A stretch of 64,000 bases of DNA from Polyangiales bacterium (lineage in GTDB: Bacteria; Myxococcota_A; Polyangia; Polyangiales; Polyangiaceae): the NCBI GenBank assembly GCA_038231275.1, contig JBBRLQ010000027.1, forward strand, positions 32,001 through 96,000. The letters are read 5' to 3'. The notes under the pieces are model-generated. The model worked only from the letters and a program-made list of their open reading frames with translations. It had not been told where the DNA came from and made no database searches. Shown here one piece after another: positions 1-64,000 of the stretch (position 1 is its first letter; each line of letters begins with the position of its first letter). The translations under genes were made by a program, and so were the position numbers.

Positions 1-27
1 CCCTGGTGATTCTCGGCGTGAGGCCGG

Positions 28-1041
28 CTACGGCACGATCAGCCGTAGCGCCTGCTTCCAAACGTCGATCGTGACCGTCTCGCTGGGATCGGCGGAGAGC
101 TCCTCGCCGTCGAGCTGCCCCATGAGCGTCGCGCCCTCCTTCTTCACCACGAAGCGCAGCTCCAGCTTCGACGCGCGAAAGGGCTTGCTGTGCTCGATGC
201 CGACGGCGTTCAGGACCTCTTCGGAGAGCGGATTTCCGTCCAGATCGACGATCGCCTTGCTCGTCCAATCGAGCTTGCCGCAGAACGGCACGACCTCGAA
301 GATGCCGTCGTCGTGCTGGCTCGTGCGATCGAAGACCCACGCGCCGCCGTAGACGCGCGTGCCCTTCACGATGAGGTCCGTGACGCCCGTGAGCTCGATG
401 GTCTCGCCGTCGGCGACCGCATGGACCGTGAACGTGTCGTCGACGACGTACGATTCGAGGAAGACGCGGAGGAGCGCGCCGGCGTACACCATCTGATCGC
501 GGTAGATGGCCTTGAGAGGCTCGATCGGCTCGATCGCGCGGCGATCCTCGTTGCGCGTGCGGAGGACGCGCGCGCTGATGCCCCAGCCCGCCGAGTCGAA
601 GAAGAGCGCCTCGAGCAGGCTCTTCCCGTCGGCACCGTAACGGGTGAGCCGTCCGGCGTCGAGGCGCGTCTCTTTGCCCGCGAGGACGACCGCGAGGTTT
701 CGCTCGAGCGCGTCCTCGCCCGCCTCGAGCCCGAAGCTGCGCCCTTGATCGTTCGCGGTGCCGGTGGGCAGCATGCCCATCGCGACCTCGTCGCGGCGAG
801 GGCTCGCGAGGATGCCGGCCGCGACCTCGCGAAATGTGCCGTCGCCGCCCATGTAAATGAGCGTGGCGTGCTTGCCGTCGTCGACCGCGCGACGCACGAG
901 ATCGATCGTTTCGCCGGCCGGCTTCGTGGCGACGAAGTCACAGGGTGCGCCGTGCGCCGCCAGCCACGCGCGCGCGCTCTCGATGCGCTCGGCGTTCTTG
1001 CCGCTCTGCGCGGTCGGGTTTCCAACGAGGAGGATCGTCAT
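28..1041 (-). CDS. Diacylglycerol kinase (YegS/DAGK-like) family lipid kinase
   Basis: Motifs NPTAQSG, MGGDGT, PTGTAND and C-terminal QLDGE are typical of the DAGK catalytic/accessory domains; RBS-like GAGAGGG upstream. Confidence 0.9.
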   Translation of the reverse strand: MTILLVGNPTAQSGKNAERIESARAWLAAHGAPCDFVATKPAGETIDLVRRAVDDGKHATLIYMGGDGTFREVAAGILASPRRDEVAMGMLPTGTANDQGRSFGLEAGEDALERNLAVVLAGKETRLDAGRLTRYGADGKSLLEALFFDSAGWGISARVLRTRNEDRRAIEPIEPLKAIYRDQMVYAGALLRVFLESYVVDDTFTVHAVADGETIELTGVTDLIVKGTRVYGGAWVFDRTSQHDDGIFEVVPFCGKLDWTSKAIVDLDGNPLSEEVLNAVGIEHSKPFRASKLELRFVVKKEGATLMGQLDGEELSADPSETVTIDVWKQALRLIVP

Positions 1042-1056
1042 CCGAAGCCCACCCTC

Positions 1057-1665
1057 TCACCCTCCTAGGCAACGAATCTCGAAGCCGTAGTCGGGCCCCT
1101 TCGCGGTCGGGATCTGCTTGCACGTCGCGGCCGAGACGCACGGTGTCCCGGCCGGGAAGCAGCTGCACGACGACGTCCGCGCGCACGACTTCGGGAGGGG
1201 CAAGCAGGTGTCGGTCTCCGGCGGCGGCGGGACGTCGTTGAACGCGCGCTGGCAGTACTGCGTCGCGGCGTCGCACAGGATCGTTCCGCACGCGAAGAGC
1301 TGGCCCGGCGGGACCGTCGGCGGCGGCTTCGCGCACGGGCCGAGCGTGGTGACCGAGGCTCCGGCGCCTGCCGCGGTGCACGGATTGCCGTACGTCACGC
1401 CGTCGCAGCCGCAGACCGGCTGACCGATGTCGGTGCACGCGGTGGGGATCGCCGTGCATGTGCCAGCCGTGCCGCATGTGGCGCCGACGTCGCAGTATCC
1501 GCCCGCCGCGCACGCCTGTGTGGCGTTGCACCCTCCGCCGATCGCGCTGGGGGGCGGCGTCTTCGATCCGCCGTCGTTTCCCGTGTTTTCGACGGGCGCG
1601 ATGCTGCCGCCGCAGGCGCCGACGACGCACGCCGTCGCGAGGATCGAGGCGAAAAAGAAGCGCAT
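1057..1665 (-). CDS. Cys-rich lipoprotein with a Kazal-like domain
   Basis: Signal peptide with lipobox (VVGAC), CTDIGQPVCGCDGVTYGNPC Kazal-type motif, many additional Cys. Confidence 0.8.
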   Translation of the reverse strand: MRFFFASILATACVVGACGGSIAPVENTGNDGGSKTPPPSAIGGGCNATQACAAGGYCDVGATCGTAGTCTAIPTACTDIGQPVCGCDGVTYGNPCTAAGAGASVTTLGPCAKPPPTVPPGQLFACGTILCDAATQYCQRAFNDVPPPPETDTCLPLPKSCARTSSCSCFPAGTPCVSAATCKQIPTAKGPDYGFEIRCLGG

Positions 1666-1715
1666 GCGGCCCAGCGAAGCACGAAACGCGCCCGACGGCG
1701 ACGGTCCAGGAGGGG

Positions 1716-2341
1716 CTAGGAGCCTGTCCCCGAAACGTTCGTTTCGGGAACGGGCTCCGTCGTGACGATTCAGGTGGGAACCTTCCGGTTCCCCTCGAGC
1801 ACGAAGTGCTCGAGCCTCCCCTCGGTCGCCTTCGGCCAGTCGTGCTTCGCACGACGGTGGGTCGGGATCAGCGGTCGAGAGAAGCCAGCTTCAACAAAGT
1901 TGTGTACGGTGCAGAGCAAGCTCCATTCGCCGCGCACGTTGACCGCGCCACGCATCGAAAATCGGCGGAAGCCGCGCGCCTCCTTGATGTGCCCGTTCAC
2001 CGGCTCCACGATCTGCCGCCAGTACCCCCGCTACCGCCGCGGGACCGCTCGCGAGCCGCTTTTCCGCGGCCTCCGCCTCCAGCGCCTCGAACGCTCGCCG
2101 TCACGGCCATGAAATCCGACCGCTCTTCGCATCCGCGCGCGATCCGGCGCGACGAGTACACGCCCTGCGAGGACGCACCCCCGGACATTCCCGCCTCCGT
2201 GAAAATGCCGTGCGACGCGCGGCTCGCCGAAGGCGACCAGGGGAGGCTCGCTCGCCTCGCGAGCGAGGGGGTCGGAAGACCCCACTTGAACCGTCACGAC
2301 GGAGCCTGTTCGGAGACGAAGTTTCCGGGACAGGCTCCTAG
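1716..2341. mobile_element. Non-autonomous IS-derived/MITE-like element with long structured terminal inverted repeats
   Basis: CTAG at both ends (1716-1719, 2338-2341); imperfect inverted repeats ~1716-1853 and ~2209-2341; internal transposase fragment. Confidence 0.75.
1878..2025 (-). pseudogene. C-terminal fragment of an IS1182-like DDE transposase
   Basis: RQIVEPVNGHIKEARGFRRFSMRGAVNVRGEWSLLCTVHN resembles the IS1182 C-terminus; removing one T after HN restores LLKLASLDR-stop; no N-terminal part present. Confidence 0.75.
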
Positions 2342-3660
2342 CCGCCCGAATAGAACGTCGCCATCGCCGGCGGGAAGTAGAAGACGACCTCGACGATCGC
2401 GAGGACGAAGAAGAGCGACTGGAAGGTCGCCCAATCGAGTCGCGCCTTGCCGAAGGTCACGACGTGCTCGCTCGTCGCGTGCGGCGCGATCGCGCGCATC
2501 GCCGCGTAGGTCGTCGGCAGGAACATCGCGAGGCTAAAGCGCTCCCCTGCCCCGAGCGGCCCGTAGAAGCCGAGCACGAGGAGGTGCGCGAAGAGGTACG
2601 GCGCCACGAACCACCCGACCCACGCGTCGTCGCGGAGGCGCAGGACCCTCTTCCGCAGATCGGCGTTCTTGACGACGAGCGCCGTCGCGAAGCCGAGGAG
2701 CAGCAAGAAGAAGAGCGCGTAGCCGTGGGACAGGAGGCAATTGCCGACGACCTCACCCACCCCGCCGACCGTGCGAAGGACGATGTCGCCGACCGAGTGC
2801 GTCTGGAGGAAGGATCGCATCGTCGGGATCTCCGGCGGTGGGTGGTCCTTCCAGATGTCGTGGGTGCCGAACCGGCGGTTCAGCTCACAATACTGCTCCC
2901 ACGAATCGCACCACATCACGTAGCGCGTGCTCATGTCGTAGAGGTACGCGCCGTAAATGGCCTTGCTCGTCTTCGCGTACGGGTAGACCCCAGCGAAGAA
3001 CGTCGCGAAGGCGACGCCGGCGAGCGCGGTGTTCTTCAGCGCCGTCCTGACGGGGCCGCGGCGCGCGACGCGCACGACCTCACGCGCGACGATCGCGGCG
3101 ACGAACAGGTAGAGGCCGAGAAGTGCCGTCCCCTTGGTGAGGAAGCCTACGGCGGTGAGCGCGCCGGTCGCGATCGCCAGCGGCAACGTCGGCGCGCGCC
3201 ACGTTCGGCACATGACGAGGAACTGCGCGAACAGGATCGCGTAGACCAGCACCTCGGCCTGCACGTACGGAGCGCGGAACGCGATCACGAAGAAGATCGT
3301 GACCGTCGCGAGGTTCCGCGCCTCCGCGCGCGGCAGGAGACGCGCGAGCCCCCACGCGAGCAGCAGCGAGAGCGCGAGGGACAGCGCGATGTTGACCCGC
3401 TTGGCGCGCGTGAACTGCGCGCCCGCGCTTGCGGTCGGATCCAGGAACACGGCCTGGAGCGTCGGGTAAATCGGCATCTGCCGGCGCGTCCCGATAGCGG
3501 TGAAGCCCGACTCCTTTTGCCGCACGGCGTACGCGAGGTACGAGTCCTGATCGTGGCGGACGGGATCGGTGTTGACGCGCGCTTCGTGCACCAGCGCCAT
3601 CGCGACGAACGCGACGACGCCGAGCAGGATCCACAGGTGCTTCAACCTGGCGCGCGCCAT
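2338..3660 (-). CDS. Polytopic membrane protein, probable GT-C (ArnT/PMT-like) glycosyltransferase
   Basis: About 10 hydrophobic segments; acidic DQDSY loop after TM1, PIYP, AE and LTKG motifs typical of GT39/GT83-like enzymes. Confidence 0.6.
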   Translation of the reverse strand: MARARLKHLWILLGVVAFVAMALVHEARVNTDPVRHDQDSYLAYAVRQKESGFTAIGTRRQMPIYPTLQAVFLDPTASAGAQFTRAKRVNIALSLALSLLLAWGLARLLPRAEARNLATVTIFFVIAFRAPYVQAEVLVYAILFAQFLVMCRTWRAPTLPLAIATGALTAVGFLTKGTALLGLYLFVAAIVAREVVRVARRGPVRTALKNTALAGVAFATFFAGVYPYAKTSKAIYGAYLYDMSTRYVMWCDSWEQYCELNRRFGTHDIWKDHPPPEIPTMRSFLQTHSVGDIVLRTVGGVGEVVGNCLLSHGYALFFLLLLGFATALVVKNADLRKRVLRLRDDAWVGWFVAPYLFAHLLVLGFYGPLGAGERFSLAMFLPTTYAAMRAIAPHATSEHVVTFGKARLDWATFQSLFFVLAIVEVVFYFPPAMATFYSGG

Positions 3661-3686
3661 TGCGCGGCTACGCTAGCCGAGTTCGT

Positions 3687-3824
3687 TCAGCGGCGGTCGT
3701 CGAAGGCGCGCGGCGTCGGCGACGAGGCGGGCCGCCCCGTCGGGTCGGTGCAAGCGACGGCGAAGATCGACGCGAGGATGACGACGCAAACGGAGAGGGC
3801 GGTAACGCGGGTGGTGTGGCTCAT
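3687..3824 (-). CDS. Small putative lipoprotein, 45 aa (not in ORF track)
   Basis: MSHTTRVTALSVCVVILASIFAVACTDPTGRPASSPTPRAFDDRR; AAAGGGGA RBS-like sequence 8 nt before ATG; hydrophobic signal ending in AVAC lipobox. Confidence 0.6.
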   Translation of the reverse strand: MSHTTRVTALSVCVVILASIFAVACTDPTGRPASSPTPRAFDDRR

Positions 3825-3921
3825 GGTTCAAATCCCCTTTCGTCCGTCTTGTCGTGGGGACCCGCAGCGAAATTTCGCCTTTTTCGGCGCGCCGCGAAAA
3901 TTCGCGGAATTTACGCCAAAA

Positions 3922-4866
3922 TCAAGGGCTGATGATGTGACCGCGCGTCTCGAGCGGAGGGGCCTCGGCGTGCACGAGGTCGAACCCGTAGCCCGCGAGG
4001 AGGTAGACGAAGTGCTGCATCAGCCCACCTCGATCGAGCGGCATGTCGCGCTCGTACGCGACGTGGAGCTCGATCGGCGGCGCTCGGAAGATCACCTCGG
4101 GCGTGAAATCGAGCTCCGTGGGACCGATGAAGTTCCGGTTGCCGCGATCGGTGAACATCGTCGCGTCGACGCCCACCGAGACGTGATCGTCCACGACGCT
4201 GAGCTCGACGTGCCCGGCGTAGCGAAACAGAGCGAGCCCCGTATTGTCGGGTCGCGCGGCGTAGGTCGGGTTGACGGCGAACCAGCCAAACGTCAGCCAC
4301 CCCGACACGTCGCCGTGCGCGAGCGCCTCACCGAGCTTCGGGAACGTGGTGGCGAGGGAATAGAGGTACCGGGCGCGCGCATCGACGTACGTCTGCGAGC
4401 TCGGCGGGATCGCGAGCTCGTCCGGCGTCGCGTCGAGCGTGCGGTCGTGCTCGACGCGCGTGCCCAGCTCGAGCGCGCCCGGCCCGACATTCCAGGTGCT
4501 CGTGACCCCGGTGATGACGTCGCCCTCGCTGGGGATCAGTTTTCGGAGGCCGGTCCGAGTGCGATCGGTGAACATGTTGACGTCGATCGGAATCGACAAC
4601 TTCCGTCCGATCAAATCGATGTCGGCGTGGAGCGCGTACCGAAAGAGCGTGAGGCCCGTGTTGGCGGGACGCGCGGCGTAGGAAGGGTTGTAAATCGACA
4701 CGCCGTAGAGGAGCGATCCGGCGATGTCGAAGCCCTGATCCTCCCCCTCGACAGCGCCGCCGTGCGCGCTCCCCTGCTTGTCGAGCGCGCGCGCCGACCC
4801 TGCTCCTCCGAAGAAGAGGAGTAGAAACACGGGGACGCCGAGTCCGAGGGCTCGCGAGCAACGCAC
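3922..4866 (-). CDS. Secreted/outer-membrane hypothetical protein with an internal duplication
   Basis: Signal peptide; two copies of NP(S/T)YAARP(A/D)NTGL(T/A)LFRYA..MFTDR; alternating beta-strand pattern. Confidence 0.75.
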   Translation of the reverse strand: MRCSRALGLGVPVFLLLFFGGAGSARALDKQGSAHGGAVEGEDQGFDIAGSLLYGVSIYNPSYAARPANTGLTLFRYALHADIDLIGRKLSIPIDVNMFTDRTRTGLRKLIPSEGDVITGVTSTWNVGPGALELGTRVEHDRTLDATPDELAIPPSSQTYVDARARYLYSLATTFPKLGEALAHGDVSGWLTFGWFAVNPTYAARPDNTGLALFRYAGHVELSVVDDHVSVGVDATMFTDRGNRNFIGPTELDFTPEVIFRAPPIELHVAYERDMPLDRGGLMQHFVYLLAGYGFDLVHAEAPPLETRGHIISP

Positions 4867-4932
4867 GCGACGCCGATGCTACCTTGAGCGCCCTACATCC
4901 GGGGACCAAACGACCCTAGTGTAGAGGCAGCA

Positions 4933-6195
4933 ATGGATCGCATCCCCCACGTCGTGATCGTCGGCGCCGGCTTCGGCGGCCTCACTGCTGCAAAGGCGAT
5001 GGGAGGCATGCGCGTGCGCGTCACAGTCGTCGACCGAACCAACCACCACCTCTTCCAGCCCCTCCTCTACCAGGTCGCGATGGCCGGGCTCTCCCCTGCG
5101 GAGATCGCGCAGCCGGTTCGGTCGATCCTCTCGCCGCAGGAAAATACGCGCGTCGTGCTCGCGGAGGTCGCCGGCGTCGATCTCGCGGGGCAAGACGTCC
5201 TGCTTACCGACGGCGCGAGCCTCGCGTACGACTACCTCGTCCTCGCCACCGGCGCGAAGACGGCGTATTTCGGGCACCCGGAGTGGGAGCGATTCGCCCC
5301 CGGCTTGAAGGCGCTCGACGACGCGGTGGAGATTCGAAGGCGCGTGCTCACGGCCTTCGAGATGGCCGAACGCGAGGAGGACGAGGCGCGGCGGCGCGAG
5401 CTGCTCACGTTCGTCGTGATCGGCGCCGGCCCCACCGGAGTCGAGATGGCCGGCGCGCTATCCGAGCTGGCACGCAAGACGATCACTGACGATTTTCGGG
5501 CGATCCGCCCAAGCGAGGCGCGCGTCATCCTCGTCGAGGGGGGCGACCGCGTCTTGCCCGCGATGCCGACCGATCTGTCCGAGCGAGCGCGCGAGCAGCT
5601 CGCCGAGATCGGCGTCGAGGTCCGGCTCGGGATGCGCGTGACGAACATCGACGCGCACGGCGTCGAGCTGGGCGCCGAGCGTCTGACGTCTGCGACCGTC
5701 GTGTGGGCGGCCGGCGTCGAGGCCACGCCGCTCACCGCGACGCTCGGAGTGCCGCTCGACAAGATGGGCCGCGTTCTCGTCGGCCGCGATCTCGCGCTAC
5801 CCGGTCACCCCGACGCCTTCGCGATCGGCGACATGGCGCGTTTCGAGCAAGACGGCGCGCCGCTCCCCGGCATCAGCCCGGTCGCGATGCAGCAGGCGCG
5901 CTTCGTCGCCGAGCTCATCGCCCGCGAGGAGAAGAGCCAGACGCGGCTCGAGTTCCGCTACCACGACAAAGGCTCGATGGCGACGATCGGCCGCTCGCGC
6001 GCGGTGGCCCAGACGGGCAAGATTCACCTCACCGGCTTCATCGCGTGGCTCGCGTGGCTCGTGGTCCACATCTGGTACCTGATCGGCTTCCGTAGCCGCC
6101 TCGTCGTGCTCATCACCTGGGCGTGGTCGTACCTGACCTACCGCCGCGGCGCGCGCCTCATCACCGCTCGCACGTGGGAGCCACATTCGCGATAG
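4933..6195 (+). CDS. ndh: Type II NADH dehydrogenase (FAD-dependent oxidoreductase)
   Basis: GAGFGG, HLFQPLLYQVA, GAGPTGVEMAG, FAIGD and YHDKGSMATIGR motifs. Confidence 0.93.
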   Translation: MDRIPHVVIVGAGFGGLTAAKAMGGMRVRVTVVDRTNHHLFQPLLYQVAMAGLSPAEIAQPVRSILSPQENTRVVLAEVAGVDLAGQDVLLTDGASLAYDYLVLATGAKTAYFGHPEWERFAPGLKALDDAVEIRRRVLTAFEMAEREEDEARRRELLTFVVIGAGPTGVEMAGALSELARKTITDDFRAIRPSEARVILVEGGDRVLPAMPTDLSERAREQLAEIGVEVRLGMRVTNIDAHGVELGAERLTSATVVWAAGVEATPLTATLGVPLDKMGRVLVGRDLALPGHPDAFAIGDMARFEQDGAPLPGISPVAMQQARFVAELIAREEKSQTRLEFRYHDKGSMATIGRSRAVAQTGKIHLTGFIAWLAWLVVHIWYLIGFRSRLVVLITWAWSYLTYRRGARLITARTWEPHSR

Positions 6196-6225
6196 TCGGC
6201 GCGCGACGTCACTCGTGAGCGCCGT

Positions 6226-8127
6226 CTACCAGCCGCATTTTTCGCCCTTGATCTGATCCTTCAGCCACCCGCGAAGTGGCGCGAAGTACTCGAGCAGCGC
6301 CGTCGCATCGGCCCTGGTCTCGCCGGGGCTCAAGGTCGAAAGCGCCTCCGGCCACGGCTTGCTCGCGCCGAGCGACAGCATCGCGGAGAGGCGCTTGCCC
6401 GCCTCTTTGTTGCCGTAGATGGAGCACTTATCGAGTGGCCCAGTGTGCCCCGCCGCCTTGCAGAGCGCGCGGTGGAACTGAAATTGGTAGATGAGCGCGA
6501 GGAAGTAGCGGAGGTACGGCGTGCTCGACGCGACGTGGTACTTCGCGGCCGGATCGAAATCGGCTTCGCTGCGAGGGGCGGGAGGGGCGACGCCCTGGTA
6601 CTTCGTGCGGAGCGCCCACCACGTCTCGTTGTAGCGCGCCTTCGGCACCTTGCCGGCGAGGACGTCCCAGCGCCACTTGTCCACGACGGGGCCGAAGGGC
6701 AAAAACGACACCTTCGACATCGCCATCTTCATCTGCTGGATCAGGAGCGCCTTGTCGTTCGCGGGCAGCTGATCGATGAGGCCGAGGTTCTTGAGGTACT
6801 GCGGCGTGACGCTGAGGGCGAGCGTGTCGCCGATCCCCTCGTGGAAGCCGTCGTTCGCGCCGCCCTGGAAGAGCATCGGGCGCGTGTAATAGTGGTGGTA
6901 ATAGTAGTCGTGTCCGAGCTCGTGATGGATCGTGATGAGATCCTCCTCAGTCGGCGTGATGCACATCTTGATGCGCAGATCGTCGTTGTACTGAGGGTCC
7001 CACGCGCTCGCGTGGCACACGACGTCACGATCCTTGGGGCGCGTGAAGAGCGAGCGATCCCAGAAGGTGGCCGGTAGCTTGTCCATCCCCAGCGAGACGA
7101 AGAACGCCTCGCCCATCTGGACCATCTTGCGCGCGTCGACCTTCTTCTCGACGAGGCGCTTGCCGACGTCGAGGTTCGGCTGCCCTTTGTAGGGCTCGGT
7201 GATGTCCGAGATGTTGTTCCACTCCTGCGCCCACATGTTGCCGAGCAGGTGCGCCGGGATCGGCGCGTGCTCGGCGACCTTGTCCTTGCCGTATTTGTCG
7301 CGCAGGCGCGCGCGCGCGTAGCAGTGGAGCTCGTCATAGAACGGCTTCGTCTCTTGCCAGAGCCGCTCGACGTCGGCCTCGAGCTCGGCGGGCGTCATGT
7401 CGTAGCCGGCGCGCCACAGCTCGCCCATGTCGGCGAAGCCGATTTCCTTCGCGCCCTTGTTCCCCAGCTCGACGTAGCGCGCGAACTTGTCCTTCATCGC
7501 CGGCGCGACGGAGTGCCAGCCGGTCCACGCCTCGGTGAGCTCGTCGTAGTTCCGGCTCTTGGCGAGCGTCTTGCTCAGATCGTCGAGCGTGAGGCAGTTG
7601 CCGTTGAGGCGCTTCGGGCAGTACTTGCCCTTGCCGTAGGTGCTCGTCATCCACGATTGGATTTCGGCGAGCTCCCGGCGCTCGTTGGCGTCGCTCGGCG
7701 CGGGCACCGTCTGCGACGTGCGGAGGAGCGTCATCTGCCGCGCGAGATCGGCGGGCAGGTTCAGGTCCTTGTATCGGCGCGACGCGATGATGGCCTGCCC
7801 CGCGTACGCGCTCGTCGCCTCTTCCGCGGCGGCGGACAAGAGCTCGGTGTCGTCCGTGATGAAGTTCTGGTTCACCCATCCTGCGCGATCGCGGGCGGTC
7901 CAGAGGCGGCGGAGATCCTTGTCGACCCGCGTGAAGAACGCGGTGGCCTCCTCGACGGTCGGCGGTCCCTTCGCGGCCTCGCCAGGGAGCAAGCCGCCCT
8001 TCGCGCACTCGGGACACGCGGGCGCCACCGTCGGGACCGCCGGAGGAGGCGCAGTCTCGCCTCCGCAGGCGAGCGGGAGAAAGGGGATGGCAAACGCGAT
8101 TCCGAGTGCGGCGCTTCTGAGCTTCAT
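6226..8127 (-). CDS. M2 family peptidyl-dipeptidase (ACE-like zinc metallopeptidase), lipoprotein
   Basis: HHELGH and FHEGIGD zinc ligands, PAHLLGNMWAQ, VCHASAWD; start moved to MKLRSAALG (8127) with lipobox PLAC. Confidence 0.93.
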   Translation of the reverse strand: MKLRSAALGIAFAIPFLPLACGGETAPPPAVPTVAPACPECAKGGLLPGEAAKGPPTVEEATAFFTRVDKDLRRLWTARDRAGWVNQNFITDDTELLSAAAEEATSAYAGQAIIASRRYKDLNLPADLARQMTLLRTSQTVPAPSDANERRELAEIQSWMTSTYGKGKYCPKRLNGNCLTLDDLSKTLAKSRNYDELTEAWTGWHSVAPAMKDKFARYVELGNKGAKEIGFADMGELWRAGYDMTPAELEADVERLWQETKPFYDELHCYARARLRDKYGKDKVAEHAPIPAHLLGNMWAQEWNNISDITEPYKGQPNLDVGKRLVEKKVDARKMVQMGEAFFVSLGMDKLPATFWDRSLFTRPKDRDVVCHASAWDPQYNDDLRIKMCITPTEEDLITIHHELGHDYYYHHYYTRPMLFQGGANDGFHEGIGDTLALSVTPQYLKNLGLIDQLPANDKALLIQQMKMAMSKVSFLPFGPVVDKWRWDVLAGKVPKARYNETWWALRTKYQGVAPPAPRSEADFDPAAKYHVASSTPYLRYFLALIYQFQFHRALCKAAGHTGPLDKCSIYGNKEAGKRLSAMLSLGASKPWPEALSTLSPGETRADATALLEYFAPLRGWLKDQIKGEKCGW

Positions 8128-8181
8128 CCGTGATCTCCTGTGGAAAGGGAGGCGAGGCCTATTTACGCCTACAATGGCCCG

Positions 8182-8679
8182 ATGAGGCGCCTTTTCCTTT
8201 CCGTCGCGCTCTTGGCCGTGATCTGGCCCAACCGCGCCGCCGCCGAGGAGTCGATCATCAAGAACCCCGGAGAGCACACGCGCTACGGGATCGAATTCGA
8301 GCCGCACGCGCTCCTCGGCTACGGCGGACACGGCCTCAAAAGCGGAATGCCCGGCATCGGCGCGCGCGGCACCTTCATCTTGGTCGAGAACGGCTTCGTT
8401 CCGAGCATCAACAACAACGTCGGGCTCGGCCTCGGCATCGATGTGTTCCCGTCGCGCACGGTGGTCCTCGACATCCCGTTCGTTCTCCAGTGGAACTTCT
8501 TCCTGTCCACGCACTTCTCCGTCTTCGGCGAGCCGGGGCTCGGGATCCTCTACTCGGGGGACGGGGTCCTTCATCCGGTCCTCTACGGCGGCGGGCGTTT
8601 CCACTTCACCGAGAGCATCGCCCTCACCGTCCGGCTCGGGTATCCGTCCGGCTCGGTCGGCGTCTCCTTTCTTCTTTGA
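8182..8679 (+). CDS. Small outer-membrane beta-barrel protein (hypothetical)
   Basis: Signal peptide MRRLFLSVALLAVIWPNRAAA, amphipathic strands, aromatic C-terminus VGVSFLL. Confidence 0.7.
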   Translation: MRRLFLSVALLAVIWPNRAAAEESIIKNPGEHTRYGIEFEPHALLGYGGHGLKSGMPGIGARGTFILVENGFVPSINNNVGLGLGIDVFPSRTVVLDIPFVLQWNFFLSTHFSVFGEPGLGILYSGDGVLHPVLYGGGRFHFTESIALTVRLGYPSGSVGVSFLL

Positions 8680-8700
8680 GCGCCTGACCATGACCGCACG

Positions 8701-11019
8701 ATGACCACACCGAGCGCCGACGACGCGGGGCAACGCCTCGGCCGGTACACGCTCTTCGGCGAAATCGCCGCGGGCGGGATGGCCACGGTGTGCTTTGGGC
8801 GCTTGGCCGGCGAGGCGGGGTTCGCGAAGACGGTCGCGATCAAGCGGCTGCATCCCCAATTCGCGCGCGACGACGAGTTCCGCGAGATGTTCGTCGAGGA
8901 GGCGCGCCTGGCTGCCCGGATCCGGCACCCCAACGTCGCGCCGACGCTCGACGTCGTGGCCGAGGGCGGCGAGCTGTTCCTCGTCATGGAGTACGTGCAC
9001 GGTGAGTCGCTCTCGCGCTTGCTGCGCACGATGCGGGCGGCGCGCGAGCCCGTGCCGATCAAGATCGCGGCGGCCGTGCTCTCGGGGGTGCTTCACGGTC
9101 TCCACGCGGCCCACGAGGCGAAGAGCGAGCAGGGCGAGCCGCTCAACCTCGTACATCGCGACGTGTCGCCGCAGAACGTGCTCGTCGGCGTCGACGGTGT
9201 GGCGCGCGTCATCGACTTCGGCATCGCGAAGGCAAAGAGCTCGGCGCAGACGACGCGCGAAGGCGAGGTGCGAGGCAAGCTCCCGTACATGGCGCCGGAG
9301 CAGCTCGGCGTCACGCCAGCGTCGCGGAGGACCGATATTTACGCTGCAGCGGTCATCCTGTGGGAGATGCTGGCAGGGCGCAGGCTGTTCGAGGCCGAGG
9401 ACGAGCGCGTCGTGTACGCGCAGATCGTCGCGGGGGCGCACGAGGCTCCGAGCACATTCGCCGATGGCATCGCGCCGGAGCTCGACGCCGCGGTGATGCG
9501 CGGCCTCGCGAAAGATCCCGGTGACCGCTTCGCGAGCGCTCGAGAGATGGCGCTCGCGATCGAGGAGGCGACGCCGCTCGCGACGCACTCGCAGGTAGGC
9601 GCGTGGGTGGACCGCGTCGCGAGGGAGGCGCTGGCCTCGCGCGGACAGCGCCTCGCGCGTGTGGAGAGCGCGATGTCGACGTCCGACGTCGCCGCGGTCG
9701 GGCGCCCGGCGCAAGAGCCTCCGCCTGCGAGGAGCGCGAGGCCGCCGCCGAGCGTCCGGCCGCCGCCGAGCGCGAGGCCGCCGCCCGCCTCGGGTGGGCC
9801 GATCACGGGATTGCCGCCGCCGGACATCGATCCGATGGGACCGCCGCGGGCCGGGCTCGCCGCGCGTCCGCTTGCGCTCGAGGCGCCGGCCGAGAAGCGG
9901 TCGCGCGGAACGGGGGCGATCGTGGCGCTCGGCCTCCTCCTCGCGGCGTCCGTCGGCGGCTACGTCGGCGTGCCCGCGCTGGTGGAGCGGACGCTCGTGG
10001 CGCGCGCGAGGGAGCACGGGATGACGCTGGTGATCTCGGACGTCTCCACGTCGCTTCACAGCGTTCGCCTTCGCGGCGTGGAGCTCACGGCGCCGTCGGT
10101 CCCGGGCGCACGCGTGTCGGCGCGCAACGTGGATCTGGCCCTCGACGGGCTTTCGGTCGCGCGCATCACGGCGGACGAGACGGACTTCGCGCTCGACGGC
10201 GCCATCGGACCGACCCTCGCAGCCCTCGACGCGTTTCGGCGCGCGAACCTCTCGACACCGACGCCGGCTCTAAAGAGCCTCGTCGGCGAGAACGTTCGCC
10301 TGAGGTGGGAGCGCGCGCTCGGAGATCCGACGAGCATCATCGTGGAGAACGCGCACCTCGAGGTGACGCGCGACGCCGCGCGCGAGCTCGGAGAGGATTT
10401 CACGCTCTCCCTGGGTCTCGTCAAGGCGGAGACTCCGGTCGGCGCGTTCGGGCCGTACGGAGGGACCGTGACGCGCGACGGGACCGCGCTGCATGGCATG
10501 CTGCGACTGGATCCCACCGGCGCCGCCAACCTCGACGCCTCACGCGCGGCGGATGGAACCGTGACAGCGCGCATCGATGCCTCCCCGCTGACGCTCGCCG
10601 ATCTTGGCTTTCCTGCGGCGTTTGGGAGCGCGCAGGTCCTCGGCACCGCGCGATGGACGTCGGCGGGCGCGGCGAAGGTGGACGCGAAGATCGACCTCAC
10701 GCTCCGCGGCGTCACGGTGGCGGGCGCGCCAGGTGACATGCGCGTCGAGGCCGAGGCCACCGGTGACGCGCGGCGCGTTCTGCCGCTCACTGGCGCGGCG
10801 CTCACGTTCGAGGGCGTCCGCGCGCCGGTGTCGGGGACGTTCGACGCGACCGCGGGGCTGCGGGTAGAAGCGCGCGCCGTCGGGCCGAGGCGTACGTGCC
10901 CAGGCGATGCGCCTGCGCAGCTCGTCGCGGAGCTCGTGCTCGATTCGCGCCGTCTCGAAGAGGCGCGTGGCAAGATGACGAGCCCCGGACGGTGCGGGGC
11001 CAAGCGAGGTACTCCATGA
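8701..11019 (+). CDS. Membrane-anchored Ser/Thr protein kinase with a beta-rich extracytoplasmic domain
   Basis: GGMATV, VAIK, HRDVSPQN, DFG, YMAPE; Pro-rich linker, one TM helix, ~340 aa beta-rich C-terminus. Confidence 0.92.
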   Translation: MTTPSADDAGQRLGRYTLFGEIAAGGMATVCFGRLAGEAGFAKTVAIKRLHPQFARDDEFREMFVEEARLAARIRHPNVAPTLDVVAEGGELFLVMEYVHGESLSRLLRTMRAAREPVPIKIAAAVLSGVLHGLHAAHEAKSEQGEPLNLVHRDVSPQNVLVGVDGVARVIDFGIAKAKSSAQTTREGEVRGKLPYMAPEQLGVTPASRRTDIYAAAVILWEMLAGRRLFEAEDERVVYAQIVAGAHEAPSTFADGIAPELDAAVMRGLAKDPGDRFASAREMALAIEEATPLATHSQVGAWVDRVAREALASRGQRLARVESAMSTSDVAAVGRPAQEPPPARSARPPPSVRPPPSARPPPASGGPITGLPPPDIDPMGPPRAGLAARPLALEAPAEKRSRGTGAIVALGLLLAASVGGYVGVPALVERTLVARAREHGMTLVISDVSTSLHSVRLRGVELTAPSVPGARVSARNVDLALDGLSVARITADETDFALDGAIGPTLAALDAFRRANLSTPTPALKSLVGENVRLRWERALGDPTSIIVENAHLEVTRDAARELGEDFTLSLGLVKAETPVGAFGPYGGTVTRDGTALHGMLRLDPTGAANLDASRAADGTVTARIDASPLTLADLGFPAAFGSAQVLGTARWTSAGAAKVDAKIDLTLRGVTVAGAPGDMRVEAEATGDARRVLPLTGAALTFEGVRAPVSGTFDATAGLRVEARAVGPRRTCPGDAPAQLVAELVLDSRRLEEARGKMTSPGRCGAKRGTP

Positions 11020-12176
11020 CCCGACTCTCCGAGACCGCGCGCGCGATGCGCCCCGGCGTCTTCGCCGAGCTAGAGCGCCACATCGCCGCACGAGCGCCCG
11101 GCGCGCGAGAGCTCGTCCCGCTCCACATCGGCGACACGTACCTCGACCCTCCGGACGCCGCGCGTCTCGCCCACGTCGCCGAGCACCCGAGCCTCTACCG
11201 CTACGGCGCGACCGCCGGCACCGCGGAGCTTCGCGACGCGATCGCGGCGCGCTTCGGCGTCGATGGAGATCGCGACGTGCTGCTCGGCGCCGGTGGCACG
11301 CACGCGCTCTATTGCGCCGTGCGGTGCGTGCTCGATCCGGGCGACGACGTGCTGGTCTGCGCTCCGTACTGGCCCCTCGCTCCCGGCATCTTCCACCAGG
11401 CTGGCGCCCGCTCCGTCGAGGTCCCGTTCACGTCGCGCCTGTACGCCGATCCGTCGCTCGACGCCGCCGATCTGCTCGAGGCCGCGCGGACCACGAAGAC
11501 GCGCGCCGTCTACCTCATCACGCCGAACAACCCCGACGGCAAGGTCCTGTCCGCCGCGCACCTGTCGCAGATCGTCGATTTTGCGGCGAAGAACGACCTC
11601 TGGATCTTCGCCGACGAGGTGTACGCGGACGTCGCGTTCGACGCGCCGCACGTCGCGGTCGCGAGCCTGCCCGGCGCCGCAGAGCGCACCGTGACGCTGC
11701 ACTCGTTCTCGAAGAGCCGCGCCCTCGCCGGCGCGCGCATCGGTTTCGTGATCGCGCCGAAGGCCCTCATTGTCCCGGCGATGCGCATGGGCGTGCACAC
11801 GGTGTTCAACGTCCCGGTCGCGATGCAGCACGCCGCGCGGGCCGCGCTCGCGGACACCGCGTGGCCCACGCGCGCCAAGGCCACGTACCTGGCCGCCCGC
11901 GACGCCGCCGCCCGCGCGCTCGCCGGCGCGCCGGTGCGATTCCCGCTGGCGGAGGGCGGCACCTATCTGTTCCTCGATTTCACCGAGCTGCTCGCGGGCC
12001 GACCCTTGACCGCGCTCCTCACCCGCGCGATCGACGAGGGCGTCATGCTCGCGCCGGGCGCCGCGTTCGGTGAGGCGTACGCGTCATGGGCGCGCCTCTG
12101 CTACACGAGCGTCCCGGAGGCGCGTGTCCTCGAAGGGATCGCGCGCCTGTGCGTCGCGATGAACGCGCTTCGTTGA
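11016..12176 (+). CDS. PLP-dependent aminotransferase class I/II
   Basis: TPNNPDG, DEVY, SFSKSRALAGARIG; ATGA overlap with the kinase stop. Confidence 0.92.
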   Translation: MTRLSETARAMRPGVFAELERHIAARAPGARELVPLHIGDTYLDPPDAARLAHVAEHPSLYRYGATAGTAELRDAIAARFGVDGDRDVLLGAGGTHALYCAVRCVLDPGDDVLVCAPYWPLAPGIFHQAGARSVEVPFTSRLYADPSLDAADLLEAARTTKTRAVYLITPNNPDGKVLSAAHLSQIVDFAAKNDLWIFADEVYADVAFDAPHVAVASLPGAAERTVTLHSFSKSRALAGARIGFVIAPKALIVPAMRMGVHTVFNVPVAMQHAARAALADTAWPTRAKATYLAARDAAARALAGAPVRFPLAEGGTYLFLDFTELLAGRPLTALLTRAIDEGVMLAPGAAFGEAYASWARLCYTSVPEARVLEGIARLCVAMNALR

Positions 12177-12186
12177 GCTCCGCGGC

Positions 12187-13983
12187 TCACGCCAGATACA
12201 GCGCGTCGAGCTCGGCGCGGTAGCGTTCGCTCACGACCTTGCGCTTCACCTTGAGCGTCGGCGTGAGCTCGCCAGTGTCGATCGCGAAATCGCGCGGCAA
12301 AATTTGGAATTTCTTGATCGACTCGAAGCTCGAGAGGCGCCGGTTCGCAGCGTCGATCTCGAGCTGCACGCGCGCGCGCACCTCGGAGTCCTCCGCGAGC
12401 TTCGCGACGTCGTTGGGCCGACCGCTCTCCGCTGCGAAGCGCGTCATCGCCTCCACGTTGAGCGTGACGAGCGCGACGAGGTACGGTCGCTTGTCGCCGT
12501 GCACCATCGCCTGGCTCACCCACGGCGACTGCTTGAGGAGGTTCTCGATGTTCTGCGGCGCCACGTTCTTGCCGCCGGCGGTGACGATGATGTCCTTCTT
12601 GCGATCGGTGATGCGGAGGAACCCGTCGCCGTCGAACGCGCCGATGTCGCCGGAGTGGAACCAGCCCGACTCCTCGAGGACCTCGCGCGTGTCGGACTCC
12701 TTGTTCCAGTACCCCTTCATGATGTTGGGGCCGCGCATCAAGATCTCGCCGTCGGACGCGATCTTCACCTCCACGTCGGCGAGGACTGGACCGACCGAGC
12801 CGAAGCGAAAGCGGTCCGGCGCGTTGAGGTTGGTCGCGCCCGTCGTCTCGGTGAGGCCGTACGCTTCCAGCACCTTCACGCCGGCGCCGTGGAACCACTC
12901 GGCGAGCTCCTTCGCGAGGGGAGCGCCGCCGCTGATCGCGAAGCGCAGGCGCGTGCCGAAGCGAGCGCGGATCTTCTGGAGGACCAACTTGTCGGCGTAG
13001 CGGTACTTCACGGCGAGCAGGCCGCGCGGCTCTTCTCCACGCTCGCGCAGGCGCGCGACGCTGCGTCCGACGTCGACGGCCCAGTCGAAGACCTTGGCCT
13101 TGATGCTCCCCTGGGCGTGCGCCTTCTCGCCCGCCACGGTGTAGATCTTCTCGTAGAGGCGCGGCACGCAGCCGATGACCGTGGGGTTGGTCTCCACGGC
13201 GTTGTCGAGCGCCTTCACGAGCGATTCGGCGAACGTCGTCGTGAAGCCGGCGCGAATCGCGCCCATGACGAACACCTTCGCGAAGATGTGCGCCATCGGC
13301 AAAAAGAGGAGGTTTTCGTCTTCGGGCGTGAAATTCGCGAGGGCGGCGATCACCTTCGTCTCGAAGCAGATGTTCGCGTGCGTGAGCATCACGCCCTTGG
13401 GCGGCCCGGTCGTGCCCGAGGTGTAGATGATCGTCGCCAGATCGGCGGTCGCCACCGCGGCGGCGCGCTCGCTCACGGCGCGCTTCTCGTCGCGGCTCCG
13501 CGCGTTGCCGGCGGCCAGCATCTCACGGAACGTGGTCACCCGCGTCGCGAGGCCTCCAGGGGGTGCCCCCTTCGTCGCGTCGATGAGCACGATCGTGCCG
13601 AGCTTCGAGAGCGACGCGAGGGAGTCGCTCAGCTTCTCGAGCGCCGCCGCGTCCTCGACGAAGAGGACCTTCGCGCCGGAGTCGGCCAAGATGTACGCCG
13701 CCTGCTCGCCGATCAGCGTCGCGTAGATCGGCACCGTGACCCCGCCCGCGAGGAGCGTCCCGACGTCGGCGATGACCCACTCCTCCCGCGTCGTCGCGAA
13801 GATGGCGACGCGATCACCAGGCTCGACTCCTGCGGCGACGAGCTCCGCCGCGATCGCCCGCGCGCGCGACTCCCAGTCGCCCCACGTCGACCCCTCCCAA
13901 ACGCCCGCGCGCTTGGTCTTGAGCGCGACCCTCTCTTTTGCCTCGGCCGCCTGCGTCAGGAACAGCGAGACGACCGTCTCCAT
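12187..13983 (-). CDS. Long-chain fatty acid-CoA ligase (AMP-dependent synthetase)
   Basis: IIYTSGTTGPPKG, YGLTE, GWFHSGDIG, RKKDIIVTAGGKNVAP, ELTPTLKVKR. Confidence 0.93.
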   Translation of the reverse strand: METVVSLFLTQAAEAKERVALKTKRAGVWEGSTWGDWESRARAIAAELVAAGVEPGDRVAIFATTREEWVIADVGTLLAGGVTVPIYATLIGEQAAYILADSGAKVLFVEDAAALEKLSDSLASLSKLGTIVLIDATKGAPPGGLATRVTTFREMLAAGNARSRDEKRAVSERAAAVATADLATIIYTSGTTGPPKGVMLTHANICFETKVIAALANFTPEDENLLFLPMAHIFAKVFVMGAIRAGFTTTFAESLVKALDNAVETNPTVIGCVPRLYEKIYTVAGEKAHAQGSIKAKVFDWAVDVGRSVARLRERGEEPRGLLAVKYRYADKLVLQKIRARFGTRLRFAISGGAPLAKELAEWFHGAGVKVLEAYGLTETTGATNLNAPDRFRFGSVGPVLADVEVKIASDGEILMRGPNIMKGYWNKESDTREVLEESGWFHSGDIGAFDGDGFLRITDRKKDIIVTAGGKNVAPQNIENLLKQSPWVSQAMVHGDKRPYLVALVTLNVEAMTRFAAESGRPNDVAKLAEDSEVRARVQLEIDAANRRLSSFESIKKFQILPRDFAIDTGELTPTLKVKRKVVSERYRAELDALYLA

Positions 13984-13984
13984 C

Positions 13985-15679
13985 TCAGAACCCGAATTGC
14001 ATTCCGGCCTCGAGGCCGAACGACGGCGTTAGGCCGGCGTTCCCGAACGCGAAGTTCACGCGCGGTCCCACGAGAAACGCGGCGCGCGGCGAGAACGCGT
14101 AACGAATGCCGCCGCCGACCGCGGCGAATACCGGCCCGCCGACCGACCACGCGTCGACCTGTTTGGTGCCAGTCACGCCGGTCTCGCGGACGCTGACGGC
14201 GACCTTCCCACTGAACTCGCCGTAGCCGGCCGCGACCATGACATACGGCGCGAGCCCCGCTTTGCCGAGCGGATTTTTGCCGATCAAATACGTCCCTCGC
14301 ACTTCGATGTGCACGGGCCCTATTTGCGACGCTTTGCCGTCGTTCGCCGCGGCGGCGCCAGGATACCGGAGGAGGATGATGCCCGCGCGCACGCCCGCGA
14401 GGATGTTCGCCGTGATGGCGACATCGAGCGAGAGGAGCATGCGCACGTTGCCGATCGTGCCGCCGCCGGCGACCTTGTCGGTCTTGCCGTCCTTGACGAT
14501 GTTGATGTTCTGCTGGCCCGATCGATCGTTGCGGTCAGGGTAGTCGGAGCCCCCGGAGTCGACGCAGTAGTACCCGGCGGTGTTGAGCGGCGCGGCTGCG
14601 GCGTCCTGCGAGAGCTTGCACACGTCCTCCGCCGAGCCGACGAGCGTGAACTCCGCGCCGACCGAGAAGCCGACCCAGATGCGCTTGAAGGCGGACTTTT
14701 CCTCGGGCTTCGTGCACTTGTTGTTCTTGCACTTGCCGCTCGCGCAGACGCTGTCCTCCTCGCACTCCTCGTCCTGGGCCTTGCCCTTGGGCGTCTCGTC
14801 GGTGACCGGCGGCTTGCCGCTGTGGCATCCGGGGAAGTCGGGCGGGCAGTCGCCGGTGTCGGCGCATTGCGCGGGCGCGGGCTGATCGGGCAGGTGCGGC
14901 GGATCGCCTTCGATCTTGTCGCGCTTGACGGGGACTTTGTACGGGTGGTTGCGATCGCCGGCCGTGGCGACTGGATCGTTCTGCTCGTTGAAGCCCTGGA
15001 GGTAGTACTGCAAGTCCCCCTGGATGACGTCGAGGCACGGGATCTGGCCGCCCCAGCCCTTGCCCGTCTTCTTGAGCTCGGCGCTCTTCCACTCCGTCAT
15101 GCCGAAGCCCTTGTAGCGGGCGACGACCTTTACGATCGCCTCGGACCCGCCGTACTCGGCGTAGACCGGCACCGGCGTGCGAACGAGCTGCATCGCGACG
15201 GGCGTGTGCGTGAAGTCACCGGCCGGCGCGGGGCCAGGTCCGGGAGGCGCGCCCCCGCCCTTCTTCGCCTTCTCCCACGCGTCCTCGACGTCCTTCGTCT
15301 TCAGGTCCGGATCGAGCTGCACGGTGGGGTCGATGGCCATCGCCTCCGCGAAGTTTTTGACGGCCTCGTCCTTGTTGATGTTGCCGCCGATTTGGACGAC
15401 GCCGAGATCGCGTTTCAGCTGGGCGCGGATCGGGGGAGAACACTTGTCCGTCCCGCAGAGCTGCATGGCCTTGTTCAGCTTGTCGGACGCCTTCCCGAAC
15501 TCGGTCGTGAGGTAGTCCTCGTCCATCGCTTTCTTCTGGAGCTGCTTGGCCTGCGCTTCGACCGCCTTGTTCTGCGCACGCGCGGTGCGTGGCACGGCGA
15601 GCGCGAGGACCGCGAAGGCGAGCGCGACAAGGAGGGCAAAGCGAGGGGGAAGTCGCGAGAGGACGGGGAGGCGTTCCAC
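13985..15679 (-). CDS. Secreted myxobacterial protein: TPR-like helices, Cys/Pro-rich linker, C-terminal beta-barrel-like region
   Basis: Signal peptide, helical N-terminus, DCPPDFPGC and CEEDSVCASGKC Cys motifs, ends GMQFGF; start uncertain. Confidence 0.7.
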   Translation of the reverse strand: MERLPVLSRLPPRFALLVALAFAVLALAVPRTARAQNKAVEAQAKQLQKKAMDEDYLTTEFGKASDKLNKAMQLCGTDKCSPPIRAQLKRDLGVVQIGGNINKDEAVKNFAEAMAIDPTVQLDPDLKTKDVEDAWEKAKKGGGAPPGPGPAPAGDFTHTPVAMQLVRTPVPVYAEYGGSEAIVKVVARYKGFGMTEWKSAELKKTGKGWGGQIPCLDVIQGDLQYYLQGFNEQNDPVATAGDRNHPYKVPVKRDKIEGDPPHLPDQPAPAQCADTGDCPPDFPGCHSGKPPVTDETPKGKAQDEECEEDSVCASGKCKNNKCTKPEEKSAFKRIWVGFSVGAEFTLVGSAEDVCKLSQDAAAAPLNTAGYYCVDSGGSDYPDRNDRSGQQNINIVKDGKTDKVAGGGTIGNVRMLLSLDVAITANILAGVRAGIILLRYPGAAAANDGKASQIGPVHIEVRGTYLIGKNPLGKAGLAPYVMVAAGYGEFSGKVAVSVRETGVTGTKQVDAWSVGGPVFAAVGGGIRYAFSPRAAFLVGPRVNFAFGNAGLTPSFGLEAGMQFGF

Positions 15680-15842
15680 GGGGAGCCAAATACAACGAAA
15701 TTGCCCCGGCTTGGGGACAAAGAATCAAACCCGCTCTCGACCCTCTAACGCCCCCGTGAAATCCTCGTGCGAAGCACGATTCGCCGCAGGCGATTAGGGG
15801 AGGCTCGAAGCGGTATCTTCGAGGGGGCGGAGCCTCACCTGC

Positions 15843-16969
<1,127 letters not shown>

Positions 16970-16973
<4 letters not shown>

Positions 16974-17281
16974 GGGTTCTCCCCTTTGCGCTTCTGCGAC
17001 TGCGACAGCTCGATGGCTTTGTTCGCGTACTCCTCGGCCGTCTCCGCGTAGGCGGCGGCGTCGCTGTAGCTCGCCTCGCTCGCCTCGACCTGGGCCTGCC
17101 GCAGGTGCTCCTTGGCGAAGTAGTACTCGTACGGCGCGAACTGCTCGGCGCCGACCGCCTTCGCGTGCTCGAGCCGGCTCGACGCCGCGTTCACCGTCGC
17201 CGCGTAGTACACGCCGCCGCACGCTTGAACCGAGAAGGCCGCAAGCATCAACGCAGCGCCGACGAGGAAGCGAATGCTCAT
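16970..17281 (-). CDS. Small helical lipoprotein (DUF4398-like)
   Basis: Lipobox VQAC; AEQFAPYEYYFAKEHLRQA pattern; directly upstream of the OmpA gene. Confidence 0.8.
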
Positions 17282-17330
17282 CTGAACTCGACGCTAACTC
17301 AGCAGGTCCGCCAGCGGCAAGACCGTCCTA

Positions 17331-18017
17331 TCAGATCCGGCGGAAGACGCCGACGACCACGCCGAGGAGCATCGTCGGCTTGAAGTCCATCGCGCGGACG
17401 AGGATGGGGGCCATCGTCTTGTTCGCGGGCTGGAAGCGGACGTAGTCCTTCTCCGGGTAGTAGTACTTCACGGTCGCCTCGTCCCCGATGAGGGCCACGA
17501 CGATGTCGCCGCGCTGCGCCGTGAGCTGCTTTCGCACGAAGATGTAGTCGCCGGTCAGGATCCCGGCGTCGATCATCGAGTCGCCGTGGACCTTGAGGCC
17601 GAAGACCTCTCGCCCGCCCTTCAGGAGACCGCGGTCGATGCGGACCGTGTCGATGACCTGCTCCTCGGCGAAGAGCGGAAGGCCCGCCGCGACGCGCCCA
17701 AGGATCTGGACGTCGATCATGTCGTCGTCGTTCGCGGGAAGGGCGAGCGGAACTTGGTCGCCTGCGCCCGTCTTTGCGGCAGCGCCGTTCATGCCGTTGG
17801 GCGGCGACGTCGTCGGGCGGAGGGCGCGGGACTTCATGTCCTCCCGCGTCAGGTAGCCTTTACGCTCGAGCGCGCGGAGGTGATCGTTCACCCCGTTCGT
17901 CGAGCGGATGCCCATTCGGGCCCCGATCTCGCGGAGCGTCGGGGGATACCCGCGGTCCGTGATCGACTGCCGGATGAAATCCAGGACCATCTGCTGACGT
18001 TGGGTGAGACCCTGCAT
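17331..18017 (-). CDS. lexA: SOS transcriptional repressor LexA
   Basis: LTQRQ..GYPPTLREI HTH, VAAG cleavage site, GDSM catalytic Ser, EATVK catalytic Lys; ATG at 18017. Confidence 0.97.
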   Translation of the reverse strand: MQGLTQRQQMVLDFIRQSITDRGYPPTLREIGARMGIRSTNGVNDHLRALERKGYLTREDMKSRALRPTTSPPNGMNGAAAKTGAGDQVPLALPANDDDMIDVQILGRVAAGLPLFAEEQVIDTVRIDRGLLKGGREVFGLKVHGDSMIDAGILTGDYIFVRKQLTAQRGDIVVALIGDEATVKYYYPEKDYVRFQPANKTMAPILVRAMDFKPTMLLGVVVGVFRRI

Positions 18018-18019
18018 GG

Positions 18020-18039
18020 CTGAACAAGGATACTGAACA
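18020..18039 (-). promoter_or_regulatory. Candidate LexA operator half-sites (two TGTTCAG, 13 bp apart)
   Basis: Minus strand reads tgttcag-tatcct-tgttcag-cc-ATG; GTTCAG matches the conserved half of the Myxococcus SOS box. Confidence 0.5.
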
Positions 18040-18217
18040 CCCGTCACCGCGTCAAGTATTCCGGCGCAAATATGCGTACCTGTGCGCCACAGCTCGCGTA
18101 GCTCTCCACATCTTCTCCAGTTTTTGCCCTGTTTTTCCCCAACTTACACGTGCGCGCGTCTCTCACCTGAGGTGCGAGAGCGATCGCGCGGCGGGGAGTG
18201 CTCGACGGCCGACGTCG

Positions 18218-18706
18218 TCAGAATTTCCCGCTCGTCGACAGGAAGGTCAGCTTGTCGTTCGTCTCGCGGAGGCGGCCGGCCAGGGTACGGACGCAGCTCC
18301 AGAGGACCTCGTAGGCGAGGTCTTTGTGCAAAAAGAGGAGATCGTCGAACGAGTCCTTCGCGATCACCAGCAAGCGGCAGCGCTCGTGGGCGCGCGCATC
18401 GGCCGAGCGCGTCGCCTCGTCGAGGAGCGCCATCTCCCCGAACACCTCGCCCTGCGCCAGCACGGCGAGGGCCTCTTCGCCCATCCCCGCCACCTCTCTC
18501 GAGATGCGGACCTTGCCCTCGAGGATGATGAAGAGCTTGTCGCCGAGATCGCCGTACTGGAAAATCCGGGTACCCAGCGCGTGCGTCTCTTCGGTGGTGA
18601 CCTGAGCGATCAGCGCCATCGCCTCGCGGGTGAGCCCCTCGAAGAACGACACCTTGGCGAGCTGTTCCTCGCGTTCGGAGAGCTGGCTTTGCGGGGCGGC
18701 GGTCAA
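18218..18706 (-). CDS. Stand-alone cyclic nucleotide-binding domain protein
   Basis: IFQYGDLGDKLFIILEGKV, FGEMALL..RSA phosphate-binding cassette; no HTH. Confidence 0.9.
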   Translation of the reverse strand: MTAAPQSQLSEREEQLAKVSFFEGLTREAMALIAQVTTEETHALGTRIFQYGDLGDKLFIILEGKVRISREVAGMGEEALAVLAQGEVFGEMALLDEATRSADARAHERCRLLVIAKDSFDDLLFLHKDLAYEVLWSCVRTLAGRLRETNDKLTFLSTSGKF

Positions 18707-18771
18707 GTGATGGTCCAGGTTACCCTCGTCCTTTTCAAAGTGCGAGATTGCGCCGATGATGCGTCCCGAGC

Positions 18772-19491
18772 ATGGACCAACATCAACCGATCGTGGTGCT
18801 GGGCTTCGGAGAAGCCGCCGGCCATTGGGCGCAGGCGCTGAGCCACAACGGCCACCGCGCCGTCCTCGCGGACCCGTTCACATTCGTCCCCCCTTCGCCG
18901 GGCCACGGGCCGCGCCCCATCAAGTGCGTCGTCATCGACACCGCCCTCGACATCACGCCAAACCTCCTCCAAGCCGTCCGCGGCGCCGGCATCCCCGCGA
19001 TCCTCGCGACCAGCCCTCACATCCCGCAAAACCCCAACCGCGATCCCCTCACCCACTACGGCACGTGGATCGCGGACGCCTACGTCGGCTCCGCCGAAGA
19101 GCTCGTTCACGCCGTCCCCATCGTCCTCGACACGAACACGAGCCCGGACGGCGCCGCGCTCCACCTGACGTATCGCGGCTCGATCCCCCCGATGGAAGCC
19201 GCCTTCCCCATCGGCACCGCCTTTCCCCTCCGCGAAGGCGCCGCCTGCTTCATCGGCCGCAGTCGCGCCAGCACCGTCATGCTCGGCTCCCCCCACGTCG
19301 GCCGCATGCACGCCATGATCGCCGCCATCCCCGGCGGCGAAAAACGCGCAGCCATGATGGATCTCCAATCCCACAACGGCTCGTACGTCAAAGGCCAGCG
19401 CGTCGGCGGCGACGTCCTCTCCCCCGGCGACGAGCTCGCAATCGCCGGCTACCGCTTCGTCTTGGAGTGCTTGCCTTCTTATTCGGCGTGA
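18772..19491 (+). CDS. FHA domain protein with degenerate receiver-like N-terminus
   Basis: IGRS..RMHA..DLQSHNGSYVKG..LSPGDEL FHA pattern in the C-terminal half. Confidence 0.8.
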   Translation: MDQHQPIVVLGFGEAAGHWAQALSHNGHRAVLADPFTFVPPSPGHGPRPIKCVVIDTALDITPNLLQAVRGAGIPAILATSPHIPQNPNRDPLTHYGTWIADAYVGSAEELVHAVPIVLDTNTSPDGAALHLTYRGSIPPMEAAFPIGTAFPLREGAACFIGRSRASTVMLGSPHVGRMHAMIAAIPGGEKRAAMMDLQSHNGSYVKGQRVGGDVLSPGDELAIAGYRFVLECLPSYSA

Positions 19492-19503
19492 GCCGAATAA
19501 GAA
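19476..19503 (+). terminator. Perfect 12-bp hairpin overlapping the FHA gene stop codon
   Basis: ttcttattcggc-GTGA-gccgaataagaa followed by tttact. Confidence 0.5.
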
Positions 19504-19527
19504 TTTACTGGTTGTGTGGGCTCGCCG

Positions 19528-19597
19528 CCCCCCCATCGCTTCGCGCTGGGGGCCCCCCGGCATCGCCTACGGCGAAGGCGCGCTGCGCACGCCGGCG
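19528..19597. repeat. REP-like multi-hairpin intergenic element
   Basis: cccccatcgc-ttc-gcgctggggg, tcgcc-tac-ggcga and ggcgcgc-tgc-gcacgcc stems, the last two enclosed by ccggc/gccgg. Confidence 0.45.
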
Positions 19598-19652
19598 TCG
19601 GGAAACGCGGTGGAGATGGCCGTCGTGGTGCGGAAAGAGATAATGACGGGCA

Positions 19653-20078
19653 ATGGGAGCGCTCTCGCATCTCCACGATGGACGGATCATCGGGTACGAC
19701 GTTCGCGGCGAAGCCCGGCGCATTGTCATTTACGTGAGGCCGGAGGCCACCGATGCACGCCTCCAGCTCCTCACGTTCGAAGGTGTGATCGCCTATCGCT
19801 TCGACGACGTAGCCGACGTCAGCATCCTTCTCGACGTCGAAGAGATCGCGCCCGCCCGCTTCCTCGCGAAGGAGTGGCCACAAATTAGTGCGGGCTACCA
19901 CAGATCAGGAGCCCCCGGCGGCCCCGCGCCATGGGGAACCTCGCAGGAGAAAGTCCTCGCATACCTCATCGAGCACGCCACGAAGGCCTTCGTCCTCGAG
20001 CCAACCTGGGGCATGTCAGGCTGGGTCCTCGCACGGTCCGCCGTCGTCACCGAAGCCCCCGCAAACCGCGACCCCTAA
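19653..20078 (+). CDS. Hypothetical protein (141 aa)
   Basis: Natural-looking globular sequence (LHD..I..Y.V, F.GV.AY.F, WGMSGWVLA), unlike the Arg-rich shadow ORFs; no family recognised. Confidence 0.65.
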   Translation: MGALSHLHDGRIIGYDVRGEARRIVIYVRPEATDARLQLLTFEGVIAYRFDDVADVSILLDVEEIAPARFLAKEWPQISAGYHRSGAPGGPAPWGTSQEKVLAYLIEHATKAFVLEPTWGMSGWVLARSAVVTEAPANRDP

Positions 20079-20106
20079 AACCACACCCTGGCAACGAGCG
20101 TCCAAA

Positions 20107-20249
20107 GCCTCCTTGCCCGGGGCGTCGCGCGGCGCCGAGCACAACTGGAAAAGGCGTGACGGCGCGAGCCCGCCCCTTCCGTGCGCTCCGTCGCGCCGGC
20201 GCGACTTTTCCGGCTCCGAGGCGCGGCGCGGCGCCCCGGGCAAGGAGGC
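20107..20249. repeat. 143-bp imperfect palindrome between convergent genes
   Basis: Outer arms gcctccttgcccggggcg..cgccccgggcaaggaggc (about 30 bp, 2 mismatches); inner arms ggaaaag..cggcgcga / tcgcgccg..cttttcc. Confidence 0.75.
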
Positions 20250-20257
20250 GTGCGTGC

Positions 20258-21226
20258 CTAGTGCTCGCCGTTCATGGCAAGCCAGCGCTCCGCCTCGAGC
20301 GCCGCCATGCAGCCGGTCCCCGCCGCGGTTACTGCCTGGCGGTACGTGAAGTCCTGCACGTCGCCGCACGCGAACACGCCGACCTTGCTCGTCTGCGTCG
20401 TCCCCGGCTTCACCTTGATGTAGCCGTTGTCGTGCAAGTCGAGCACGCCCGTGAAGAGGTCCGTGTTCGGCGTGTGCCCGATCGCGACGAAGAACCCGGT
20501 GATCGGGACCACCATGGTCTCGTTCGTCTTCATGTTCTTCACGCGCGCGCCCGTCACCGCCTGCTTCGACACGTCGAGGATCTCCTCGATCACGGTGTTG
20601 TAGAGCACCTTCACCTTCGGGTTTTTCAGCACGCGATCCTGCATCGCCTTGCTCGCGCGGAACTCCTCGCGACGGTGCACGAGCGTCACCGACTTGCAGA
20701 TCCCCGACAGGTACATCGACTCTTCCATCGCCGTGTCACCGCCGCCGATGACCATCACGTCCTGGTTCTTGAAGAACGCGCCGTCGCACACCGCGCACGC
20801 CGAGACTCCGTAGTTCTGCAGCGCCTTCTCGCTCGGCAGCCCCAGCCACTTCGCCTGCGCGCCCGTCGCGATGACGATCGTCTCGCCGTAGTGATCGCTC
20901 TCGCCGTCGAGCCCGCTCGCCGTCACCTTGAACGGGCGCTTCGACAGATCCACCTTCACCACGTCCTCGGTCACCACCTCGACGCCCTGGTGGATGGACT
21001 GATCGCGGAACGCCTTCATGAGATCCGGCCCGGTGATCTTCGCGGGGAAGCCCGGGTAGTTCTCGACCTCGTTCGTGATCATGAGCTGCCCGCCGGGGAT
21101 GCCGCCTTTGGTCATGCCCTCGAACATCAACGGCTTCAGGTTCGCGCGCGCCGCGTAGATGCCGGCGGTGTGACCCGCGGGGCCCGAGCCGATGATGATG
21201 ACCTTGCGGGGGGTAGTGCTGCTCAT
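20258..21226 (-). CDS. trxB: Thioredoxin-disulfide reductase
   Basis: GSGPAG, GGQL, VENYPGF, CAVCDG redox motif, GGGDTAMEE, FACGD; start MSSTTPRK at 21226. Confidence 0.97.
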   Translation of the reverse strand: MSSTTPRKVIIIGSGPAGHTAGIYAARANLKPLMFEGMTKGGIPGGQLMITNEVENYPGFPAKITGPDLMKAFRDQSIHQGVEVVTEDVVKVDLSKRPFKVTASGLDGESDHYGETIVIATGAQAKWLGLPSEKALQNYGVSACAVCDGAFFKNQDVMVIGGGDTAMEESMYLSGICKSVTLVHRREEFRASKAMQDRVLKNPKVKVLYNTVIEEILDVSKQAVTGARVKNMKTNETMVVPITGFFVAIGHTPNTDLFTGVLDLHDNGYIKVKPGTTQTSKVGVFACGDVQDFTYRQAVTAAGTGCMAALEAERWLAMNGEH

Positions 21227-21260
21227 GCGTCCTTCCTTGTGCGAAACGAGCTCGAACGGC

Positions 21261-22958
21261 TCAGAAGCGGTACGCGACGCCGAAGTTGATGGTGTTGACG
21301 CTGTTCCAGATGGTGCCGAGGTTGACGGGCCAGTTCGTCCGGTACTTCTGCTTCCCGTCGGTGCACGTGTCCGGCTGGCTCGGCGACCCGGGGTTGTTCC
21401 CAGAAGGATTGCACGCAACGCCTGCGATGCCATTCATGCCGGGCGCGTTCCTGTCGTTGGCGCCTTGGTCCTGTTTGGCGAAGAAAATGTGGCCGTAGCC
21501 GAGCGAGAACTCGAGCGCGCTCTTGCTCTCCGAATTGCCGAGCTTGAGGCGGTAGGTGCCGCCGAGCGCGAAGCCGAAGCGCGCGGCGCCGGCGAAATCG
21601 ATGCTCTGGTACTGCTGATCTTGGCCGTTCGTCTCCGCGAAGACGCCGCCGCGAAGTGCGAGCTGATCCGGCAGCACGTTGTAGTCGCCGCCGAGGCGCA
21701 CGCCGAAGACGTCCTTGAAGTGCTTGGGCACGTCGGCGCTCGGCGGGAGCGTGCCGCCGGCGATGCCGTTGACGGGGATGACGCCGTCGCCGTTCGCGTT
21801 GCCGGGGAAGCGGATCTTGAACGAGTCGAGCGCGCTGTTGTTCGCCCACGTCAGATCGAGCTCGGCGTCCCACGCGTCTTGCGACATCGGATCGCGGCGG
21901 TGCGTCAACTTCGGCGTGGGCGGCGGCTCTTCTCCCTCGACCACCGGCGTCGCACGCAGCTTGTGGTAGCGGAAGCCGAGCTTGGCCTCCATGGGGATTG
22001 TCGCCTTGATGGTCGCGTTCTTCCCGCTGCCGCAGATGTTGGTGGACTGGCCGTAGCCGCAGTCGGCCGCCGACGTGTCGGTCCCCTTCACGCCGGCCGT
22101 GTCGCCCGACTGCACCGCCTTGGTGAAATAGTTCGAGTCGGTGACGACGTCGCCGGTCGCGTTGATCGGCGCGCTCCACTTGTACCAAGCGGCGATGTCG
22201 ATCGACGGCGTGGCGCTGTAAATCGCGCCGAGCGTGAAACCGGGGATGAAGAACTGCTTCACTTGAACGAGACCGCGGACATCGTTCTGATCGGGGCGCG
22301 TGCTGTCGGCGTTCAGCGCCATGCTGGAGTTCTGGAGGTGGAGGCTCGCGATGCCAAACTGGAAGCTCCCGCCGATGCGGAGGTTGTCGATCACCTCCCA
22401 GCCGACGGCGAGCGTCGGGTTGAACTGGAGACCGTCGGTCTTGAGGAGCAGGTAGCGCTGCGGCGCGGGGTTTGCGCCGTTCACGAACTCCGGCCATTTC
22501 TGGCGGCCGGCGGCGTTGGGGCCGAGCAGAGAGATCGCCAGGCCGAGGCGCTCGTTGACGCGGTACGCGAACGAGATCTGCGGGTTCAAGAACGGCGCGA
22601 TGTCGTTGCACACGCGCGGGAAGAGCGCGGACCTCGGATCGTTCGGATCGGACGAGAGGAGCCCCGACTCGAGCGTCGTGTCGCCGGCGGCGTACACGCG
22701 CGACATGCACGTGTGCTGCACGATCACGTTCACGTCGAGCGAGAGCTTCGTGTCCTGCCCGGCGAGCCCGGCCGGGTTGTAGTACGCGGCGTTCGGCGTA
22801 CTCGCGCGCGCGACCCACGCGCCGCCGCGCTGCATCTGTTCGGAGCCGCCTTCGCCGACCTCGAGGACGTTGGAGGCGCCGGCGCCGCGCGCGGCGAGCA
22901 CCCCCGCCGAGACGGTGGAAAGCACGAAGAGTGAGCGAAGGCGATTGGACAAAGCCAT
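21261..22958 (-). CDS. FadL/OmpP1-like outer-membrane transport protein
   Basis: Signal peptide, RGGAWVA..AAYYNPAGLA hatch motif, beta strands, C-terminal VAYRF. Confidence 0.8.
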   Translation of the reverse strand: MALSNRLRSLFVLSTVSAGVLAARGAGASNVLEVGEGGSEQMQRGGAWVARASTPNAAYYNPAGLAGQDTKLSLDVNVIVQHTCMSRVYAAGDTTLESGLLSSDPNDPRSALFPRVCNDIAPFLNPQISFAYRVNERLGLAISLLGPNAAGRQKWPEFVNGANPAPQRYLLLKTDGLQFNPTLAVGWEVIDNLRIGGSFQFGIASLHLQNSSMALNADSTRPDQNDVRGLVQVKQFFIPGFTLGAIYSATPSIDIAAWYKWSAPINATGDVVTDSNYFTKAVQSGDTAGVKGTDTSAADCGYGQSTNICGSGKNATIKATIPMEAKLGFRYHKLRATPVVEGEEPPPTPKLTHRRDPMSQDAWDAELDLTWANNSALDSFKIRFPGNANGDGVIPVNGIAGGTLPPSADVPKHFKDVFGVRLGGDYNVLPDQLALRGGVFAETNGQDQQYQSIDFAGAARFGFALGGTYRLKLGNSESKSALEFSLGYGHIFFAKQDQGANDRNAPGMNGIAGVACNPSGNNPGSPSQPDTCTDGKQKYRTNWPVNLGTIWNSVNTINFGVAYRF

Positions 22959-22990
22959 CTGGGTGGTCCCCGGAAACTGGTTAGTGGGAG

Positions 22991-24982
22991 CTAATCCTTG
23001 ATCGGCGTCGCCTTGAGCGAGGCGCGGCCTTCCTTCACGTAGACGGCGAACCTTACACGCTTGCAGCCGTGGCGTTGCATCAGCGCGTCGCGGTTCTTGC
23101 GCAGGGTCTGGGCGAATTTCTCGAAGGTGAGGCCCTCGGTCGGCTCGCCGCATTCGCGCTTCTTGCGGATGAAATCGTCGTAGACGCCGAGCCACTCCTC
23201 GGTTCCGTCCTCGGCGGCCCTGGCGCTCTCGCCGGTCGCGGCCGCGAGGACGTCCGCGGGAACTTGGCCGACCATCGTGGCCTCGTCCTCTTCGGCGGGC
23301 GTGTGCAGGCCGGGGACGCCCCCTTGAAGCGGCGACAGCGCGGCTTGCGTCGGCTCGTACGCGTCGGCGGGGTGCTGCTGGTGGTGCTGCGCGCCTGGCG
23401 ACGACGGAGGCCCGCCGAGCGCGGTCGTCTGCGCGAAGGGAGACGTCGCGGGCATGCCGGCGTTCGGGCGCGGCGGCGGGAACGGATTGGGACCTGCGTT
23501 GGGACCTGCGTTCGGGCGCGGCGGCGGACCCGGCGGACCCATGTGACCGCCGTGATGCTGCTGTTGTTGCTGCTGCATCTGGTGACCGAAATTTCCAGGA
23601 CCGTTCTGCGGCGGCCCTTGCGGGCGCATCTGGTGCGAGCCGGTGCCAGGGTTCGGCTGCGGCGGACCCGGCGGACGGAACGGGCTCGGCGGTGGGCCAC
23701 CCGGACCACCCGGGCTCATCTGCGGCGGAACGGAGCCGTCGGGCAACGGGAACGAGAACGCGCTCATCGCGGGCTGCGCGGGGACCGGTCCCAGGATGGA
23801 CTCCAAATCGGCGGGCTTTCGCGCCGCGCCGCCGCCCCGCTCCAGCACGCGCTCGATGCCCTGGTTCACGTCCTGCGCGATCGGGCGGTATCCGCCGCGA
23901 AAACGCGGGAGCTGGAAATAATCGAGCTCTCCCTTGCGAAGCTTCCTCGCCTGCGCCGCGAGCTCTCCCATGGGCAGCGAGTGCTCCAGGAACGAGAAGA
24001 GGATGCCGAGCGTCGCGCCGAGGAGGACGACGGCGGCGAGCACGAACCAGTTGACGCTCTTCTTGTCGGTGTCGTCGGCGCCCGAGAGAAATCCGAGCGG
24101 CCCTTTGATGCTGACGCGAGGACGCAAGACCGAGAAGCCCGCGCCGAGATCCCACGCGTCGCCGGGGAGGCGCGCGTACATGGCGCCGACGTCGGGCGAG
24201 AGCGCGTGCACGTCGCTGCGGCCCGAGTCCTTGTAGATCTTGTCGTCGACGAGCTTCGGCAGATCGGCCGCGAGGAGCTCGAACGCGGCGTCGTCGAATT
24301 TTTCACCGGAGCCTTCGTACGACGCCATCGCGACGCGCTGGTTGCCGGCATAAAAGGCGATGTTGGTGCGCGCGCGCTTCGCCAGATCCTTGGCGAACTG
24401 CGGATCGACGGCGCGGATCGCGACGATGGCGCCGACCGGCGGCTGCGTCGAGTCGTCCTCTACCGGGCGAGAGACCACGCGATAGATCTTGCCGCCCCAC
24501 ACCCAGGTGTCGTCGCGCAGGTAGCCATGCAGCGCATCGAAGACCGCGGGGTAGCCGCCGAGCTCGAACTCGCCGTTGCTGTTTACCTGCTCGAAGCCGA
24601 CCTGGGCGATGACCCGGCCATCGCGATCGACGGCGAAGATCGCGTCGGGTTTGTAGTCGACGAATTTGCCCTGGATGTCCCCGAGCGCCCTCTTCGCGTC
24701 GTCGCGCGCCTTCTGCGGGATCTTGTCGGTGTCTTTGCCGTTGGCGGCGCCGAGCGACGCGCGCACGGTGGGATCGACGCTGCCGGGCAGGAGCAAATCG
24801 AGCCGCCTGCGCGCATCGATCTGGAGCGCCCAGCCGACGGTCTGGCTGTCCGACGCGAGGCCTTCGTTCATCGCCACGCCGTTGCGCCGGTTGTACTGCC
24901 CGACGGCCACGTACACGGCGTAGAGCGACACGCCGAGCAAGATGCTGATGAGCACGTACCAGAAGCGCGACAGGAGCATCAT
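22991..24982 (-). CDS. MXAN_5187-family membrane protein (periplasmic Cache-like region, HAMP-like segment, Pro/Gln linker, conserved C-terminal domain)
   Basis: Two TM helices; C-terminal VYDDFIRKKRECGE..FAVYVKEGRASLKA motif. Confidence 0.8.
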   Translation of the reverse strand: MMLLSRFWYVLISILLGVSLYAVYVAVGQYNRRNGVAMNEGLASDSQTVGWALQIDARRRLDLLLPGSVDPTVRASLGAANGKDTDKIPQKARDDAKRALGDIQGKFVDYKPDAIFAVDRDGRVIAQVGFEQVNSNGEFELGGYPAVFDALHGYLRDDTWVWGGKIYRVVSRPVEDDSTQPPVGAIVAIRAVDPQFAKDLAKRARTNIAFYAGNQRVAMASYEGSGEKFDDAAFELLAADLPKLVDDKIYKDSGRSDVHALSPDVGAMYARLPGDAWDLGAGFSVLRPRVSIKGPLGFLSGADDTDKKSVNWFVLAAVVLLGATLGILFSFLEHSLPMGELAAQARKLRKGELDYFQLPRFRGGYRPIAQDVNQGIERVLERGGGAARKPADLESILGPVPAQPAMSAFSFPLPDGSVPPQMSPGGPGGPPPSPFRPPGPPQPNPGTGSHQMRPQGPPQNGPGNFGHQMQQQQQQHHGGHMGPPGPPPRPNAGPNAGPNPFPPPRPNAGMPATSPFAQTTALGGPPSSPGAQHHQQHPADAYEPTQAALSPLQGGVPGLHTPAEEDEATMVGQVPADVLAAATGESARAAEDGTEEWLGVYDDFIRKKRECGEPTEGLTFEKFAQTLRKNRDALMQRHGCKRVRFAVYVKEGRASLKATPIKD

Positions 24983-25725
24983 TTCGGAGGTGCTCCCGGC
25001 GCGGGCGGGGCGGGTGCCTCCGCCAGGTTGAACGGGTCCTTCATCGTGAAGGGCCCCTTGTCCTTCACGGTCACGGCCGACGTCCCGACGAGCCGCCCGT
25101 TGAAGAACGCCTTCAGGACGTACTCGCCGGACGAGAGGTTCAGCTCGAACGCGCCGTCACGACCGGGGTACGCGATGTCGGCGACGAACTGATCGACGAG
25201 GATGAACGAGCGCAGGCTCGGGAAGAGCTCGTCGCGCACCTCGAACTTACCGCCGCCCGCGGGCAGCGAAAACTCGCGCTGCATGTTCGGGTTGATCGTC
25301 TCCGCGCGCCAGGTCTGGCTGTCCTTGATGTAGAGGCGGTGCGGGAACGGATCGAAGTTCTTGAACGCGAGGCGCGTGCCGTTCGAGATGGCGATCGTCG
25401 CCGGGACGGTTCGTCCCCCCGTGATCTTGATGAGGTGGGCCGGCTCGTGCGCGGGCTGCTGCTGCTGCGAGATCGCGGCGACGCAGATCTCGCGGAGCGG
25501 GTTGCCCGAGAGGACGCGGAACTCCGGCTTCACCGTCGGTGACGGCTCGCGCCAGGTGTACCGGTGCGCGTCGGGCTTCGCGGCCTCGGCGTAGACGTCC
25601 GGGACGAGCTTCTCCTGGCCGTTGATCCGACCGCGGACGGGACCGGCGAAGGCCGCGCCGGTGGCGACGAGGATCGCGAAGGCGAGGAGCGTGGAGCGTT
25701 GAATCGAGGGAAGGTGCCGAATCAT
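24979..25725 (-). CDS. Secreted hypothetical protein (cupredoxin/Ig-like beta fold possible)
   Basis: Signal peptide, GTRLAFKNFDPFPH motif; stop overlaps next start (ATGA); start could be 25734. Confidence 0.7.
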   Translation of the reverse strand: MIRHLPSIQRSTLLAFAILVATGAAFAGPVRGRINGQEKLVPDVYAEAAKPDAHRYTWREPSPTVKPEFRVLSGNPLREICVAAISQQQQPAHEPAHLIKITGGRTVPATIAISNGTRLAFKNFDPFPHRLYIKDSQTWRAETINPNMQREFSLPAGGGKFEVRDELFPSLRSFILVDQFVADIAYPGRDGAFELNLSSGEYVLKAFFNGRLVGTSAVTVKDKGPFTMKDPFNLAEAPAPPAPGAPPK

Positions 25726-25863
25726 GCATTTCATCCGCGCGACTTCGGCCCAAGACGGCAGAGTTGCGAAGCGGCGGCGCGAGGGGTCTTCTAACTTTGC
25801 GAGACTGCTTGCGAAGACAAACGGTACCCTTATGCCGCAACCGGTGTAAACGGCTTTGGAAGC

Positions 25864-27672
25864 ATGGCAGCCCGCGCCACGTCCCTGAACGCGCCCGAAG
25901 GCCCGGTTCGCCTGCTGCCGCGCGGCGATGGGCCTGCGCCGCTCGTATTTCGGCAGGGGGCGCGCGCCCCGTACGCCGTGCGCTGGTACGGCGTGACCTC
26001 CCTGTTCGGGCACTTTCGTAACTTCATCGCCCGCGCGATCGCCAGCGAATCGGTCGACTCGCGCGACTGGATGCGACCCCTCGAGGCCGACGAGATGCTC
26101 AAGCGCGCGGTTCGAGTCCTGGGAGGGGACCCGAACGCCACCTCTCTAGTAGAGGGGCTCGGGCGGCCCATGTGGCTCGACTTCGTCGCCGACACCGGGG
26201 ACGACCGAGACGTGAGCGCCGCGGTCGGGCGCCTCGTCGCCGCCACCTACACAGTGAAGGACGACGCCGGCGAAGAGCGCACGCTGCCCCGTGGCGAGGT
26301 CTTGCTCTTCGGCGGCGACACCGCGTACCCCGTCGCGACGGCGGAGGAGATCGATCGACGCCTCGTGCAGCCGTGGAACGAGGCGTTCGGCGAACCGGAC
26401 GAGACGCCGCGCCTACTCCTCGGCATCCCGGGGAACCACGACTGGTACGACGGCCTCGACGGCTTTGGTCGCTTGTTTCGTCGCGGGACCGGCGGCGGCG
26501 CCACGCATCACCCCAAGGAGGGATCGCGCCTGCTTCGCCGCCTGCGCCGCGGTGCGCGGACCCGCGAGGTCGGCCTCGCCGTGCGCGAGCTGCACCTCGA
26601 CGAGGTCGGGGGCTTCTTCCGCCTGCTCGCCAACACCGCCCGCAGCGTCCGCGCATTCTTCCGCGGCGTCGGCATCAAGCGAGCGAAGCGCCTCGAGCTC
26701 GCGGGGTACACGCCGGTGCAGGAGTCGAGCTACTGGGTGCTGCCGCTCGCGGCGGGCATCGATCTATGGGGCGTCGATCGTCAGCTCGGACGCCTCGACT
26801 ACCGCCAGCGTCAGTTCTTCCGGCGACGAAAGCGCGAGACGCCCGAGCGCGCCAAGGTGTTCGTCGCGCCCGATCCGGCCGTCGGCTTCGGCGAGCCGTG
26901 GGATGCCGGCCAGCGCATGCTCGCCGGCTGCAAGATGTCCCTCGAGGACGAGCGGATGTTTTACCTCACGGGGGATTTGCACCACTACGAGCGCCGCGAG
27001 GTCGGCAAGTCGCTCCACGTGATCGCCGGCGGCGGCGGCGCGTTCTTGCACGGCACCCGCATCAGCCCAGCGCCGATGGGCCCGGCGAAATGCATGTACC
27101 CTACATCTTCCATGACGCAGAAGCTGACGGCGCAGGTCCCGCTGTCGCTGATGCTCGGGCGCGGCGGCTTCCTCACGCACATCGCGCTCGCGCTGGTGGC
27201 GTCGCTGGAGCTCGGCGCCGCTCTCGAAGGCGACGCGGCGCTGGTGGGCACGGCGGTGCTGGTGACGATCGCGATGAGCGTCGCCTTCTACCTCATCGCG
27301 GGGCACCAGCGCGCGCACCCGCGCACGATCGCAGCGGCGAGCGTGCCGTTCGGTGCTGCGTTGGGGTTGGCGCCGATGCTGCTCAAGCTCGCGATCCCGA
27401 AGGTGGTGCCGACGCTCGCGGGCGACACGGCGGTGATGGTGGCGTACGCGTTCTTGGGGACGTTCGTGTTCGGCGTCTTCCTGGCGTCGGTGGCGGTGGC
27501 GGGGCTCGAGCAACAGCAGGCGTTCGCGGCGCTGAGTCATCCGGGGTTCAAGCACTTCGTGAGGTTCTGCGTGCATCCGGGGGGGCGGATGGAGGCGTGG
27601 GTGATTGGGAAGGATGATCCGCTGGCGAAGGCGGACGCGACGCTGATCGACCGATTCGAGTGGGGGCCGTAA
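25864..27672 (+). CDS. Calcineurin-like metallophosphoesterase with C-terminal membrane segment
   Basis: DFVADTGD, GGDTAYP, PGNHDWYDG, GDLHHY, AGGGGAFLH motifs; four to five TM helices. Confidence 0.85.
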   Translation: MAARATSLNAPEGPVRLLPRGDGPAPLVFRQGARAPYAVRWYGVTSLFGHFRNFIARAIASESVDSRDWMRPLEADEMLKRAVRVLGGDPNATSLVEGLGRPMWLDFVADTGDDRDVSAAVGRLVAATYTVKDDAGEERTLPRGEVLLFGGDTAYPVATAEEIDRRLVQPWNEAFGEPDETPRLLLGIPGNHDWYDGLDGFGRLFRRGTGGGATHHPKEGSRLLRRLRRGARTREVGLAVRELHLDEVGGFFRLLANTARSVRAFFRGVGIKRAKRLELAGYTPVQESSYWVLPLAAGIDLWGVDRQLGRLDYRQRQFFRRRKRETPERAKVFVAPDPAVGFGEPWDAGQRMLAGCKMSLEDERMFYLTGDLHHYERREVGKSLHVIAGGGGAFLHGTRISPAPMGPAKCMYPTSSMTQKLTAQVPLSLMLGRGGFLTHIALALVASLELGAALEGDAALVGTAVLVTIAMSVAFYLIAGHQRAHPRTIAAASVPFGAALGLAPMLLKLAIPKVVPTLAGDTAVMVAYAFLGTFVFGVFLASVAVAGLEQQQAFAALSHPGFKHFVRFCVHPGGRMEAWVIGKDDPLAKADATLIDRFEWGP

Positions 27673-27676
27673 CGCG

Positions 27677-27722
27677 GTCGTGGTCGCGGTTCGTGGTCGC
27701 GGTCGGGGTCGGGGTCGCCGTC
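27677..27722. repeat. Short degenerate GTCGNG hexamer tandem repeat
   Basis: gtcgtg gtcgcg gttcgtg gtcgcg gtcggg gtcggg gtcgcc gtc directly after the stop codon. Confidence 0.6.
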
Positions 27723-27839
27723 ACGGCATCCCCCCTGGTTGGTCGCTGGTCACCGTTTGCAGGATCTTCGCCGACCCACGCCCGACCTCCGCGCGTGTCC
27801 AGCCACACAGTATTGCTGGAACAATCCGCGCTTCTCCTT

Positions 27840-27856
27840 CTGGCATACTACGTGCA
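27840..27856 (+). promoter_or_regulatory. Sigma54 (-24/-12) promoter
   Basis: cTGGCAtactacgTGCA, exact GG-N10-GC spacing, upstream of the M64 peptidase gene. Confidence 0.6.
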
Positions 27857-27868
27857 CCTACATGTCGT

Positions 27869-29434
27869 ATGCCGCTTCGACCTCGGCTTCTTCTTCTAGC
27901 CCTGAGCACGAGCATTCTCGCTCCCCTCGCCTGCTCGTCTGCCGCGCCCGCGACCGCTTCCGCGGAGATTGTCCGCGTCGACGCGCTCCTCAGTGGTCGG
28001 CGCGCGACGCTTTTGCGTGCTCGTACGACACGCGAGGTTCGGCCGCTCGCGCCTGGCGCGCCCGCCGGCGAGCCCGGCGTTCGTTGGGAACTGATCGACC
28101 CCACCGGAGCACGAATCGCCCGAGGCACCGGACCCGACGTCCACGCCGCGCGCTACGAGTTCGGCGAAGGAGAGCAAGTCGACCCGGTGGCCAATCCACG
28201 CAGCGCGGTCGGGACGATCTCGATCGAGATCCCCAACGTCGACGGGACGCTGCGCTTCTGGGACGCCGACGGCACCGCGGCAGGCGAGGTGCCGTTCCAC
28301 GCCCTCGGCGCGCCAGCACCTGGCGTGAGCGAGTCGAGCCTCGTGAACTTGTCCACCGACGTCCTCGGCGCACCCGTCGCGCTGGTCGATCACGGGGACG
28401 CGCGAAGCCACGTGAACTTCCTCTTCTTGCCCGAGGGGTACACGGAGGAGGAGTTGCCGCAGTTCCACGAGCAGGCCGCGCGGTTCGCGAGCGGGCTCTC
28501 GCAGATCGCGGGCTACTCCGATCATTGGGACGAGGTGAACGTCTATTACCAGGACGTCCGCTCCAAGAGCTCCGGCATCGCCGATCCGACGCGACCGGAC
28601 GCGACGAGGAGCACCGCGTTCGAGGCCACCTTCGGCGACGGCGTCAGCTCGCCGCAGCGGTGCATCCTCCCGTCGCACCGCGTGAGCGCCGCGGCCATCG
28701 CGAGCGCGCACGCGATCGCGCGGAAGGTCGCCGCCGATCAAATCGTGATCGTCGCCAATACGAGCGTATACGGCGGCTGCGCGATTCCCGCCGATCGCAT
28801 CGCGGTCATCTCCGCGAACGACGCGGCCATCCGCATCGTGGCGCACGAGGTCGGCCATTCGCTCTTCAAGCTTGCCGACGAGTACGCCTACAACCCGCCC
28901 ACCTGCGATGTTGCGCGCTGGAAGAAGGGGACCGCGAACGTGTCGAGCGACCTCGCCGCGTTGCCCTGGCAGGACCTGATCCCGGACGGCACGACGCTCC
29001 CGAGCGAACCGAACGACTCGGCGACGCCCATCGGCGCGTTCGAAGGGGCCGGATACTGTGCGACCGGCGCGTATCGACCGTCCGACAAGTGCATGATGAA
29101 CCTCCTCGCGGACTCGTTCTGTCCCGTATGCAGGCGCGAAATCGATCGCTACTTCGCAAAGCGTACCGGGGCAGGCCCCATCAACGACGTGCGCGTGCGC
29201 AACGCGAGCGGCGCAGGGCTCTTCGTCGGCTGCGACGGCACGACGTCCGAGACGTGCTCGGAGCTCACGTACATCGCAGCAGGCAAGACCGCGCTGATTC
29301 ACACGCAGGACGGCTCGATGATCCTCGACAACCAGACGGTCCCCAACGCGCCGGTCGCCATGTCCTTCCAGCACGTCACCGCCGCCTCCGCGGACGTGAC
29401 GGTCGGCGCCGACGCGACCCATCCTCTTCGGTGA
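27869..29434 (+). CDS. M64 family (IgA peptidase-like) metallopeptidase lipoprotein
   Basis: FLPEGYT, AHEVGHSLFKLADEY, GAFEGAGY, YRPS..CMM..FCPVC; lipobox PLAC; start MPLRPRLL. Confidence 0.88.
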   Translation: MPLRPRLLLLALSTSILAPLACSSAAPATASAEIVRVDALLSGRRATLLRARTTREVRPLAPGAPAGEPGVRWELIDPTGARIARGTGPDVHAARYEFGEGEQVDPVANPRSAVGTISIEIPNVDGTLRFWDADGTAAGEVPFHALGAPAPGVSESSLVNLSTDVLGAPVALVDHGDARSHVNFLFLPEGYTEEELPQFHEQAARFASGLSQIAGYSDHWDEVNVYYQDVRSKSSGIADPTRPDATRSTAFEATFGDGVSSPQRCILPSHRVSAAAIASAHAIARKVAADQIVIVANTSVYGGCAIPADRIAVISANDAAIRIVAHEVGHSLFKLADEYAYNPPTCDVARWKKGTANVSSDLAALPWQDLIPDGTTLPSEPNDSATPIGAFEGAGYCATGAYRPSDKCMMNLLADSFCPVCRREIDRYFAKRTGAGPINDVRVRNASGAGLFVGCDGTTSETCSELTYIAAGKTALIHTQDGSMILDNQTVPNAPVAMSFQHVTAASADVTVGADATHPLR

Positions 29435-29473
29435 TGAGTGGAGCGAAGCGCAGCGGAGCGAAACGCTCTTGAG

Positions 29474-29845
29474 CTAGCGCGAAGCTGAGAGCTCCACGAC
29501 CACCGCGTCCACGCTGTGCGTCGTCGGGACCCTCACCTTCGACACCGACACCCTGATGTGCGTCGCCGGCGTCTCCGCGAGGAGCCGATCGAGCAAGAGG
29601 CGCGCGTACGTCTCCAGCAGTCGATGCGAACGCGCGGTTCCTTCTTCGACGACGAGGCGCGCGACCCAGTCGTAGTCGAAAACCTCGCGAACGTTGTCGC
29701 TCTGGGGCATCCGCTCGAACGGCAGCGTCACGTCGACGTCGACCGACACGTCTTGCGGAATGTCGCGCTCGGAGCGGGAGGCGCCCATCCTCGCGCGGAA
29801 ACGGACGCCACGGAGGGTGATGCGGTACGTCTTGGTCGGCTGCAC
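29474..29845 (-). CDS. folB: Dihydroneopterin aldolase
   Basis: ITLRGVRF..G...ER..PQ.VSVDV, D.V..VFDY, LLE, RVSVSK pattern; GTG start inferred. Confidence 0.8.
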   Translation of the reverse strand: MQPTKTYRITLRGVRFRARMGASRSERDIPQDVSVDVDVTLPFERMPQSDNVREVFDYDWVARLVVEEGTARSHRLLETYARLLLDRLLAETPATHIRVSVSKVRVPTTHSVDAVVVELSASR

Positions 29846-29861
29846 GATCGCGAGTCTACCC

Positions 29862-29978
<117 letters not shown>

Positions 29979-29982
29979 GCGC

Positions 29983-31233
29983 TCACTCTTTTCGCCGTGA
30001 CGCCGCCCGAACCAGATACCCCAACACCAGCGCGCCCGCCGCAGTCCCCCACTCCGCGCGCGTCCCATGGGCGACGAGGAGCAGCGGCGCCACCAGCGCC
30101 GGAATCGCGAGCCACCCATCCCGTGGGACGAAGCCGTGTCGGCGCCGCACCGACAGCCATGCCAGCGCCGCCGCGGCCGACGCGAACTGGCAGAGCACCG
30201 CCACGCTCGACATCACGAGGAGCTGATCGAGGTGCGCGCCGAACGCGACCGCGAGGCCGACGACGAGCGCCAGCGTCACAACGAGCGCGCGGCGCGGGAC
30301 GCCGTGATGCATCTCGGAGAGGCGCCCCGCGAGGGACTCTTGCGCGGCGAGCGCGGCGAGGTAGCGCGGCGTCATCGAGATCATGCCGAACGCGATGCCC
30401 AGCGCGGACAGCGACGTGCCCCAGGTGAGGAGCGCGCGCATCCCCGCCCCTCCGACGGCCCCCGCCGCGTCGGCGAGCGGCGCCTCCGACGCTCCTAGCG
30501 CGCCGCCGAGCGCGCGCGTGCACACCGTCTGGAGCACGAGGTAGAGAAGCGTGGCCGCGCCGAGCGATGCCACCGTCGCGAGCGGCACCGCGCGGCCGAC
30601 CGATCTCGCCTGCCCCGCGACGACGGGGACGATCTCGAAGCCCTGGAACGCGAACGTCGCGAGCAGCGCGGCGCCGAGCCACGATCCGCCTCCGGGCGCC
30701 GTCGCCGTCGCCGCGACGACCGGCTCGGCCGCGACCGGAGACACCGCGAGCCCGACCACCGCCAGCGCGAGCAGCGGCACGAGCTTCAGCGCCGTGAGCC
30801 CCGTCCACACGCGCGCCGAGAGGACGATCCCGATCGCGCACAGCGCCGCGAGCGCCGCCGCTACGAACGCCCCAAGCGCGCGCGCCCCTCCCGTACCGAC
30901 CAGCGCCTGCGCCAACCCCACGCACGTCGACGCCGTGCTCAAGACCGCGCTCACGTACGCCATCCACCCCACGGCAAACGCGATCCACGGCGGAAATGCC
31001 GCGCGCGCGTACAGCACCGGCCCGCCGTCCTCCTGGAACCGCCGCGAGAGGCGCGCGTACACGAGCGCGACCGGAGCGAGCAGCGCCGCGGTCAGCGCGA
31101 ACGCCATCACACTGCCACCGGGCGGCGCCGCGCGCGCGATCTCCGCCGGCGTGAAGAAGATCCCGACGCCGACGATGCCGTTCAGCCCGAGCGCGAACAG
31201 GCTCGGAAAGCCGAGCGGCCGCCGCTCGCTCAC
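29983..31233 (-). CDS. APC family amino acid permease
   Basis: GLNGIVGVGIF, DGGPVLYARAAF, FAFQGFE; about 12 TM helices. Confidence 0.9.
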   Translation of the reverse strand: MSERRPLGFPSLFALGLNGIVGVGIFFTPAEIARAAPPGGSVMAFALTAALLAPVALVYARLSRRFQEDGGPVLYARAAFPPWIAFAVGWMAYVSAVLSTASTCVGLAQALVGTGGARALGAFVAAALAALCAIGIVLSARVWTGLTALKLVPLLALAVVGLAVSPVAAEPVVAATATAPGGGSWLGAALLATFAFQGFEIVPVVAGQARSVGRAVPLATVASLGAATLLYLVLQTVCTRALGGALGASEAPLADAAGAVGGAGMRALLTWGTSLSALGIAFGMISMTPRYLAALAAQESLAGRLSEMHHGVPRRALVVTLALVVGLAVAFGAHLDQLLVMSSVAVLCQFASAAAALAWLSVRRRHGFVPRDGWLAIPALVAPLLLVAHGTRAEWGTAAGALVLGYLVRAASRRKE

Positions 31234-32540
31234 CGGACGCGTGCGGGGATCTTCAAGACGAAACGCGTCCCGGTCGGCGTCACCGCCTCCGCGTGGATGT
31301 CCCCGCCGTGTCCCTCGAGGATGTTCTTCACGATCGAGAGGCCGAGCCCCGTGCCCTTGCCGTCCGTCTTCGTCGTGAAGAACGGGGCGAAGACGTGCGG
31401 GAGGTTCTCGCGCGAGATGCCGTGCCCGTTGTCCTCCACGAGGACGAAGACCGTCCCGCCCTCCACGCGCGTCGTCACCACGAGTCGTCCGTTGCCGGCC
31501 GGCATCGCGTGACAGGCGTTGGTGACGAGGTTCACGAAGACCTGCGCCAGCTGTTCGGGCATGCCCTCCACTTCGGGCAGCTGCGCCGCGTAGCGCCGCT
31601 CGACCTTCGCGCCCGCCTCGTCGAGGACGTGCTCGCAGAACGCCAGCGCCCGATCGACGACAGTCTGCACGGAGACCGCCACCGGCGACTCGCTCGACGG
31701 CCGCGCGTACGTCACCAAATCGCGCGTGAAGCGGAGCATTCGCCCCGCGCTCTCGTTCACCCGGCGGAGGCGCTCGAGATCGTCGGCGTCGCCGCGCGCC
31801 TGCGCCCGCCGCGAGAGGTAGTCCGTGTACGCGACGATCGACGTGAGGGGGTTGTTGAGCTCGTGGACGACGCCCGCCGCGATCTGCCCGAGGCTGGCGA
31901 GCTTCTCCGCCTGCACCATGTGCGAGTTGAGCTTGCGCAGATCCGACGCGGCGGACTCGGCGATGGCGTACTTGCGGGCCTGAATCAGGCCTCGCTGCAT
32001 CACCTGCGCCGCGCGGAGCATCAGGAGGTTGGCCGGCGCCCGCGAGTCGGTGGTCGCCGGATCGTCGGAGGCGATGTGCAGCGTCGTGCCCGCAGCGTTG
32101 CCCTCGACGTCGTAGACGCGCTCGTGCACGTACCCCGGGAAGAGCCGCGCCGGATCGACGCCCACCGAGCGGTGCTCCTCGCCAGGAGGCACGACCTTCG
32201 ACACCTTCTGCTCACCGCCGCCGCCCGCCACGGTGTCCACGAGGCACGCGCCGACGCCCCAGTCGGGGAGGAGCGCCGCGAGCGTATCGATGATCGCGTC
32301 GACGACGCTCGCCTCTCCCTCCTCGACGGGGAGCGTATTGGACGTGATGAGGAGGGTGTCGAGCCACGCCGCCGGGACGTCGAGCACCACGCTCCGCCGA
32401 AGCGTCTTGGCCTCGTGGCTGATCGGGATCGACGAGACGGTGACGCGGTCGTGCGGCTCTTGCGTACCGCTGCTGATGAGCGCTTGCGAGTCGCGCGTCG
32501 TCTGCGGGATGGAGTCGCGCGGGTTGCTCGACCGCGTCAT
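31230..32540 (-). CDS. Cytoplasmic sensor histidine kinase (HisKA + HATPase_c)
   Basis: EKLASLGQIAAGVVHELNNPL, QVFVNLVTNA, DNGHG, PFFTTK, GTGLGL. Confidence 0.93.
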   Translation of the reverse strand: MTRSSNPRDSIPQTTRDSQALISSGTQEPHDRVTVSSIPISHEAKTLRRSVVLDVPAAWLDTLLITSNTLPVEEGEASVVDAIIDTLAALLPDWGVGACLVDTVAGGGGEQKVSKVVPPGEEHRSVGVDPARLFPGYVHERVYDVEGNAAGTTLHIASDDPATTDSRAPANLLMLRAAQVMQRGLIQARKYAIAESAASDLRKLNSHMVQAEKLASLGQIAAGVVHELNNPLTSIVAYTDYLSRRAQARGDADDLERLRRVNESAGRMLRFTRDLVTYARPSSESPVAVSVQTVVDRALAFCEHVLDEAGAKVERRYAAQLPEVEGMPEQLAQVFVNLVTNACHAMPAGNGRLVVTTRVEGGTVFVLVEDNGHGISRENLPHVFAPFFTTKTDGKGTGLGLSIVKNILEGHGGDIHAEAVTPTGTRFVLKIPARVR

Positions 32541-34555
32541 CGTCGGGGCTCCTCTCTCATCGGGATCGTCTCCCCCGACTCCGCCTCGCTCGCCTTGTCC
32601 AGATCGAGGATACGCGCGTGTCCGACGTACATCTTCGTCTCGTACTTCGTGATTTTGCCGATTTTCTTCACGATCTCGGCCATGCGATCGGCCTCCGACG
32701 AGATGACGTCGACGGCGTGGAGCGCTCCCGGTGTCTCGACCCAGCGCTTCAGGAGGAGCGCGTAGTTGATGACGGCCGTGAGCGGCTGATTGAGCTCGTG
32801 CGCGGCGGCGCCGGCGAGCTCGGCGATGATGGCCTGGCGCTCCTGCGCGAGGATCTGCTCCTGCGCCGCCTGAAGGCGCTGCTCCATGCGCATGCGCTCA
32901 CGCAGGTCGGTGAAGATGCCGACGGAGCCGGTGGGCGTGTCTCCCTCGAAGATGAGCGCCGCGGAGAGCGACACCGGCACGAGCTCGCCCTTCGCGCTCA
33001 GGACCTCCGTTCTCAACCCCTCGACGCGACCGCCGCCGCTGCGAATGAGCTTCATGATCTCCTGCGCGGTGTTGCCCGGGTAGAGCACGCGCACGTCGGT
33101 GCCGAGCATCTCCGCGCTCGTCTTGCCGTAGATGCGCTCGGCGGCGCGGTTGAAGAGGAGCACGCGCCCGCGCATGTCGGCGCTGATGATGGCGTCGACG
33201 GAGGCGTCGATGACGCGTTGCAGGAAGTCCTTCGTCTTCACGAGCTCCATCTCGACGGCGCGCTCCTGCGTGACGTCGCGGAAGCTCGAGAGGACCGCCC
33301 CCTCCTCGCGCAAGACCGAGTTGAAGTTGACGCTGACGGTGATGATCCGCTCGTCTTTGCGGCGGATCCTGAGATCGACACCCTGCGGGAAGCGCCCCTT
33401 CATGAACCCGATACGGAGATCGTGAGCGCGCTCAGCGTCTTCGGGCGCGAAGAGATCGCCGAGGCGGCGCCCGCGCAGGTCGTTCTCGTCGTAGCCGGTA
33501 ATCTCGCGCGCCTTGGGGTTCGAGAAGAGGAGGCGCCCCTCGTGGTCGAGAACGACGATGCCGTCGGCGGCGCTCTCGAAGAAGTCGGCGTAGCGCTGGA
33601 GCGACTTGAGGCGGCGCTCGGCCTCGAAGCGCGCGACGGTGACCTGCTGCGTCTGATCGCGCAGCGACTGCAGCACGCGCGCGTTGCGGAGGGCGATCGC
33701 CATCGCGCTCGAGACGGTGCGGCAGAGCGAGACCTCGTGCTCGCCGAACGCCGACGAACGGCGCGCGCGCAAGAAGAGGACGCCGAGCGGCCGGCCTTCG
33801 TAGAGGATCGGCAGAATCGCGAGCGAGCTGAAGGCGCGGGCGTGCGCGTCGTGGCGCACGATCTCGAGCAGCGTGGAGGTCGCGGCGTCGTGGATGACGA
33901 GCGGCTCTCCGCTCGTGAGCACCTGCTGGATCTCGGGGTACTTCGAGAGATCGATCGGGAGATCGCGGAGGTGCTCGTCGTCGCTCGCGGCCACGACGTA
34001 GCCGATCTGCCCTTGCTCGCGCACGAGGACGATCGACACGCGATCGACCTTGGCGACCTCGGCGATGCGCTGGACGACGGTGAAGAGGATGCCGCGAAAA
34101 TCTAGGTTCGACGCGAGCGCCTGCGTGAGCTCGAGGACGACGTTCGCGTCCTTCTCCTTCTTCGCGAGCTCGTCCATCACGCCGCGCAGGCGGAGCTGAC
34201 CGCGGATTCGCGCGACGAGCTCGACGGGCCTGAAGGGCTTCTTCACGAAGTCGTCGGCGCCCGCCTCGAACGCCTTGGCGATCTCGTCCTCGGCGTCGAG
34301 CCCGGTGAGGACGACGACGGGGAGATCCTTCGTCTCGGCGCGCGCGCGGAGAATGCGCAGGACCTGGTACCCGTCGGGCGCCGGCATCACGAGATCGAGG
34401 AGGACGATCGACGGCTTCACCCGCTCGATCTGGGCCAGGGCTTCGCTCCCGGAGGCAACCGCCACGTAGGGGAGCTCGGCGCTCGCGAGCGCCTGCACCA
34501 ACACGTGTCGGCTGACCGTATCGTCGTCGACGACCAGGACCGGACCGCCCAGCAC
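32537..34555 (-). CDS. REC-GAF-PAS-PAS-HisKA signalling protein lacking an ATPase domain
   Basis: VVDDD, LLDLVMP, KPF receiver motifs; GAF; two PAS (FSNPKA, FNRAAE); AHELNQPL followed by a stop ~80 aa later; GTG start inferred. Confidence 0.85.
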   Translation of the reverse strand: MLGGPVLVVDDDTVSRHVLVQALASAELPYVAVASGSEALAQIERVKPSIVLLDLVMPAPDGYQVLRILRARAETKDLPVVVLTGLDAEDEIAKAFEAGADDFVKKPFRPVELVARIRGQLRLRGVMDELAKKEKDANVVLELTQALASNLDFRGILFTVVQRIAEVAKVDRVSIVLVREQGQIGYVVAASDDEHLRDLPIDLSKYPEIQQVLTSGEPLVIHDAATSTLLEIVRHDAHARAFSSLAILPILYEGRPLGVLFLRARRSSAFGEHEVSLCRTVSSAMAIALRNARVLQSLRDQTQQVTVARFEAERRLKSLQRYADFFESAADGIVVLDHEGRLLFSNPKAREITGYDENDLRGRRLGDLFAPEDAERAHDLRIGFMKGRFPQGVDLRIRRKDERIITVSVNFNSVLREEGAVLSSFRDVTQERAVEMELVKTKDFLQRVIDASVDAIISADMRGRVLLFNRAAERIYGKTSAEMLGTDVRVLYPGNTAQEIMKLIRSGGGRVEGLRTEVLSAKGELVPVSLSAALIFEGDTPTGSVGIFTDLRERMRMEQRLQAAQEQILAQERQAIIAELAGAAAHELNQPLTAVINYALLLKRWVETPGALHAVDVISSEADRMAEIVKKIGKITKYETKMYVGHARILDLDKASEAESGETIPMREEPRR

Positions 34556-34707
34556 AGGCTCAAGTGTAGCGGATCGCAGCTTCGTCGATGAGAAAGAAGC
34601 GCCGGTCTCGCAGAATCGCCTACACGTCACGCGCGCGGCACGAAATCGCCCTTTTTTCTCGGCGATGGCGAGATGAGGGCCCGACGCGCGCGTGCTAGGT
34701 TGAGCCA

Positions 34708-35205
34708 ATGCGGGGACGTTCGCTCATGGCCGCCGGCCTCGGCGTCGCGATCGCGCTGGCGGGTTGCTCCCTGCTCGCGCCCTCCGATCACGATCTCCAA
34801 AAGGGGCTCGAGGGCAGCAGCGGAACCAGCGGTGGTACCAGCGGCAGCGGGAGCAGCGGAGCGACCAGCGGCGGAGCCAGCAGCAGCGGCACCAGCGGCG
34901 GTACGAGCGGGGCGAGCGGCGGAACCAGCGGCAGCGGCACGAGCGGCAGCGGCGACAGCGGCGCGAGCGGCAGCGGCGACAGCGGCGCGATCGACGGCTC
35001 GGATCCGAGCTGCGTTCCGGTTTGCGCGCTCGTTCCGCCCGCGTGCGACGTGCGGCAGTGCGCGTGCGCTGGGCGGCACTGCAACATCCAGGACTGTTCG
35101 GCCGTCGGCGGTACCACGACGCTCACGTGCGACAAGGTCGCGTGCACGCTCTCGCTTACCGCGAAGACGTGCATCGTCGACTCGCTCGTGTGCAAATGCC
35201 CGTGA
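34708..35205 (+). CDS. Lipoprotein with Gly/Ser linker and Cys-rich C-terminus
   Basis: Lipobox LAGC, (SG/TSGG)n tract, Cys-rich last ~60 aa. Confidence 0.75.
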   Translation: MRGRSLMAAGLGVAIALAGCSLLAPSDHDLQKGLEGSSGTSGGTSGSGSSGATSGGASSSGTSGGTSGASGGTSGSGTSGSGDSGASGSGDSGAIDGSDPSCVPVCALVPPACDVRQCACAGRHCNIQDCSAVGGTTTLTCDKVACTLSLTAKTCIVDSLVCKCP

Positions 35206-35214
35206 CGCGCTGAT

Positions 35215-36033
35215 TCAGAAGTGAAGCGCCGCGCCAAAGCCGCCGGGCACCGGGACGACGGACAGCGACGCGCCGCTTCGAGGCGACGCGGCGGGACCGG
35301 GCTGCACCGCCCAAACGACCACGGCCGAGGCGCCGAGCGCGAGGGCGCCGATCCATCCGATGTCGGCGAAGAGGTAGTCGCGGTGAATCGTCCGCACCTC
35401 GTCGTCGGAGCAGCGCGGCGAGCAGCCCTCCGCGCTCTTTCCGGCGAGCGCGAAGGCGACGAACAGGCCGCCGGCCGCGAGCGCGACGCCGCCGAGCACC
35501 CAGCTCGCGACGGGGACACCGCGCGACGCCTGCAGCGCGGGCCCAGCGGGGCCGGGCGCCGTCGGGTCGGCGAACTCGCCGCGGACATTGCGGAGCGCCC
35601 CCTCCGCGAGCACGACGTCGACCTTGACCGTGCGGCCGCCCCACTCGAAGCGGACGACGTGCGGCCCGGGATCGAGGCGCTGCGCGCGACCGTCGAGCGA
35701 GCTCGCCACGCGCGCATCGTCGACGAAGACGCTCACGTTGGTGAGATCGTGCCCTCGACCGTCCCCGGCGGAGAAGACCACCGACGGTTGCATGCGCTCG
35801 ACCTCGCGGCTCCACTCCGCGCAGTCCTTCACCACGAACGCAGGGCACCCCTTCGCAGCGCAAACGACGAGCTGGTCTTGCGCCGCGCGCAGGTGCCCGT
35901 CCTTGCGGAGGCGTTGCGCCTTCTCGTACGCGTCGAAGCACGTGTCGGCGCCGCCGGCGCGCGCGTCGGTCTGCGTGACGAGCAACGCCGCGGCCAAGAG
36001 CACGCCGGACGTCGATGCTGTCACCACGCGCAT
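35215..36033 (-). CDS. Secreted TPR/PEGA-like protein with C-terminal hydrophobic segments
   Basis: Signal peptide, C..AYE.AQ.LR..C....CP..V..DC..W motif, V.VD..LDPGPH PEGA-like domain, ends ALHF. Confidence 0.75.
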   Translation of the reverse strand: MRVVTASTSGVLLAAALLVTQTDARAGGADTCFDAYEKAQRLRKDGHLRAAQDQLVVCAAKGCPAFVVKDCAEWSREVERMQPSVVFSAGDGRGHDLTNVSVFVDDARVASSLDGRAQRLDPGPHVVRFEWGGRTVKVDVVLAEGALRNVRGEFADPTAPGPAGPALQASRGVPVASWVLGGVALAAGGLFVAFALAGKSAEGCSPRCSDDEVRTIHRDYLFADIGWIGALALGASAVVVWAVQPGPAASPRSGASLSVVPVPGGFGAALHF

Positions 36034-36060
36034 TGGATCGATGCTAGCCGCGGCGCCCAA

Positions 36061-37635
36061 TCATAAGCAATGTCGCTTCGGGATGCGGACGCCGTCTGCG
36101 CCGAGCGTGTAGGGAGGGTCGCAGTCGTTCTTCGGAGGTGGCGGGGGCGGGAGGACGCGATGCGGACCCGGCGCGCGCGCTGGTGACGTGACGCTGCCGA
36201 CCGGCGCGGATGCGCTGGCACTGTACGGAGGAGGTGGAGCAGGGGGAGCGGACGGGACGACCAGCGCAGGCGCGCTGGGCGCGGGGACCGACCGGTCCGC
36301 GAGCGTGGACGTGGTGGCAACCGGCGCAGACCGCGCGGCGCTCGACCCGCCACGCACGGCGAATGGGACGCCGACGAGGAGCACGCCGGCAAGGGTCGCG
36401 AGCGCGGCGATGACGAAGAGACGTCTTCGCGACGACGTAGGCGGGCGCGGCGCATCGACGAGCACGGGCGTGCGCGCGTCCTCTTTCATGGGTCCCGGCC
36501 CGGCATAAGGGCTCGTGGTCGCCGCGGTGTCGTCTTCCACGACCCGCACGCGCTCGTCGACCGTCAAGAGCGCGTGCTGCAAATTCTCCGACGTCATCTG
36601 GCTCGTGGCGGCGATCGACGCGCTGGCGAGCGCATCCATCTTGGCGCGCAGCTGCGCCGCGCTCTGCGCCTGCTCGCGACGCTTCGCCAGCTTCTGCCCA
36701 GACTTTCTCTGCACGAACGCGGCGACCTCGGGCGGCTCGGCGACACGTACCAGCAGCGCCGAGTGACGCGCGAGCTCGCTCGCCAGCGCGGCGGCGGTCG
36801 GGGTGCGCTTCGAAATGTCCGGCTCGAGCGCCGCGGCCACGGTCTGCTCGAGCGCCGCCGGAATCTCCGGCGCCACGGTGCGGAGGAGCGGCGGTCGCTC
36901 GGACACGACCTTCAAGAGCGTCGCGATCCCGTCCTGCTCGGTGTACAGGCGCCGCCCCGCGAGGATCTCCCAGGCGACGACGCCGGCGGCCCACACGTCC
37001 ACGCGCCGGTCGATCGCGACGCCCCGCGCCTGCTCGGGCGCCATGTACGAGACCTTCCCCTTCACTACGCCGGTCGCCGTGTTCACGTCGCTGTTCGCCG
37101 CCTTCGCGATCCCGAAATCGGTGAGCTGCGCGATCCCGTCGACGCCGACGAGGATGTTCTGCGGGGAAAAATCGCGGTGAACGACGTTCAGCGGCGCGCC
37201 GTTCTCGTCGTGGAGCTCGTGCGCCGCATGCAACCCCGCGAGGGCGTCGAGCAAGATGCGGATGCCCACGCCTACCGGCAGCGCCTCTTCGCCCCCGGCG
37301 CGACGCTGGAGGCTGCTCAGCGTGTCCCCCTCGACGTAATCCATGACGAGGAAGAGCCCGAGCGGATCCTCGCCGACGTCCAGGATCGAGACCACGTTCC
37401 GGTGGCGGATGCGCGACGCGAGGTTCCCTTCGGCGAGCAGCACCGCCGCGAACGCGCTCTCCTCGTTGAGGTGCGCGTGGGTCAGCTTGACCGCGACGTG
37501 ACGCTCGAAGCCGCGCGCGCCGCGGCTCTGCGCGAGGTACACCGTCGCCATTCCGCCGCTCGCGATGGGAAGAAGGATCTCGTAGCGCCCGATGCGCGGC
37601 GGAACGGGCGCGGCGACGCGGGCGCGCGAGCCCAT
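36061..37635 (-). CDS. Membrane-anchored Ser/Thr protein kinase
   Basis: GGMATV, VAVK, HRDFSPQN, DFG, YMAPE; TM, Pro-rich tail ending CDPPYT..DG.R.PK.HCL. Confidence 0.93.
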   Translation of the reverse strand: MGSRARVAAPVPPRIGRYEILLPIASGGMATVYLAQSRGARGFERHVAVKLTHAHLNEESAFAAVLLAEGNLASRIRHRNVVSILDVGEDPLGLFLVMDYVEGDTLSSLQRRAGGEEALPVGVGIRILLDALAGLHAAHELHDENGAPLNVVHRDFSPQNILVGVDGIAQLTDFGIAKAANSDVNTATGVVKGKVSYMAPEQARGVAIDRRVDVWAAGVVAWEILAGRRLYTEQDGIATLLKVVSERPPLLRTVAPEIPAALEQTVAAALEPDISKRTPTAAALASELARHSALLVRVAEPPEVAAFVQRKSGQKLAKRREQAQSAAQLRAKMDALASASIAATSQMTSENLQHALLTVDERVRVVEDDTAATTSPYAGPGPMKEDARTPVLVDAPRPPTSSRRRLFVIAALATLAGVLLVGVPFAVRGGSSAARSAPVATTSTLADRSVPAPSAPALVVPSAPPAPPPPYSASASAPVGSVTSPARAPGPHRVLPPPPPPKNDCDPPYTLGADGVRIPKRHCL

Positions 37636-38697
37636 CTACTCGAACAGGCCCCCCTGCCCCGGCCCTTGACGCTTTGGCTCCTTCTTCCCGAGGTGCTCGT
37701 ACGCCTTGCGCGTCGCGATGCGTCCGCGCGGCGTCCGTCCAAGGAAGCCCTGTTGCAAGAGGAACGGCTCGTACACGTCCTCGACGGTGTCGCGCGGCTC
37801 CCCGAGCGCGGCGGCGAGCGTCTCCACGCCGACCGGTCCGCCGTCGTAGTCGTCGATGATGATCTTGAGGAGACGCCGATCCATCTCGTCGAACCCCGCC
37901 GCGTCGACCTCCAACCGCTCGCACGCCCCCAAGACCGTGCGCGCGTCGATCGCGCCCGTGCCGAGCACCTCGGCGAAATCGCGCACGCGGCGAAGGAGGC
38001 GGTTCGCGATGCGCGGCGTCCCGCGAGACCTTCGTGCGATCTCGGTCGCGGCCTCCGCTTCGCACGGGACCTCGAGCAAGCTCGCGCTGCGCGTGACGAT
38101 CTTGGCGAGATCCTCGACCGGATAGAAGTCGAGCCGCACGATGTGGCCGAAGCGCGAAAAGAGCGGCGCCGTGAGGAGCCCGGTGCGCGTCGTCGCGCCG
38201 ACGAGCGTGAACGGATGAATCTGGATTTGGATCGCCGACGCGAACGCGCCTTCGCCGGTCATCACGTCGATCCGAAAGTCCTCCATCGCGGGATAGAGGC
38301 TCTCCTCGACGATCGGATTGAGGCGATGCACCTCGTCGATGAACAAGATGTCGTTCGGCGCGAGCTTGGTGAGGAGCCCCGCCAGCGCGCCTTTGTGCTC
38401 GACGACCGGACCGTTCGTCATGTGGAGCTGGACGCCCATCTCGTGCGCGAGGATCTGCGCGAGCGTCGTCTTGCCGAGGCCCGGAGGCCCACACAAGAGG
38501 AGGTGGTCGAGCGGCTCGCCACGTCGACGCGCCGCCTCGACGAAGACCTTCAGGTTCTCCTTGTGCTTGGTCTGTCCGATGTAGTCGTCGAACGTCTTCG
38601 GCCGCAGCGTCCGGTCGTAGCGCGCGTCGTCCCCCTGGAGGGCCCCGTCGATCGGACGCGCGCCCGTCTCTTGCGTGATCGGCTTCGCTTTCGGCAT
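37636..38697 (-). CDS. ruvB: Holliday junction branch migration helicase RuvB
   Basis: [56 protein letters not shown]. Confidence 0.98.
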
Positions 38698-38719
38698 GGG
38701 CCGAAGCAGCCTACCGCCG

Positions 38720-41709
38720 TCAGTTCGTCCAGTCGAACTCGACGACCGTGGTGGTCGTGTTCGGAACCACCATCTGGCGATTGCCCTGGCCGTTCAGCTC
38801 GAAGCGAACCGACTCGTTCTTGCCGACGACGCCCTTCCACTCGATGCGGGCGCCCTGCGGGAAGCTGGCGTGGCCGGTGTAGCGGAAGCGGCCTGCCGGG
38901 TCCGAGTCGGTCTGCGTGAGATCGAGCCCGGGGTCGGCGGCGCGCCAGTTGCTGAGCGGGTCCGGACCACCGAGCGATCCGATGCCCTGCGGCGGGGTCG
39001 TCTGGCCGAGCACGCGAAGCGCCTCGCTATTCGGATCGAACTGCGGCTCGTTGATGTCGGTGCGAATGGTGAACGTGATCTCACACTCGGGGACACGCGG
39101 GTTGTGCACTTGCCCAACCCACGCGTTGATGGCGTTGATGGCCGCGCCGTCCTGAATGAGCTTGAACTGCTGGAACGCCGACTGCGGCATCTGCGGCAGC
39201 GTGAGGCGCTGCGGATCGTTCGCGATCGGGAAGATCAGCTGGTGGAGGAGCACGTCCGCGCCGCTCGAGACCGACAGGTTCTGAACGAAGTCGTACTTGT
39301 CGAGATCGGTGTTGTTGTAGCGGTGGCAGCTGGAGCAATACGGCCCGATGAGCTTCGAGTAGAGGTCCACCTTGGACTGCTTGTACTGCGCGGAGACGCC
39401 GTCGGCGTTGTCGGTGAAGCTCTTGGGGATGTGGCGCGGATCGTCGTTCGAAATCGCGGGAGCCGCGCCGGTGGGGTACATCGAGCCGATGTAGTCGACG
39501 ATGGCCTGGGTCGTCGGGACGCCGTTGGCGAGGGGCTGCGTCGCGGTGCCGCGCACCTTCTGGTTCGTCGCGCGAATGATCTGGTTCAAGGCGAACCACT
39601 GCTGCTCGGCGTCGTCCTGCGTGACGGTCGGATGGCGCTTGAGCGCGGAGGGCTCGAACTCGCGGAAGATGGAGCCGACGTCGGCGCTGCCGGCGTAGGT
39701 GCCGCCGTGGCACGGCGTGCAGAGCGCGGGAGCGACCTTCGCGCCTTCCCCGTCGAGCACGGCGAAAGGCTGGATCGTGTGAGGCGCCTTGCCTCCGAAC
39801 ACGTAGAACCGCACCTGCCCGGTGGGGCTCAGGTTCATCGTCACGGTGCCGAGGTTGGTCTTCTCGTCGCCGAGCTGGTTCGGATCGGGCACCAGCGCGT
39901 TGCCCCTGCGCGGGTCGGAGTTCGGATCGTCCGTAGGCGGCCAGTTGGTGACGGCGCAGCCGCCGACGCCCGGCGAGATGTCCTTCGTGCACGACATCTG
40001 CCGCCAGAAGCCGAGATCCAGATCGTTCTTGTAGAGCGCGGTGATCTTGTCACCGGCCATGAACTGCGCCTTCCACTGGGCGAGCGTGAAGTCCGGCTCC
40101 TTGAACGCACCGAAGTCTTTCACGTCCTTGGGGACCTGCGCGGAGTTGATGCGGAACGCGCCGAGCTGCGGGACGTCGGGATTCGCGAGGACGAGGTACT
40201 CGAGCCCTTCCTGGAAGCCGAGGATGCCCTGCTTCGAGAGGAAGACGTACGAACGCGCGTTCGGATCCGGCAGGCGCGGGCACGAGCCGGGGACGACGCG
40301 GTAGATGCCGCCGTGGAAGCCGAGCGCGAGGATCTCGCCGGCCGAGTCGGTCTGAAAGCTCGTGATCATCTCGCCGTTGCCGATGCGCAACGGCGTGAGA
40401 GGGCCACCCGCGGCGCGGAGGTTCGCGGGCATCTTGGCGTTGTCGACCGTCGCGTAGACCTGCCCGTTCTGGAAGTCGGCGTAGACGAAGTGGCCGACGA
40501 GCGACGACATGCCCGACGCGCGGCCGCGGTATACGAAGCCGCCGGTGACCGACGAGGCGACGTAGCCGCTGGTGTTCTTGGTGAGCGGATCGTTCGGATC
40601 GGCGCGTGCGGGACCTCGATCATCGGATCGGTCAGCGGCTTGTCGGTGGCGCAGCGGTCCTTGCTCGCGTCGCACACGCCGAGCGGCGCGCCGAGGCAGT
40701 TGCCGAACTCTTTGCAGAACTGCTGGCGGTGGAGCGCCTCTTTGACGTTCCAGCCGTAGTTGTGGGCTTTTCGGACGATGTTGATCTCTTCGAACGCGTC
40801 CTGCCCGACCTCGGCCTCCCAGATGTCGACCTGGCCGTCGTGCTGATCGAAGTTCCAGCGCCAGGGGTTGCGGTGACCCCAGGAGTAGATCGTCGGTAGG
40901 CCACGCGGCGTCGTCGTGTTGCCGGTGACGACCGGCGGGAACTCGCCGCGGGGGCCGAACGGGTTGTCCTCGGGCGCGCCGAACTCGACGCCCTTCTGCG
41001 CGCGGGTCGCGGCGTCGAGGACGTCGATGCGGAGGAACTTGCCGAAGATGGTGTTCGTGTTCTGCGCGTTGCCGAGCGGGCCCTTCGCCTGCTCCGAGTC
41101 GCCGATGCTGATGTAGAGGAGCGGCACGCCCGTCACGCCGACCTCGGTCGGGTGGAAGTTCATCTGCCCGCCGTTGTGCTCGCTCGCCGGCTTGTTCGCG
41201 GAGAAGAGGATCTTCTCGGAGGCCCGGTCGAGCGTCTTGCCGCCATCCTTGCTCGAGAAGCGCGACATGCGCCACTGGTAGCCTGTGCCGTCGACGAACC
41301 CGTCGTACGTCACGAACACTTCGGGGACGCTCGGCCAGCTCGGGTGGATCGCGAGCCCGTTGATGCCGGGCTCGCGGTCGCCGCTGTTCACGCGATCGCG
41401 GATGTCGAGGAGGACGTCGGCGCTCTGCACGTCGTCGCGGTTGGGGAAGCTCTTGATGGTGCCGCCCTTCTCGGCGACGAACCACGTCGAGTCGTCGGGC
41501 GTGCGCACCAGCGTCGTCGGGATGACGAACTGGAGGTTCGCGAACGCGGGAGCGAGCCGGACGCCGCCGACCGGAGAGTTGCACGTCGTGTCCGCCGACT
41601 CCGAGGAGCCGTCCGGACCGCCGGAGCTCGAGCACGCGAAGCCGGACGCGGAGGCCGCGGCGACGCTCAGGGCGAGGACGGCGACGTGAAGCAAATGGCG
41701 GGGGTTCAT
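38720..41709 (-). pseudogene. Frameshifted (or mis-sequenced) lipoprotein: PQQ glucose/sorbosone dehydrogenase propeller + dihaem cytochrome c + CBM20-like domain, ~996 aa if repaired
   Basis: ORF 40366-41709 has lipobox GFAC and GSDH motifs (HNGG, GKFLRID, GHRNPWR, EEIN, NYGW) up to MIEVPH; the propeller continues (SVTGGFVYRG, YADF) in the frame of ORF 38720-41941; switch at ~40601-40606. Confidence 0.8.
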
Positions 41710-41784
41710 GGGAGCTCGCTGGGGTCACGAAGCGGTGGCGACGCAGAAGAAGAGGGCGACCGACCGGCGCCGATGTAGGTCTTT

Positions 41785-41800
41785 TGCACACTCCGAGCCA
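41785..41800 (-). promoter_or_regulatory. Sigma54 (-24/-12) promoter of the dehydrogenase fusion gene
   Basis: Minus strand TGGCTCGGAGTGTGCA, GG-N10-GC, ~75 bp upstream of ATG 41709. Confidence 0.55.
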
Positions 41801-41826
41801 CGGCGAATGTGCAACGCGACGCGTAA

Positions 41827-41839
41827 TTTCAATCAGTTG
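41827..41839 (+). promoter_or_regulatory. IHF-like binding site
   Basis: TTTCAATCAGTTG vs consensus WATCAANNNNTTR (one mismatch), in an AT-rich patch just upstream of the sigma54 site. Confidence 0.45.
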
Positions 41840-42025
41840 ACGCGGTAATTTTCTAAGTAAGGTGGTCTGAGGTATGACCAGGTGGTTTTTATGACACCTG
41901 GATGTACGCCGCGCCGCGTCAGGGGAGGGCGGCCGATCCACCCGCCTGACACCTCATGCCCGCGCACGTCGCAACCTGGGCCGTCGCCTTCCTTCGAGCC
42001 CGTCCGTGTGGGAAGCTCCGCGCAC

Positions 42026-43168
42026 GTGCAGCGCGTCCAACAGATCCGCGTTCCATTCGACTATCCGGTGGTCTTCACGCGGGGCGCGCTCGACGAGGGC
42101 AACACGGCGCTCGCGGACGTCATCGCGCGTCGTGAGCCGGAGCGACGCCACCGCGCGCTCTTCGTGATCGACGACGGGCTCCTCGCGGCGACGCCCGGCC
42201 TCGGCGACGCGGTCGCTCGTTACGCGCGCGCGCACGATGCGCGTCTGACGCTGAGCGGCGAGCCGCTCGTGGCGCCCGGCGGAGAGCGCGCGAAGAACGA
42301 GCACGAGCACACTGACACGGTCCTGGCGCGCATCGAGAAGGACAAGCTCGATCGCCACGCGTTCGTCGTCGCGATCGGCGGCGGCGCGATGCTCGACATG
42401 GTCGGGTACGCGGCGGCGATCGCCCACCGAGGGATCCGCGTCGTTCGGGTGCCGTCGACGGTGCTCGCGCAAGCAGACAGCGGCGTCGGCGTGAAGTGCG
42501 GCGTGAACCGGTTCGGCAAGAAAAACTTTCTCGGGGCCTTCGCGCCGCCCTTCGCGGTCGTGTGCGACGCCGCGATGCTCGAGACGTTGCACGTGCGCGA
42601 TCGTCGCGCGGGCATGGCCGAGGCCGTGAAGGTCGCGCTCGTGAAGGACGCCGGGATGTTCGAGTGGATCGGCGCCAACGCGGGGCGCCTGGCCGCGGGA
42701 GACCGCGCCCTCGTCGGCGAGCTCGTGAAGAAGAGCGCGGACAAGCACCTGGACCACATCGCGACCGGCGGCGATCCCTTCGAGATGGGCAGCGCACGGC
42801 CGCTCGATTTCGGCCACTGGGCTGCTCACAAGCTCGAGTCGCTCACCGCGAACGCGCTGAAGCACGGCGAGGCGGTGGCGATCGGGCTCGCGCTCGACGC
42901 GATCGTCAGCCAAAAGATGCGGCTGTGCGACGGCAGCGTCCCCGATCGCACGATCGCGACGTTGCGCGCGCTGGGCTTTCGCTTGTGGGACGACGCGCTG
43001 GCGCGCCCGGAGCGCGTGCTCGCCGGCCTCGAAGAGTTCCGCGAGCACCTCGGCGGAGAGCTGACGGTCACGATGCTCACGGAAGCCGGAGTCGGGCGCG
43101 AAGTACACCACGTCGACGAGGGCCACGTTCGCGACGCGATCGCGCGCCTGCACGAGGAGGATCGATGA
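42026..43168 (+). CDS. eboD: 3-dehydroquinate synthase-like sugar-phosphate cyclase of the ebo cluster
   Basis: GGE.AKN, GGGAMLD, DSGVGVK, EAVKVAL, GSARPLDFGHWAAHKLE, LEEFREHLGG; translationally coupled to eboE; GTG start inferred. Confidence 0.85.
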   Translation: MQRVQQIRVPFDYPVVFTRGALDEGNTALADVIARREPERRHRALFVIDDGLLAATPGLGDAVARYARAHDARLTLSGEPLVAPGGERAKNEHEHTDTVLARIEKDKLDRHAFVVAIGGGAMLDMVGYAAAIAHRGIRVVRVPSTVLAQADSGVGVKCGVNRFGKKNFLGAFAPPFAVVCDAAMLETLHVRDRRAGMAEAVKVALVKDAGMFEWIGANAGRLAAGDRALVGELVKKSADKHLDHIATGGDPFEMGSARPLDFGHWAAHKLESLTANALKHGEAVAIGLALDAIVSQKMRLCDGSVPDRTIATLRALGFRLWDDALARPERVLAGLEEFREHLGGELTVTMLTEAGVGREVHHVDEGHVRDAIARLHEEDR

Positions 43169-44319
43169 AGCTCGCCGCGCTCCCCGGAGCACCACACCTG
43201 ACGTACTGCACGAACATCCACCCTGGCGAGTCGTGGGCCGACGTGCACGAGGTGGTGCGGACGAAGGTGTGCGAGGTCAAGGCGAGGGTCTCTCCCGATG
43301 CACCGTTCGGCATCGGGTTGCGCCTCTCGGCGCGCGCCGCGGCGACCTTGGAAGAGCCGGCGGAGCTCGCGCGGTTCCGCGAGACACTGGACGGGGCGGG
43401 CCTCTACGTCTTCACGATCAACGGGTTCCCCTACGGCGATTTCCACGGGACGCGCGTGAAGGAGACCGTGTACCGACCGGACTGGACCGAGTCGTTACGT
43501 GTAGATTACACGCTCCGACTGGCACGCCTCCTCGCGGCGCTCCTCCCGGCGGACGTGCGGACGGGCAGCGTGAGCACCGTGCCGCTCGGCTTTCGTGCGG
43601 CCGGCGCGGCGGGCGTTCGGGGCGCGGCGATGGCGGACGCGCTGCGGCGGGTCGCGCGGGAGCTGCGCGACCTCGCGCGCCAGACGGGGCGACACGTGAC
43701 CCTCGCGCTAGAGCCCGAGCCGGCGTGCGCCCTCGAGACGACTACGGACGTCGTGCGCTTCTTCGAGGACGTGCTCTTCGCGCGCGCCGCGGCCGACGAA
43801 GGGATCGTGCGCGCGCACGTGGGGGTTTGCCTCGACGCGTGTCACGCCGCCGTCGGGCTCGAGGACCCCAAGGATGCCGTCACGCGGCTCTCTCGCGCGG
43901 GCATCACGATCGCGAAGATTCAGCTCACCAACGCGATCGAGGCGCGCGGACCGGAGGCGCTGGCGGCGCTCGCCCGCTTCGCCGAGGACACGTACCTGCA
44001 CCAGTGCGTCGTTCGCGGCCAAGACGGCAAGGTGACGCGCTACCTGGACCTGCCGGAGGCCTTGAAGCACGATCACGGAGCGGACGCCGTGCTCCGCACC
44101 CACTTCCATGTACCCATTTTCCTCGAGCGCCTCGGTGCGCTGAGCGGCACGCAGGGATTCTTGCGCGCGCTTCTCGCGCTCGTGAAGACGCGCGCGCTGA
44201 GCGAGCACCTCGAGGTCGAGACGTACACGTGGGACGTCCTGCCGGCGGAGTATCGACAGCCGAGCATGGTCGACGACATCGCCCGAGAGCTCACGTGGGT
44301 GCGCGAGGCGCTGGCGTGA
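43165..44319 (+). CDS. eboE: Metabolite traffic protein EboE (xylose isomerase-like TIM barrel)
   Basis: LTYCTNIHPGESW, GLRLS, TINGFPYGDFH..VKE.VY.PDW, LEPEP, RTHFHVP, HLEVETYTW. Confidence 0.92.
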   Translation: MKLAALPGAPHLTYCTNIHPGESWADVHEVVRTKVCEVKARVSPDAPFGIGLRLSARAAATLEEPAELARFRETLDGAGLYVFTINGFPYGDFHGTRVKETVYRPDWTESLRVDYTLRLARLLAALLPADVRTGSVSTVPLGFRAAGAAGVRGAAMADALRRVARELRDLARQTGRHVTLALEPEPACALETTTDVVRFFEDVLFARAAADEGIVRAHVGVCLDACHAAVGLEDPKDAVTRLSRAGITIAKIQLTNAIEARGPEALAALARFAEDTYLHQCVVRGQDGKVTRYLDLPEALKHDHGADAVLRTHFHVPIFLERLGALSGTQGFLRALLALVKTRALSEHLEVETYTWDVLPAEYRQPSMVDDIARELTWVREALA

Positions 44320-45176
44320 CCGCGCCGAGCAAGCTGACCGTCTATCTGCGCCTTGGACGCGTGTCGAACCTGCCGACGGTGTGGACCAACACACTCGCCG
44401 GCGCACTGCTCGGCGGCGGCGGGGGCGTCCTCCTGGGCATCCCGAAGCTCGTCGGCCTCGCCGCGACGATGTCGCTCTTCTACGTCGCGGGGATGTTCCT
44501 GAACGACGCGTTCGATCGCGAGATCGACGCGAAGGAGCGCCCCGCGCGGCCGATCCCGTCAGGTCATGTCCGCGCGAGCGAGGTGTTCTCGGTCGGGTTC
44601 GGCGCGCTCGGAGGCGGCGTGGGCCTCCTCTATTGGCAAGCGGGGCTCGTGGCGGCGCTCTTCGGCGTGCTCCTCGCTGGCAACATCGTGCTCTACGACG
44701 CGTGGCACAAGAACAACGCCCTGAGCCCCGTGCTCATGGGAGGGTGCCGTGTCCTCGTGTACTTCACCGCTGCGGTGGCGGTCGGCTCGCTCAACCTCGC
44801 GGTGATCGCCGGCGCGGGTGTCCTCTTCGCGTACCTCATCGGCCTCACGTATGTCGCGAAGATCGAGGGGAAGAGCGGCGCGGCGCTTTGGCCGCTCGGA
44901 TTTCTGGCGATCCCGTTCGTGAAGGCGGGTCTCTCGGCGTGGCGCGACGTCGTGTCATCCGTCTTGTTCGTCGCGCTGCTCGCCCTCGTCGTGCACGCGG
45001 TGCGGCTCGTGCGCGAGAAGAAGGCGATCGGCAAGGCGATCGTGGCGCTCCTCGCCGGGATCTCGATCCTCGACGCGCTGACGATCGCCGGCGCCGGTCA
45101 CGCAACGGCTGCGGTGGCGTCGACGTTCGGGTTCTTCGCGACGCGCGGGCTACAGCGCTGGGTGGCGGGAACGTGA
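44316..45176 (+). CDS. eboC: UbiA-family prenyltransferase of the ebo cluster
   Basis: LGRVSNLPTVW, GMFLNDAFD.EIDA.ERP.RPIPSG, LYDAWHK, MGGCR; multi-TM; GTGA overlap. Confidence 0.88.
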   Translation: MTAPSKLTVYLRLGRVSNLPTVWTNTLAGALLGGGGGVLLGIPKLVGLAATMSLFYVAGMFLNDAFDREIDAKERPARPIPSGHVRASEVFSVGFGALGGGVGLLYWQAGLVAALFGVLLAGNIVLYDAWHKNNALSPVLMGGCRVLVYFTAAVAVGSLNLAVIAGAGVLFAYLIGLTYVAKIEGKSGAALWPLGFLAIPFVKAGLSAWRDVVSSVLFVALLALVVHAVRLVREKKAIGKAIVALLAGISILDALTIAGAGHATAAVASTFGFFATRGLQRWVAGT

Positions 45177-45740
45177 GCCGGCCGCGCGCAGGTGCCGCGT
45201 GAGGACGACGAGCGCGGCCACGTTGAGCGCGCCGGCCGCGACGAGCACCTTCATGAGCGGCCCGCCGAGGAGCGCGTCCTTCGCGCCCCACGTGATGTCG
45301 AACGATCGACCCGGCGCCCAAAACCCCGCGTAGGTCGTCACCGTAAAGGCGCGACGCCAGAGCACGCCGAAGATCATCGCGAGGAGCAGCGTCCACCCGA
45401 CGGCAAAGACCGCGGTGAGCGTCCGCCCGCGCCCAGCGGAGATCGCGCGCGCGCCGAGCAGGTATCCCGCGACGTAGAGAGCGACAAGGGCGACCGTCTG
45501 CGCCGCGCCCATGGCAAGGAGCCCCGCCGGCGTCGGCTCAAAGTCGACGACGTACATCGTCTGCCACGCCGGACCCAGCGCCAGCGCGGCCATCGCGCTC
45601 GGGACGTAGAGCGCGCCGGTGACGAGCATCCCCTCGCGAAACGACGGCTCCACGAAGCGCACGGCGGCGCGCGTGTCCGATCGCAACGCCGCGCAGAACG
45701 CGCCGAGCGTGAGCTCGTAGGCGAGATCGAACGAGATCAC
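45150..45740 (-). CDS. Membrane protein, hypothetical
   Basis: About five hydrophobic segments; divergent from the GMC operon. Confidence 0.6.
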   Translation of the reverse strand: MISFDLAYELTLGAFCAALRSDTRAAVRFVEPSFREGMLVTGALYVPSAMAALALGPAWQTMYVVDFEPTPAGLLAMGAAQTVALVALYVAGYLLGARAISAGRGRTLTAVFAVGWTLLLAMIFGVLWRRAFTVTTYAGFWAPGRSFDITWGAKDALLGGPLMKVLVAAGALNVAALVVLTRHLRAAGSRSRHPAL

Positions 45741-45829
45741 GGGGTCGCCTCGGCGCGCATTCGGGCCCTTCTTACACCGAATTCAGCGCCCGGGTCACAG
45801 GTGACTTGTACTACCGTACCGGCCTTCGG

Positions 45830-47479
45830 ATGAGCGGCAGCAAGAGGAGGCGCGTGGCGGTGATCGGGTCCGGCTTCGGCGGCGCGATCATGGCCTGCCG
45901 CCTGGCCGAATCGGGCCTCTTCGACGTCCAGGTCCTCGAGCGCGGCGCCCGCTACGGACGCGGCGAATTTCCGCGGCTCCCCGACGCGCTCCCCAAGGCG
46001 TTCTGGTCGCCGGAGACCGGCGCGTTCGGACCGCTGGAGTACCGCTCGTTCGTGCGCTCGCGCGTCGATGTCCTGACCGCGGCCGGCGTCGGCGGAGGCT
46101 CCCTCATTTACTCGAACGTCCTCTACCGGATGCCCGACGCGTTCTTCGACGCGTGGCCCGGCGGCATTCGTCGTGCGAGGCTCGAACCGTTCTACGATCG
46201 CGCGATCGCGATGCTCGAGGCGACGCCGTATCCGGTCGCGCGCGACGACTGGCCGTATTGGCACGGCACCCCGAAGGCGCGAGCGCTGGCGGAGGCCGCT
46301 GCGAAGATCGCCGCGAGCGCGGACGGTCACCCGCACGTCGCGCTGACGTGGCCGCCCCTCGCGATCCAATTCGGACCCGAGCCCGGAAGAGAGCTGACGA
46401 ACGCGCAAGGCGTCGCGCAGACGACCTGCGTGATGTGCGGCGAATGCAACATCGGCTGCAACACCGGCGCGAAGAACACGCTGGACTTGAACTACCTCGC
46501 GCGCGCGGAGAAGTACGGCGCGAGGGTGAGGCCGAATGCCCACGTGCGCAGCGTGGCGCGACGCGCAAAGGAGACCGCTGGCTTCGACCTCCACGTCGCC
46601 GATCCAAGACGAGGCCCAGCCGACGCCGGATCGACCGAGTCGTTCGATCTGGTGGTCCTCGCCGCCGGTTCGCTCGGATCGACCGAGCTCGTGCTCGGCA
46701 TGCGCGGCGACGTCGAGGTACCTGCGGCGGCCGGGACGCGGTGGTCTCCGAACGGCGACATCCTCGGCTTCGTGCTCGGCACCGACTGGCCGCTGGAGCC
46801 CTCGTCGGGCCCCGTCATCACCGGCGCGCTGCACGTCGAGTCCGCGCGCTACCCCGACGGCTTCCCCGCGGGCGCGTGGATCGAGGACGGCGGCGTACCG
46901 AAATTCCTCGCGTGGTCTGCTCGCAGCCGAGCCACGCGCGTAGGCGGCGTCGTCGGCGCCGTGCGCGGCCTCGTCGACTACCTCGCGCGCATGGCGACCA
47001 CGAAGGGCTCCGCGAACGTCGGCGGCGACGTCGGCGCCGTCCTTTTCGGGACCGGTGGCTTCTCCGACGACACGCTGCTCATGCTCGGAATGGGCCGCGA
47101 TCGCGCGCGCGGGACGTTGTCGCTCGAGGGCCCCGATCGCAGGGTCGACCTGAACTGGAGCCCCGGTGAAGGCGAGCTCCACTACCAGCGCGCGCGCAGG
47201 GTCATGGACCGCGTCGCCGAGGCGCTCGGCGGCACGTTCGTCGAGAACCCCCTCGACGATATCCTCTCGCGCTACGTCTCGGTCCACCCGGTGGGCGGCT
47301 TGCCGATGGGCGACGACGCGAGCACGGGCGCCGTCGACGCGCGGACCGCCGAGCTCTTCGGCTGCAAAGATCTCTTCGTGGTCGATGGCAGCATTCTCCC
47401 GGAGGCCGTCGGCCCCAACCCTTCCCTCACGATCGCGGCGCTCGCCGAGATGTACGCCGAGCGGTTGTGCCATGCGTGA
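45830..47479 (+). CDS. GMC family oxidoreductase (cholesterol oxidase-like)
   Basis: IGSGFGG, VLERG, GVGGGSLIYSNV, CVMCGECNIGC..GAKNTLDLNYL, HPVGG, VVDGS..P..VGPNPSLTI. Confidence 0.9.
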   Translation: MSGSKRRRVAVIGSGFGGAIMACRLAESGLFDVQVLERGARYGRGEFPRLPDALPKAFWSPETGAFGPLEYRSFVRSRVDVLTAAGVGGGSLIYSNVLYRMPDAFFDAWPGGIRRARLEPFYDRAIAMLEATPYPVARDDWPYWHGTPKARALAEAAAKIAASADGHPHVALTWPPLAIQFGPEPGRELTNAQGVAQTTCVMCGECNIGCNTGAKNTLDLNYLARAEKYGARVRPNAHVRSVARRAKETAGFDLHVADPRRGPADAGSTESFDLVVLAAGSLGSTELVLGMRGDVEVPAAAGTRWSPNGDILGFVLGTDWPLEPSSGPVITGALHVESARYPDGFPAGAWIEDGGVPKFLAWSARSRATRVGGVVGAVRGLVDYLARMATTKGSANVGGDVGAVLFGTGGFSDDTLLMLGMGRDRARGTLSLEGPDRRVDLNWSPGEGELHYQRARRVMDRVAEALGGTFVENPLDDILSRYVSVHPVGGLPMGDDASTGAVDARTAELFGCKDLFVVDGSILPEAVGPNPSLTIAALAEMYAERLCHA

Positions 47480-48419
47480 TCGCGTCTACGTCTCGCACCG
47501 GCTCCTCCGCATCGCATGCGTCGCCGTCGCCGGCGCGGGGTGTGCGGGCAACCTCGTCACCGCGGTCGGGTACCCTTTGACGTTTCCGATTCTGGGCATC
47601 GCGGCGCCGAAGGATCCGCACCTCTTCGTCGTCACGTCGCTCTTCGCGTTCACGCTGGGTCTCGTGGCGCTCGTCGCGCTGCTTCGACGGCGGGCGGCGT
47701 CGCTCCTCGCCCTGGCGATCTTGGGGAACGTCCTCTTCGCCGCGCCGACGTTCGTGCTCTGCGCGGTCGGCAGGGCAGACCCGTTCTACTACTCGCCGGT
47801 GGCGTGGAGCGTCCTCGAGATTCACCTCTTCTTCCTCTTTTGGATCCAGGCGAAGGGGGAGGCGCTCTTCGCCCTCCAGCTCGACGTCTTCGAGGGCATC
47901 GACGTGCCGGCGCGAAGCGGCAGCACGCGGGCGCTCTTGCTCGGGGTGACAGTCGAAGGGAAATCGGCGCTCGATGGCGTCGGCGCAGGTCTGAAGCGAC
48001 GCGGCTACGACGTCGACGTCGTCGAGATCGGCGCGGAGCCTCTCGTGCTGCCCGAGCGACAGGACTGGGATCTCGTCGTCGTCGTGTCGCCGGACGATCG
48101 GCTGGCGGCGCCCGCGCGCGTCGAGGAGATCCTTCGCGCGGCGGCCTACCGCGAGGTCTTCCAGGGGCGCGACGCGGCGGTGATCGTGACGTCGCGCGGC
48201 GCGGCGCGGCGCACGATGGCGGCGATCGCGCTGCGGCTCGAGCGCGCCGGGGCCAACGTCGTCGCCGCGCGCGCGATCGCCGATGCGACCCTTCCGTCGG
48301 CGCGCACCGAGCTCGAGAGCCTCGGGGTCAGCCTGGCCGATCGTGCGCACACGCGGCCGCATTGGACGCTCCTCCTGCGCGGTCTCCGCAGTGCGCCTGC
48401 CGAGGATCGGCATGCCTGA
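47472..48419 (+). CDS. Membrane protein with C-terminal flavodoxin-like alpha/beta domain
   Basis: About four TM helices then WDLVVVVSP..FQGRDAAVIVTSRGA; start MRDRVY overlaps the GMC stop. Confidence 0.6.
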   Translation: MRDRVYVSHRLLRIACVAVAGAGCAGNLVTAVGYPLTFPILGIAAPKDPHLFVVTSLFAFTLGLVALVALLRRRAASLLALAILGNVLFAAPTFVLCAVGRADPFYYSPVAWSVLEIHLFFLFWIQAKGEALFALQLDVFEGIDVPARSGSTRALLLGVTVEGKSALDGVGAGLKRRGYDVDVVEIGAEPLVLPERQDWDLVVVVSPDDRLAAPARVEEILRAAAYREVFQGRDAAVIVTSRGAARRTMAAIALRLERAGANVVAARAIADATLPSARTELESLGVSLADRAHTRPHWTLLLRGLRSAPAEDRHA

Positions 48420-48813
48420 GCCTCGGCTCGTCGATCTCTTCGCGCTGTCCCCTACCCATTGGGCACAGTGCACCGCGCTCCTGGCCGCGTTCGCGTCCTC
48501 GTGCGCGCTCCTCCGTACCGCGCTGATGCTCGAGGCCGTTCTCTCGCGCGGCGTGCGGTTGGCGATACGTGTACTTTCCATCCTTCCGAGCCCGGTGGTC
48601 GCCGCCGTGCTCGTCCTCAGCGCGGCGCGCTACCCGACGCGCGCGTGGATGAACCTCGGGCTCGCGACGATCGTGCTCATGGCCTGGTACGCGGGCGCGC
48701 TCCTCCCTCGCCTCGTTCGCCCCGACGTCGACCGAGACGACACACGCTCGGTGCTCCTCGGCGCGTGCATCGCGCTCGCGACCGGCCTCGTCGCGGCGCT
48801 CGTCGTCGGCTGA
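48412..48813 (+). CDS. Small membrane protein, hypothetical
   Basis: Four hydrophobic segments; overlaps upstream stop; fills operon gap. Confidence 0.55.
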   Translation: MPEPRLVDLFALSPTHWAQCTALLAAFASSCALLRTALMLEAVLSRGVRLAIRVLSILPSPVVAAVLVLSAARYPTRAWMNLGLATIVLMAWYAGALLPRLVRPDVDRDDTRSVLLGACIALATGLVAALVVG

Positions 48814-48818
48814 ACGAG

Positions 48819-51125
48819 ATGCGAGGCGTGACCCCTCCCCGGCCCACCGCACGAATCGCGTTCGTCGTGGCGGCGATGCTCCTCGGCGCGTTCGTCGACG
48901 TGAGCGCCCATGTGCCGAGCCTCGCCGCGAGTCTGCGCGCCGCCGAGACCGCGACGGTCCTCCAGTACCTCATCCTGGCCGGCGTCTCGATCTTCGCGAC
49001 GCAGTGGGCCCTGATCCTCGCCGTAAACGTCGTCGCCGGCTGCGCGTACCTCGTCGCGACGCGACGACGTGCCACGCGGATGCTGGAGACGCGTATCGCG
49101 TTCGTCGTCGTCTTCCGGCAGCTCGGCTATCAGCAAGCGCTCTTTCCGTGGGTGGTCCTCGCGCTCGCCGTCCCGTTGCCGAACGGCGCCCCCGCGTGGA
49201 CCCTTCGCCTCGCCGCGGTGGCCACTACCTTCGCCCTCGGCGCCCGCGTCGTCGATCGCGTCGCCGCGCGACTCCGTTCGCCGAGCGCGTCGTCCGACGA
49301 GCTTTCCACTTGGCGACGTGCCGTGCGGCGACAGCTCCTCTTCTTCGGCGCGTCGCTCGTCGGGTTTTTCGGTCTCTTCGCCGTCGCGCCGACACAAGCG
49401 ACGGTCCTCCTTCCACTGCTCGGCGCCTTCGCCGTCAGCGTCCCGTTCCGCGTGATCGAGCTCGCCAAGCGGGACCGCGCCGTGGACCCCGACGCTCCTC
49501 CGCCGGTTTGGCGACGTTCGATCGCCGCGCGCCGCTACGACGTCGCGTTCGTCCTCCTCGCGCAGATCGCCATCGCCGTCACGCTGCGCGCGAAGATCGC
49601 CCCCGCCTACGCCGCCGAACAGCGCGACGCCGCAACGCGCGCGATGGAGGTCCGAACGACCCCTGAAGGACGATCGCCGGCGCGTCCGCCTCCCTCTCCT
49701 TCCATTCGCCTGTTCCTCGTGGCCGACAACCATTTTCACGAGCTCTCCGGCGAGCGCAGCGGCGTCCACCTCGATCTCGCGGATTCGATCGTGCGTGTCG
49801 CCGTTCGACCCGTCGAGCTCGATCTGCTGAGCGGCTTCACGCTCGCACGCTTCGCGATCGCCCACGCGATGCTGGAGCGATCGCTCGCGGCAGAGCTCCC
49901 ATGGATCCACCTGGGCGATGACGGAGATCTCGGCTGCAGGTCCGAGCTCGATCGCCTCGCGCCGTTCGTCGGCGTCTTCGGACGACCGCCGCTCGCCCTG
50001 GTCCCCGGCAATCACGACAGCCATTTCGTCGGCAATTTCGTGTGGCATCCGAGCTGGGACGCCGCGTGCGCGGGGTCGCCACGCGCGACCAATCCGGTTG
50101 CCGACACGATCCTCGCGCGAAGCTCGCCGAGCGCTACGATCGTACGTCACGCCGGATCCCGCACGGCGCTCGCGGCGGTGCGATCCCTGGGCCGCGTCGC
50201 CCAGAGCGACGTGGTCGGCGTCTTCGTGGACACCACCGACGATTCGTCGATCGGCGTCGCCGGCGTGCAAGGCGAGATCTCGCCCGCGCAAGAGGCGTTC
50301 CTGAAGGGCGAGCTCGCGAAGTGGACTGCGCCTTGGATCGTGTTCTTCATGCACCATCCGTTCGACGAGCTCACGTGGGGCTCACAACGGTGCCTCGGGC
50401 GCCTCGTGACCGGCGCCGCGCGCCCGCTCGCGGTCGTCTCCGCGCATACCCACCTAGCTGCGCTGCGGAGCGTCACGCTCGCGGGGACCGCAACGCCGGA
50501 GCTGGTCATCGGCTCAACGACCGATCCTCCTGCCGAGACCGCGCTCCTCGAGATCGGCGCGGGCGAGCGCGGCGGCGTGGCGATGCGCCTCCGAACGCTA
50601 CCCGCGATCGCGCGGGAGGGCGCGACCTGCGGCACCGAGGCCGACGCGGTGGTCTCGTGGAAAACGTGCGCCGACGTCTTCGCGCGCGCGAAACGAACCT
50701 GCGCGGACGTCGTGGGGCACACGGAGACTCCTGTCGAAGCGCGTCATCCTCAATCGCCCGCCGAGGTGAAAGCCGGCCAGCAAGTCCGCGCGCGGGCGCT
50801 CTTGCGGTGCGTGCACGAGCTCGACCTCGTCCCCGATACCTTCACCGATGCCCCACTCGACGACCCCACGCTGTTCCCGAAGCTCGACGCGCACGCGAAG
50901 GCCCTCGCCGCCGACGGTAGCCCCGCCGCGCGCGCGCGCCTCGACGCGCTCACCTGCTTCGCGTGGGCCGGCTCCGCGCTCCAACGTCACAAGGGCGAGA
51001 CTGGATGGAGCTACGCGCATGCCCTCGACGTCGCGATGGATCCGGCCACCGTCTTCGCCGCCGCCGAGATGACCTACGAGACCGAGGGCGACGTCGGCAC
51101 GCAGCGCGCGTGCGTGACGAAATAG
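48819..51125 (+). CDS. Membrane protein with C-terminal metallophosphoesterase domain
   Basis: Multi-TM N-terminus; VADNH, HLGDDGD, PGNHD, MHHP, SAHTH metal motifs. Confidence 0.78.
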   Translation: MRGVTPPRPTARIAFVVAAMLLGAFVDVSAHVPSLAASLRAAETATVLQYLILAGVSIFATQWALILAVNVVAGCAYLVATRRRATRMLETRIAFVVVFRQLGYQQALFPWVVLALAVPLPNGAPAWTLRLAAVATTFALGARVVDRVAARLRSPSASSDELSTWRRAVRRQLLFFGASLVGFFGLFAVAPTQATVLLPLLGAFAVSVPFRVIELAKRDRAVDPDAPPPVWRRSIAARRYDVAFVLLAQIAIAVTLRAKIAPAYAAEQRDAATRAMEVRTTPEGRSPARPPPSPSIRLFLVADNHFHELSGERSGVHLDLADSIVRVAVRPVELDLLSGFTLARFAIAHAMLERSLAAELPWIHLGDDGDLGCRSELDRLAPFVGVFGRPPLALVPGNHDSHFVGNFVWHPSWDAACAGSPRATNPVADTILARSSPSATIVRHAGSRTALAAVRSLGRVAQSDVVGVFVDTTDDSSIGVAGVQGEISPAQEAFLKGELAKWTAPWIVFFMHHPFDELTWGSQRCLGRLVTGAARPLAVVSAHTHLAALRSVTLAGTATPELVIGSTTDPPAETALLEIGAGERGGVAMRLRTLPAIAREGATCGTEADAVVSWKTCADVFARAKRTCADVVGHTETPVEARHPQSPAEVKAGQQVRARALLRCVHELDLVPDTFTDAPLDDPTLFPKLDAHAKALAADGSPAARARLDALTCFAWAGSALQRHKGETGWSYAHALDVAMDPATVFAAAEMTYETEGDVGTQRACVTK

Positions 51126-51139
51126 GCTTTAAAGCGCGC

Positions 51140-52129
51140 TCAAAAGCGACCGTCAAGCGACGCGCCGAACGGCGACACACCGACGCGCACCGACGGCGAC
51201 GTGCTCCCCGTCTTCGACGATCCACCTGACGAGAGCGCGAGGTACGTCGTGACACCGGCGCCGAGGATCGCGCCGAGGCCGAGGAGATCGGTCACGAGGG
51301 CGTCGCGCTTCACCTTCGAGCGCGCGTCGTCGACGTCGGAGGGCGCGACGCCGTACTGTCCGGCCACGCGATCGAGATCCTTCTTCGCCGACAGCGTGAC
51401 GAGACCGAAGACGACGGCGCCCGCGGTCAGCGCGCCGGTCACTGCTACGCCAATCCATACCGGCGTCGTCGAGCGCGGCTCGGGCGGAGGCTCGACGCGC
51501 CGCGGCGGTTCGACTGGCGCAGTCGTCGGACGCGCAGCCGGCGGCTTGCTCGGCTCGCCGAGATCGATCTTCACGTCGACTCGATCGCCGCCTGCGACGT
51601 CGACGGCGCGCGTCGAGGTCGGGTTGGGCGGGAGCACGACTTGGATGGTGCGCCGTCCCGCGCTCACGAGGATCGCGTCGGCGAGCGGCGTCTTGCCGAT
51701 CGACACGTTGTCGAGGAGCACCTCGGCGCCGGGCTGGTCGACGACGACGCGGATGTACCCCACGAGCTTCTGGAGGCGCTTGACCTCGTTCTCTGCCGTC
51801 GTGCGGCGATCGGCGGGGACCTCGGCTTTGCCTTCCGCGAGGTACCGCTCGAACGCGCGAAGTCCGCACGCGTAGTCCTGGAGCTCGACGCACGTCTGCC
51901 CGATGTTGAACTGGAGCCGAAAATTCGGCGCGGTCTGGTAGGCGCGGTTGAACTCGATCAGCGCGCCGCGGTAGTCGCCGTCGCGATAGAGCTCGACGCC
52001 GCGCTGGAACCGGCTGCGCGCTTCTTCCTTTTGATCGCGCTCCTGCGCAAAGGCCGGCGGCGAGACGAACGCGGAGGCGACGGCGGCGGAGAGCAGCGCG
52101 GCGACGAGGCGAGAGCGACTACGCTTCAT
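51140..52129 (-). CDS. TPR-PEGA domain protein
   Basis: Signal peptide, EARSRFQRGVELY TPR, GAEVLLD..IGKTPL PEGA, two hydrophobic helices, ends LDGRF. Confidence 0.88.
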   Translation of the reverse strand: MKRSRSRLVAALLSAAVASAFVSPPAFAQERDQKEEARSRFQRGVELYRDGDYRGALIEFNRAYQTAPNFRLQFNIGQTCVELQDYACGLRAFERYLAEGKAEVPADRRTTAENEVKRLQKLVGYIRVVVDQPGAEVLLDNVSIGKTPLADAILVSAGRRTIQVVLPPNPTSTRAVDVAGGDRVDVKIDLGEPSKPPAARPTTAPVEPPRRVEPPPEPRSTTPVWIGVAVTGALTAGAVVFGLVTLSAKKDLDRVAGQYGVAPSDVDDARSKVKRDALVTDLLGLGAILGAGVTTYLALSSGGSSKTGSTSPSVRVGVSPFGASLDGRF

Positions 52130-53799
52130 TTATAGGGATCCTGATCATCGATGGGGCGCGTCGTGCGGTTGCCCTTCGGCTCCTTGTTGAGGTCGACGTC
52201 GTCGGGTCCCGCTGTCGCGCCCGGTTTCGCGCCCGGCCTTCCGACGGGCACGTACGTGCCGCCGCCACCTGCGCGCAAGAGCGCGACGCTCTCGGTGTGA
52301 TCGCGATCGAGCGTTACGCTGCGCGAGAGCGGCGCATACCCGCGCGCGGCGACATCGAGCTTGTGCGGCGCGCCGTCGGCCGGACGACGCACCTCGAACG
52401 GCGGCGCGAGGAGCACGCCGTCGAGCCGGACCGTCGCGCTCGCGGGCGTCACGTCGAACGACACGACCACCGGACCGTCTTTCGGCGCGGCGGTCACGGA
52501 CGACGGAGGATTCGGCGCGGGCGGCGCGATCGGCGGCGGGACGGCCTGGATGGGCTGCGCCGGTGGGACGTCGAGGGTGGCTTGCGTCGCGGTCGGCGGC
52601 GCGTGCTTTCGCGGAAATCCGAAGAGCGCGGCGCCTGCGATCGCCGCGATCGCCGCGAGGCTCGCCGTCGTGACGATCGCGCGCGTCCACCTCCGCCCGC
52701 GCGGCGCGATCGCCGTCTCGGTCGGCGGGAGATCGGCGTCGACGAGCAGCGCGCCGTCGCTCGGCCGATTGCGCGGCGTGTCGCGCGTCTGCGTCGCGTT
52801 GAGCATCAAGATCGGCGAGGAGGTCGGCGCGCTCCGCACCTGCTCCTCGACGAGCCGCTTCATCTTCGCGCGCTCCTCGGCGAAGTGCTTGTCGAGGATC
52901 GCCGCCAGATCCGCCGCGTCGGCGTTCGTCGTCTTCTTCAGGTACGCCTCGAGCACCTCGCGCATCTCGGCGGCGCTCGTGTAGCGATCGTCGGGATTGA
53001 GGGCCATCGCCTTCTCGCAAATGGCCACGAGCTCGTCGGGCGCCTCGGCGTTGATCTCTTTGACCTTCGTCTCCTCGCCGCTCAGGCGCCGGCGCAGCAC
53101 GGCGACCTCGCCGTCGCCGACTTTGTGGAAACGCGCCATCGTGAGCGCCTCCCACAGCATGACGCCGATCGAGAACACGTCGGCGCGCCCGTCGATCCCC
53201 TTCGACAGCGCCTGCTCGGGGGCCATGTACCCGAGCTTGCCCTTCATCGCGCCTTCACGCGTGAGCGCCGCGGAGCCCGCCACCTTGGCGATCCCGAAGT
53301 CGACGAGCTTCACCTGCCCCGGGTACGTGACGAAGACGTTTTGCGGGCTCACGTCACGGTGCACGATCGACAGCGGGCTCCCGTCGTAGTCCGAGAGGCC
53401 ATGCGCGTACTGCAGCCCCGCAAGCACCTCGCAGAGGACGCGAATCTGCACGGGCAGCGGCACGTTCTTGCGACCGAGGCGCGCGACGATCGTGTTGAGC
53501 GCCTGCCCCTCCAGGTACTCCATCGCGATGAAGTGCTGATCGCTATCGACGCCGATCTCGTACGTGTGGATGACGTTCGGGTGATTGAGCCGCGCGGCGA
53601 CGCGGGCCTCGTTCAGGAACATCGACCGGAACTCCGGATCGGCGACGAGCTCCTCGCGCAGCAGCTTCAAGACGAAGAGCTTGTCGAACCCCGGCTTCTG
53701 CGAGAGCGCCAGGTACACGCGCGCCATCCCGCCCGCGCCGAGCCCGGCAATGACTCTGTACGGTCCGATGACACGAGGGTCGGATTTGGTTTCGCTCAT
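52126..53799 (-). CDS. Membrane-anchored Ser/Thr protein kinase with PEGA-like extracytoplasmic domain
   Basis: GAGGMARV, VLK, HRDVSPQN, DFG, YMAPE; TM; P..ATVRLDG domain; ends IDDQDPYK. Confidence 0.93.
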   Translation of the reverse strand: MSETKSDPRVIGPYRVIAGLGAGGMARVYLALSQKPGFDKLFVLKLLREELVADPEFRSMFLNEARVAARLNHPNVIHTYEIGVDSDQHFIAMEYLEGQALNTIVARLGRKNVPLPVQIRVLCEVLAGLQYAHGLSDYDGSPLSIVHRDVSPQNVFVTYPGQVKLVDFGIAKVAGSAALTREGAMKGKLGYMAPEQALSKGIDGRADVFSIGVMLWEALTMARFHKVGDGEVAVLRRRLSGEETKVKEINAEAPDELVAICEKAMALNPDDRYTSAAEMREVLEAYLKKTTNADAADLAAILDKHFAEERAKMKRLVEEQVRSAPTSSPILMLNATQTRDTPRNRPSDGALLVDADLPPTETAIAPRGRRWTRAIVTTASLAAIAAIAGAALFGFPRKHAPPTATQATLDVPPAQPIQAVPPPIAPPAPNPPSSVTAAPKDGPVVVSFDVTPASATVRLDGVLLAPPFEVRRPADGAPHKLDVAARGYAPLSRSVTLDRDHTESVALLRAGGGGTYVPVGRPGAKPGATAGPDDVDLNKEPKGNRTTRPIDDQDPYK

Positions 53800-53942
53800 G
53801 ACGACGAACGCTTCGAGAAAGAGATCGAAAAGCGGACGCCGGCGCGCCCCCAGCTATTTTCGTCAATGCGGGGGCACCGCGCCACGTTTTCTTTGGGGTT
53901 CGAGGAGGTACGCAGCGCCCACCTTTGCGCACACACTGCGCG

Positions 53943-54893
53943 CTAGGGGGCGCTCGGCGTGATGATCACGTAGGTGATGTAGTCGGCGCGCAGCGCGACC
54001 GACACCTTCCCCATGAACTTGGTGGTGTCGTGAAACCGGGCGGTCAGCGTCGCGGTACCGGGCGGCAAGTTCAAAAAACCACCTTTGCCACCTGGATCCG
54101 TTTGGACCTCGTCTGCAAGAGGGAGGTTGTCGGCGTTGAAATAGAATCTGCGGGTGCGACCCAGAGTGTCCTGCTTGTCGACGTCGACGGAGATACCCGA
54201 GAGCGAATTGTCCTGGCAGTCATGGGTGCGGAAGAAGAGGTGCGCGAGGCCGGACGCCACCGCGCCCGCGTCGAAGACGAGCGACGCGACGCCGGCGAAC
54301 GTAGCGGGCGAGACCATTAGCGCATTCGGACCGACGGACGCGTCCTGAATGAGCGGCGGATGGATCTGAATGAGCGCGGGCGTGACGTACTGCTGCCCGC
54401 CGTCGAGGTTGTTGACCTCGAGAAGGCCTGCGAAGCCGTAACCCACTTGGACCGTGACGGTCCCCGCGGCGTTCGGAAAAATGGTCGTTGCGCCGCCTTG
54501 ATCGCGCGGACTCAGACAGGTCTGATCGAAGAGCGAACAGACCCGTACGCCGATCTCCGTTAGGCCTTGGTTGCCGCTCGCGTTTTGAAAGGTCCGCGAG
54601 TAGGTGACCAGATGGGTCAGACTCTCTTCCGTCGGGTAGGGCGTATTCGCGCAGGCGAACAGCGCGTCGGGGCCCGAATCCACGCTCGCCTCACCGCCCC
54701 CCGAGTCTGCGGAGGGCTGCACGCAGACGCGGCTCACGCACGTCGCGGTCGCGAATTGGCCGCCGCGTGACGCGCAGTCGCCGTCCGTCGTGCACTGGAA
54801 CACGTCCGAGCTGACCAAGAACTGACACGCGACCGCAGGCGCAAGAAGAACGGCCGCCAGGAGCGCGTAACGCGCATGGACTGGGTTCGCCAT
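53943..54893 (-). CDS. Cys-rich lipoprotein with Ig/carboxypeptidase-regulatory-like C-terminus
   Basis: Lipobox AVAC, QC.TDGDC..C...VC motif, TD..G.GGFLNLPPG. Confidence 0.7.
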   Translation of the reverse strand: MANPVHARYALLAAVLLAPAVACQFLVSSDVFQCTTDGDCASRGGQFATATCVSRVCVQPSADSGGGEASVDSGPDALFACANTPYPTEESLTHLVTYSRTFQNASGNQGLTEIGVRVCSLFDQTCLSPRDQGGATTIFPNAAGTVTVQVGYGFAGLLEVNNLDGGQQYVTPALIQIHPPLIQDASVGPNALMVSPATFAGVASLVFDAGAVASGLAHLFFRTHDCQDNSLSGISVDVDKQDTLGRTRRFYFNADNLPLADEVQTDPGGKGGFLNLPPGTATLTARFHDTTKFMGKVSVALRADYITYVIITPSAP

Positions 54894-54912
54894 CACGACA
54901 GAGGCTACCACG

Positions 54913-55548
54913 TCACGGGCAAGGGGCACCGGCGTCGAGCCACGCGCGGACGTGCCGGACGAGCTCCTCGTGGCTCACCGGCGGCAGCGTTCGACCCGGC
55001 CCAGGCGCGAAGCCCCAGAGGACGATTTTGTCGCTCGCGAAATGCTCCTCGAGCTGCGCAAGCGTGCGGTGACCGTTCTTCTCGGGGTCTTTGAGCGACT
55101 CGCAGAGCTGGCGCGGCGTGAGGCCCTCGAAGACCATCGGCGTCTCCTTCGGCGGCAGCCGCCAGTCGGGCACACCCGGCGGACCGTGCGGCCGGTCGGA
55201 GTTCTTCTCGCGGTGGCAGGTCGTGCAGGGGAGGCCGGATTCCTCGCTCTTGCGCGAGATGTTCATCGGGTGGAGGCGGAAGTGATCGCCGACGTGCGGC
55301 GCGTCGCCGATGGGGTGGCAATTCACGCAGCGAGGGGAGAGGAGATCGCGGGCGATGGGCAGGAAGTGATCGGACGCGGTCGGAGTCGGAGTCGGAGTCG
55401 GAGTCGGAGTCGGAGTCGGAGTCGGGGTCGGGGTCGGCGTCGGGGTCGCGGTCGGGGTCGAGGTCGGCGTCGAGGTCGGCGTCGAGGTCGAGGTCGAGGT
55501 CGCGGAGAAGGAGATGACGGTCGCGAGGACGAGGGCGGCGCGGGTCAT
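54913..55548 (-). CDS. Dihaem c-type cytochrome associated with the IorAB-like oxidoreductase
   Basis: Signal peptide, (TP)n linker, SPRCVNCH and CTTCH motifs, PPGVPDW.LPP. Confidence 0.85.
   Translation of the reverse strand: MTRAALVLATVISFSATSTSTSTPTSTPTSTPTATPTPTPTPTPTPTPTPTPTPTPTASDHFLPIARDLLSPRCVNCHPIGDAPHVGDHFRLHPMNISRKSEESGLPCTTCHREKNSDRPHGPPGVPDWRLPPKETPMVFEGLTPRQLCESLKDPEKNGHRTLAQLEEHFASDKIVLWGFAPGPGRTLPPVSHEELVRHVRAWLDAGAPCP
55377..55503. repeat. Coding GTCGRR hexamer repeat encoding a (TS)n(TP)n linker
   Basis: About 20 tandem gtcgga/gtcggg/gtcgag units inside the cytochrome gene. Confidence 0.8.
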
Positions 55549-57779
55549 TTTGCTTCCTCCATCGCGCGACGAATTGGAAGCCGGCGAACTGGACGGCCCG
55601 TCGCGCGCAGGATCGCGTTCGCGATCGTCGGCGCGACGAGAGGGACACCGGGCTCACCGATTCCGGTGGGCGGCTCCTCGCTCGGAACGATGTGCACCTC
55701 CACGACGGGCATCTCGTGCATTCGGAGCGACGGGTAGTCGTGGAAATTCGATTGCTCGACCCGCCCCTTCGCGAGCGTGATTTCCTGCGACATCGCCGCG
55801 CCGAGGCCGAAGCCGACGCCGCCCTCGATCTGCGCGCGAACGAGATCGGGATTGATGACTTTGCCGCAATCCACCGCGACGACCACGCGGTGACAGCGAA
55901 CGTGACGGCCTTCGACGGTGACCTCCGCGACCTGCGCGATGCTCGTTCCGAACACCGTCGTCTGCGCGATGCCCCGCGCGACACCCGGCTTCAGCGCCGT
56001 CGTCCACCCCGCTTTTTCCGCGGCAAGCTCGAGGACACGGCGCGCGCGCGGCGCGTGGGCGAGTAAATCGCGGCGCATCTCGAACGGATCCTTCTTCGCC
56101 GCGCGCGCGACCTCGTCGAAGAACGCCTCCACCGCGAAGACGTTGTTCGACGTGCCGATCGATCGCCACCACCCGACGGGAACGCTCACGTTGATCGCCG
56201 CGAACTCGGCCTCGATGTTGGGGATCGCGTAGGCGATGTCGCGGCCCCCTTCGAGCGACGACGGATCGGTAATCGCTCCGCCGGAATAAAGCGTCGCGGC
56301 GCCGCGCGCGGCCAAGCTCTTCATCGCGAGCGGCAGCGAATTCGGGACGATGCTCTGCCCCCACTCCTCGGCGATTTGTCCGATGATCGACTGGCACGCC
56401 ATCCGCTCGAACCAACTCGTGAGCGTGCCGTCGCGCGAAAGCCCCGCGCGCATCTGCGTGACCGACATCGGGCGGTAGACGTCGTGCGTCGTGTCGTCCT
56501 CGCGCGACCACACGATCTTGACCGGCTTCTTGATGCGCAGCGCGATCGTGACGGCCTCCAGGACGTAGTCCTGGGCGAGGCGCCTTCCGTAGCCGCCGCC
56601 GATCGCGGTCTGGTGCATGACGATGTCGTGGTAGGCAAACCCGGTGAGGCGACGGATGCCTTCGCGCGCGAGCCCGAACGACTGGCTCGGCGCCCACACT
56701 TCGCAGCGACCGTCTTTCACGATCGCCGTTGCGTTCTGCGGCTCGAGTGTCGCGTGCGCGAGGTACGGCGTCTCGTAGATCGCCTCGAGCACGGTCGCCG
56801 CCTCGCCCTCGGCCCTCGCGACGGAGCCGTCGGCGCGCAGCACCTTGCCGGGCTCACGAAGGCGCGCGTGAAATGCGGCGCGAAGACGCTCGGTGTCGAG
56901 AGCGATGGCGCCTTCGGTCCACTCGACCTTCACGAGCGCCGACGCGCGACGCGCGCGCCAGTACGACGACGCCACGACCGCGACGCCTGTGGGAACCGCG
57001 AGGACGTGCGACACACCCGGCTCGCGAAGTGCCGCCGATCCGTCGAACCCCTTGAGCTTCGCGCCGATGGCGGGCGCGCGGAGGATCACCGCGGTGAGGA
57101 GGCCCGGCAGCTTCACGTCGATGCCGTAGATGGTGCTCCCGTCGACCTTCGCGGGCGCGTCGAGGCGGGGGACGCTCTTTCCGATCCACTTGAACGCGCT
57201 CGCGGGCTTCAGCGCGGGCACCGCAACGCGCTCGTTCGCGGCGGCGATCGCCAGCTCCCCATACCGCGCAGTCCGTCCGCTCGAGGGATGGGTGATCGCG
57301 CCGTTGTCGGCGACGCACGAGGTCACGGCCACTCCCCATCGCCGTGCGGCCGCGGCCTTCAGGAGCTCACGCGTCGTCGCGGCGGCAGCGCGCAGCGGCT
57401 CGTACGACGTTCGGACCGAGGTGCTTCCACCGGTGACCTGCATGAGGAGGAGCGGATCGGGGTTGTCGTACGCGCGACCCGCCGGCGCCGTCGCGATGAC
57501 GAGGCGCGCCGGATCGATCTCGAGCTCCTCGGCGACCATCTGCGCGTGCGACGTCGTCGTCCCCTGCCCCATCTCGACGCGATCGAGCACGAACGTGACG
57601 CGATCGTCGGGCGAAATGATCAGCCACGCGTTCGGAACGAAGACGCCGCCGCGCACGCCCCCAAATCGCGGCGGTGCGCATCCCGGCACCGCGATCTGCA
57701 CGAGCAACCCGCCCGCCGCCGCCGCGCCGAAGCGCAGGACGTCACGACGCCCCACGTCGCTGGGCGAAGGCTCGCTCAT
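55545..57779 (-). CDS. iorB: Xanthine dehydrogenase-family molybdopterin subunit (isoquinoline 1-oxidoreductase beta-like)
   Basis: GRRDVL twin-arginine-like motif, [43 protein letters not shown]. Confidence 0.88.
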
Positions 57780-58267
57780 GGCTTCGGATCCGGTTCTTTT
57801 GGCGCGCCGTCGCCTGCGAGCTTCTCCGCCGCGAGATGAATGGCGCTGCGGATGCGCACGTACGTCGCGCAGCGGCACAGGTTCGCGCTCATCACCGAAT
57901 CGATCTCGGCATCGGTCGGCCGCGGCTTCGCCTTCAGCAGGGAGATCGCCGACATGATCTGCCCCGACTGGCAGTACCCGCACTGCGGCGTCGAGTGTGC
58001 GATCCACGCCTCTTGGACCGCGCGCATCGGCGTCGCGGCGATCCCTTCGATCGTCGTGACCTCTTTTCCCGCGACCTCACCTACGCGCGTGGTGCAGGAG
58101 CGGAGCGGCTTTCCATCAAGGTGTACTGTGCACGCGCCGCAGAGCGCGATTCCGCAGCCGTACTTCGTGCCGGTGAGGCCTAGCTCTTCGCGAAGGACCC
58201 ACAGGAGCGGAACGTCATCAGGGACGTCCACGTCGTGATGCGCGCCGTTGACGGTGAACGAGATCAC
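57776..58267 (-). CDS. iorA: 2x[2Fe-2S] subunit (isoquinoline 1-oxidoreductase alpha-like)
   Basis: [33 protein letters not shown]. Confidence 0.92.
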
Positions 58268-58277
58268 GATGCGCTCC

Positions 58278-58844
58278 TCACCACAGGCTGAAGCTGGCGG
58301 TGAGCTGCGTCTTCGGCGCGAGCAGCGCGTCGACCGCCGTGAACGGGAGCACCGCCGTCACCTGCGCGTCGAGGGTGAAGTTGCGGCCGTAGAAAATGTA
58401 CGTCCCGAGCGACGCCTCGGCGAGCGCGCGGCTGCCGAGATCGGTCTCCCACAGCGCGCCGATGCCGCCTCCCCAATACGGGATCAAATAGCGGCGGCTC
58501 GCGTTCCCTTCGAACGAGACGAGCCAGCCGAGGCGATAGACGAGCATCGCGCGATGATCTTGGGACGGCATGTACGCGACGCCGAACCGCAGCGCGCCTT
58601 GCGACGGACCGAACGCGTCGTTGTTGTTCGACCACGACAGCGCCGCGAACTCGACGCCCGGTCCGACGTACGGATTCAGCCCACCGCGCGGGAAATACGC
58701 GACGCCCGCGACCGCAGGCATCAGCACCGAGACGAGCGTCTCGCACGCCGGATCGTCGGGCTTCTCGTCGGGACACTTCGCGTGCGCGCCCGCCGCAAAT
58801 CCGAATACCGCGAGGGCGACCGCCCACCCGAGCGCCTTGTTCAT
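58278..58844 (-). CDS. Outer-membrane beta-barrel-like hypothetical protein
   Basis: Signal peptide AHA, amphipathic strands, C-terminal ASFSLW; AGGGAAGGAG RBS. Confidence 0.7.
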
Positions 58845-58887
58845 TGCGCTCCTTCCCTACCACAGGAACTGCCGAGGGAGGCCGTTC

Positions 58888-60264
58888 TCACTCGAACAGG
58901 TGATCGAGGATGATGCGCTTCACGTCCGTGACGTGGGCACCCTCCTTCGGCAAGAGCGACGGCTCCGTCGAGAGGAGCACCGGCTGCTCGTCGGGCTTCG
59001 TGCTCGGGACGCCGTGCGAGCCCTTCACGAGCGACGCGTCGAGCGGGATGACGTCCATCAAGTAGCGAAAGCCGAGCATCTTCTGCGCGAGGCGGAAGGC
59101 GACCTTGAGCTGCGGGATCGGGAGCGCCGGATCGACGAAGAGCTCGACGGGGTCGTAGCCAGGCTTCCGGTGGATGTCGACGGTGCGTGCGTAGTCGGGG
59201 GCTTTGGCGTCGTCGTTCCAGAAGTAGTACGTGAACCACGCGTCGCGATCGGCGAGCAGCACCAAATCCCCGCCGCGCTCGTGGTGAATGGCCCGGGCTT
59301 TCTGGCCTTCTGCGTCGAGCACCTCGGCGACGCCCGGCAGCTTCGCGAGGAGCGCCTTCACCTCGGGCAGGCGCGTGGCGTTCTTCACGTACACGTGCGC
59401 GATCTGGTGATCGGCGACGGCGAACGCCTCGCTGCCGCCGCAGTCGAGCTTCTCGGTGCCGCGCTCACGCCGCACGCGAAGGAGGCCGGCGTCGCGGAGC
59501 GCGCGGTTCGGATGCACGGCGCGCGACACCTTGGTAATGACGTACTCGGACACGATCATCACGCGCGCGCCGGCCTTCGTGAAGTGATCAACGAGATCGC
59601 CGACCACGTCGTCGACCTCGCGGAGGGCCTTGGCGATGCGCGGATCGCCGGGCCCGAAGCGCTGCAGGTCGTAGTCGAGGTGCGGCAGGTACACGAGCGA
59701 GAGGGTCGGCTTCTTCTCGTCGAAGACGCGCTTGGACGCCTCGGCGATCCACTGCGTCGAGCGAATGCCGGCGCGCGGCCCCCAGAAGTCGAAGAGCGGA
59801 AACGCGCCGAGCGACGCGTTGAGCTCGTCACGCAAGTCCTCGGGCTCGGTGTAGATGTCCGGGATTTTCAGCCCGTCGGCGGGGTACATCGGCCGCGGGG
59901 TCACCGCGAAATCGGCCGACGAGTACATGTTGAACCACCAGAACATCTTCGCGCACGTCACGCTGGCGTCGCGTTTGCGCGCGGTCTCCCAGACCTTCTC
60001 GCCGATGGTGATGCGGTTCACCTGACGCCAGAGGAGGACCTCGGCGAGATCCTTCCAGTACCAACCGTTGCCCACGACGCCGTGCTCGGAGACCGGAAGA
60101 CCCGTGAGCATCGACGCTTGCACACTGCATGTAACCGCCGGAAGCAGCGTCGTGAGCGGCCGCGCGCCGTCCTGCGCCTTCGCGAGGCGCGCGAGGTTCG
60201 GCGTGTGCTCGCCGATGAGCCCGGTGGCGAGCCCGACGACGTCGAGGACGACGGTGCGCTTCAA
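58888..60264 (-). CDS. eboF: Alkaline phosphatase/nucleotide pyrophosphatase family protein of the ebo cluster
   Basis: LDVVGL, PAVTCSVQ, YLPHLDY.LQRFG, SEY, AVADHQIAH, DIHRKPGYDP.ELF, KGSHG; TTG start. Confidence 0.9.
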   Translation of the reverse strand: MKRTVVLDVVGLATGLIGEHTPNLARLAKAQDGARPLTTLLPAVTCSVQASMLTGLPVSEHGVVGNGWYWKDLAEVLLWRQVNRITIGEKVWETARKRDASVTCAKMFWWFNMYSSADFAVTPRPMYPADGLKIPDIYTEPEDLRDELNASLGAFPLFDFWGPRAGIRSTQWIAEASKRVFDEKKPTLSLVYLPHLDYDLQRFGPGDPRIAKALREVDDVVGDLVDHFTKAGARVMIVSEYVITKVSRAVHPNRALRDAGLLRVRRERGTEKLDCGGSEAFAVADHQIAHVYVKNATRLPEVKALLAKLPGVAEVLDAEGQKARAIHHERGGDLVLLADRDAWFTYYFWNDDAKAPDYARTVDIHRKPGYDPVELFVDPALPIPQLKVAFRLAQKMLGFRYLMDVIPLDASLVKGSHGVPSTKPDEQPVLLSTEPSLLPKEGAHVTDVKRIILDHLFE

Positions 60265-60274
60265 TGGGCCCGTC

Positions 60275-61156
60275 TCACGTGCGCGCGGGCGTTTGGCCGC
60301 GGAGGACCGAGTTGCCCTCGAAGAGCTCCGCTTGGTCGTACGACGCGTTCGACGCGAGATCGGCCGCGACGATGCGCCCGGTTTGGCCGAAGAACGCGAT
60401 CGGGTTCTTCCACACGATCGTCTCGATGTCGGCCGCGACGATGCCGGCGTCCTTCATCGCGATGGCGGTCTTCGGCACCTTGAGCGGATCGCTGACGCCC
60501 CAATCGGCGGCGCTGTTCACGATGATGCGCGACGGCCCGTACTTCTTCACGAGAGCGGCCATGCGCGGCTCGTCCATCTTCGTGTTCGGGTAAATCGAGT
60601 GCCCTGCCCAGCACCCCGTCGCGAGGACGAGCGGCAAGGTCTCCTCGTTGTTGTGGTCGATGAGGACGCGCTCTTCGGCGAAGCGCTGCTCCTTCACGAC
60701 GGCGAGGCTCCGCTCGGTGCCGCGCTTCTTGTCGCGGTGCGGGGTGTGGATGAGGACCGGCAGATCGAATTTCTTCGCGAGCTCGAGCTGCGCGGCGAAG
60801 AACTTCTCCTCGGCCGGCGTCTGATCGTCGAAGCCGATCTCGCCGACCGCGACGACGCCGTCCTTTCCGAGGTAGTGCGGCATCAAGTCCAGCACGCCCT
60901 GGGCGACGTTCGGGTTGTTCGCCTCCTTCGGGTTCAGGCCGATGGTGCAGAAGTGCGTGATGCCGAATTGGCTCGCGCGGAAGCGCTCCCAGCCGAGGAG
61001 GGCCTGGAAATAGTCCTCGAACGTGCCGACCTTCGTGCGCGGCTGGCCGAGCCAGAACGCGGGCTCGATGATCGCGCGGATGCCCGCCTTCGCCATCGCC
61101 TCGTAGTCGTCGGTCGTGCGGCTCGTCATGTGGATGTGCGGGTCGAACAGCTTCAC
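60275..61156 (-). CDS. eboB: TatD-family hydrolase of the ebo cluster
   Basis: FDPHIHMTSRTTDDY, EPAFWLGQPRT, GLNPKEAN, HTPHRDK, DHNNE, NSAADWG.SDPL.VPKT; GTG start overlapping the eboA stop. Confidence 0.9.
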   Translation of the reverse strand: MKLFDPHIHMTSRTTDDYEAMAKAGIRAIIEPAFWLGQPRTKVGTFEDYFQALLGWERFRASQFGITHFCTIGLNPKEANNPNVAQGVLDLMPHYLGKDGVVAVGEIGFDDQTPAEEKFFAAQLELAKKFDLPVLIHTPHRDKKRGTERSLAVVKEQRFAEERVLIDHNNEETLPLVLATGCWAGHSIYPNTKMDEPRMAALVKKYGPSRIIVNSAADWGVSDPLKVPKTAIAMKDAGIVAADIETIVWKNPIAFFGQTGRIVAADLASNASYDQAELFEGNSVLRGQTPART

Positions 61157-61734
61157 GAGGCCACCTCTTTCATGATTCCTGACAAGTCCGCGGGAACCGG
61201 CCTTCCCGCGGCGCGACGCTCGGCGGCGAAGTCGGCGGCCATCCGCGCGAGCTCGTCGTTCTTCCGCGCGGCGAGACCGACGATGCGCGCGAGGGCCACG
61301 CCGTTGAATGACGCCTTCAGCACCATCTGGTTGAAATTCAGCTCGGGGAAGAAGCGCTCGGGGTACGTGTTCTCGCAGGCGATCGCCTCGAAGATCGTGA
61401 GCACGTTGGTGCGACATGCCTCGATGGCGAGCGGCAGGAATCGCTCAGGATCGGCGAGGAGCGGGAGCGCCTTCAGCACGGCCTGGCGCTCACGGTTGTC
61501 GCCGCGATCGTAGAGCTCCTCGGGCGACACCGACGCCGCGCCGCGAACCAAGAGCGCCGCGCGCGCGACCTCGTCGGTGCCCCACGTGCCGCGGCCCGGA
61601 ACGACGCACGGCTCCTTGCCCACCGCGCGCGCGGCGCCGGAGAACGCCGCGAGGAGCGCGAGGCGATCGTCGGCGGCCACCGACACGACCCACTCGTTCG
61701 CCGTCGCCGGCAGCGCGTCGAGGAAGACCGTCAT
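61153..61734 (-). CDS. eboA: EboA domain protein
   Basis: W..DEVAR.LL, Y..GD..ERQAVL.ALP, EACRTN...F.AIA..N.YP..F....FNQMVLK, ER.AAGR.VP. Confidence 0.88.
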   Translation of the reverse strand: MTVFLDALPATANEWVVSVAADDRLALLAAFSGAARAVGKEPCVVPGRGTWGTDEVARAALLVRGAASVSPEELYDRGDNRERQAVLKALPLLADPERFLPLAIEACRTNVLTIFEAIACENTYPERFFPELNFNQMVLKASFNGVALARIVGLAARKNDELARMAADFAAERRAAGRPVPADLSGIMKEVAS

Positions 61735-61796
61735 CGAAGGCCGAACGTAGCACGCGGACCGGCGTGCGGCGGCGGTCGGTGGTAGAGAGATCGGCC

Positions 61797-62234
61797 ATGG
61801 ATCTCCCCGCGGACTACGACAAGGCGCTCGAGCTCATTTTGGCGGATTTCAAGGCCCAGATCGGCACGATCCACGTCCTCGAAGCGGACGGGATGCTCCA
61901 CTTGCGCGCGCACTCGCGAGGGATTCCGGAGCCGGTCTTGGCGGCGAGCCGAGTCATCCCGATCGGCAAGGGGATCGCGGGCCTCGCCGTCGAGCGCAAG
62001 GCTCCCGTGAATCTGTGCAATCTACAAACGGACAAGAGCGGCGACGCGCGGCCGGGGGCGAAGGCGACGGGCGCGATGGGATCGCTCTGCGTCCCGATGC
62101 TCGACGGCGAGCGCGCGGTGGGTGCGCTCGGCATCGCGGCGATGGGCGAACGAAACTTCACGAAGGAAGAAGAGGATCGGCTCCTCGACCTGGGCCGGCA
62201 GCTGGCCTCGCGCGCCTCCCCTCGCGCCTCCTGA
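61797..62234 (+). CDS. Stand-alone GAF domain protein
   Basis: IPIGKGIAGLA..R.PV..CNLQ, SLCVPM...VGALGI, F..EE..LL; start MDLPADY. Confidence 0.85.
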   Translation: MDLPADYDKALELILADFKAQIGTIHVLEADGMLHLRAHSRGIPEPVLAASRVIPIGKGIAGLAVERKAPVNLCNLQTDKSGDARPGAKATGAMGSLCVPMLDGERAVGALGIAAMGERNFTKEEEDRLLDLGRQLASRASPRAS

Positions 62235-62296
62235 GGAGCGCGCCCGAATCGGCCTCCGCGAGGCGAGCGGTGCTATCCTGGTCGCTGGAGGACGCG

Positions 62297-63214
62297 ATGC
62301 GAAGAGCGCTCGGTCTTGCGGTTTCCTTCGTGGTGCTCGCGACCGCGAGCTGTAGCTCCGACTCGAGCGCCCCCTCGGCGCCGGGCCCCGTGAACGGAGC
62401 CGACGGCGGCCTCGTTGCCGATGGCACCGCGCCGCCGGGTGACGGTAGCCTTCCGCCACAAGACAGCGGCGCAGCCGTCGATGCCGCAAAGGACGGCAAT
62501 GCGCCTCCTCCTCAAGACGGGTCCACCGCGCTGACGTGCGCGAGCGCCGGACTCCTCTTTTGCGACGACTTCGAGTCGTACCCGCTCGGCACCGCGAAGG
62601 GCGGTAAGTGGACGCCGGTCACGAACAACGGGACCCTCACGATCGACACGGCGCACGTGCGCGGGGCGAAGGCGCTCCACGTCAGCACGCAGTTGAATGG
62701 CTTCGCGTACGCGCGCCTCGGAGCGTTCGCGCCGCCGAACAACAGCTTCTTCGGGCGCATGTACGCGTGGGTCACCGCCTACCCGAGCGCGCCGGACTAC
62801 GCACACTTCACGCTGGTGGAAGCGGCGGCCGGCAGCGGCACACTCGTTCGCCCCATCGGCGGGCAGTACGTCCCCAACCAAGGTCCGCTCCTCGGCACCG
62901 GCAGCGACGGCGGTCCGACGGGGGATTGGGAGAATTGGAAGGCGTCGGCCCCCGCGCAAGCAGGCGCGTGGAAATGCTTCGAGTGGGAGCTTCGCGCGAA
63001 CGACAACGTCGTCAACGTATGGGTGGACAGCATCGCCAAGACGGATCTCACGGTGTCGACGAAGTCGCATGGTGGCACCCAGGTCGACTTCGTCTTTCCG
63101 ACGTTCGATCACGTCTGGTTCGGCTGGTGGCTCTACCAGGGTGGCTCGACGCCGACCCAGTTCGACATTTGGCTCGACGACATCGTGCTGAGCACGACGC
63201 GAATCGGCTGCTGA
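62297..63214 (+). CDS. Lipoprotein with Cip1/polysaccharide-lyase-like beta-sandwich domain
   Basis: Lipobox TASC, Pro/Gly linker, FCDDFE, W.CFEW, FGW..YQ, DIWLDD....RIGC. Confidence 0.7.
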   Translation: MRRALGLAVSFVVLATASCSSDSSAPSAPGPVNGADGGLVADGTAPPGDGSLPPQDSGAAVDAAKDGNAPPPQDGSTALTCASAGLLFCDDFESYPLGTAKGGKWTPVTNNGTLTIDTAHVRGAKALHVSTQLNGFAYARLGAFAPPNNSFFGRMYAWVTAYPSAPDYAHFTLVEAAAGSGTLVRPIGGQYVPNQGPLLGTGSDGGPTGDWENWKASAPAQAGAWKCFEWELRANDNVVNVWVDSIAKTDLTVSTKSHGGTQVDFVFPTFDHVWFGWWLYQGGSTPTQFDIWLDDIVLSTTRIGC

Positions 63215-63217
63215 CGC

Positions 63218-64000
63218 ATGAGGGGCTCCGCGTGGAGGACCGGCGTACGTTTCGCGGGGATCGCCCTCGCGCTCGCCCTCGCGCTTTCGAGCGCGCGCGT
63301 GGCGGCAGCACCGCGCGTGGTCGTCGTGTGGGTGGAGGGACCGGACGCGGAGAAGGCCAGAGCCCAGGCCGCCGCGCAGCTCGGCGCGGATTTCACGGTC
63401 GTCGATCCGGCGGCGTGGCTCGCGGCGCTCGCGAAGGAAGGGGCAAAACCGCCTTTTTCGGCGATTGTTCGTGACCCACGAAAGCGCGGGAAGCTGATGT
63501 CCCAGGCGCGGAAGGCTGCCCGCGCCGTCAACGCCGAGGACGTCGTGTTCGTGACGACGAGCGGCAAGCGCAAGGCGGAGAAGGCGGACGTCCTCGTGGT
63601 GGATGTCGCGGACACCGCGAGCGAAGCGCACGTTTCGCTCGCGGCGGAGGACGCGCTCGCGAGCGCCGTCGCGGGAGAGCTCGCAAGGGCGCACCCCGCG
63701 AGCGCCAAGCCCTCTCCCGCCACGCCACCGCCCGCGGATCCGACCACGACGTCGACCGCGACCACGACCTCGACCGCGACCCCGACCGCGACCCCGACCC
63801 CGACCCCGACCGCGACCCCGACCGCGACCGCGACCTCCGACGTGACGCCCGATCGCCCCTCCGCGGCCACCCCGCGACCGCGTCACGTCGTCGGCACCGA
63901 CCTCTTCGACGTCTCCCTCGGCCTCGAAGCGGGGCATCGTCACTTCCGGTACAACGACGGCCTCACCTCGAACCTGCGCAGCTACAACCTCGCCGTCGCT
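63218..64000 (+). CDS. Secreted hypothetical protein, partial (runs off the window)
   Basis: MRGSAWRTGVRFAGIALALALALSSARVAAAPRVVVVWVEG; frame appears open to the window end; (PT/AT)n linker at ~63745-63840. Confidence 0.7.
   Translation, partial: MRGSAWRTGVRFAGIALALALALSSARVAAAPRVVVVWVEGPDAEKARAQAAAQLGADFTVVDPAAWLAALAKEGAKPPFSAIVRDPRKRGKLMSQARKAARAVNAEDVVFVTTSGKRKAEKADVLVVDVADTASEAHVSLAAEDALASAVAGELARAHPASAKPSPATPPPADPTTTSTATTTSTATPTATPTPTPTATPTATATSDVTPDRPSAATPRPRHVVGTDLFDVSLGLEAGHRHFRYNDGLTSNLRSYNLAVA

Follow-up and report, generated by a model that had tools for sequence, protein, structure and literature searches.

The window, a stretch of 64,000 nucleotides from a contig of a Polyangiales bacterium, carries on its minus strand what is probably a copy, lacking one base, of a rare soil-bacterial gene for a lipoprotein of about 995 residues that combines a PQQ sugar dehydrogenase, a two-haem relay and an alpha-glucan anchor. 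This reading rests on direct observations: the domain architecture and its conservation in single-gene homologues, two haem motifs that do not vary, a C-terminus with the CBM20 fold, retention of the catalytic His and of the PQQ-contact Arg/Asn motifs, and the frameshift. The parts of the gene, in the order of the protein, are as follows.

41632..41709, minus strand: predicted signal peptide and lipoprotein cysteine (MNPRHLLHVAVLALSVAAASASGFA followed by C, Cys26), then a Ser/Gly/Asp-rich linker (translation).
40603..41631, minus strand: GSDH-type (sGDH/Asd-like, PQQ-type) beta-propeller, part one, frame 0 (Pfam PF07995, 87.9 bits, cut-off 25).
40598..40608, minus strand: frameshift, one C missing (comparison with intact orthologues).
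40286..40600, minus strand: closing blade(s) of the propeller, read in the -1 frame, DPNDPLTKNTSGYVASSVTGGFVYRG...IYRVVPG (alignment to the propeller end of full-length homologues).
39086..40285, minus strand: middle domain, putatively with two haems (AF2 model and conserved motifs).
38723..39085, minus strand: CBM20 module at the C-terminus, divergent in subtype (Pfam, PDB profile, Foldseek and VIA), with the stop codon at 38720-38722.

All features listed in the initial annotation of this gene (41709-38720, minus strand) were recovered at the same positions, exact to the base. Frame 0 was read from the ATG at 41709 (MNPRHLLHVAVLALSVAAASASGFACSSS...), with the Cys26 codon at 41632-41634, and is protein-like as far as ...MIEVPHA (40603-40623). 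Protein-like reading resumes in the -1 frame at DPNDPLTKN... (40600) and runs to the stop codon, taking in CTPCH (39707-39721) and CSSCH (39323-39337), the sole CxxCH pair among the 995 residues, and CEITFTI (39065-39085), at which the C-terminal domain starts.

The break between the two frames was located by comparison with a same-genus genome (G401), which has GAGGTCCCGCACCGCGCCGAT where the window has GAGGTCCCGCACGCGCCGAT, a loss of a single C at about 40603 (CAC CGC GCC in G401, CACGCGCC in the window, and EVPHRADPNDPL in intact orthologues). Past this site frame 0 no longer follows the protein and meets a stop at 40366-40368, and the propeller of the window copy is split before its last blade(s); it is complete in one frame in the orthologues P0001 and G401, the latter an uninterrupted open frame of 1034 codons. 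The single frameshift proposed earlier was confirmed as a 1-nt deletion relative to intact orthologues, and it weighs against reading the window copy itself as a working enzyme. Programmed frameshifting was ruled out, as the site has no slippery heptamer and the orthologues are uninterrupted. Since dN/dS against G401 is 0.23 for the N-terminal part and 0.17 for the C-terminal part, the break is recent or artefactual, and the window copy is probably either a recent pseudogene or the carrier of an assembly error; the full protein is not producible in this genome unless the missing base is such an error. An intact gene in the organism, with the base lost in assembly or consensus, would fit the presence of one lesion only, the purifying selection on both halves, the draft state of the genome (164 contigs, 94% completeness) and the identity of the lost base as one of two neighbouring Cs. 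The deletion site has no long homopolymer, however, and a GH28-like gene that shares the CBM subtype carries a disabling in-frame TAG of substitution type (L003:2755-2757), which is atypical of indel errors, so that we consider an intact gene somewhat unlikely.

The gene product would be an exported lipoprotein, judging from its lipoprotein-type N-terminus, which is also the one observed feature behind the surface anchoring suggested earlier. In the full-length family alignment, which holds 24 members, a Cys follows the hydrophobic N-terminus in at least 90% of the rows, the window's own row lacking the N-terminus. The box of the window copy reads S-G-F-A-C, with a non-canonical Gly at -3, and several homologues have a canonical L/V-x-G/A-C (LVGC, VVGC, FLVGC).

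The propeller is six-bladed and of the GSDH/sGDH-like type (CAZy AA12-like), scoring above the curated Pfam cut-off; PF07995 scores 72-154 bits in the homologues, with matches reaching profile position ~323-331. Its matches in the PDB include 3a9g (4.9e-11) and the sGDH 1c9u (2e-7). SEHNGG (41167-41184) pairs with the D-H of sGDH (..DHQSG..), which keeps the catalytic His motif, and GHRNPWR (40858-40878) pairs with GHRNPQG of sGDH, which keeps the PQQ-contact Arg/Asn motif; both are conserved in the family. The sGDH residues concerned are His144, which we take to be the catalytic base, and Arg228 and Asn229, presumably contacts of PQQ and substrate. Biosynthesis of the cofactor was sought in the window's genome (94% complete), where PqqC (TIGR02111) had no match, the control genomes being silent too, and the best match to PqqE (TIGR02109) scored 102 bits, under the cut-off of 381. 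These results count against the main reading, and with pqqC and pqqE not found, PQQ would be scavenged or a different cofactor used.

The middle region, of about 390 residues, is a previously undescribed, putatively two-haem domain without annotation. It has a helical start, a beta-rich part ending in CTPCH and a helical part with CSSCH, and an AF2 model of 39095-40246 reached a pLDDT of 95.1 and a pTM of 0.93. The first CxxCH is kept in 135/135 and the second in 134/134 non-gap homologue rows, which is far beyond chance, and with it are conserved a Met-Pro about 45 residues past the second CxxCH (MPQ, 39182-39190; invariant in 134/134 rows), a Cys pair (MSCTKD, 39980-39997, and GGCAVTNW, 39941-39964; 129 of 131 rows) and two more Met (125/131 and 129/132 rows). 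We propose from these motifs that two c-type haems are covalently attached to the domain, haem 2 having the appearance of a class-I His/Met site in which the invariant Met-Pro follows CxxCH.

No Pfam or NCBIfam family matched the middle domain, and no PDB entry matched it by sequence profile. The Pfam models Cytochrome_CBB3, Cytochrom_C and Paired_CXXCH_1 score E 0.07-0.4 on it, values that weigh against the main reading. Foldseek gave a best E of 0.27 and none at E <= 1e-3, with 2je2 at rank 4 (E 0.36), and the clusters found in the ESM Atlas were all labelled 'hypothetical protein', one with 24% PF13442. The VIA-wide search returned nothing at Z >= 5; below that level it aligned five cytochrome P460/c'-beta entries (8brk, 6hiu, 2je3, 7s5o, 6amg) over 107-125 residues at Z 3.7-4.9. 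Haem 1 would lie where the beta-rich part ends, and this part bears a faint likeness to cytochrome P460/c'-beta, whose low Z (at most 4.9) also counts against the main reading. P460/c'-beta proteins, the sole solved folds aligning with the part that bears CxxCH-1, and with weak scores, are homodimeric single-haem proteins of about 150 residues, whereas the part seen here is one section of a bigger, putatively two-haem domain. A classical cytochrome c family was tried for the domain and found unsupported by Pfam, NCBIfam, PDB profile, Foldseek and VIA-wide. The earlier description as a dihaem cytochrome c stands as to its two invariant CxxCH motifs, whose conservation was borne out row by row, and gives way as to the family, the domain being a new one of about 390 residues outside the recognised cytochromes.

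Beyond the present gene, the middle-domain family comprises 552 cluster representatives at E <= 1e-3, with fusions to Lysyl_oxidase in 5 and to Kelch in 1 of 30 scanned proteins, and to PA14 as well. A relay role is suggested for the domain because it is fused elsewhere to other extracellular domains of quinone or copper oxidoreductase type. The roles could also be reversed, the propeller being a non-catalytic, HHIP-like binding domain and the haem domain the catalyst, for example through a haem of P460/c' or peroxidase-like type that the His/Met haem supplies. The GSDH family does include non-enzymatic members such as HHIP, the P460/c'-beta entries are the only structural neighbours of the haem 1 part, and the middle domain has no Pfam family beside it in 38 of 61 scanned proteins. 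Such a reversal is improbable nonetheless, given that the propeller retains the sGDH catalytic His and the PQQ-contact Arg/Asn motifs, that the P460/c'-beta scores lie under the level the tool counts as meaningful, and that the two conserved Met in the beta part could render haem 1 six-coordinate.

The C-terminus matches and folds as a CBM20, as had been suggested from its sequence. In Pfam the window copy scores 22.0 bits against CBM_20 (PF00686; E 1.4e-4, profile 8-93 of 97), just below the cut-off of 23.3, a shortfall that counts against the main reading; the paralogue in the same genome scores 59.8 bits and most homologues 34-73 bits. The family profile matches solved CBM20s (7czj, 6.8e-7; CGTases, 1.2e-6; 1ac0, 2.6e-5), Foldseek gives E 2e-6 to 3e-4 to CBM20s, and VIA gives Z 13.8 (2vn7), 13.5 (2z0b), 12.6 (8x8k) and 12.0 (1cqy), with rmsd 1.8-2.2 over 94-102 residues, against Z 7-8.5 for the other starch modules CBM41/26/25. 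In the 24-row alignment three candidate sugar-binding residues are retained in the window module, namely Trp (LSNW), Lys (EWK) and Asn (GNR); two Trp are replaced, the canonical one of xWE by Phe and that of vWxG by Tyr, and the module has an insertion. The sites compared would correspond to the sugar-binding residues W543, K578, W590, N595 and W563 of glucoamylase.

CBM20 and CBM48 are alpha-glucan modules. The nearest CBM relative in the genome (51% identity) sits on a GH28-like beta-helix enzyme, whose gene is also broken, and the window subtype may therefore bind something other than starch. An alpha-glucan target, as first proposed, is safest for the family at large, and is less secure for the window's subfamily, whose CBM20 is divergent and has its closest genomic relative on that GH28-like enzyme. 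PF00686 matched only the paralogue and the GH28-like gene in the window's genome, and the lack of a CBM20-bearing amylase there is a further point against the main reading. In some members (P0012, L021) a second, glycogen-type module (AMPK1_CBM) lies within the propeller.

The homologues are single genes of 930-1017 residues, which disposes of the concern that the architecture might be two separate genes. PF07995 and PF00686 occur together in one protein in 26 of 55 homologues by precomputed domains, and PF07995 alone in 10 more, among them seven full-length proteins (985-1017 residues) of the window's subfamily (P0001, P0003-P0006, P0008, P0009). Intact orthologues are P0001 (994 aa, 91% identity) and the same-genus G401 (87% identity), and the window's own genome has an intact paralogue (GSDH 100.5 bits, CBM_20 59.8 bits). 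Family members carry Myxococcota-type source labels. A phylum-wide search matched 1 of 400 other genomes at E <= 1e-10, through the middle domain only, and the gene family appears rare among the species representatives searched. In the literature, no paper was found that pairs sorbosone dehydrogenase with CBM20, and PQQ, CBM20 and cytochrome occurred together only in fungal genome papers.

The closest parallels in design are fungal. Cellobiose dehydrogenase (AA8 - AA3_1 - CBM1) and the pyranose dehydrogenase CcPDH, built of an AA8 cytochrome b, an AA12 PQQ propeller and a CBM1, share with the window family a sugar dehydrogenase, a haem domain for outward electron transfer and a polysaccharide module, all in one secreted chain. 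The AA12 domain of CcPDH is described as a six-bladed PQQ propeller like that of the window (PMC4332668, PMC6881789). In contrast to both fungal enzymes, the window family has haem of predicted c-type in two copies, within an unrelated domain of about 390 residues placed after the propeller, and a CBM20 (alpha-glucan) instead of a CBM1 (cellulose), and it is bacterial and a predicted lipoprotein. The three-part architecture and the design-level analogy to the fungal enzymes both hold, since the CBM20 fold, the CxxCH conservation and the single-gene homologues each contradicted refutation. The architecture had not been recognised in the initial annotation as one characterised in bacteria; a related one, likewise uncharacterised, has been noted before, with a CBM, a GSDH and a cytochrome c in Teredinibacter turnerae (TERTU_3803 and TERTU_2567), whose proteins are reported from cellulose-grown secretomes and likened to CcPDH (PMC12055684). 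By their description there, the Teredinibacter proteins belong to a gammaproteobacterium in a cellulose setting and have a recognisable cytochrome c, whereas the window family has a haem domain without a family model and a CBM20.

Homologous propellers are found in the sGDH 1C9U (A. calcoaceticus), 3A9G (P. aerophilum) and E. coli YliI 2G8S (E 5e-11 to 1e-4), with the catalytic His and GHRNP in common; unlike the window family, the soluble PQQ dehydrogenases are single-domain proteins that use free acceptors and have no fused haem domain or CBM. In quinohaemoprotein dehydrogenases (type II alcohol dehydrogenases, and amine dehydrogenase with its dihaem subunit) the quinone passes electrons to a covalently linked or tightly bound haem c; their propellers are eight-bladed or their folds unrelated, and their cytochrome c domains are of the classical kind. 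A PDB profile search detected no homology of the window's middle domain to them. Where a cytochrome is fused to a six-bladed PQQ propeller or lies next to it, an electron flow from sugar to PQQ to cytochrome has been proposed (bioRxiv 10.64898/2026.07.10.737718).

In the main reading, the enzyme would work through three parts. The sGDH/Asd-type propeller would bind PQQ and oxidise a sugar hydroxyl, most likely at the anomeric C1 of glucose or of malto-oligosaccharide reducing ends, as in sGDH and Asd. The two-haem domain would then draw two electrons singly from the reduced PQQ and deliver them to an external acceptor, and the C-terminal CBM20 would tether the enzyme to alpha-glucan. In this scheme we infer the use of PQQ, the activity, the substrate, the direction of electron flow, the acceptor, the cellular location and the CBM ligand of the subfamily. 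Intact starch has few reducing ends, which tells against the scheme. A strict bacterial stand-in for cellobiose or pyranose dehydrogenase, with an LPMO on the bound polysaccharide as physiological acceptor, would follow the same three-part logic as CcPDH, an LPMO activator (PMC5960967), and the analogous Teredinibacter proteins are discussed in such terms (PMC12055684). It is very improbable here, as the 94%-complete genome gave no match to PF03067 (LPMO_10, AA10), of which the control genome set gave one, and no annotated flank holds an LPMO gene. The starch-active LPMOs known (AA13) are fungal.

The genes around the dehydrogenase include two blocks of ebo type, the coordinates of the second (58888..61833) being those of open frames and not of called starts.

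41882-43168, plus strand: eboD-like sugar-phosphate cyclase (NF004852, 517 bits, and Pfam DHQ_synthase).
43165-44319, plus strand: EboE (NF035939, 463.7 bits, cut-off 250).
44340-45176, plus strand: EboC-like UbiA prenyltransferase (Pfam UbiA, 52.6 bits; NF035940, 98 bits, below the cut-off of 250).
61153-61833 (open frame), minus strand: eboA (NF035938, 155.1 bits, cut-off 50, at 61180-61572).
60275-61444 (open frame), minus strand: TatD/eboB-like (Pfam TatD_DNase, 54.9 bits).
58888-60453 (open frame), minus strand: phosphodiesterase/eboF-like (Pfam Phosphodiest, 208.9 bits).

The dehydrogenase gene belongs to none of the six ebo families (eboA-F), its NCBIfam result being a weak PQQ-dehydrogenase subfamily match only, and it is a neighbour of the ebo cluster and not a member. 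The linkage suggests a possible other role or substrate: the enzyme might assist the ebo pathway (thallusin-type, cyclitol-derived) through extracytoplasmic oxidation of a cyclitol from that pathway, of the corresponding alpha-glycoside or of a related intermediate, with GH31 and the CBM serving cyclitol chemistry instead of starch harvesting. Both the window and G401 show the gene divergent from eboD-E-C, with about 170 bp between them; a homologue at 33% identity (L012) lies inside an operon of the order eboA-TatD-[gene]-DHQS-like-GH31-EboE-phosphodiesterase, whose EboC is encoded on the other strand; G437 retains the order [gene]-DHQS-like-GH31, and L027 has TatD-[gene]. In a third lineage (L030/L029) an inositol-phosphate synthase and an aldo-keto reductase adjoin the gene, with a divergent GH31, and an inositol route takes the place of eboD in Actinomycetota according to a thallusin preprint (10.64898/2026.05.21.724671). 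Ebo-type neighbours were found at 5 of 13 loci with readable flanks.

Set against this, the ebo linkage spans just two independent lineages, and the flanks of L049, L050, L024, L025, L026 and of the own-genome paralogue L020 hold no ebo genes. Nor does the ebo literature have such a gene, as far as the available text goes: PQQ, sorbosone and cytochrome are absent from that of 10.64898/2026.05.21.724671, and PQQ, sorbosone and 'cytochrome c' from that of PMC5133447. CBM20 and CBM48 point to alpha-glucans, and adjacency is not function. We regard a role in the ebo pathway as doubtful, and retain the reading as an alpha-glucan-anchored sugar dehydrogenase, against which the linkage in two lineages still counts by pointing to another substrate. 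A wider and more speculative proposal, to which we attach a low probability, is that soil bacteria have bolted a portable two-haem relay domain (a P460-like beta part and a class-I-like helical part) onto exported quinone and copper oxidoreductases, and that the PQQ-dihaem-CBM20 enzyme is a recurrent ebo accessory with GH31; if true, this would link a pathway of algal-morphogen type to the oxidation of alpha-glucosides or cyclitols outside the cytoplasm.

In the window's genome the gene is probably dead, and the value of the finding therefore lies in the family and not in the locus. Fungi couple sugar oxidation to extracellular acceptors via enzymes with their own cytochrome and polysaccharide anchor, and research on biomass degradation and bioelectrochemistry still asks whether bacteria possess true counterparts. 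The family described here would be such a design in bacteria, with haems of c-type and an anchor of starch type. It would be a natural candidate for direct-electron-transfer sugar biosensors, and it brings to light an unannotated, putatively two-haem domain attached to several kinds of exported oxidoreductases. Its unexpected linkage to ebo genes offers a concrete, testable lead on a pathway whose chemistry has only begun to be elucidated.

The gene lies on the minus strand of a stretch with ~68% G+C and had been proposed to be a single gene joined across one frameshift. Frame 0 from the ATG at 41709 opens with a lipoprotein-like N-terminus (MNPRHLLHVAVLALSVAAASASGFAC-SSSGG) and is protein-like up to ...DPMIEVPHA (40603), and equally protein-like sequence resumes in the -1 frame at DPNDPLTKNTSGYVASSVTGGFVYRG (40600) and ends with the stop at 38720-38722. 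At the junction, intact homologues have EVPHRADPNDPL. The orthologue in the same-genus genome G401 (87% identity) is an uninterrupted open frame of 1034 codons, and comparison at the break site (G401 GAGGTCCCGCACCGCGCCGAT versus window GAGGTCCCGCACGCGCCGAT) showed one C missing in the window. The initial annotation had placed CTPCH (39707-39721), CSSCH (39323-39337) and the point where the C-terminal domain begins (CEITFTI, 39065-39085) exactly. Programmed frameshifting is not indicated, since the break site has no slippery sequence. Between the window and G401, dN/dS was 0.23 before and 0.17 after the break, which argues that the gene was under purifying selection for most of this divergence. 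The missing base reflects either a recent lesion or an error in the assembly. Real decay is favoured by the state of the only other gene in the window's own genome (G000) with the same CBM subtype, a GH28-like lipoprotein gene whose coding sequence, elsewhere high in GC3, is also broken, by an in-frame TAG. With the window copy broken, it is the family and not this copy that is of interest.

Features of the window and of its own genome referred to in the text
Within window 41882-45176, plus strand: eboD-like sugar-phosphate cyclase (NF004852, 517 bits)
Within window 41882-45176, plus strand: EboE (NF035939, 463.7 bits, cut-off 250)
Within window 41882-45176, plus strand: UbiA/EboC-like gene (Pfam, 52.6 bits; NF035940, 98 bits, under cut-off)
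Window 45713-47476, plus strand: GMC-family FAD oxidoreductase (best NCBIfam match cholesterol oxidase, 170.6 bits, far under cut-off)
Window 58888-61833, minus strand: eboA (EboA domain, 155 bits), TatD (B) and phosphodiesterase (F)
Contig C43, L002:385-3393, plus strand: intact paralogue, 1003 residues, 33% identity (GSDH 100.5 bits; canonical CBM_20, 59.8 bits)
Contig C3, L003:1498-3261, minus strand: broken GH28-like beta-helix lipoprotein gene (TAG at L003:2755-2757)

The second part of the product (626 residues) was used in a word-indexed search that found 55 proteins, for which precomputed annotation gave GSDH together with CBM_20 (26/55), GSDH without a CBM_20 call (10/55), CBM_20 without GSDH (2/55), or no recognised domain (17/55). 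Seven of the ten GSDH-only proteins are full-length members of the window's subfamily (P0001, P0003-P0006, P0008 and P0009; 985-1017 residues, 52-91% identity), with a divergent CBM that the Pfam cut-off misses. Source labels, where given, were soil metagenome or Myxococcales/Myxococcaceae. In a 24-member alignment the homologues form one continuous protein, as the single-gene architecture predicted, running from an N-terminal Cys behind a hydrophobic stretch (at least 90% of rows) through the propeller and the middle domain to the CBM. Matches at E ≤ 1e-10 occurred in 1 of 400 other genomes of a phylum-wide sample, covering the middle domain only; within the genus, one of two other genomes had a match, and within the order of a distant carrier 5 of 147 did, that carrier counted. 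Carriers are rare among species-representative genomes.

The first part of the product matched Pfam GSDH (PF07995) at 87.9 bits and aligned with solved PQQ sugar dehydrogenases (3a9g, 4.9e-11; soluble glucose dehydrogenase sGDH, 1c9u, 2e-7), in agreement with the dehydrogenase-type propeller first proposed; NCBIfam gave nothing on the product beyond a sub-threshold PQQ-dehydrogenase subfamily match. SEHNGG falls on D-H of sGDH and GHRNPWR on GHRNPQG, motifs that we take to contain His144, the catalytic base, and Arg228/Asn229, which contact PQQ/substrate. A search of G000 gave no PqqC match, with control genomes likewise silent, and no PqqE above cut-off (best 102 bits, cut-off 381); PQQ, if the cofactor, is probably acquired from outside, as in other non-producers.

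For the middle domain, HMMER was run exhaustively against 1.84 billion representatives with a query containing it, and returned 552 proteins at E ≤ 1e-3, of which 117 reached E ≤ 1e-10. Since most matches are confined to query residues ~165-500, the domain forms a family of its own. Pfam scanning of 91 representatives (30 at E ≤ 1e-3 and 61 at E ≤ 1e-6) gave as partners GSDH with or without CBM_20, Lysyl_oxidase (5), Kelch (1), PA14 and CarboxypepD_reg repeats, and 38 of the 61 had no recognisable partner. Lysyl_oxidase precedes the two-haem domain in P0059, P0060, P0062, P0065, P0068 and L023:8984-12493, in large proteins with PKD/P_proprotein repeats; the Kelch fusion is P0083 and the PA14 fusions are P0028, P0061 and P0088.

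Conservation of both CxxCH motifs, on which the proposed dihaem cytochrome c depended, held in a 135-sequence alignment (first motif, 135/135; second, 134/134 non-gap rows), as did a Met-Pro ~45 residues past the second motif (134/134), two more Met residues (125/131 and 129/132) and a Cys pair (129/131). Against this, cytochrome Pfam models reached only E 0.07-0.4, and the predicted fold has no clear solved relative. AlphaFold models were confident (pLDDT 92.5 for middle domain plus CBM; 95.1, pTM 0.93, for the middle domain alone); a PDB profile search gave no match in this region, Foldseek a best E of 0.27, and VIA-wide no Z ≥ 5. For the beta-rich part, which ends in the first CxxCH, the top VIA-wide rows are five entries from a single family, cytochrome c'-beta/P460 (8brk and 6hiu, Z 4.9; 2je3, 4.0; 7s5o, 3.8; 6amg, 3.7), a likeness that is consistent but weak and is taken as no more than a lead. 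By its sequence pattern alone, the helical part, which holds the second CxxCH and then the Met-Pro, is arranged like a class-I His/Met cytochrome. ESM Atlas entries for the domain fall in unnamed clusters only.

The resemblance of the C-terminus to CBM20 was upheld by fold: its 121 residues gave VIA Z 13.8 (glucoamylase 2vn7), 13.5 (2z0b), 12.6 (STBD1, 8x8k), 12.0 (1cqy) and 11.7 (7czj) versus only 7-8.5 for CBM41/26/25, with further support from Foldseek and from the family profile against PDB sequences, while Pfam CBM_20 (PF00686; profile positions 8-93 of 97) scored 22.0 bits, slightly below the 23.3 cut-off. The window subfamily carries an insertion and Phe/Tyr in place of two canonical Trp; its nearest relative in G000 is the C-terminal ~124 residues of the C3 GH28-like enzyme (51% identity), an attachment also seen in P0115. 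In most of the family the CBM20 is canonical (34-73 bits), and some members (P0012 and L021:846-3593) carry a glycogen-binding, CBM48-type AMPK1_CBM module inside the propeller besides the C-terminal CBM20, so the family is strongly linked to alpha-glucan-binding modules.

Downstream of the window gene lies ruvB, and upstream, on the opposite strand across a ~170 bp gap, lie the eboD-like, EboE and EboC-like genes. The ebo set is complete (eboA-F type), in D-E-C and A-B(TatD)-F(phosphodiesterase) blocks ~14 kb apart, and the arrangement is the same in G401. The GMC oxidoreductase directly follows the eboC-like gene and may be part of an extended cluster; in G401 a Ser/Thr kinase-TPR gene (L017:10316-12988, plus strand), absent there in the window, lies between the orthologue and ruvB. 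In L012, from an unrelated MAG, a homologue only 33% identical unexpectedly sits inside an ebo operon (eboA, TatD, the gene, DHQS-like, GH31, EboE, phosphodiesterase, with EboC on the opposite side); G437, a relative of that genome, retains the order gene-DHQS-like-GH31, and L027 has TatD-gene. In a third lineage (L030/L029), inositol-phosphate synthase and aldo-keto reductase genes lie beside the gene, with a divergent GH31. Of the 13 loci whose flanks could be read, 5 have ebo-type neighbours, and these represent two independent lineages; neither ebo-type nor inositol-type neighbours were found in the available flanks of L049, L050, L024, L025, L026 or the C43 paralogue (L020), the last having no ebo genes within ~8 kb on either side. 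GH31 (alpha-glucosidase/alpha-xylosidase family) recurs beside homologues in two lineages (L012:10560-13610, L048:149-3211, L030:3731-8047), and G000 has four GH31 genes, one on the same contig ~8.5 kb past the window end (C27:104511-105431). Two genes downstream from its homologue, the metagenome locus L025 has a multihaem cytochrome c (L025:5677-6708, plus strand; Cytochrome_C554/C7 matches), a possible electron acceptor.

The ebo cluster was recently linked to the cyclitol-derived algal morphogen thallusin (bioRxiv 10.64898/2026.05.21.724671), and that text contains none of the terms PQQ, sorbosone, cytochrome or dehydrogenase. PMC5133447 left additional inserted genes unanalysed, and PQQ, sorbosone, 'cytochrome c' and 'glucose dehydrogenase' are absent from its text. 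We take the ebo linkage to be real, though unexplained.

The observations of the initial annotation are confirmed and its interpretation is partly supported. Its analogy to fungal pyranose and cellobiose dehydrogenases (CcPDH/CDH) holds for the design logic, but the haem domain and CBM are unlike those of the window family. Its view of the architecture as uncharacterised in bacteria agrees with the literature searched, where no paper pairs sorbosone dehydrogenase with CBM20, PQQ with CBM20 and a cytochrome comes up only in fungal papers, and this architecture is not described; however, a study of Teredinibacter secretomes (PMC12055684) already pointed out bacterial CBM-GSDH-cytochrome c proteins, also uncharacterised. 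A 2026 preprint (10.64898/2026.07.10.737718) surveys ~22,000 PQQ propellers of the six-bladed type, of which some have haem motifs or neighbouring cytochromes, and its main text does not mention CBM, starch or Myxococc. What is new is the family of two-haem domains, the pairing with CBM20 and the link to ebo genes. Because no LPMO_10 gene was found in G000, the idea of an LPMO partner is without support there. The parts list is directly observed, and a quinohaemoprotein is its best-supported reading, with cofactor, substrate, acceptor and location drawn from family knowledge: PQQ in the propeller would oxidise a sugar, electrons would pass via the two haems to an external acceptor, and the CBM20 would anchor the enzyme on alpha-glucan.
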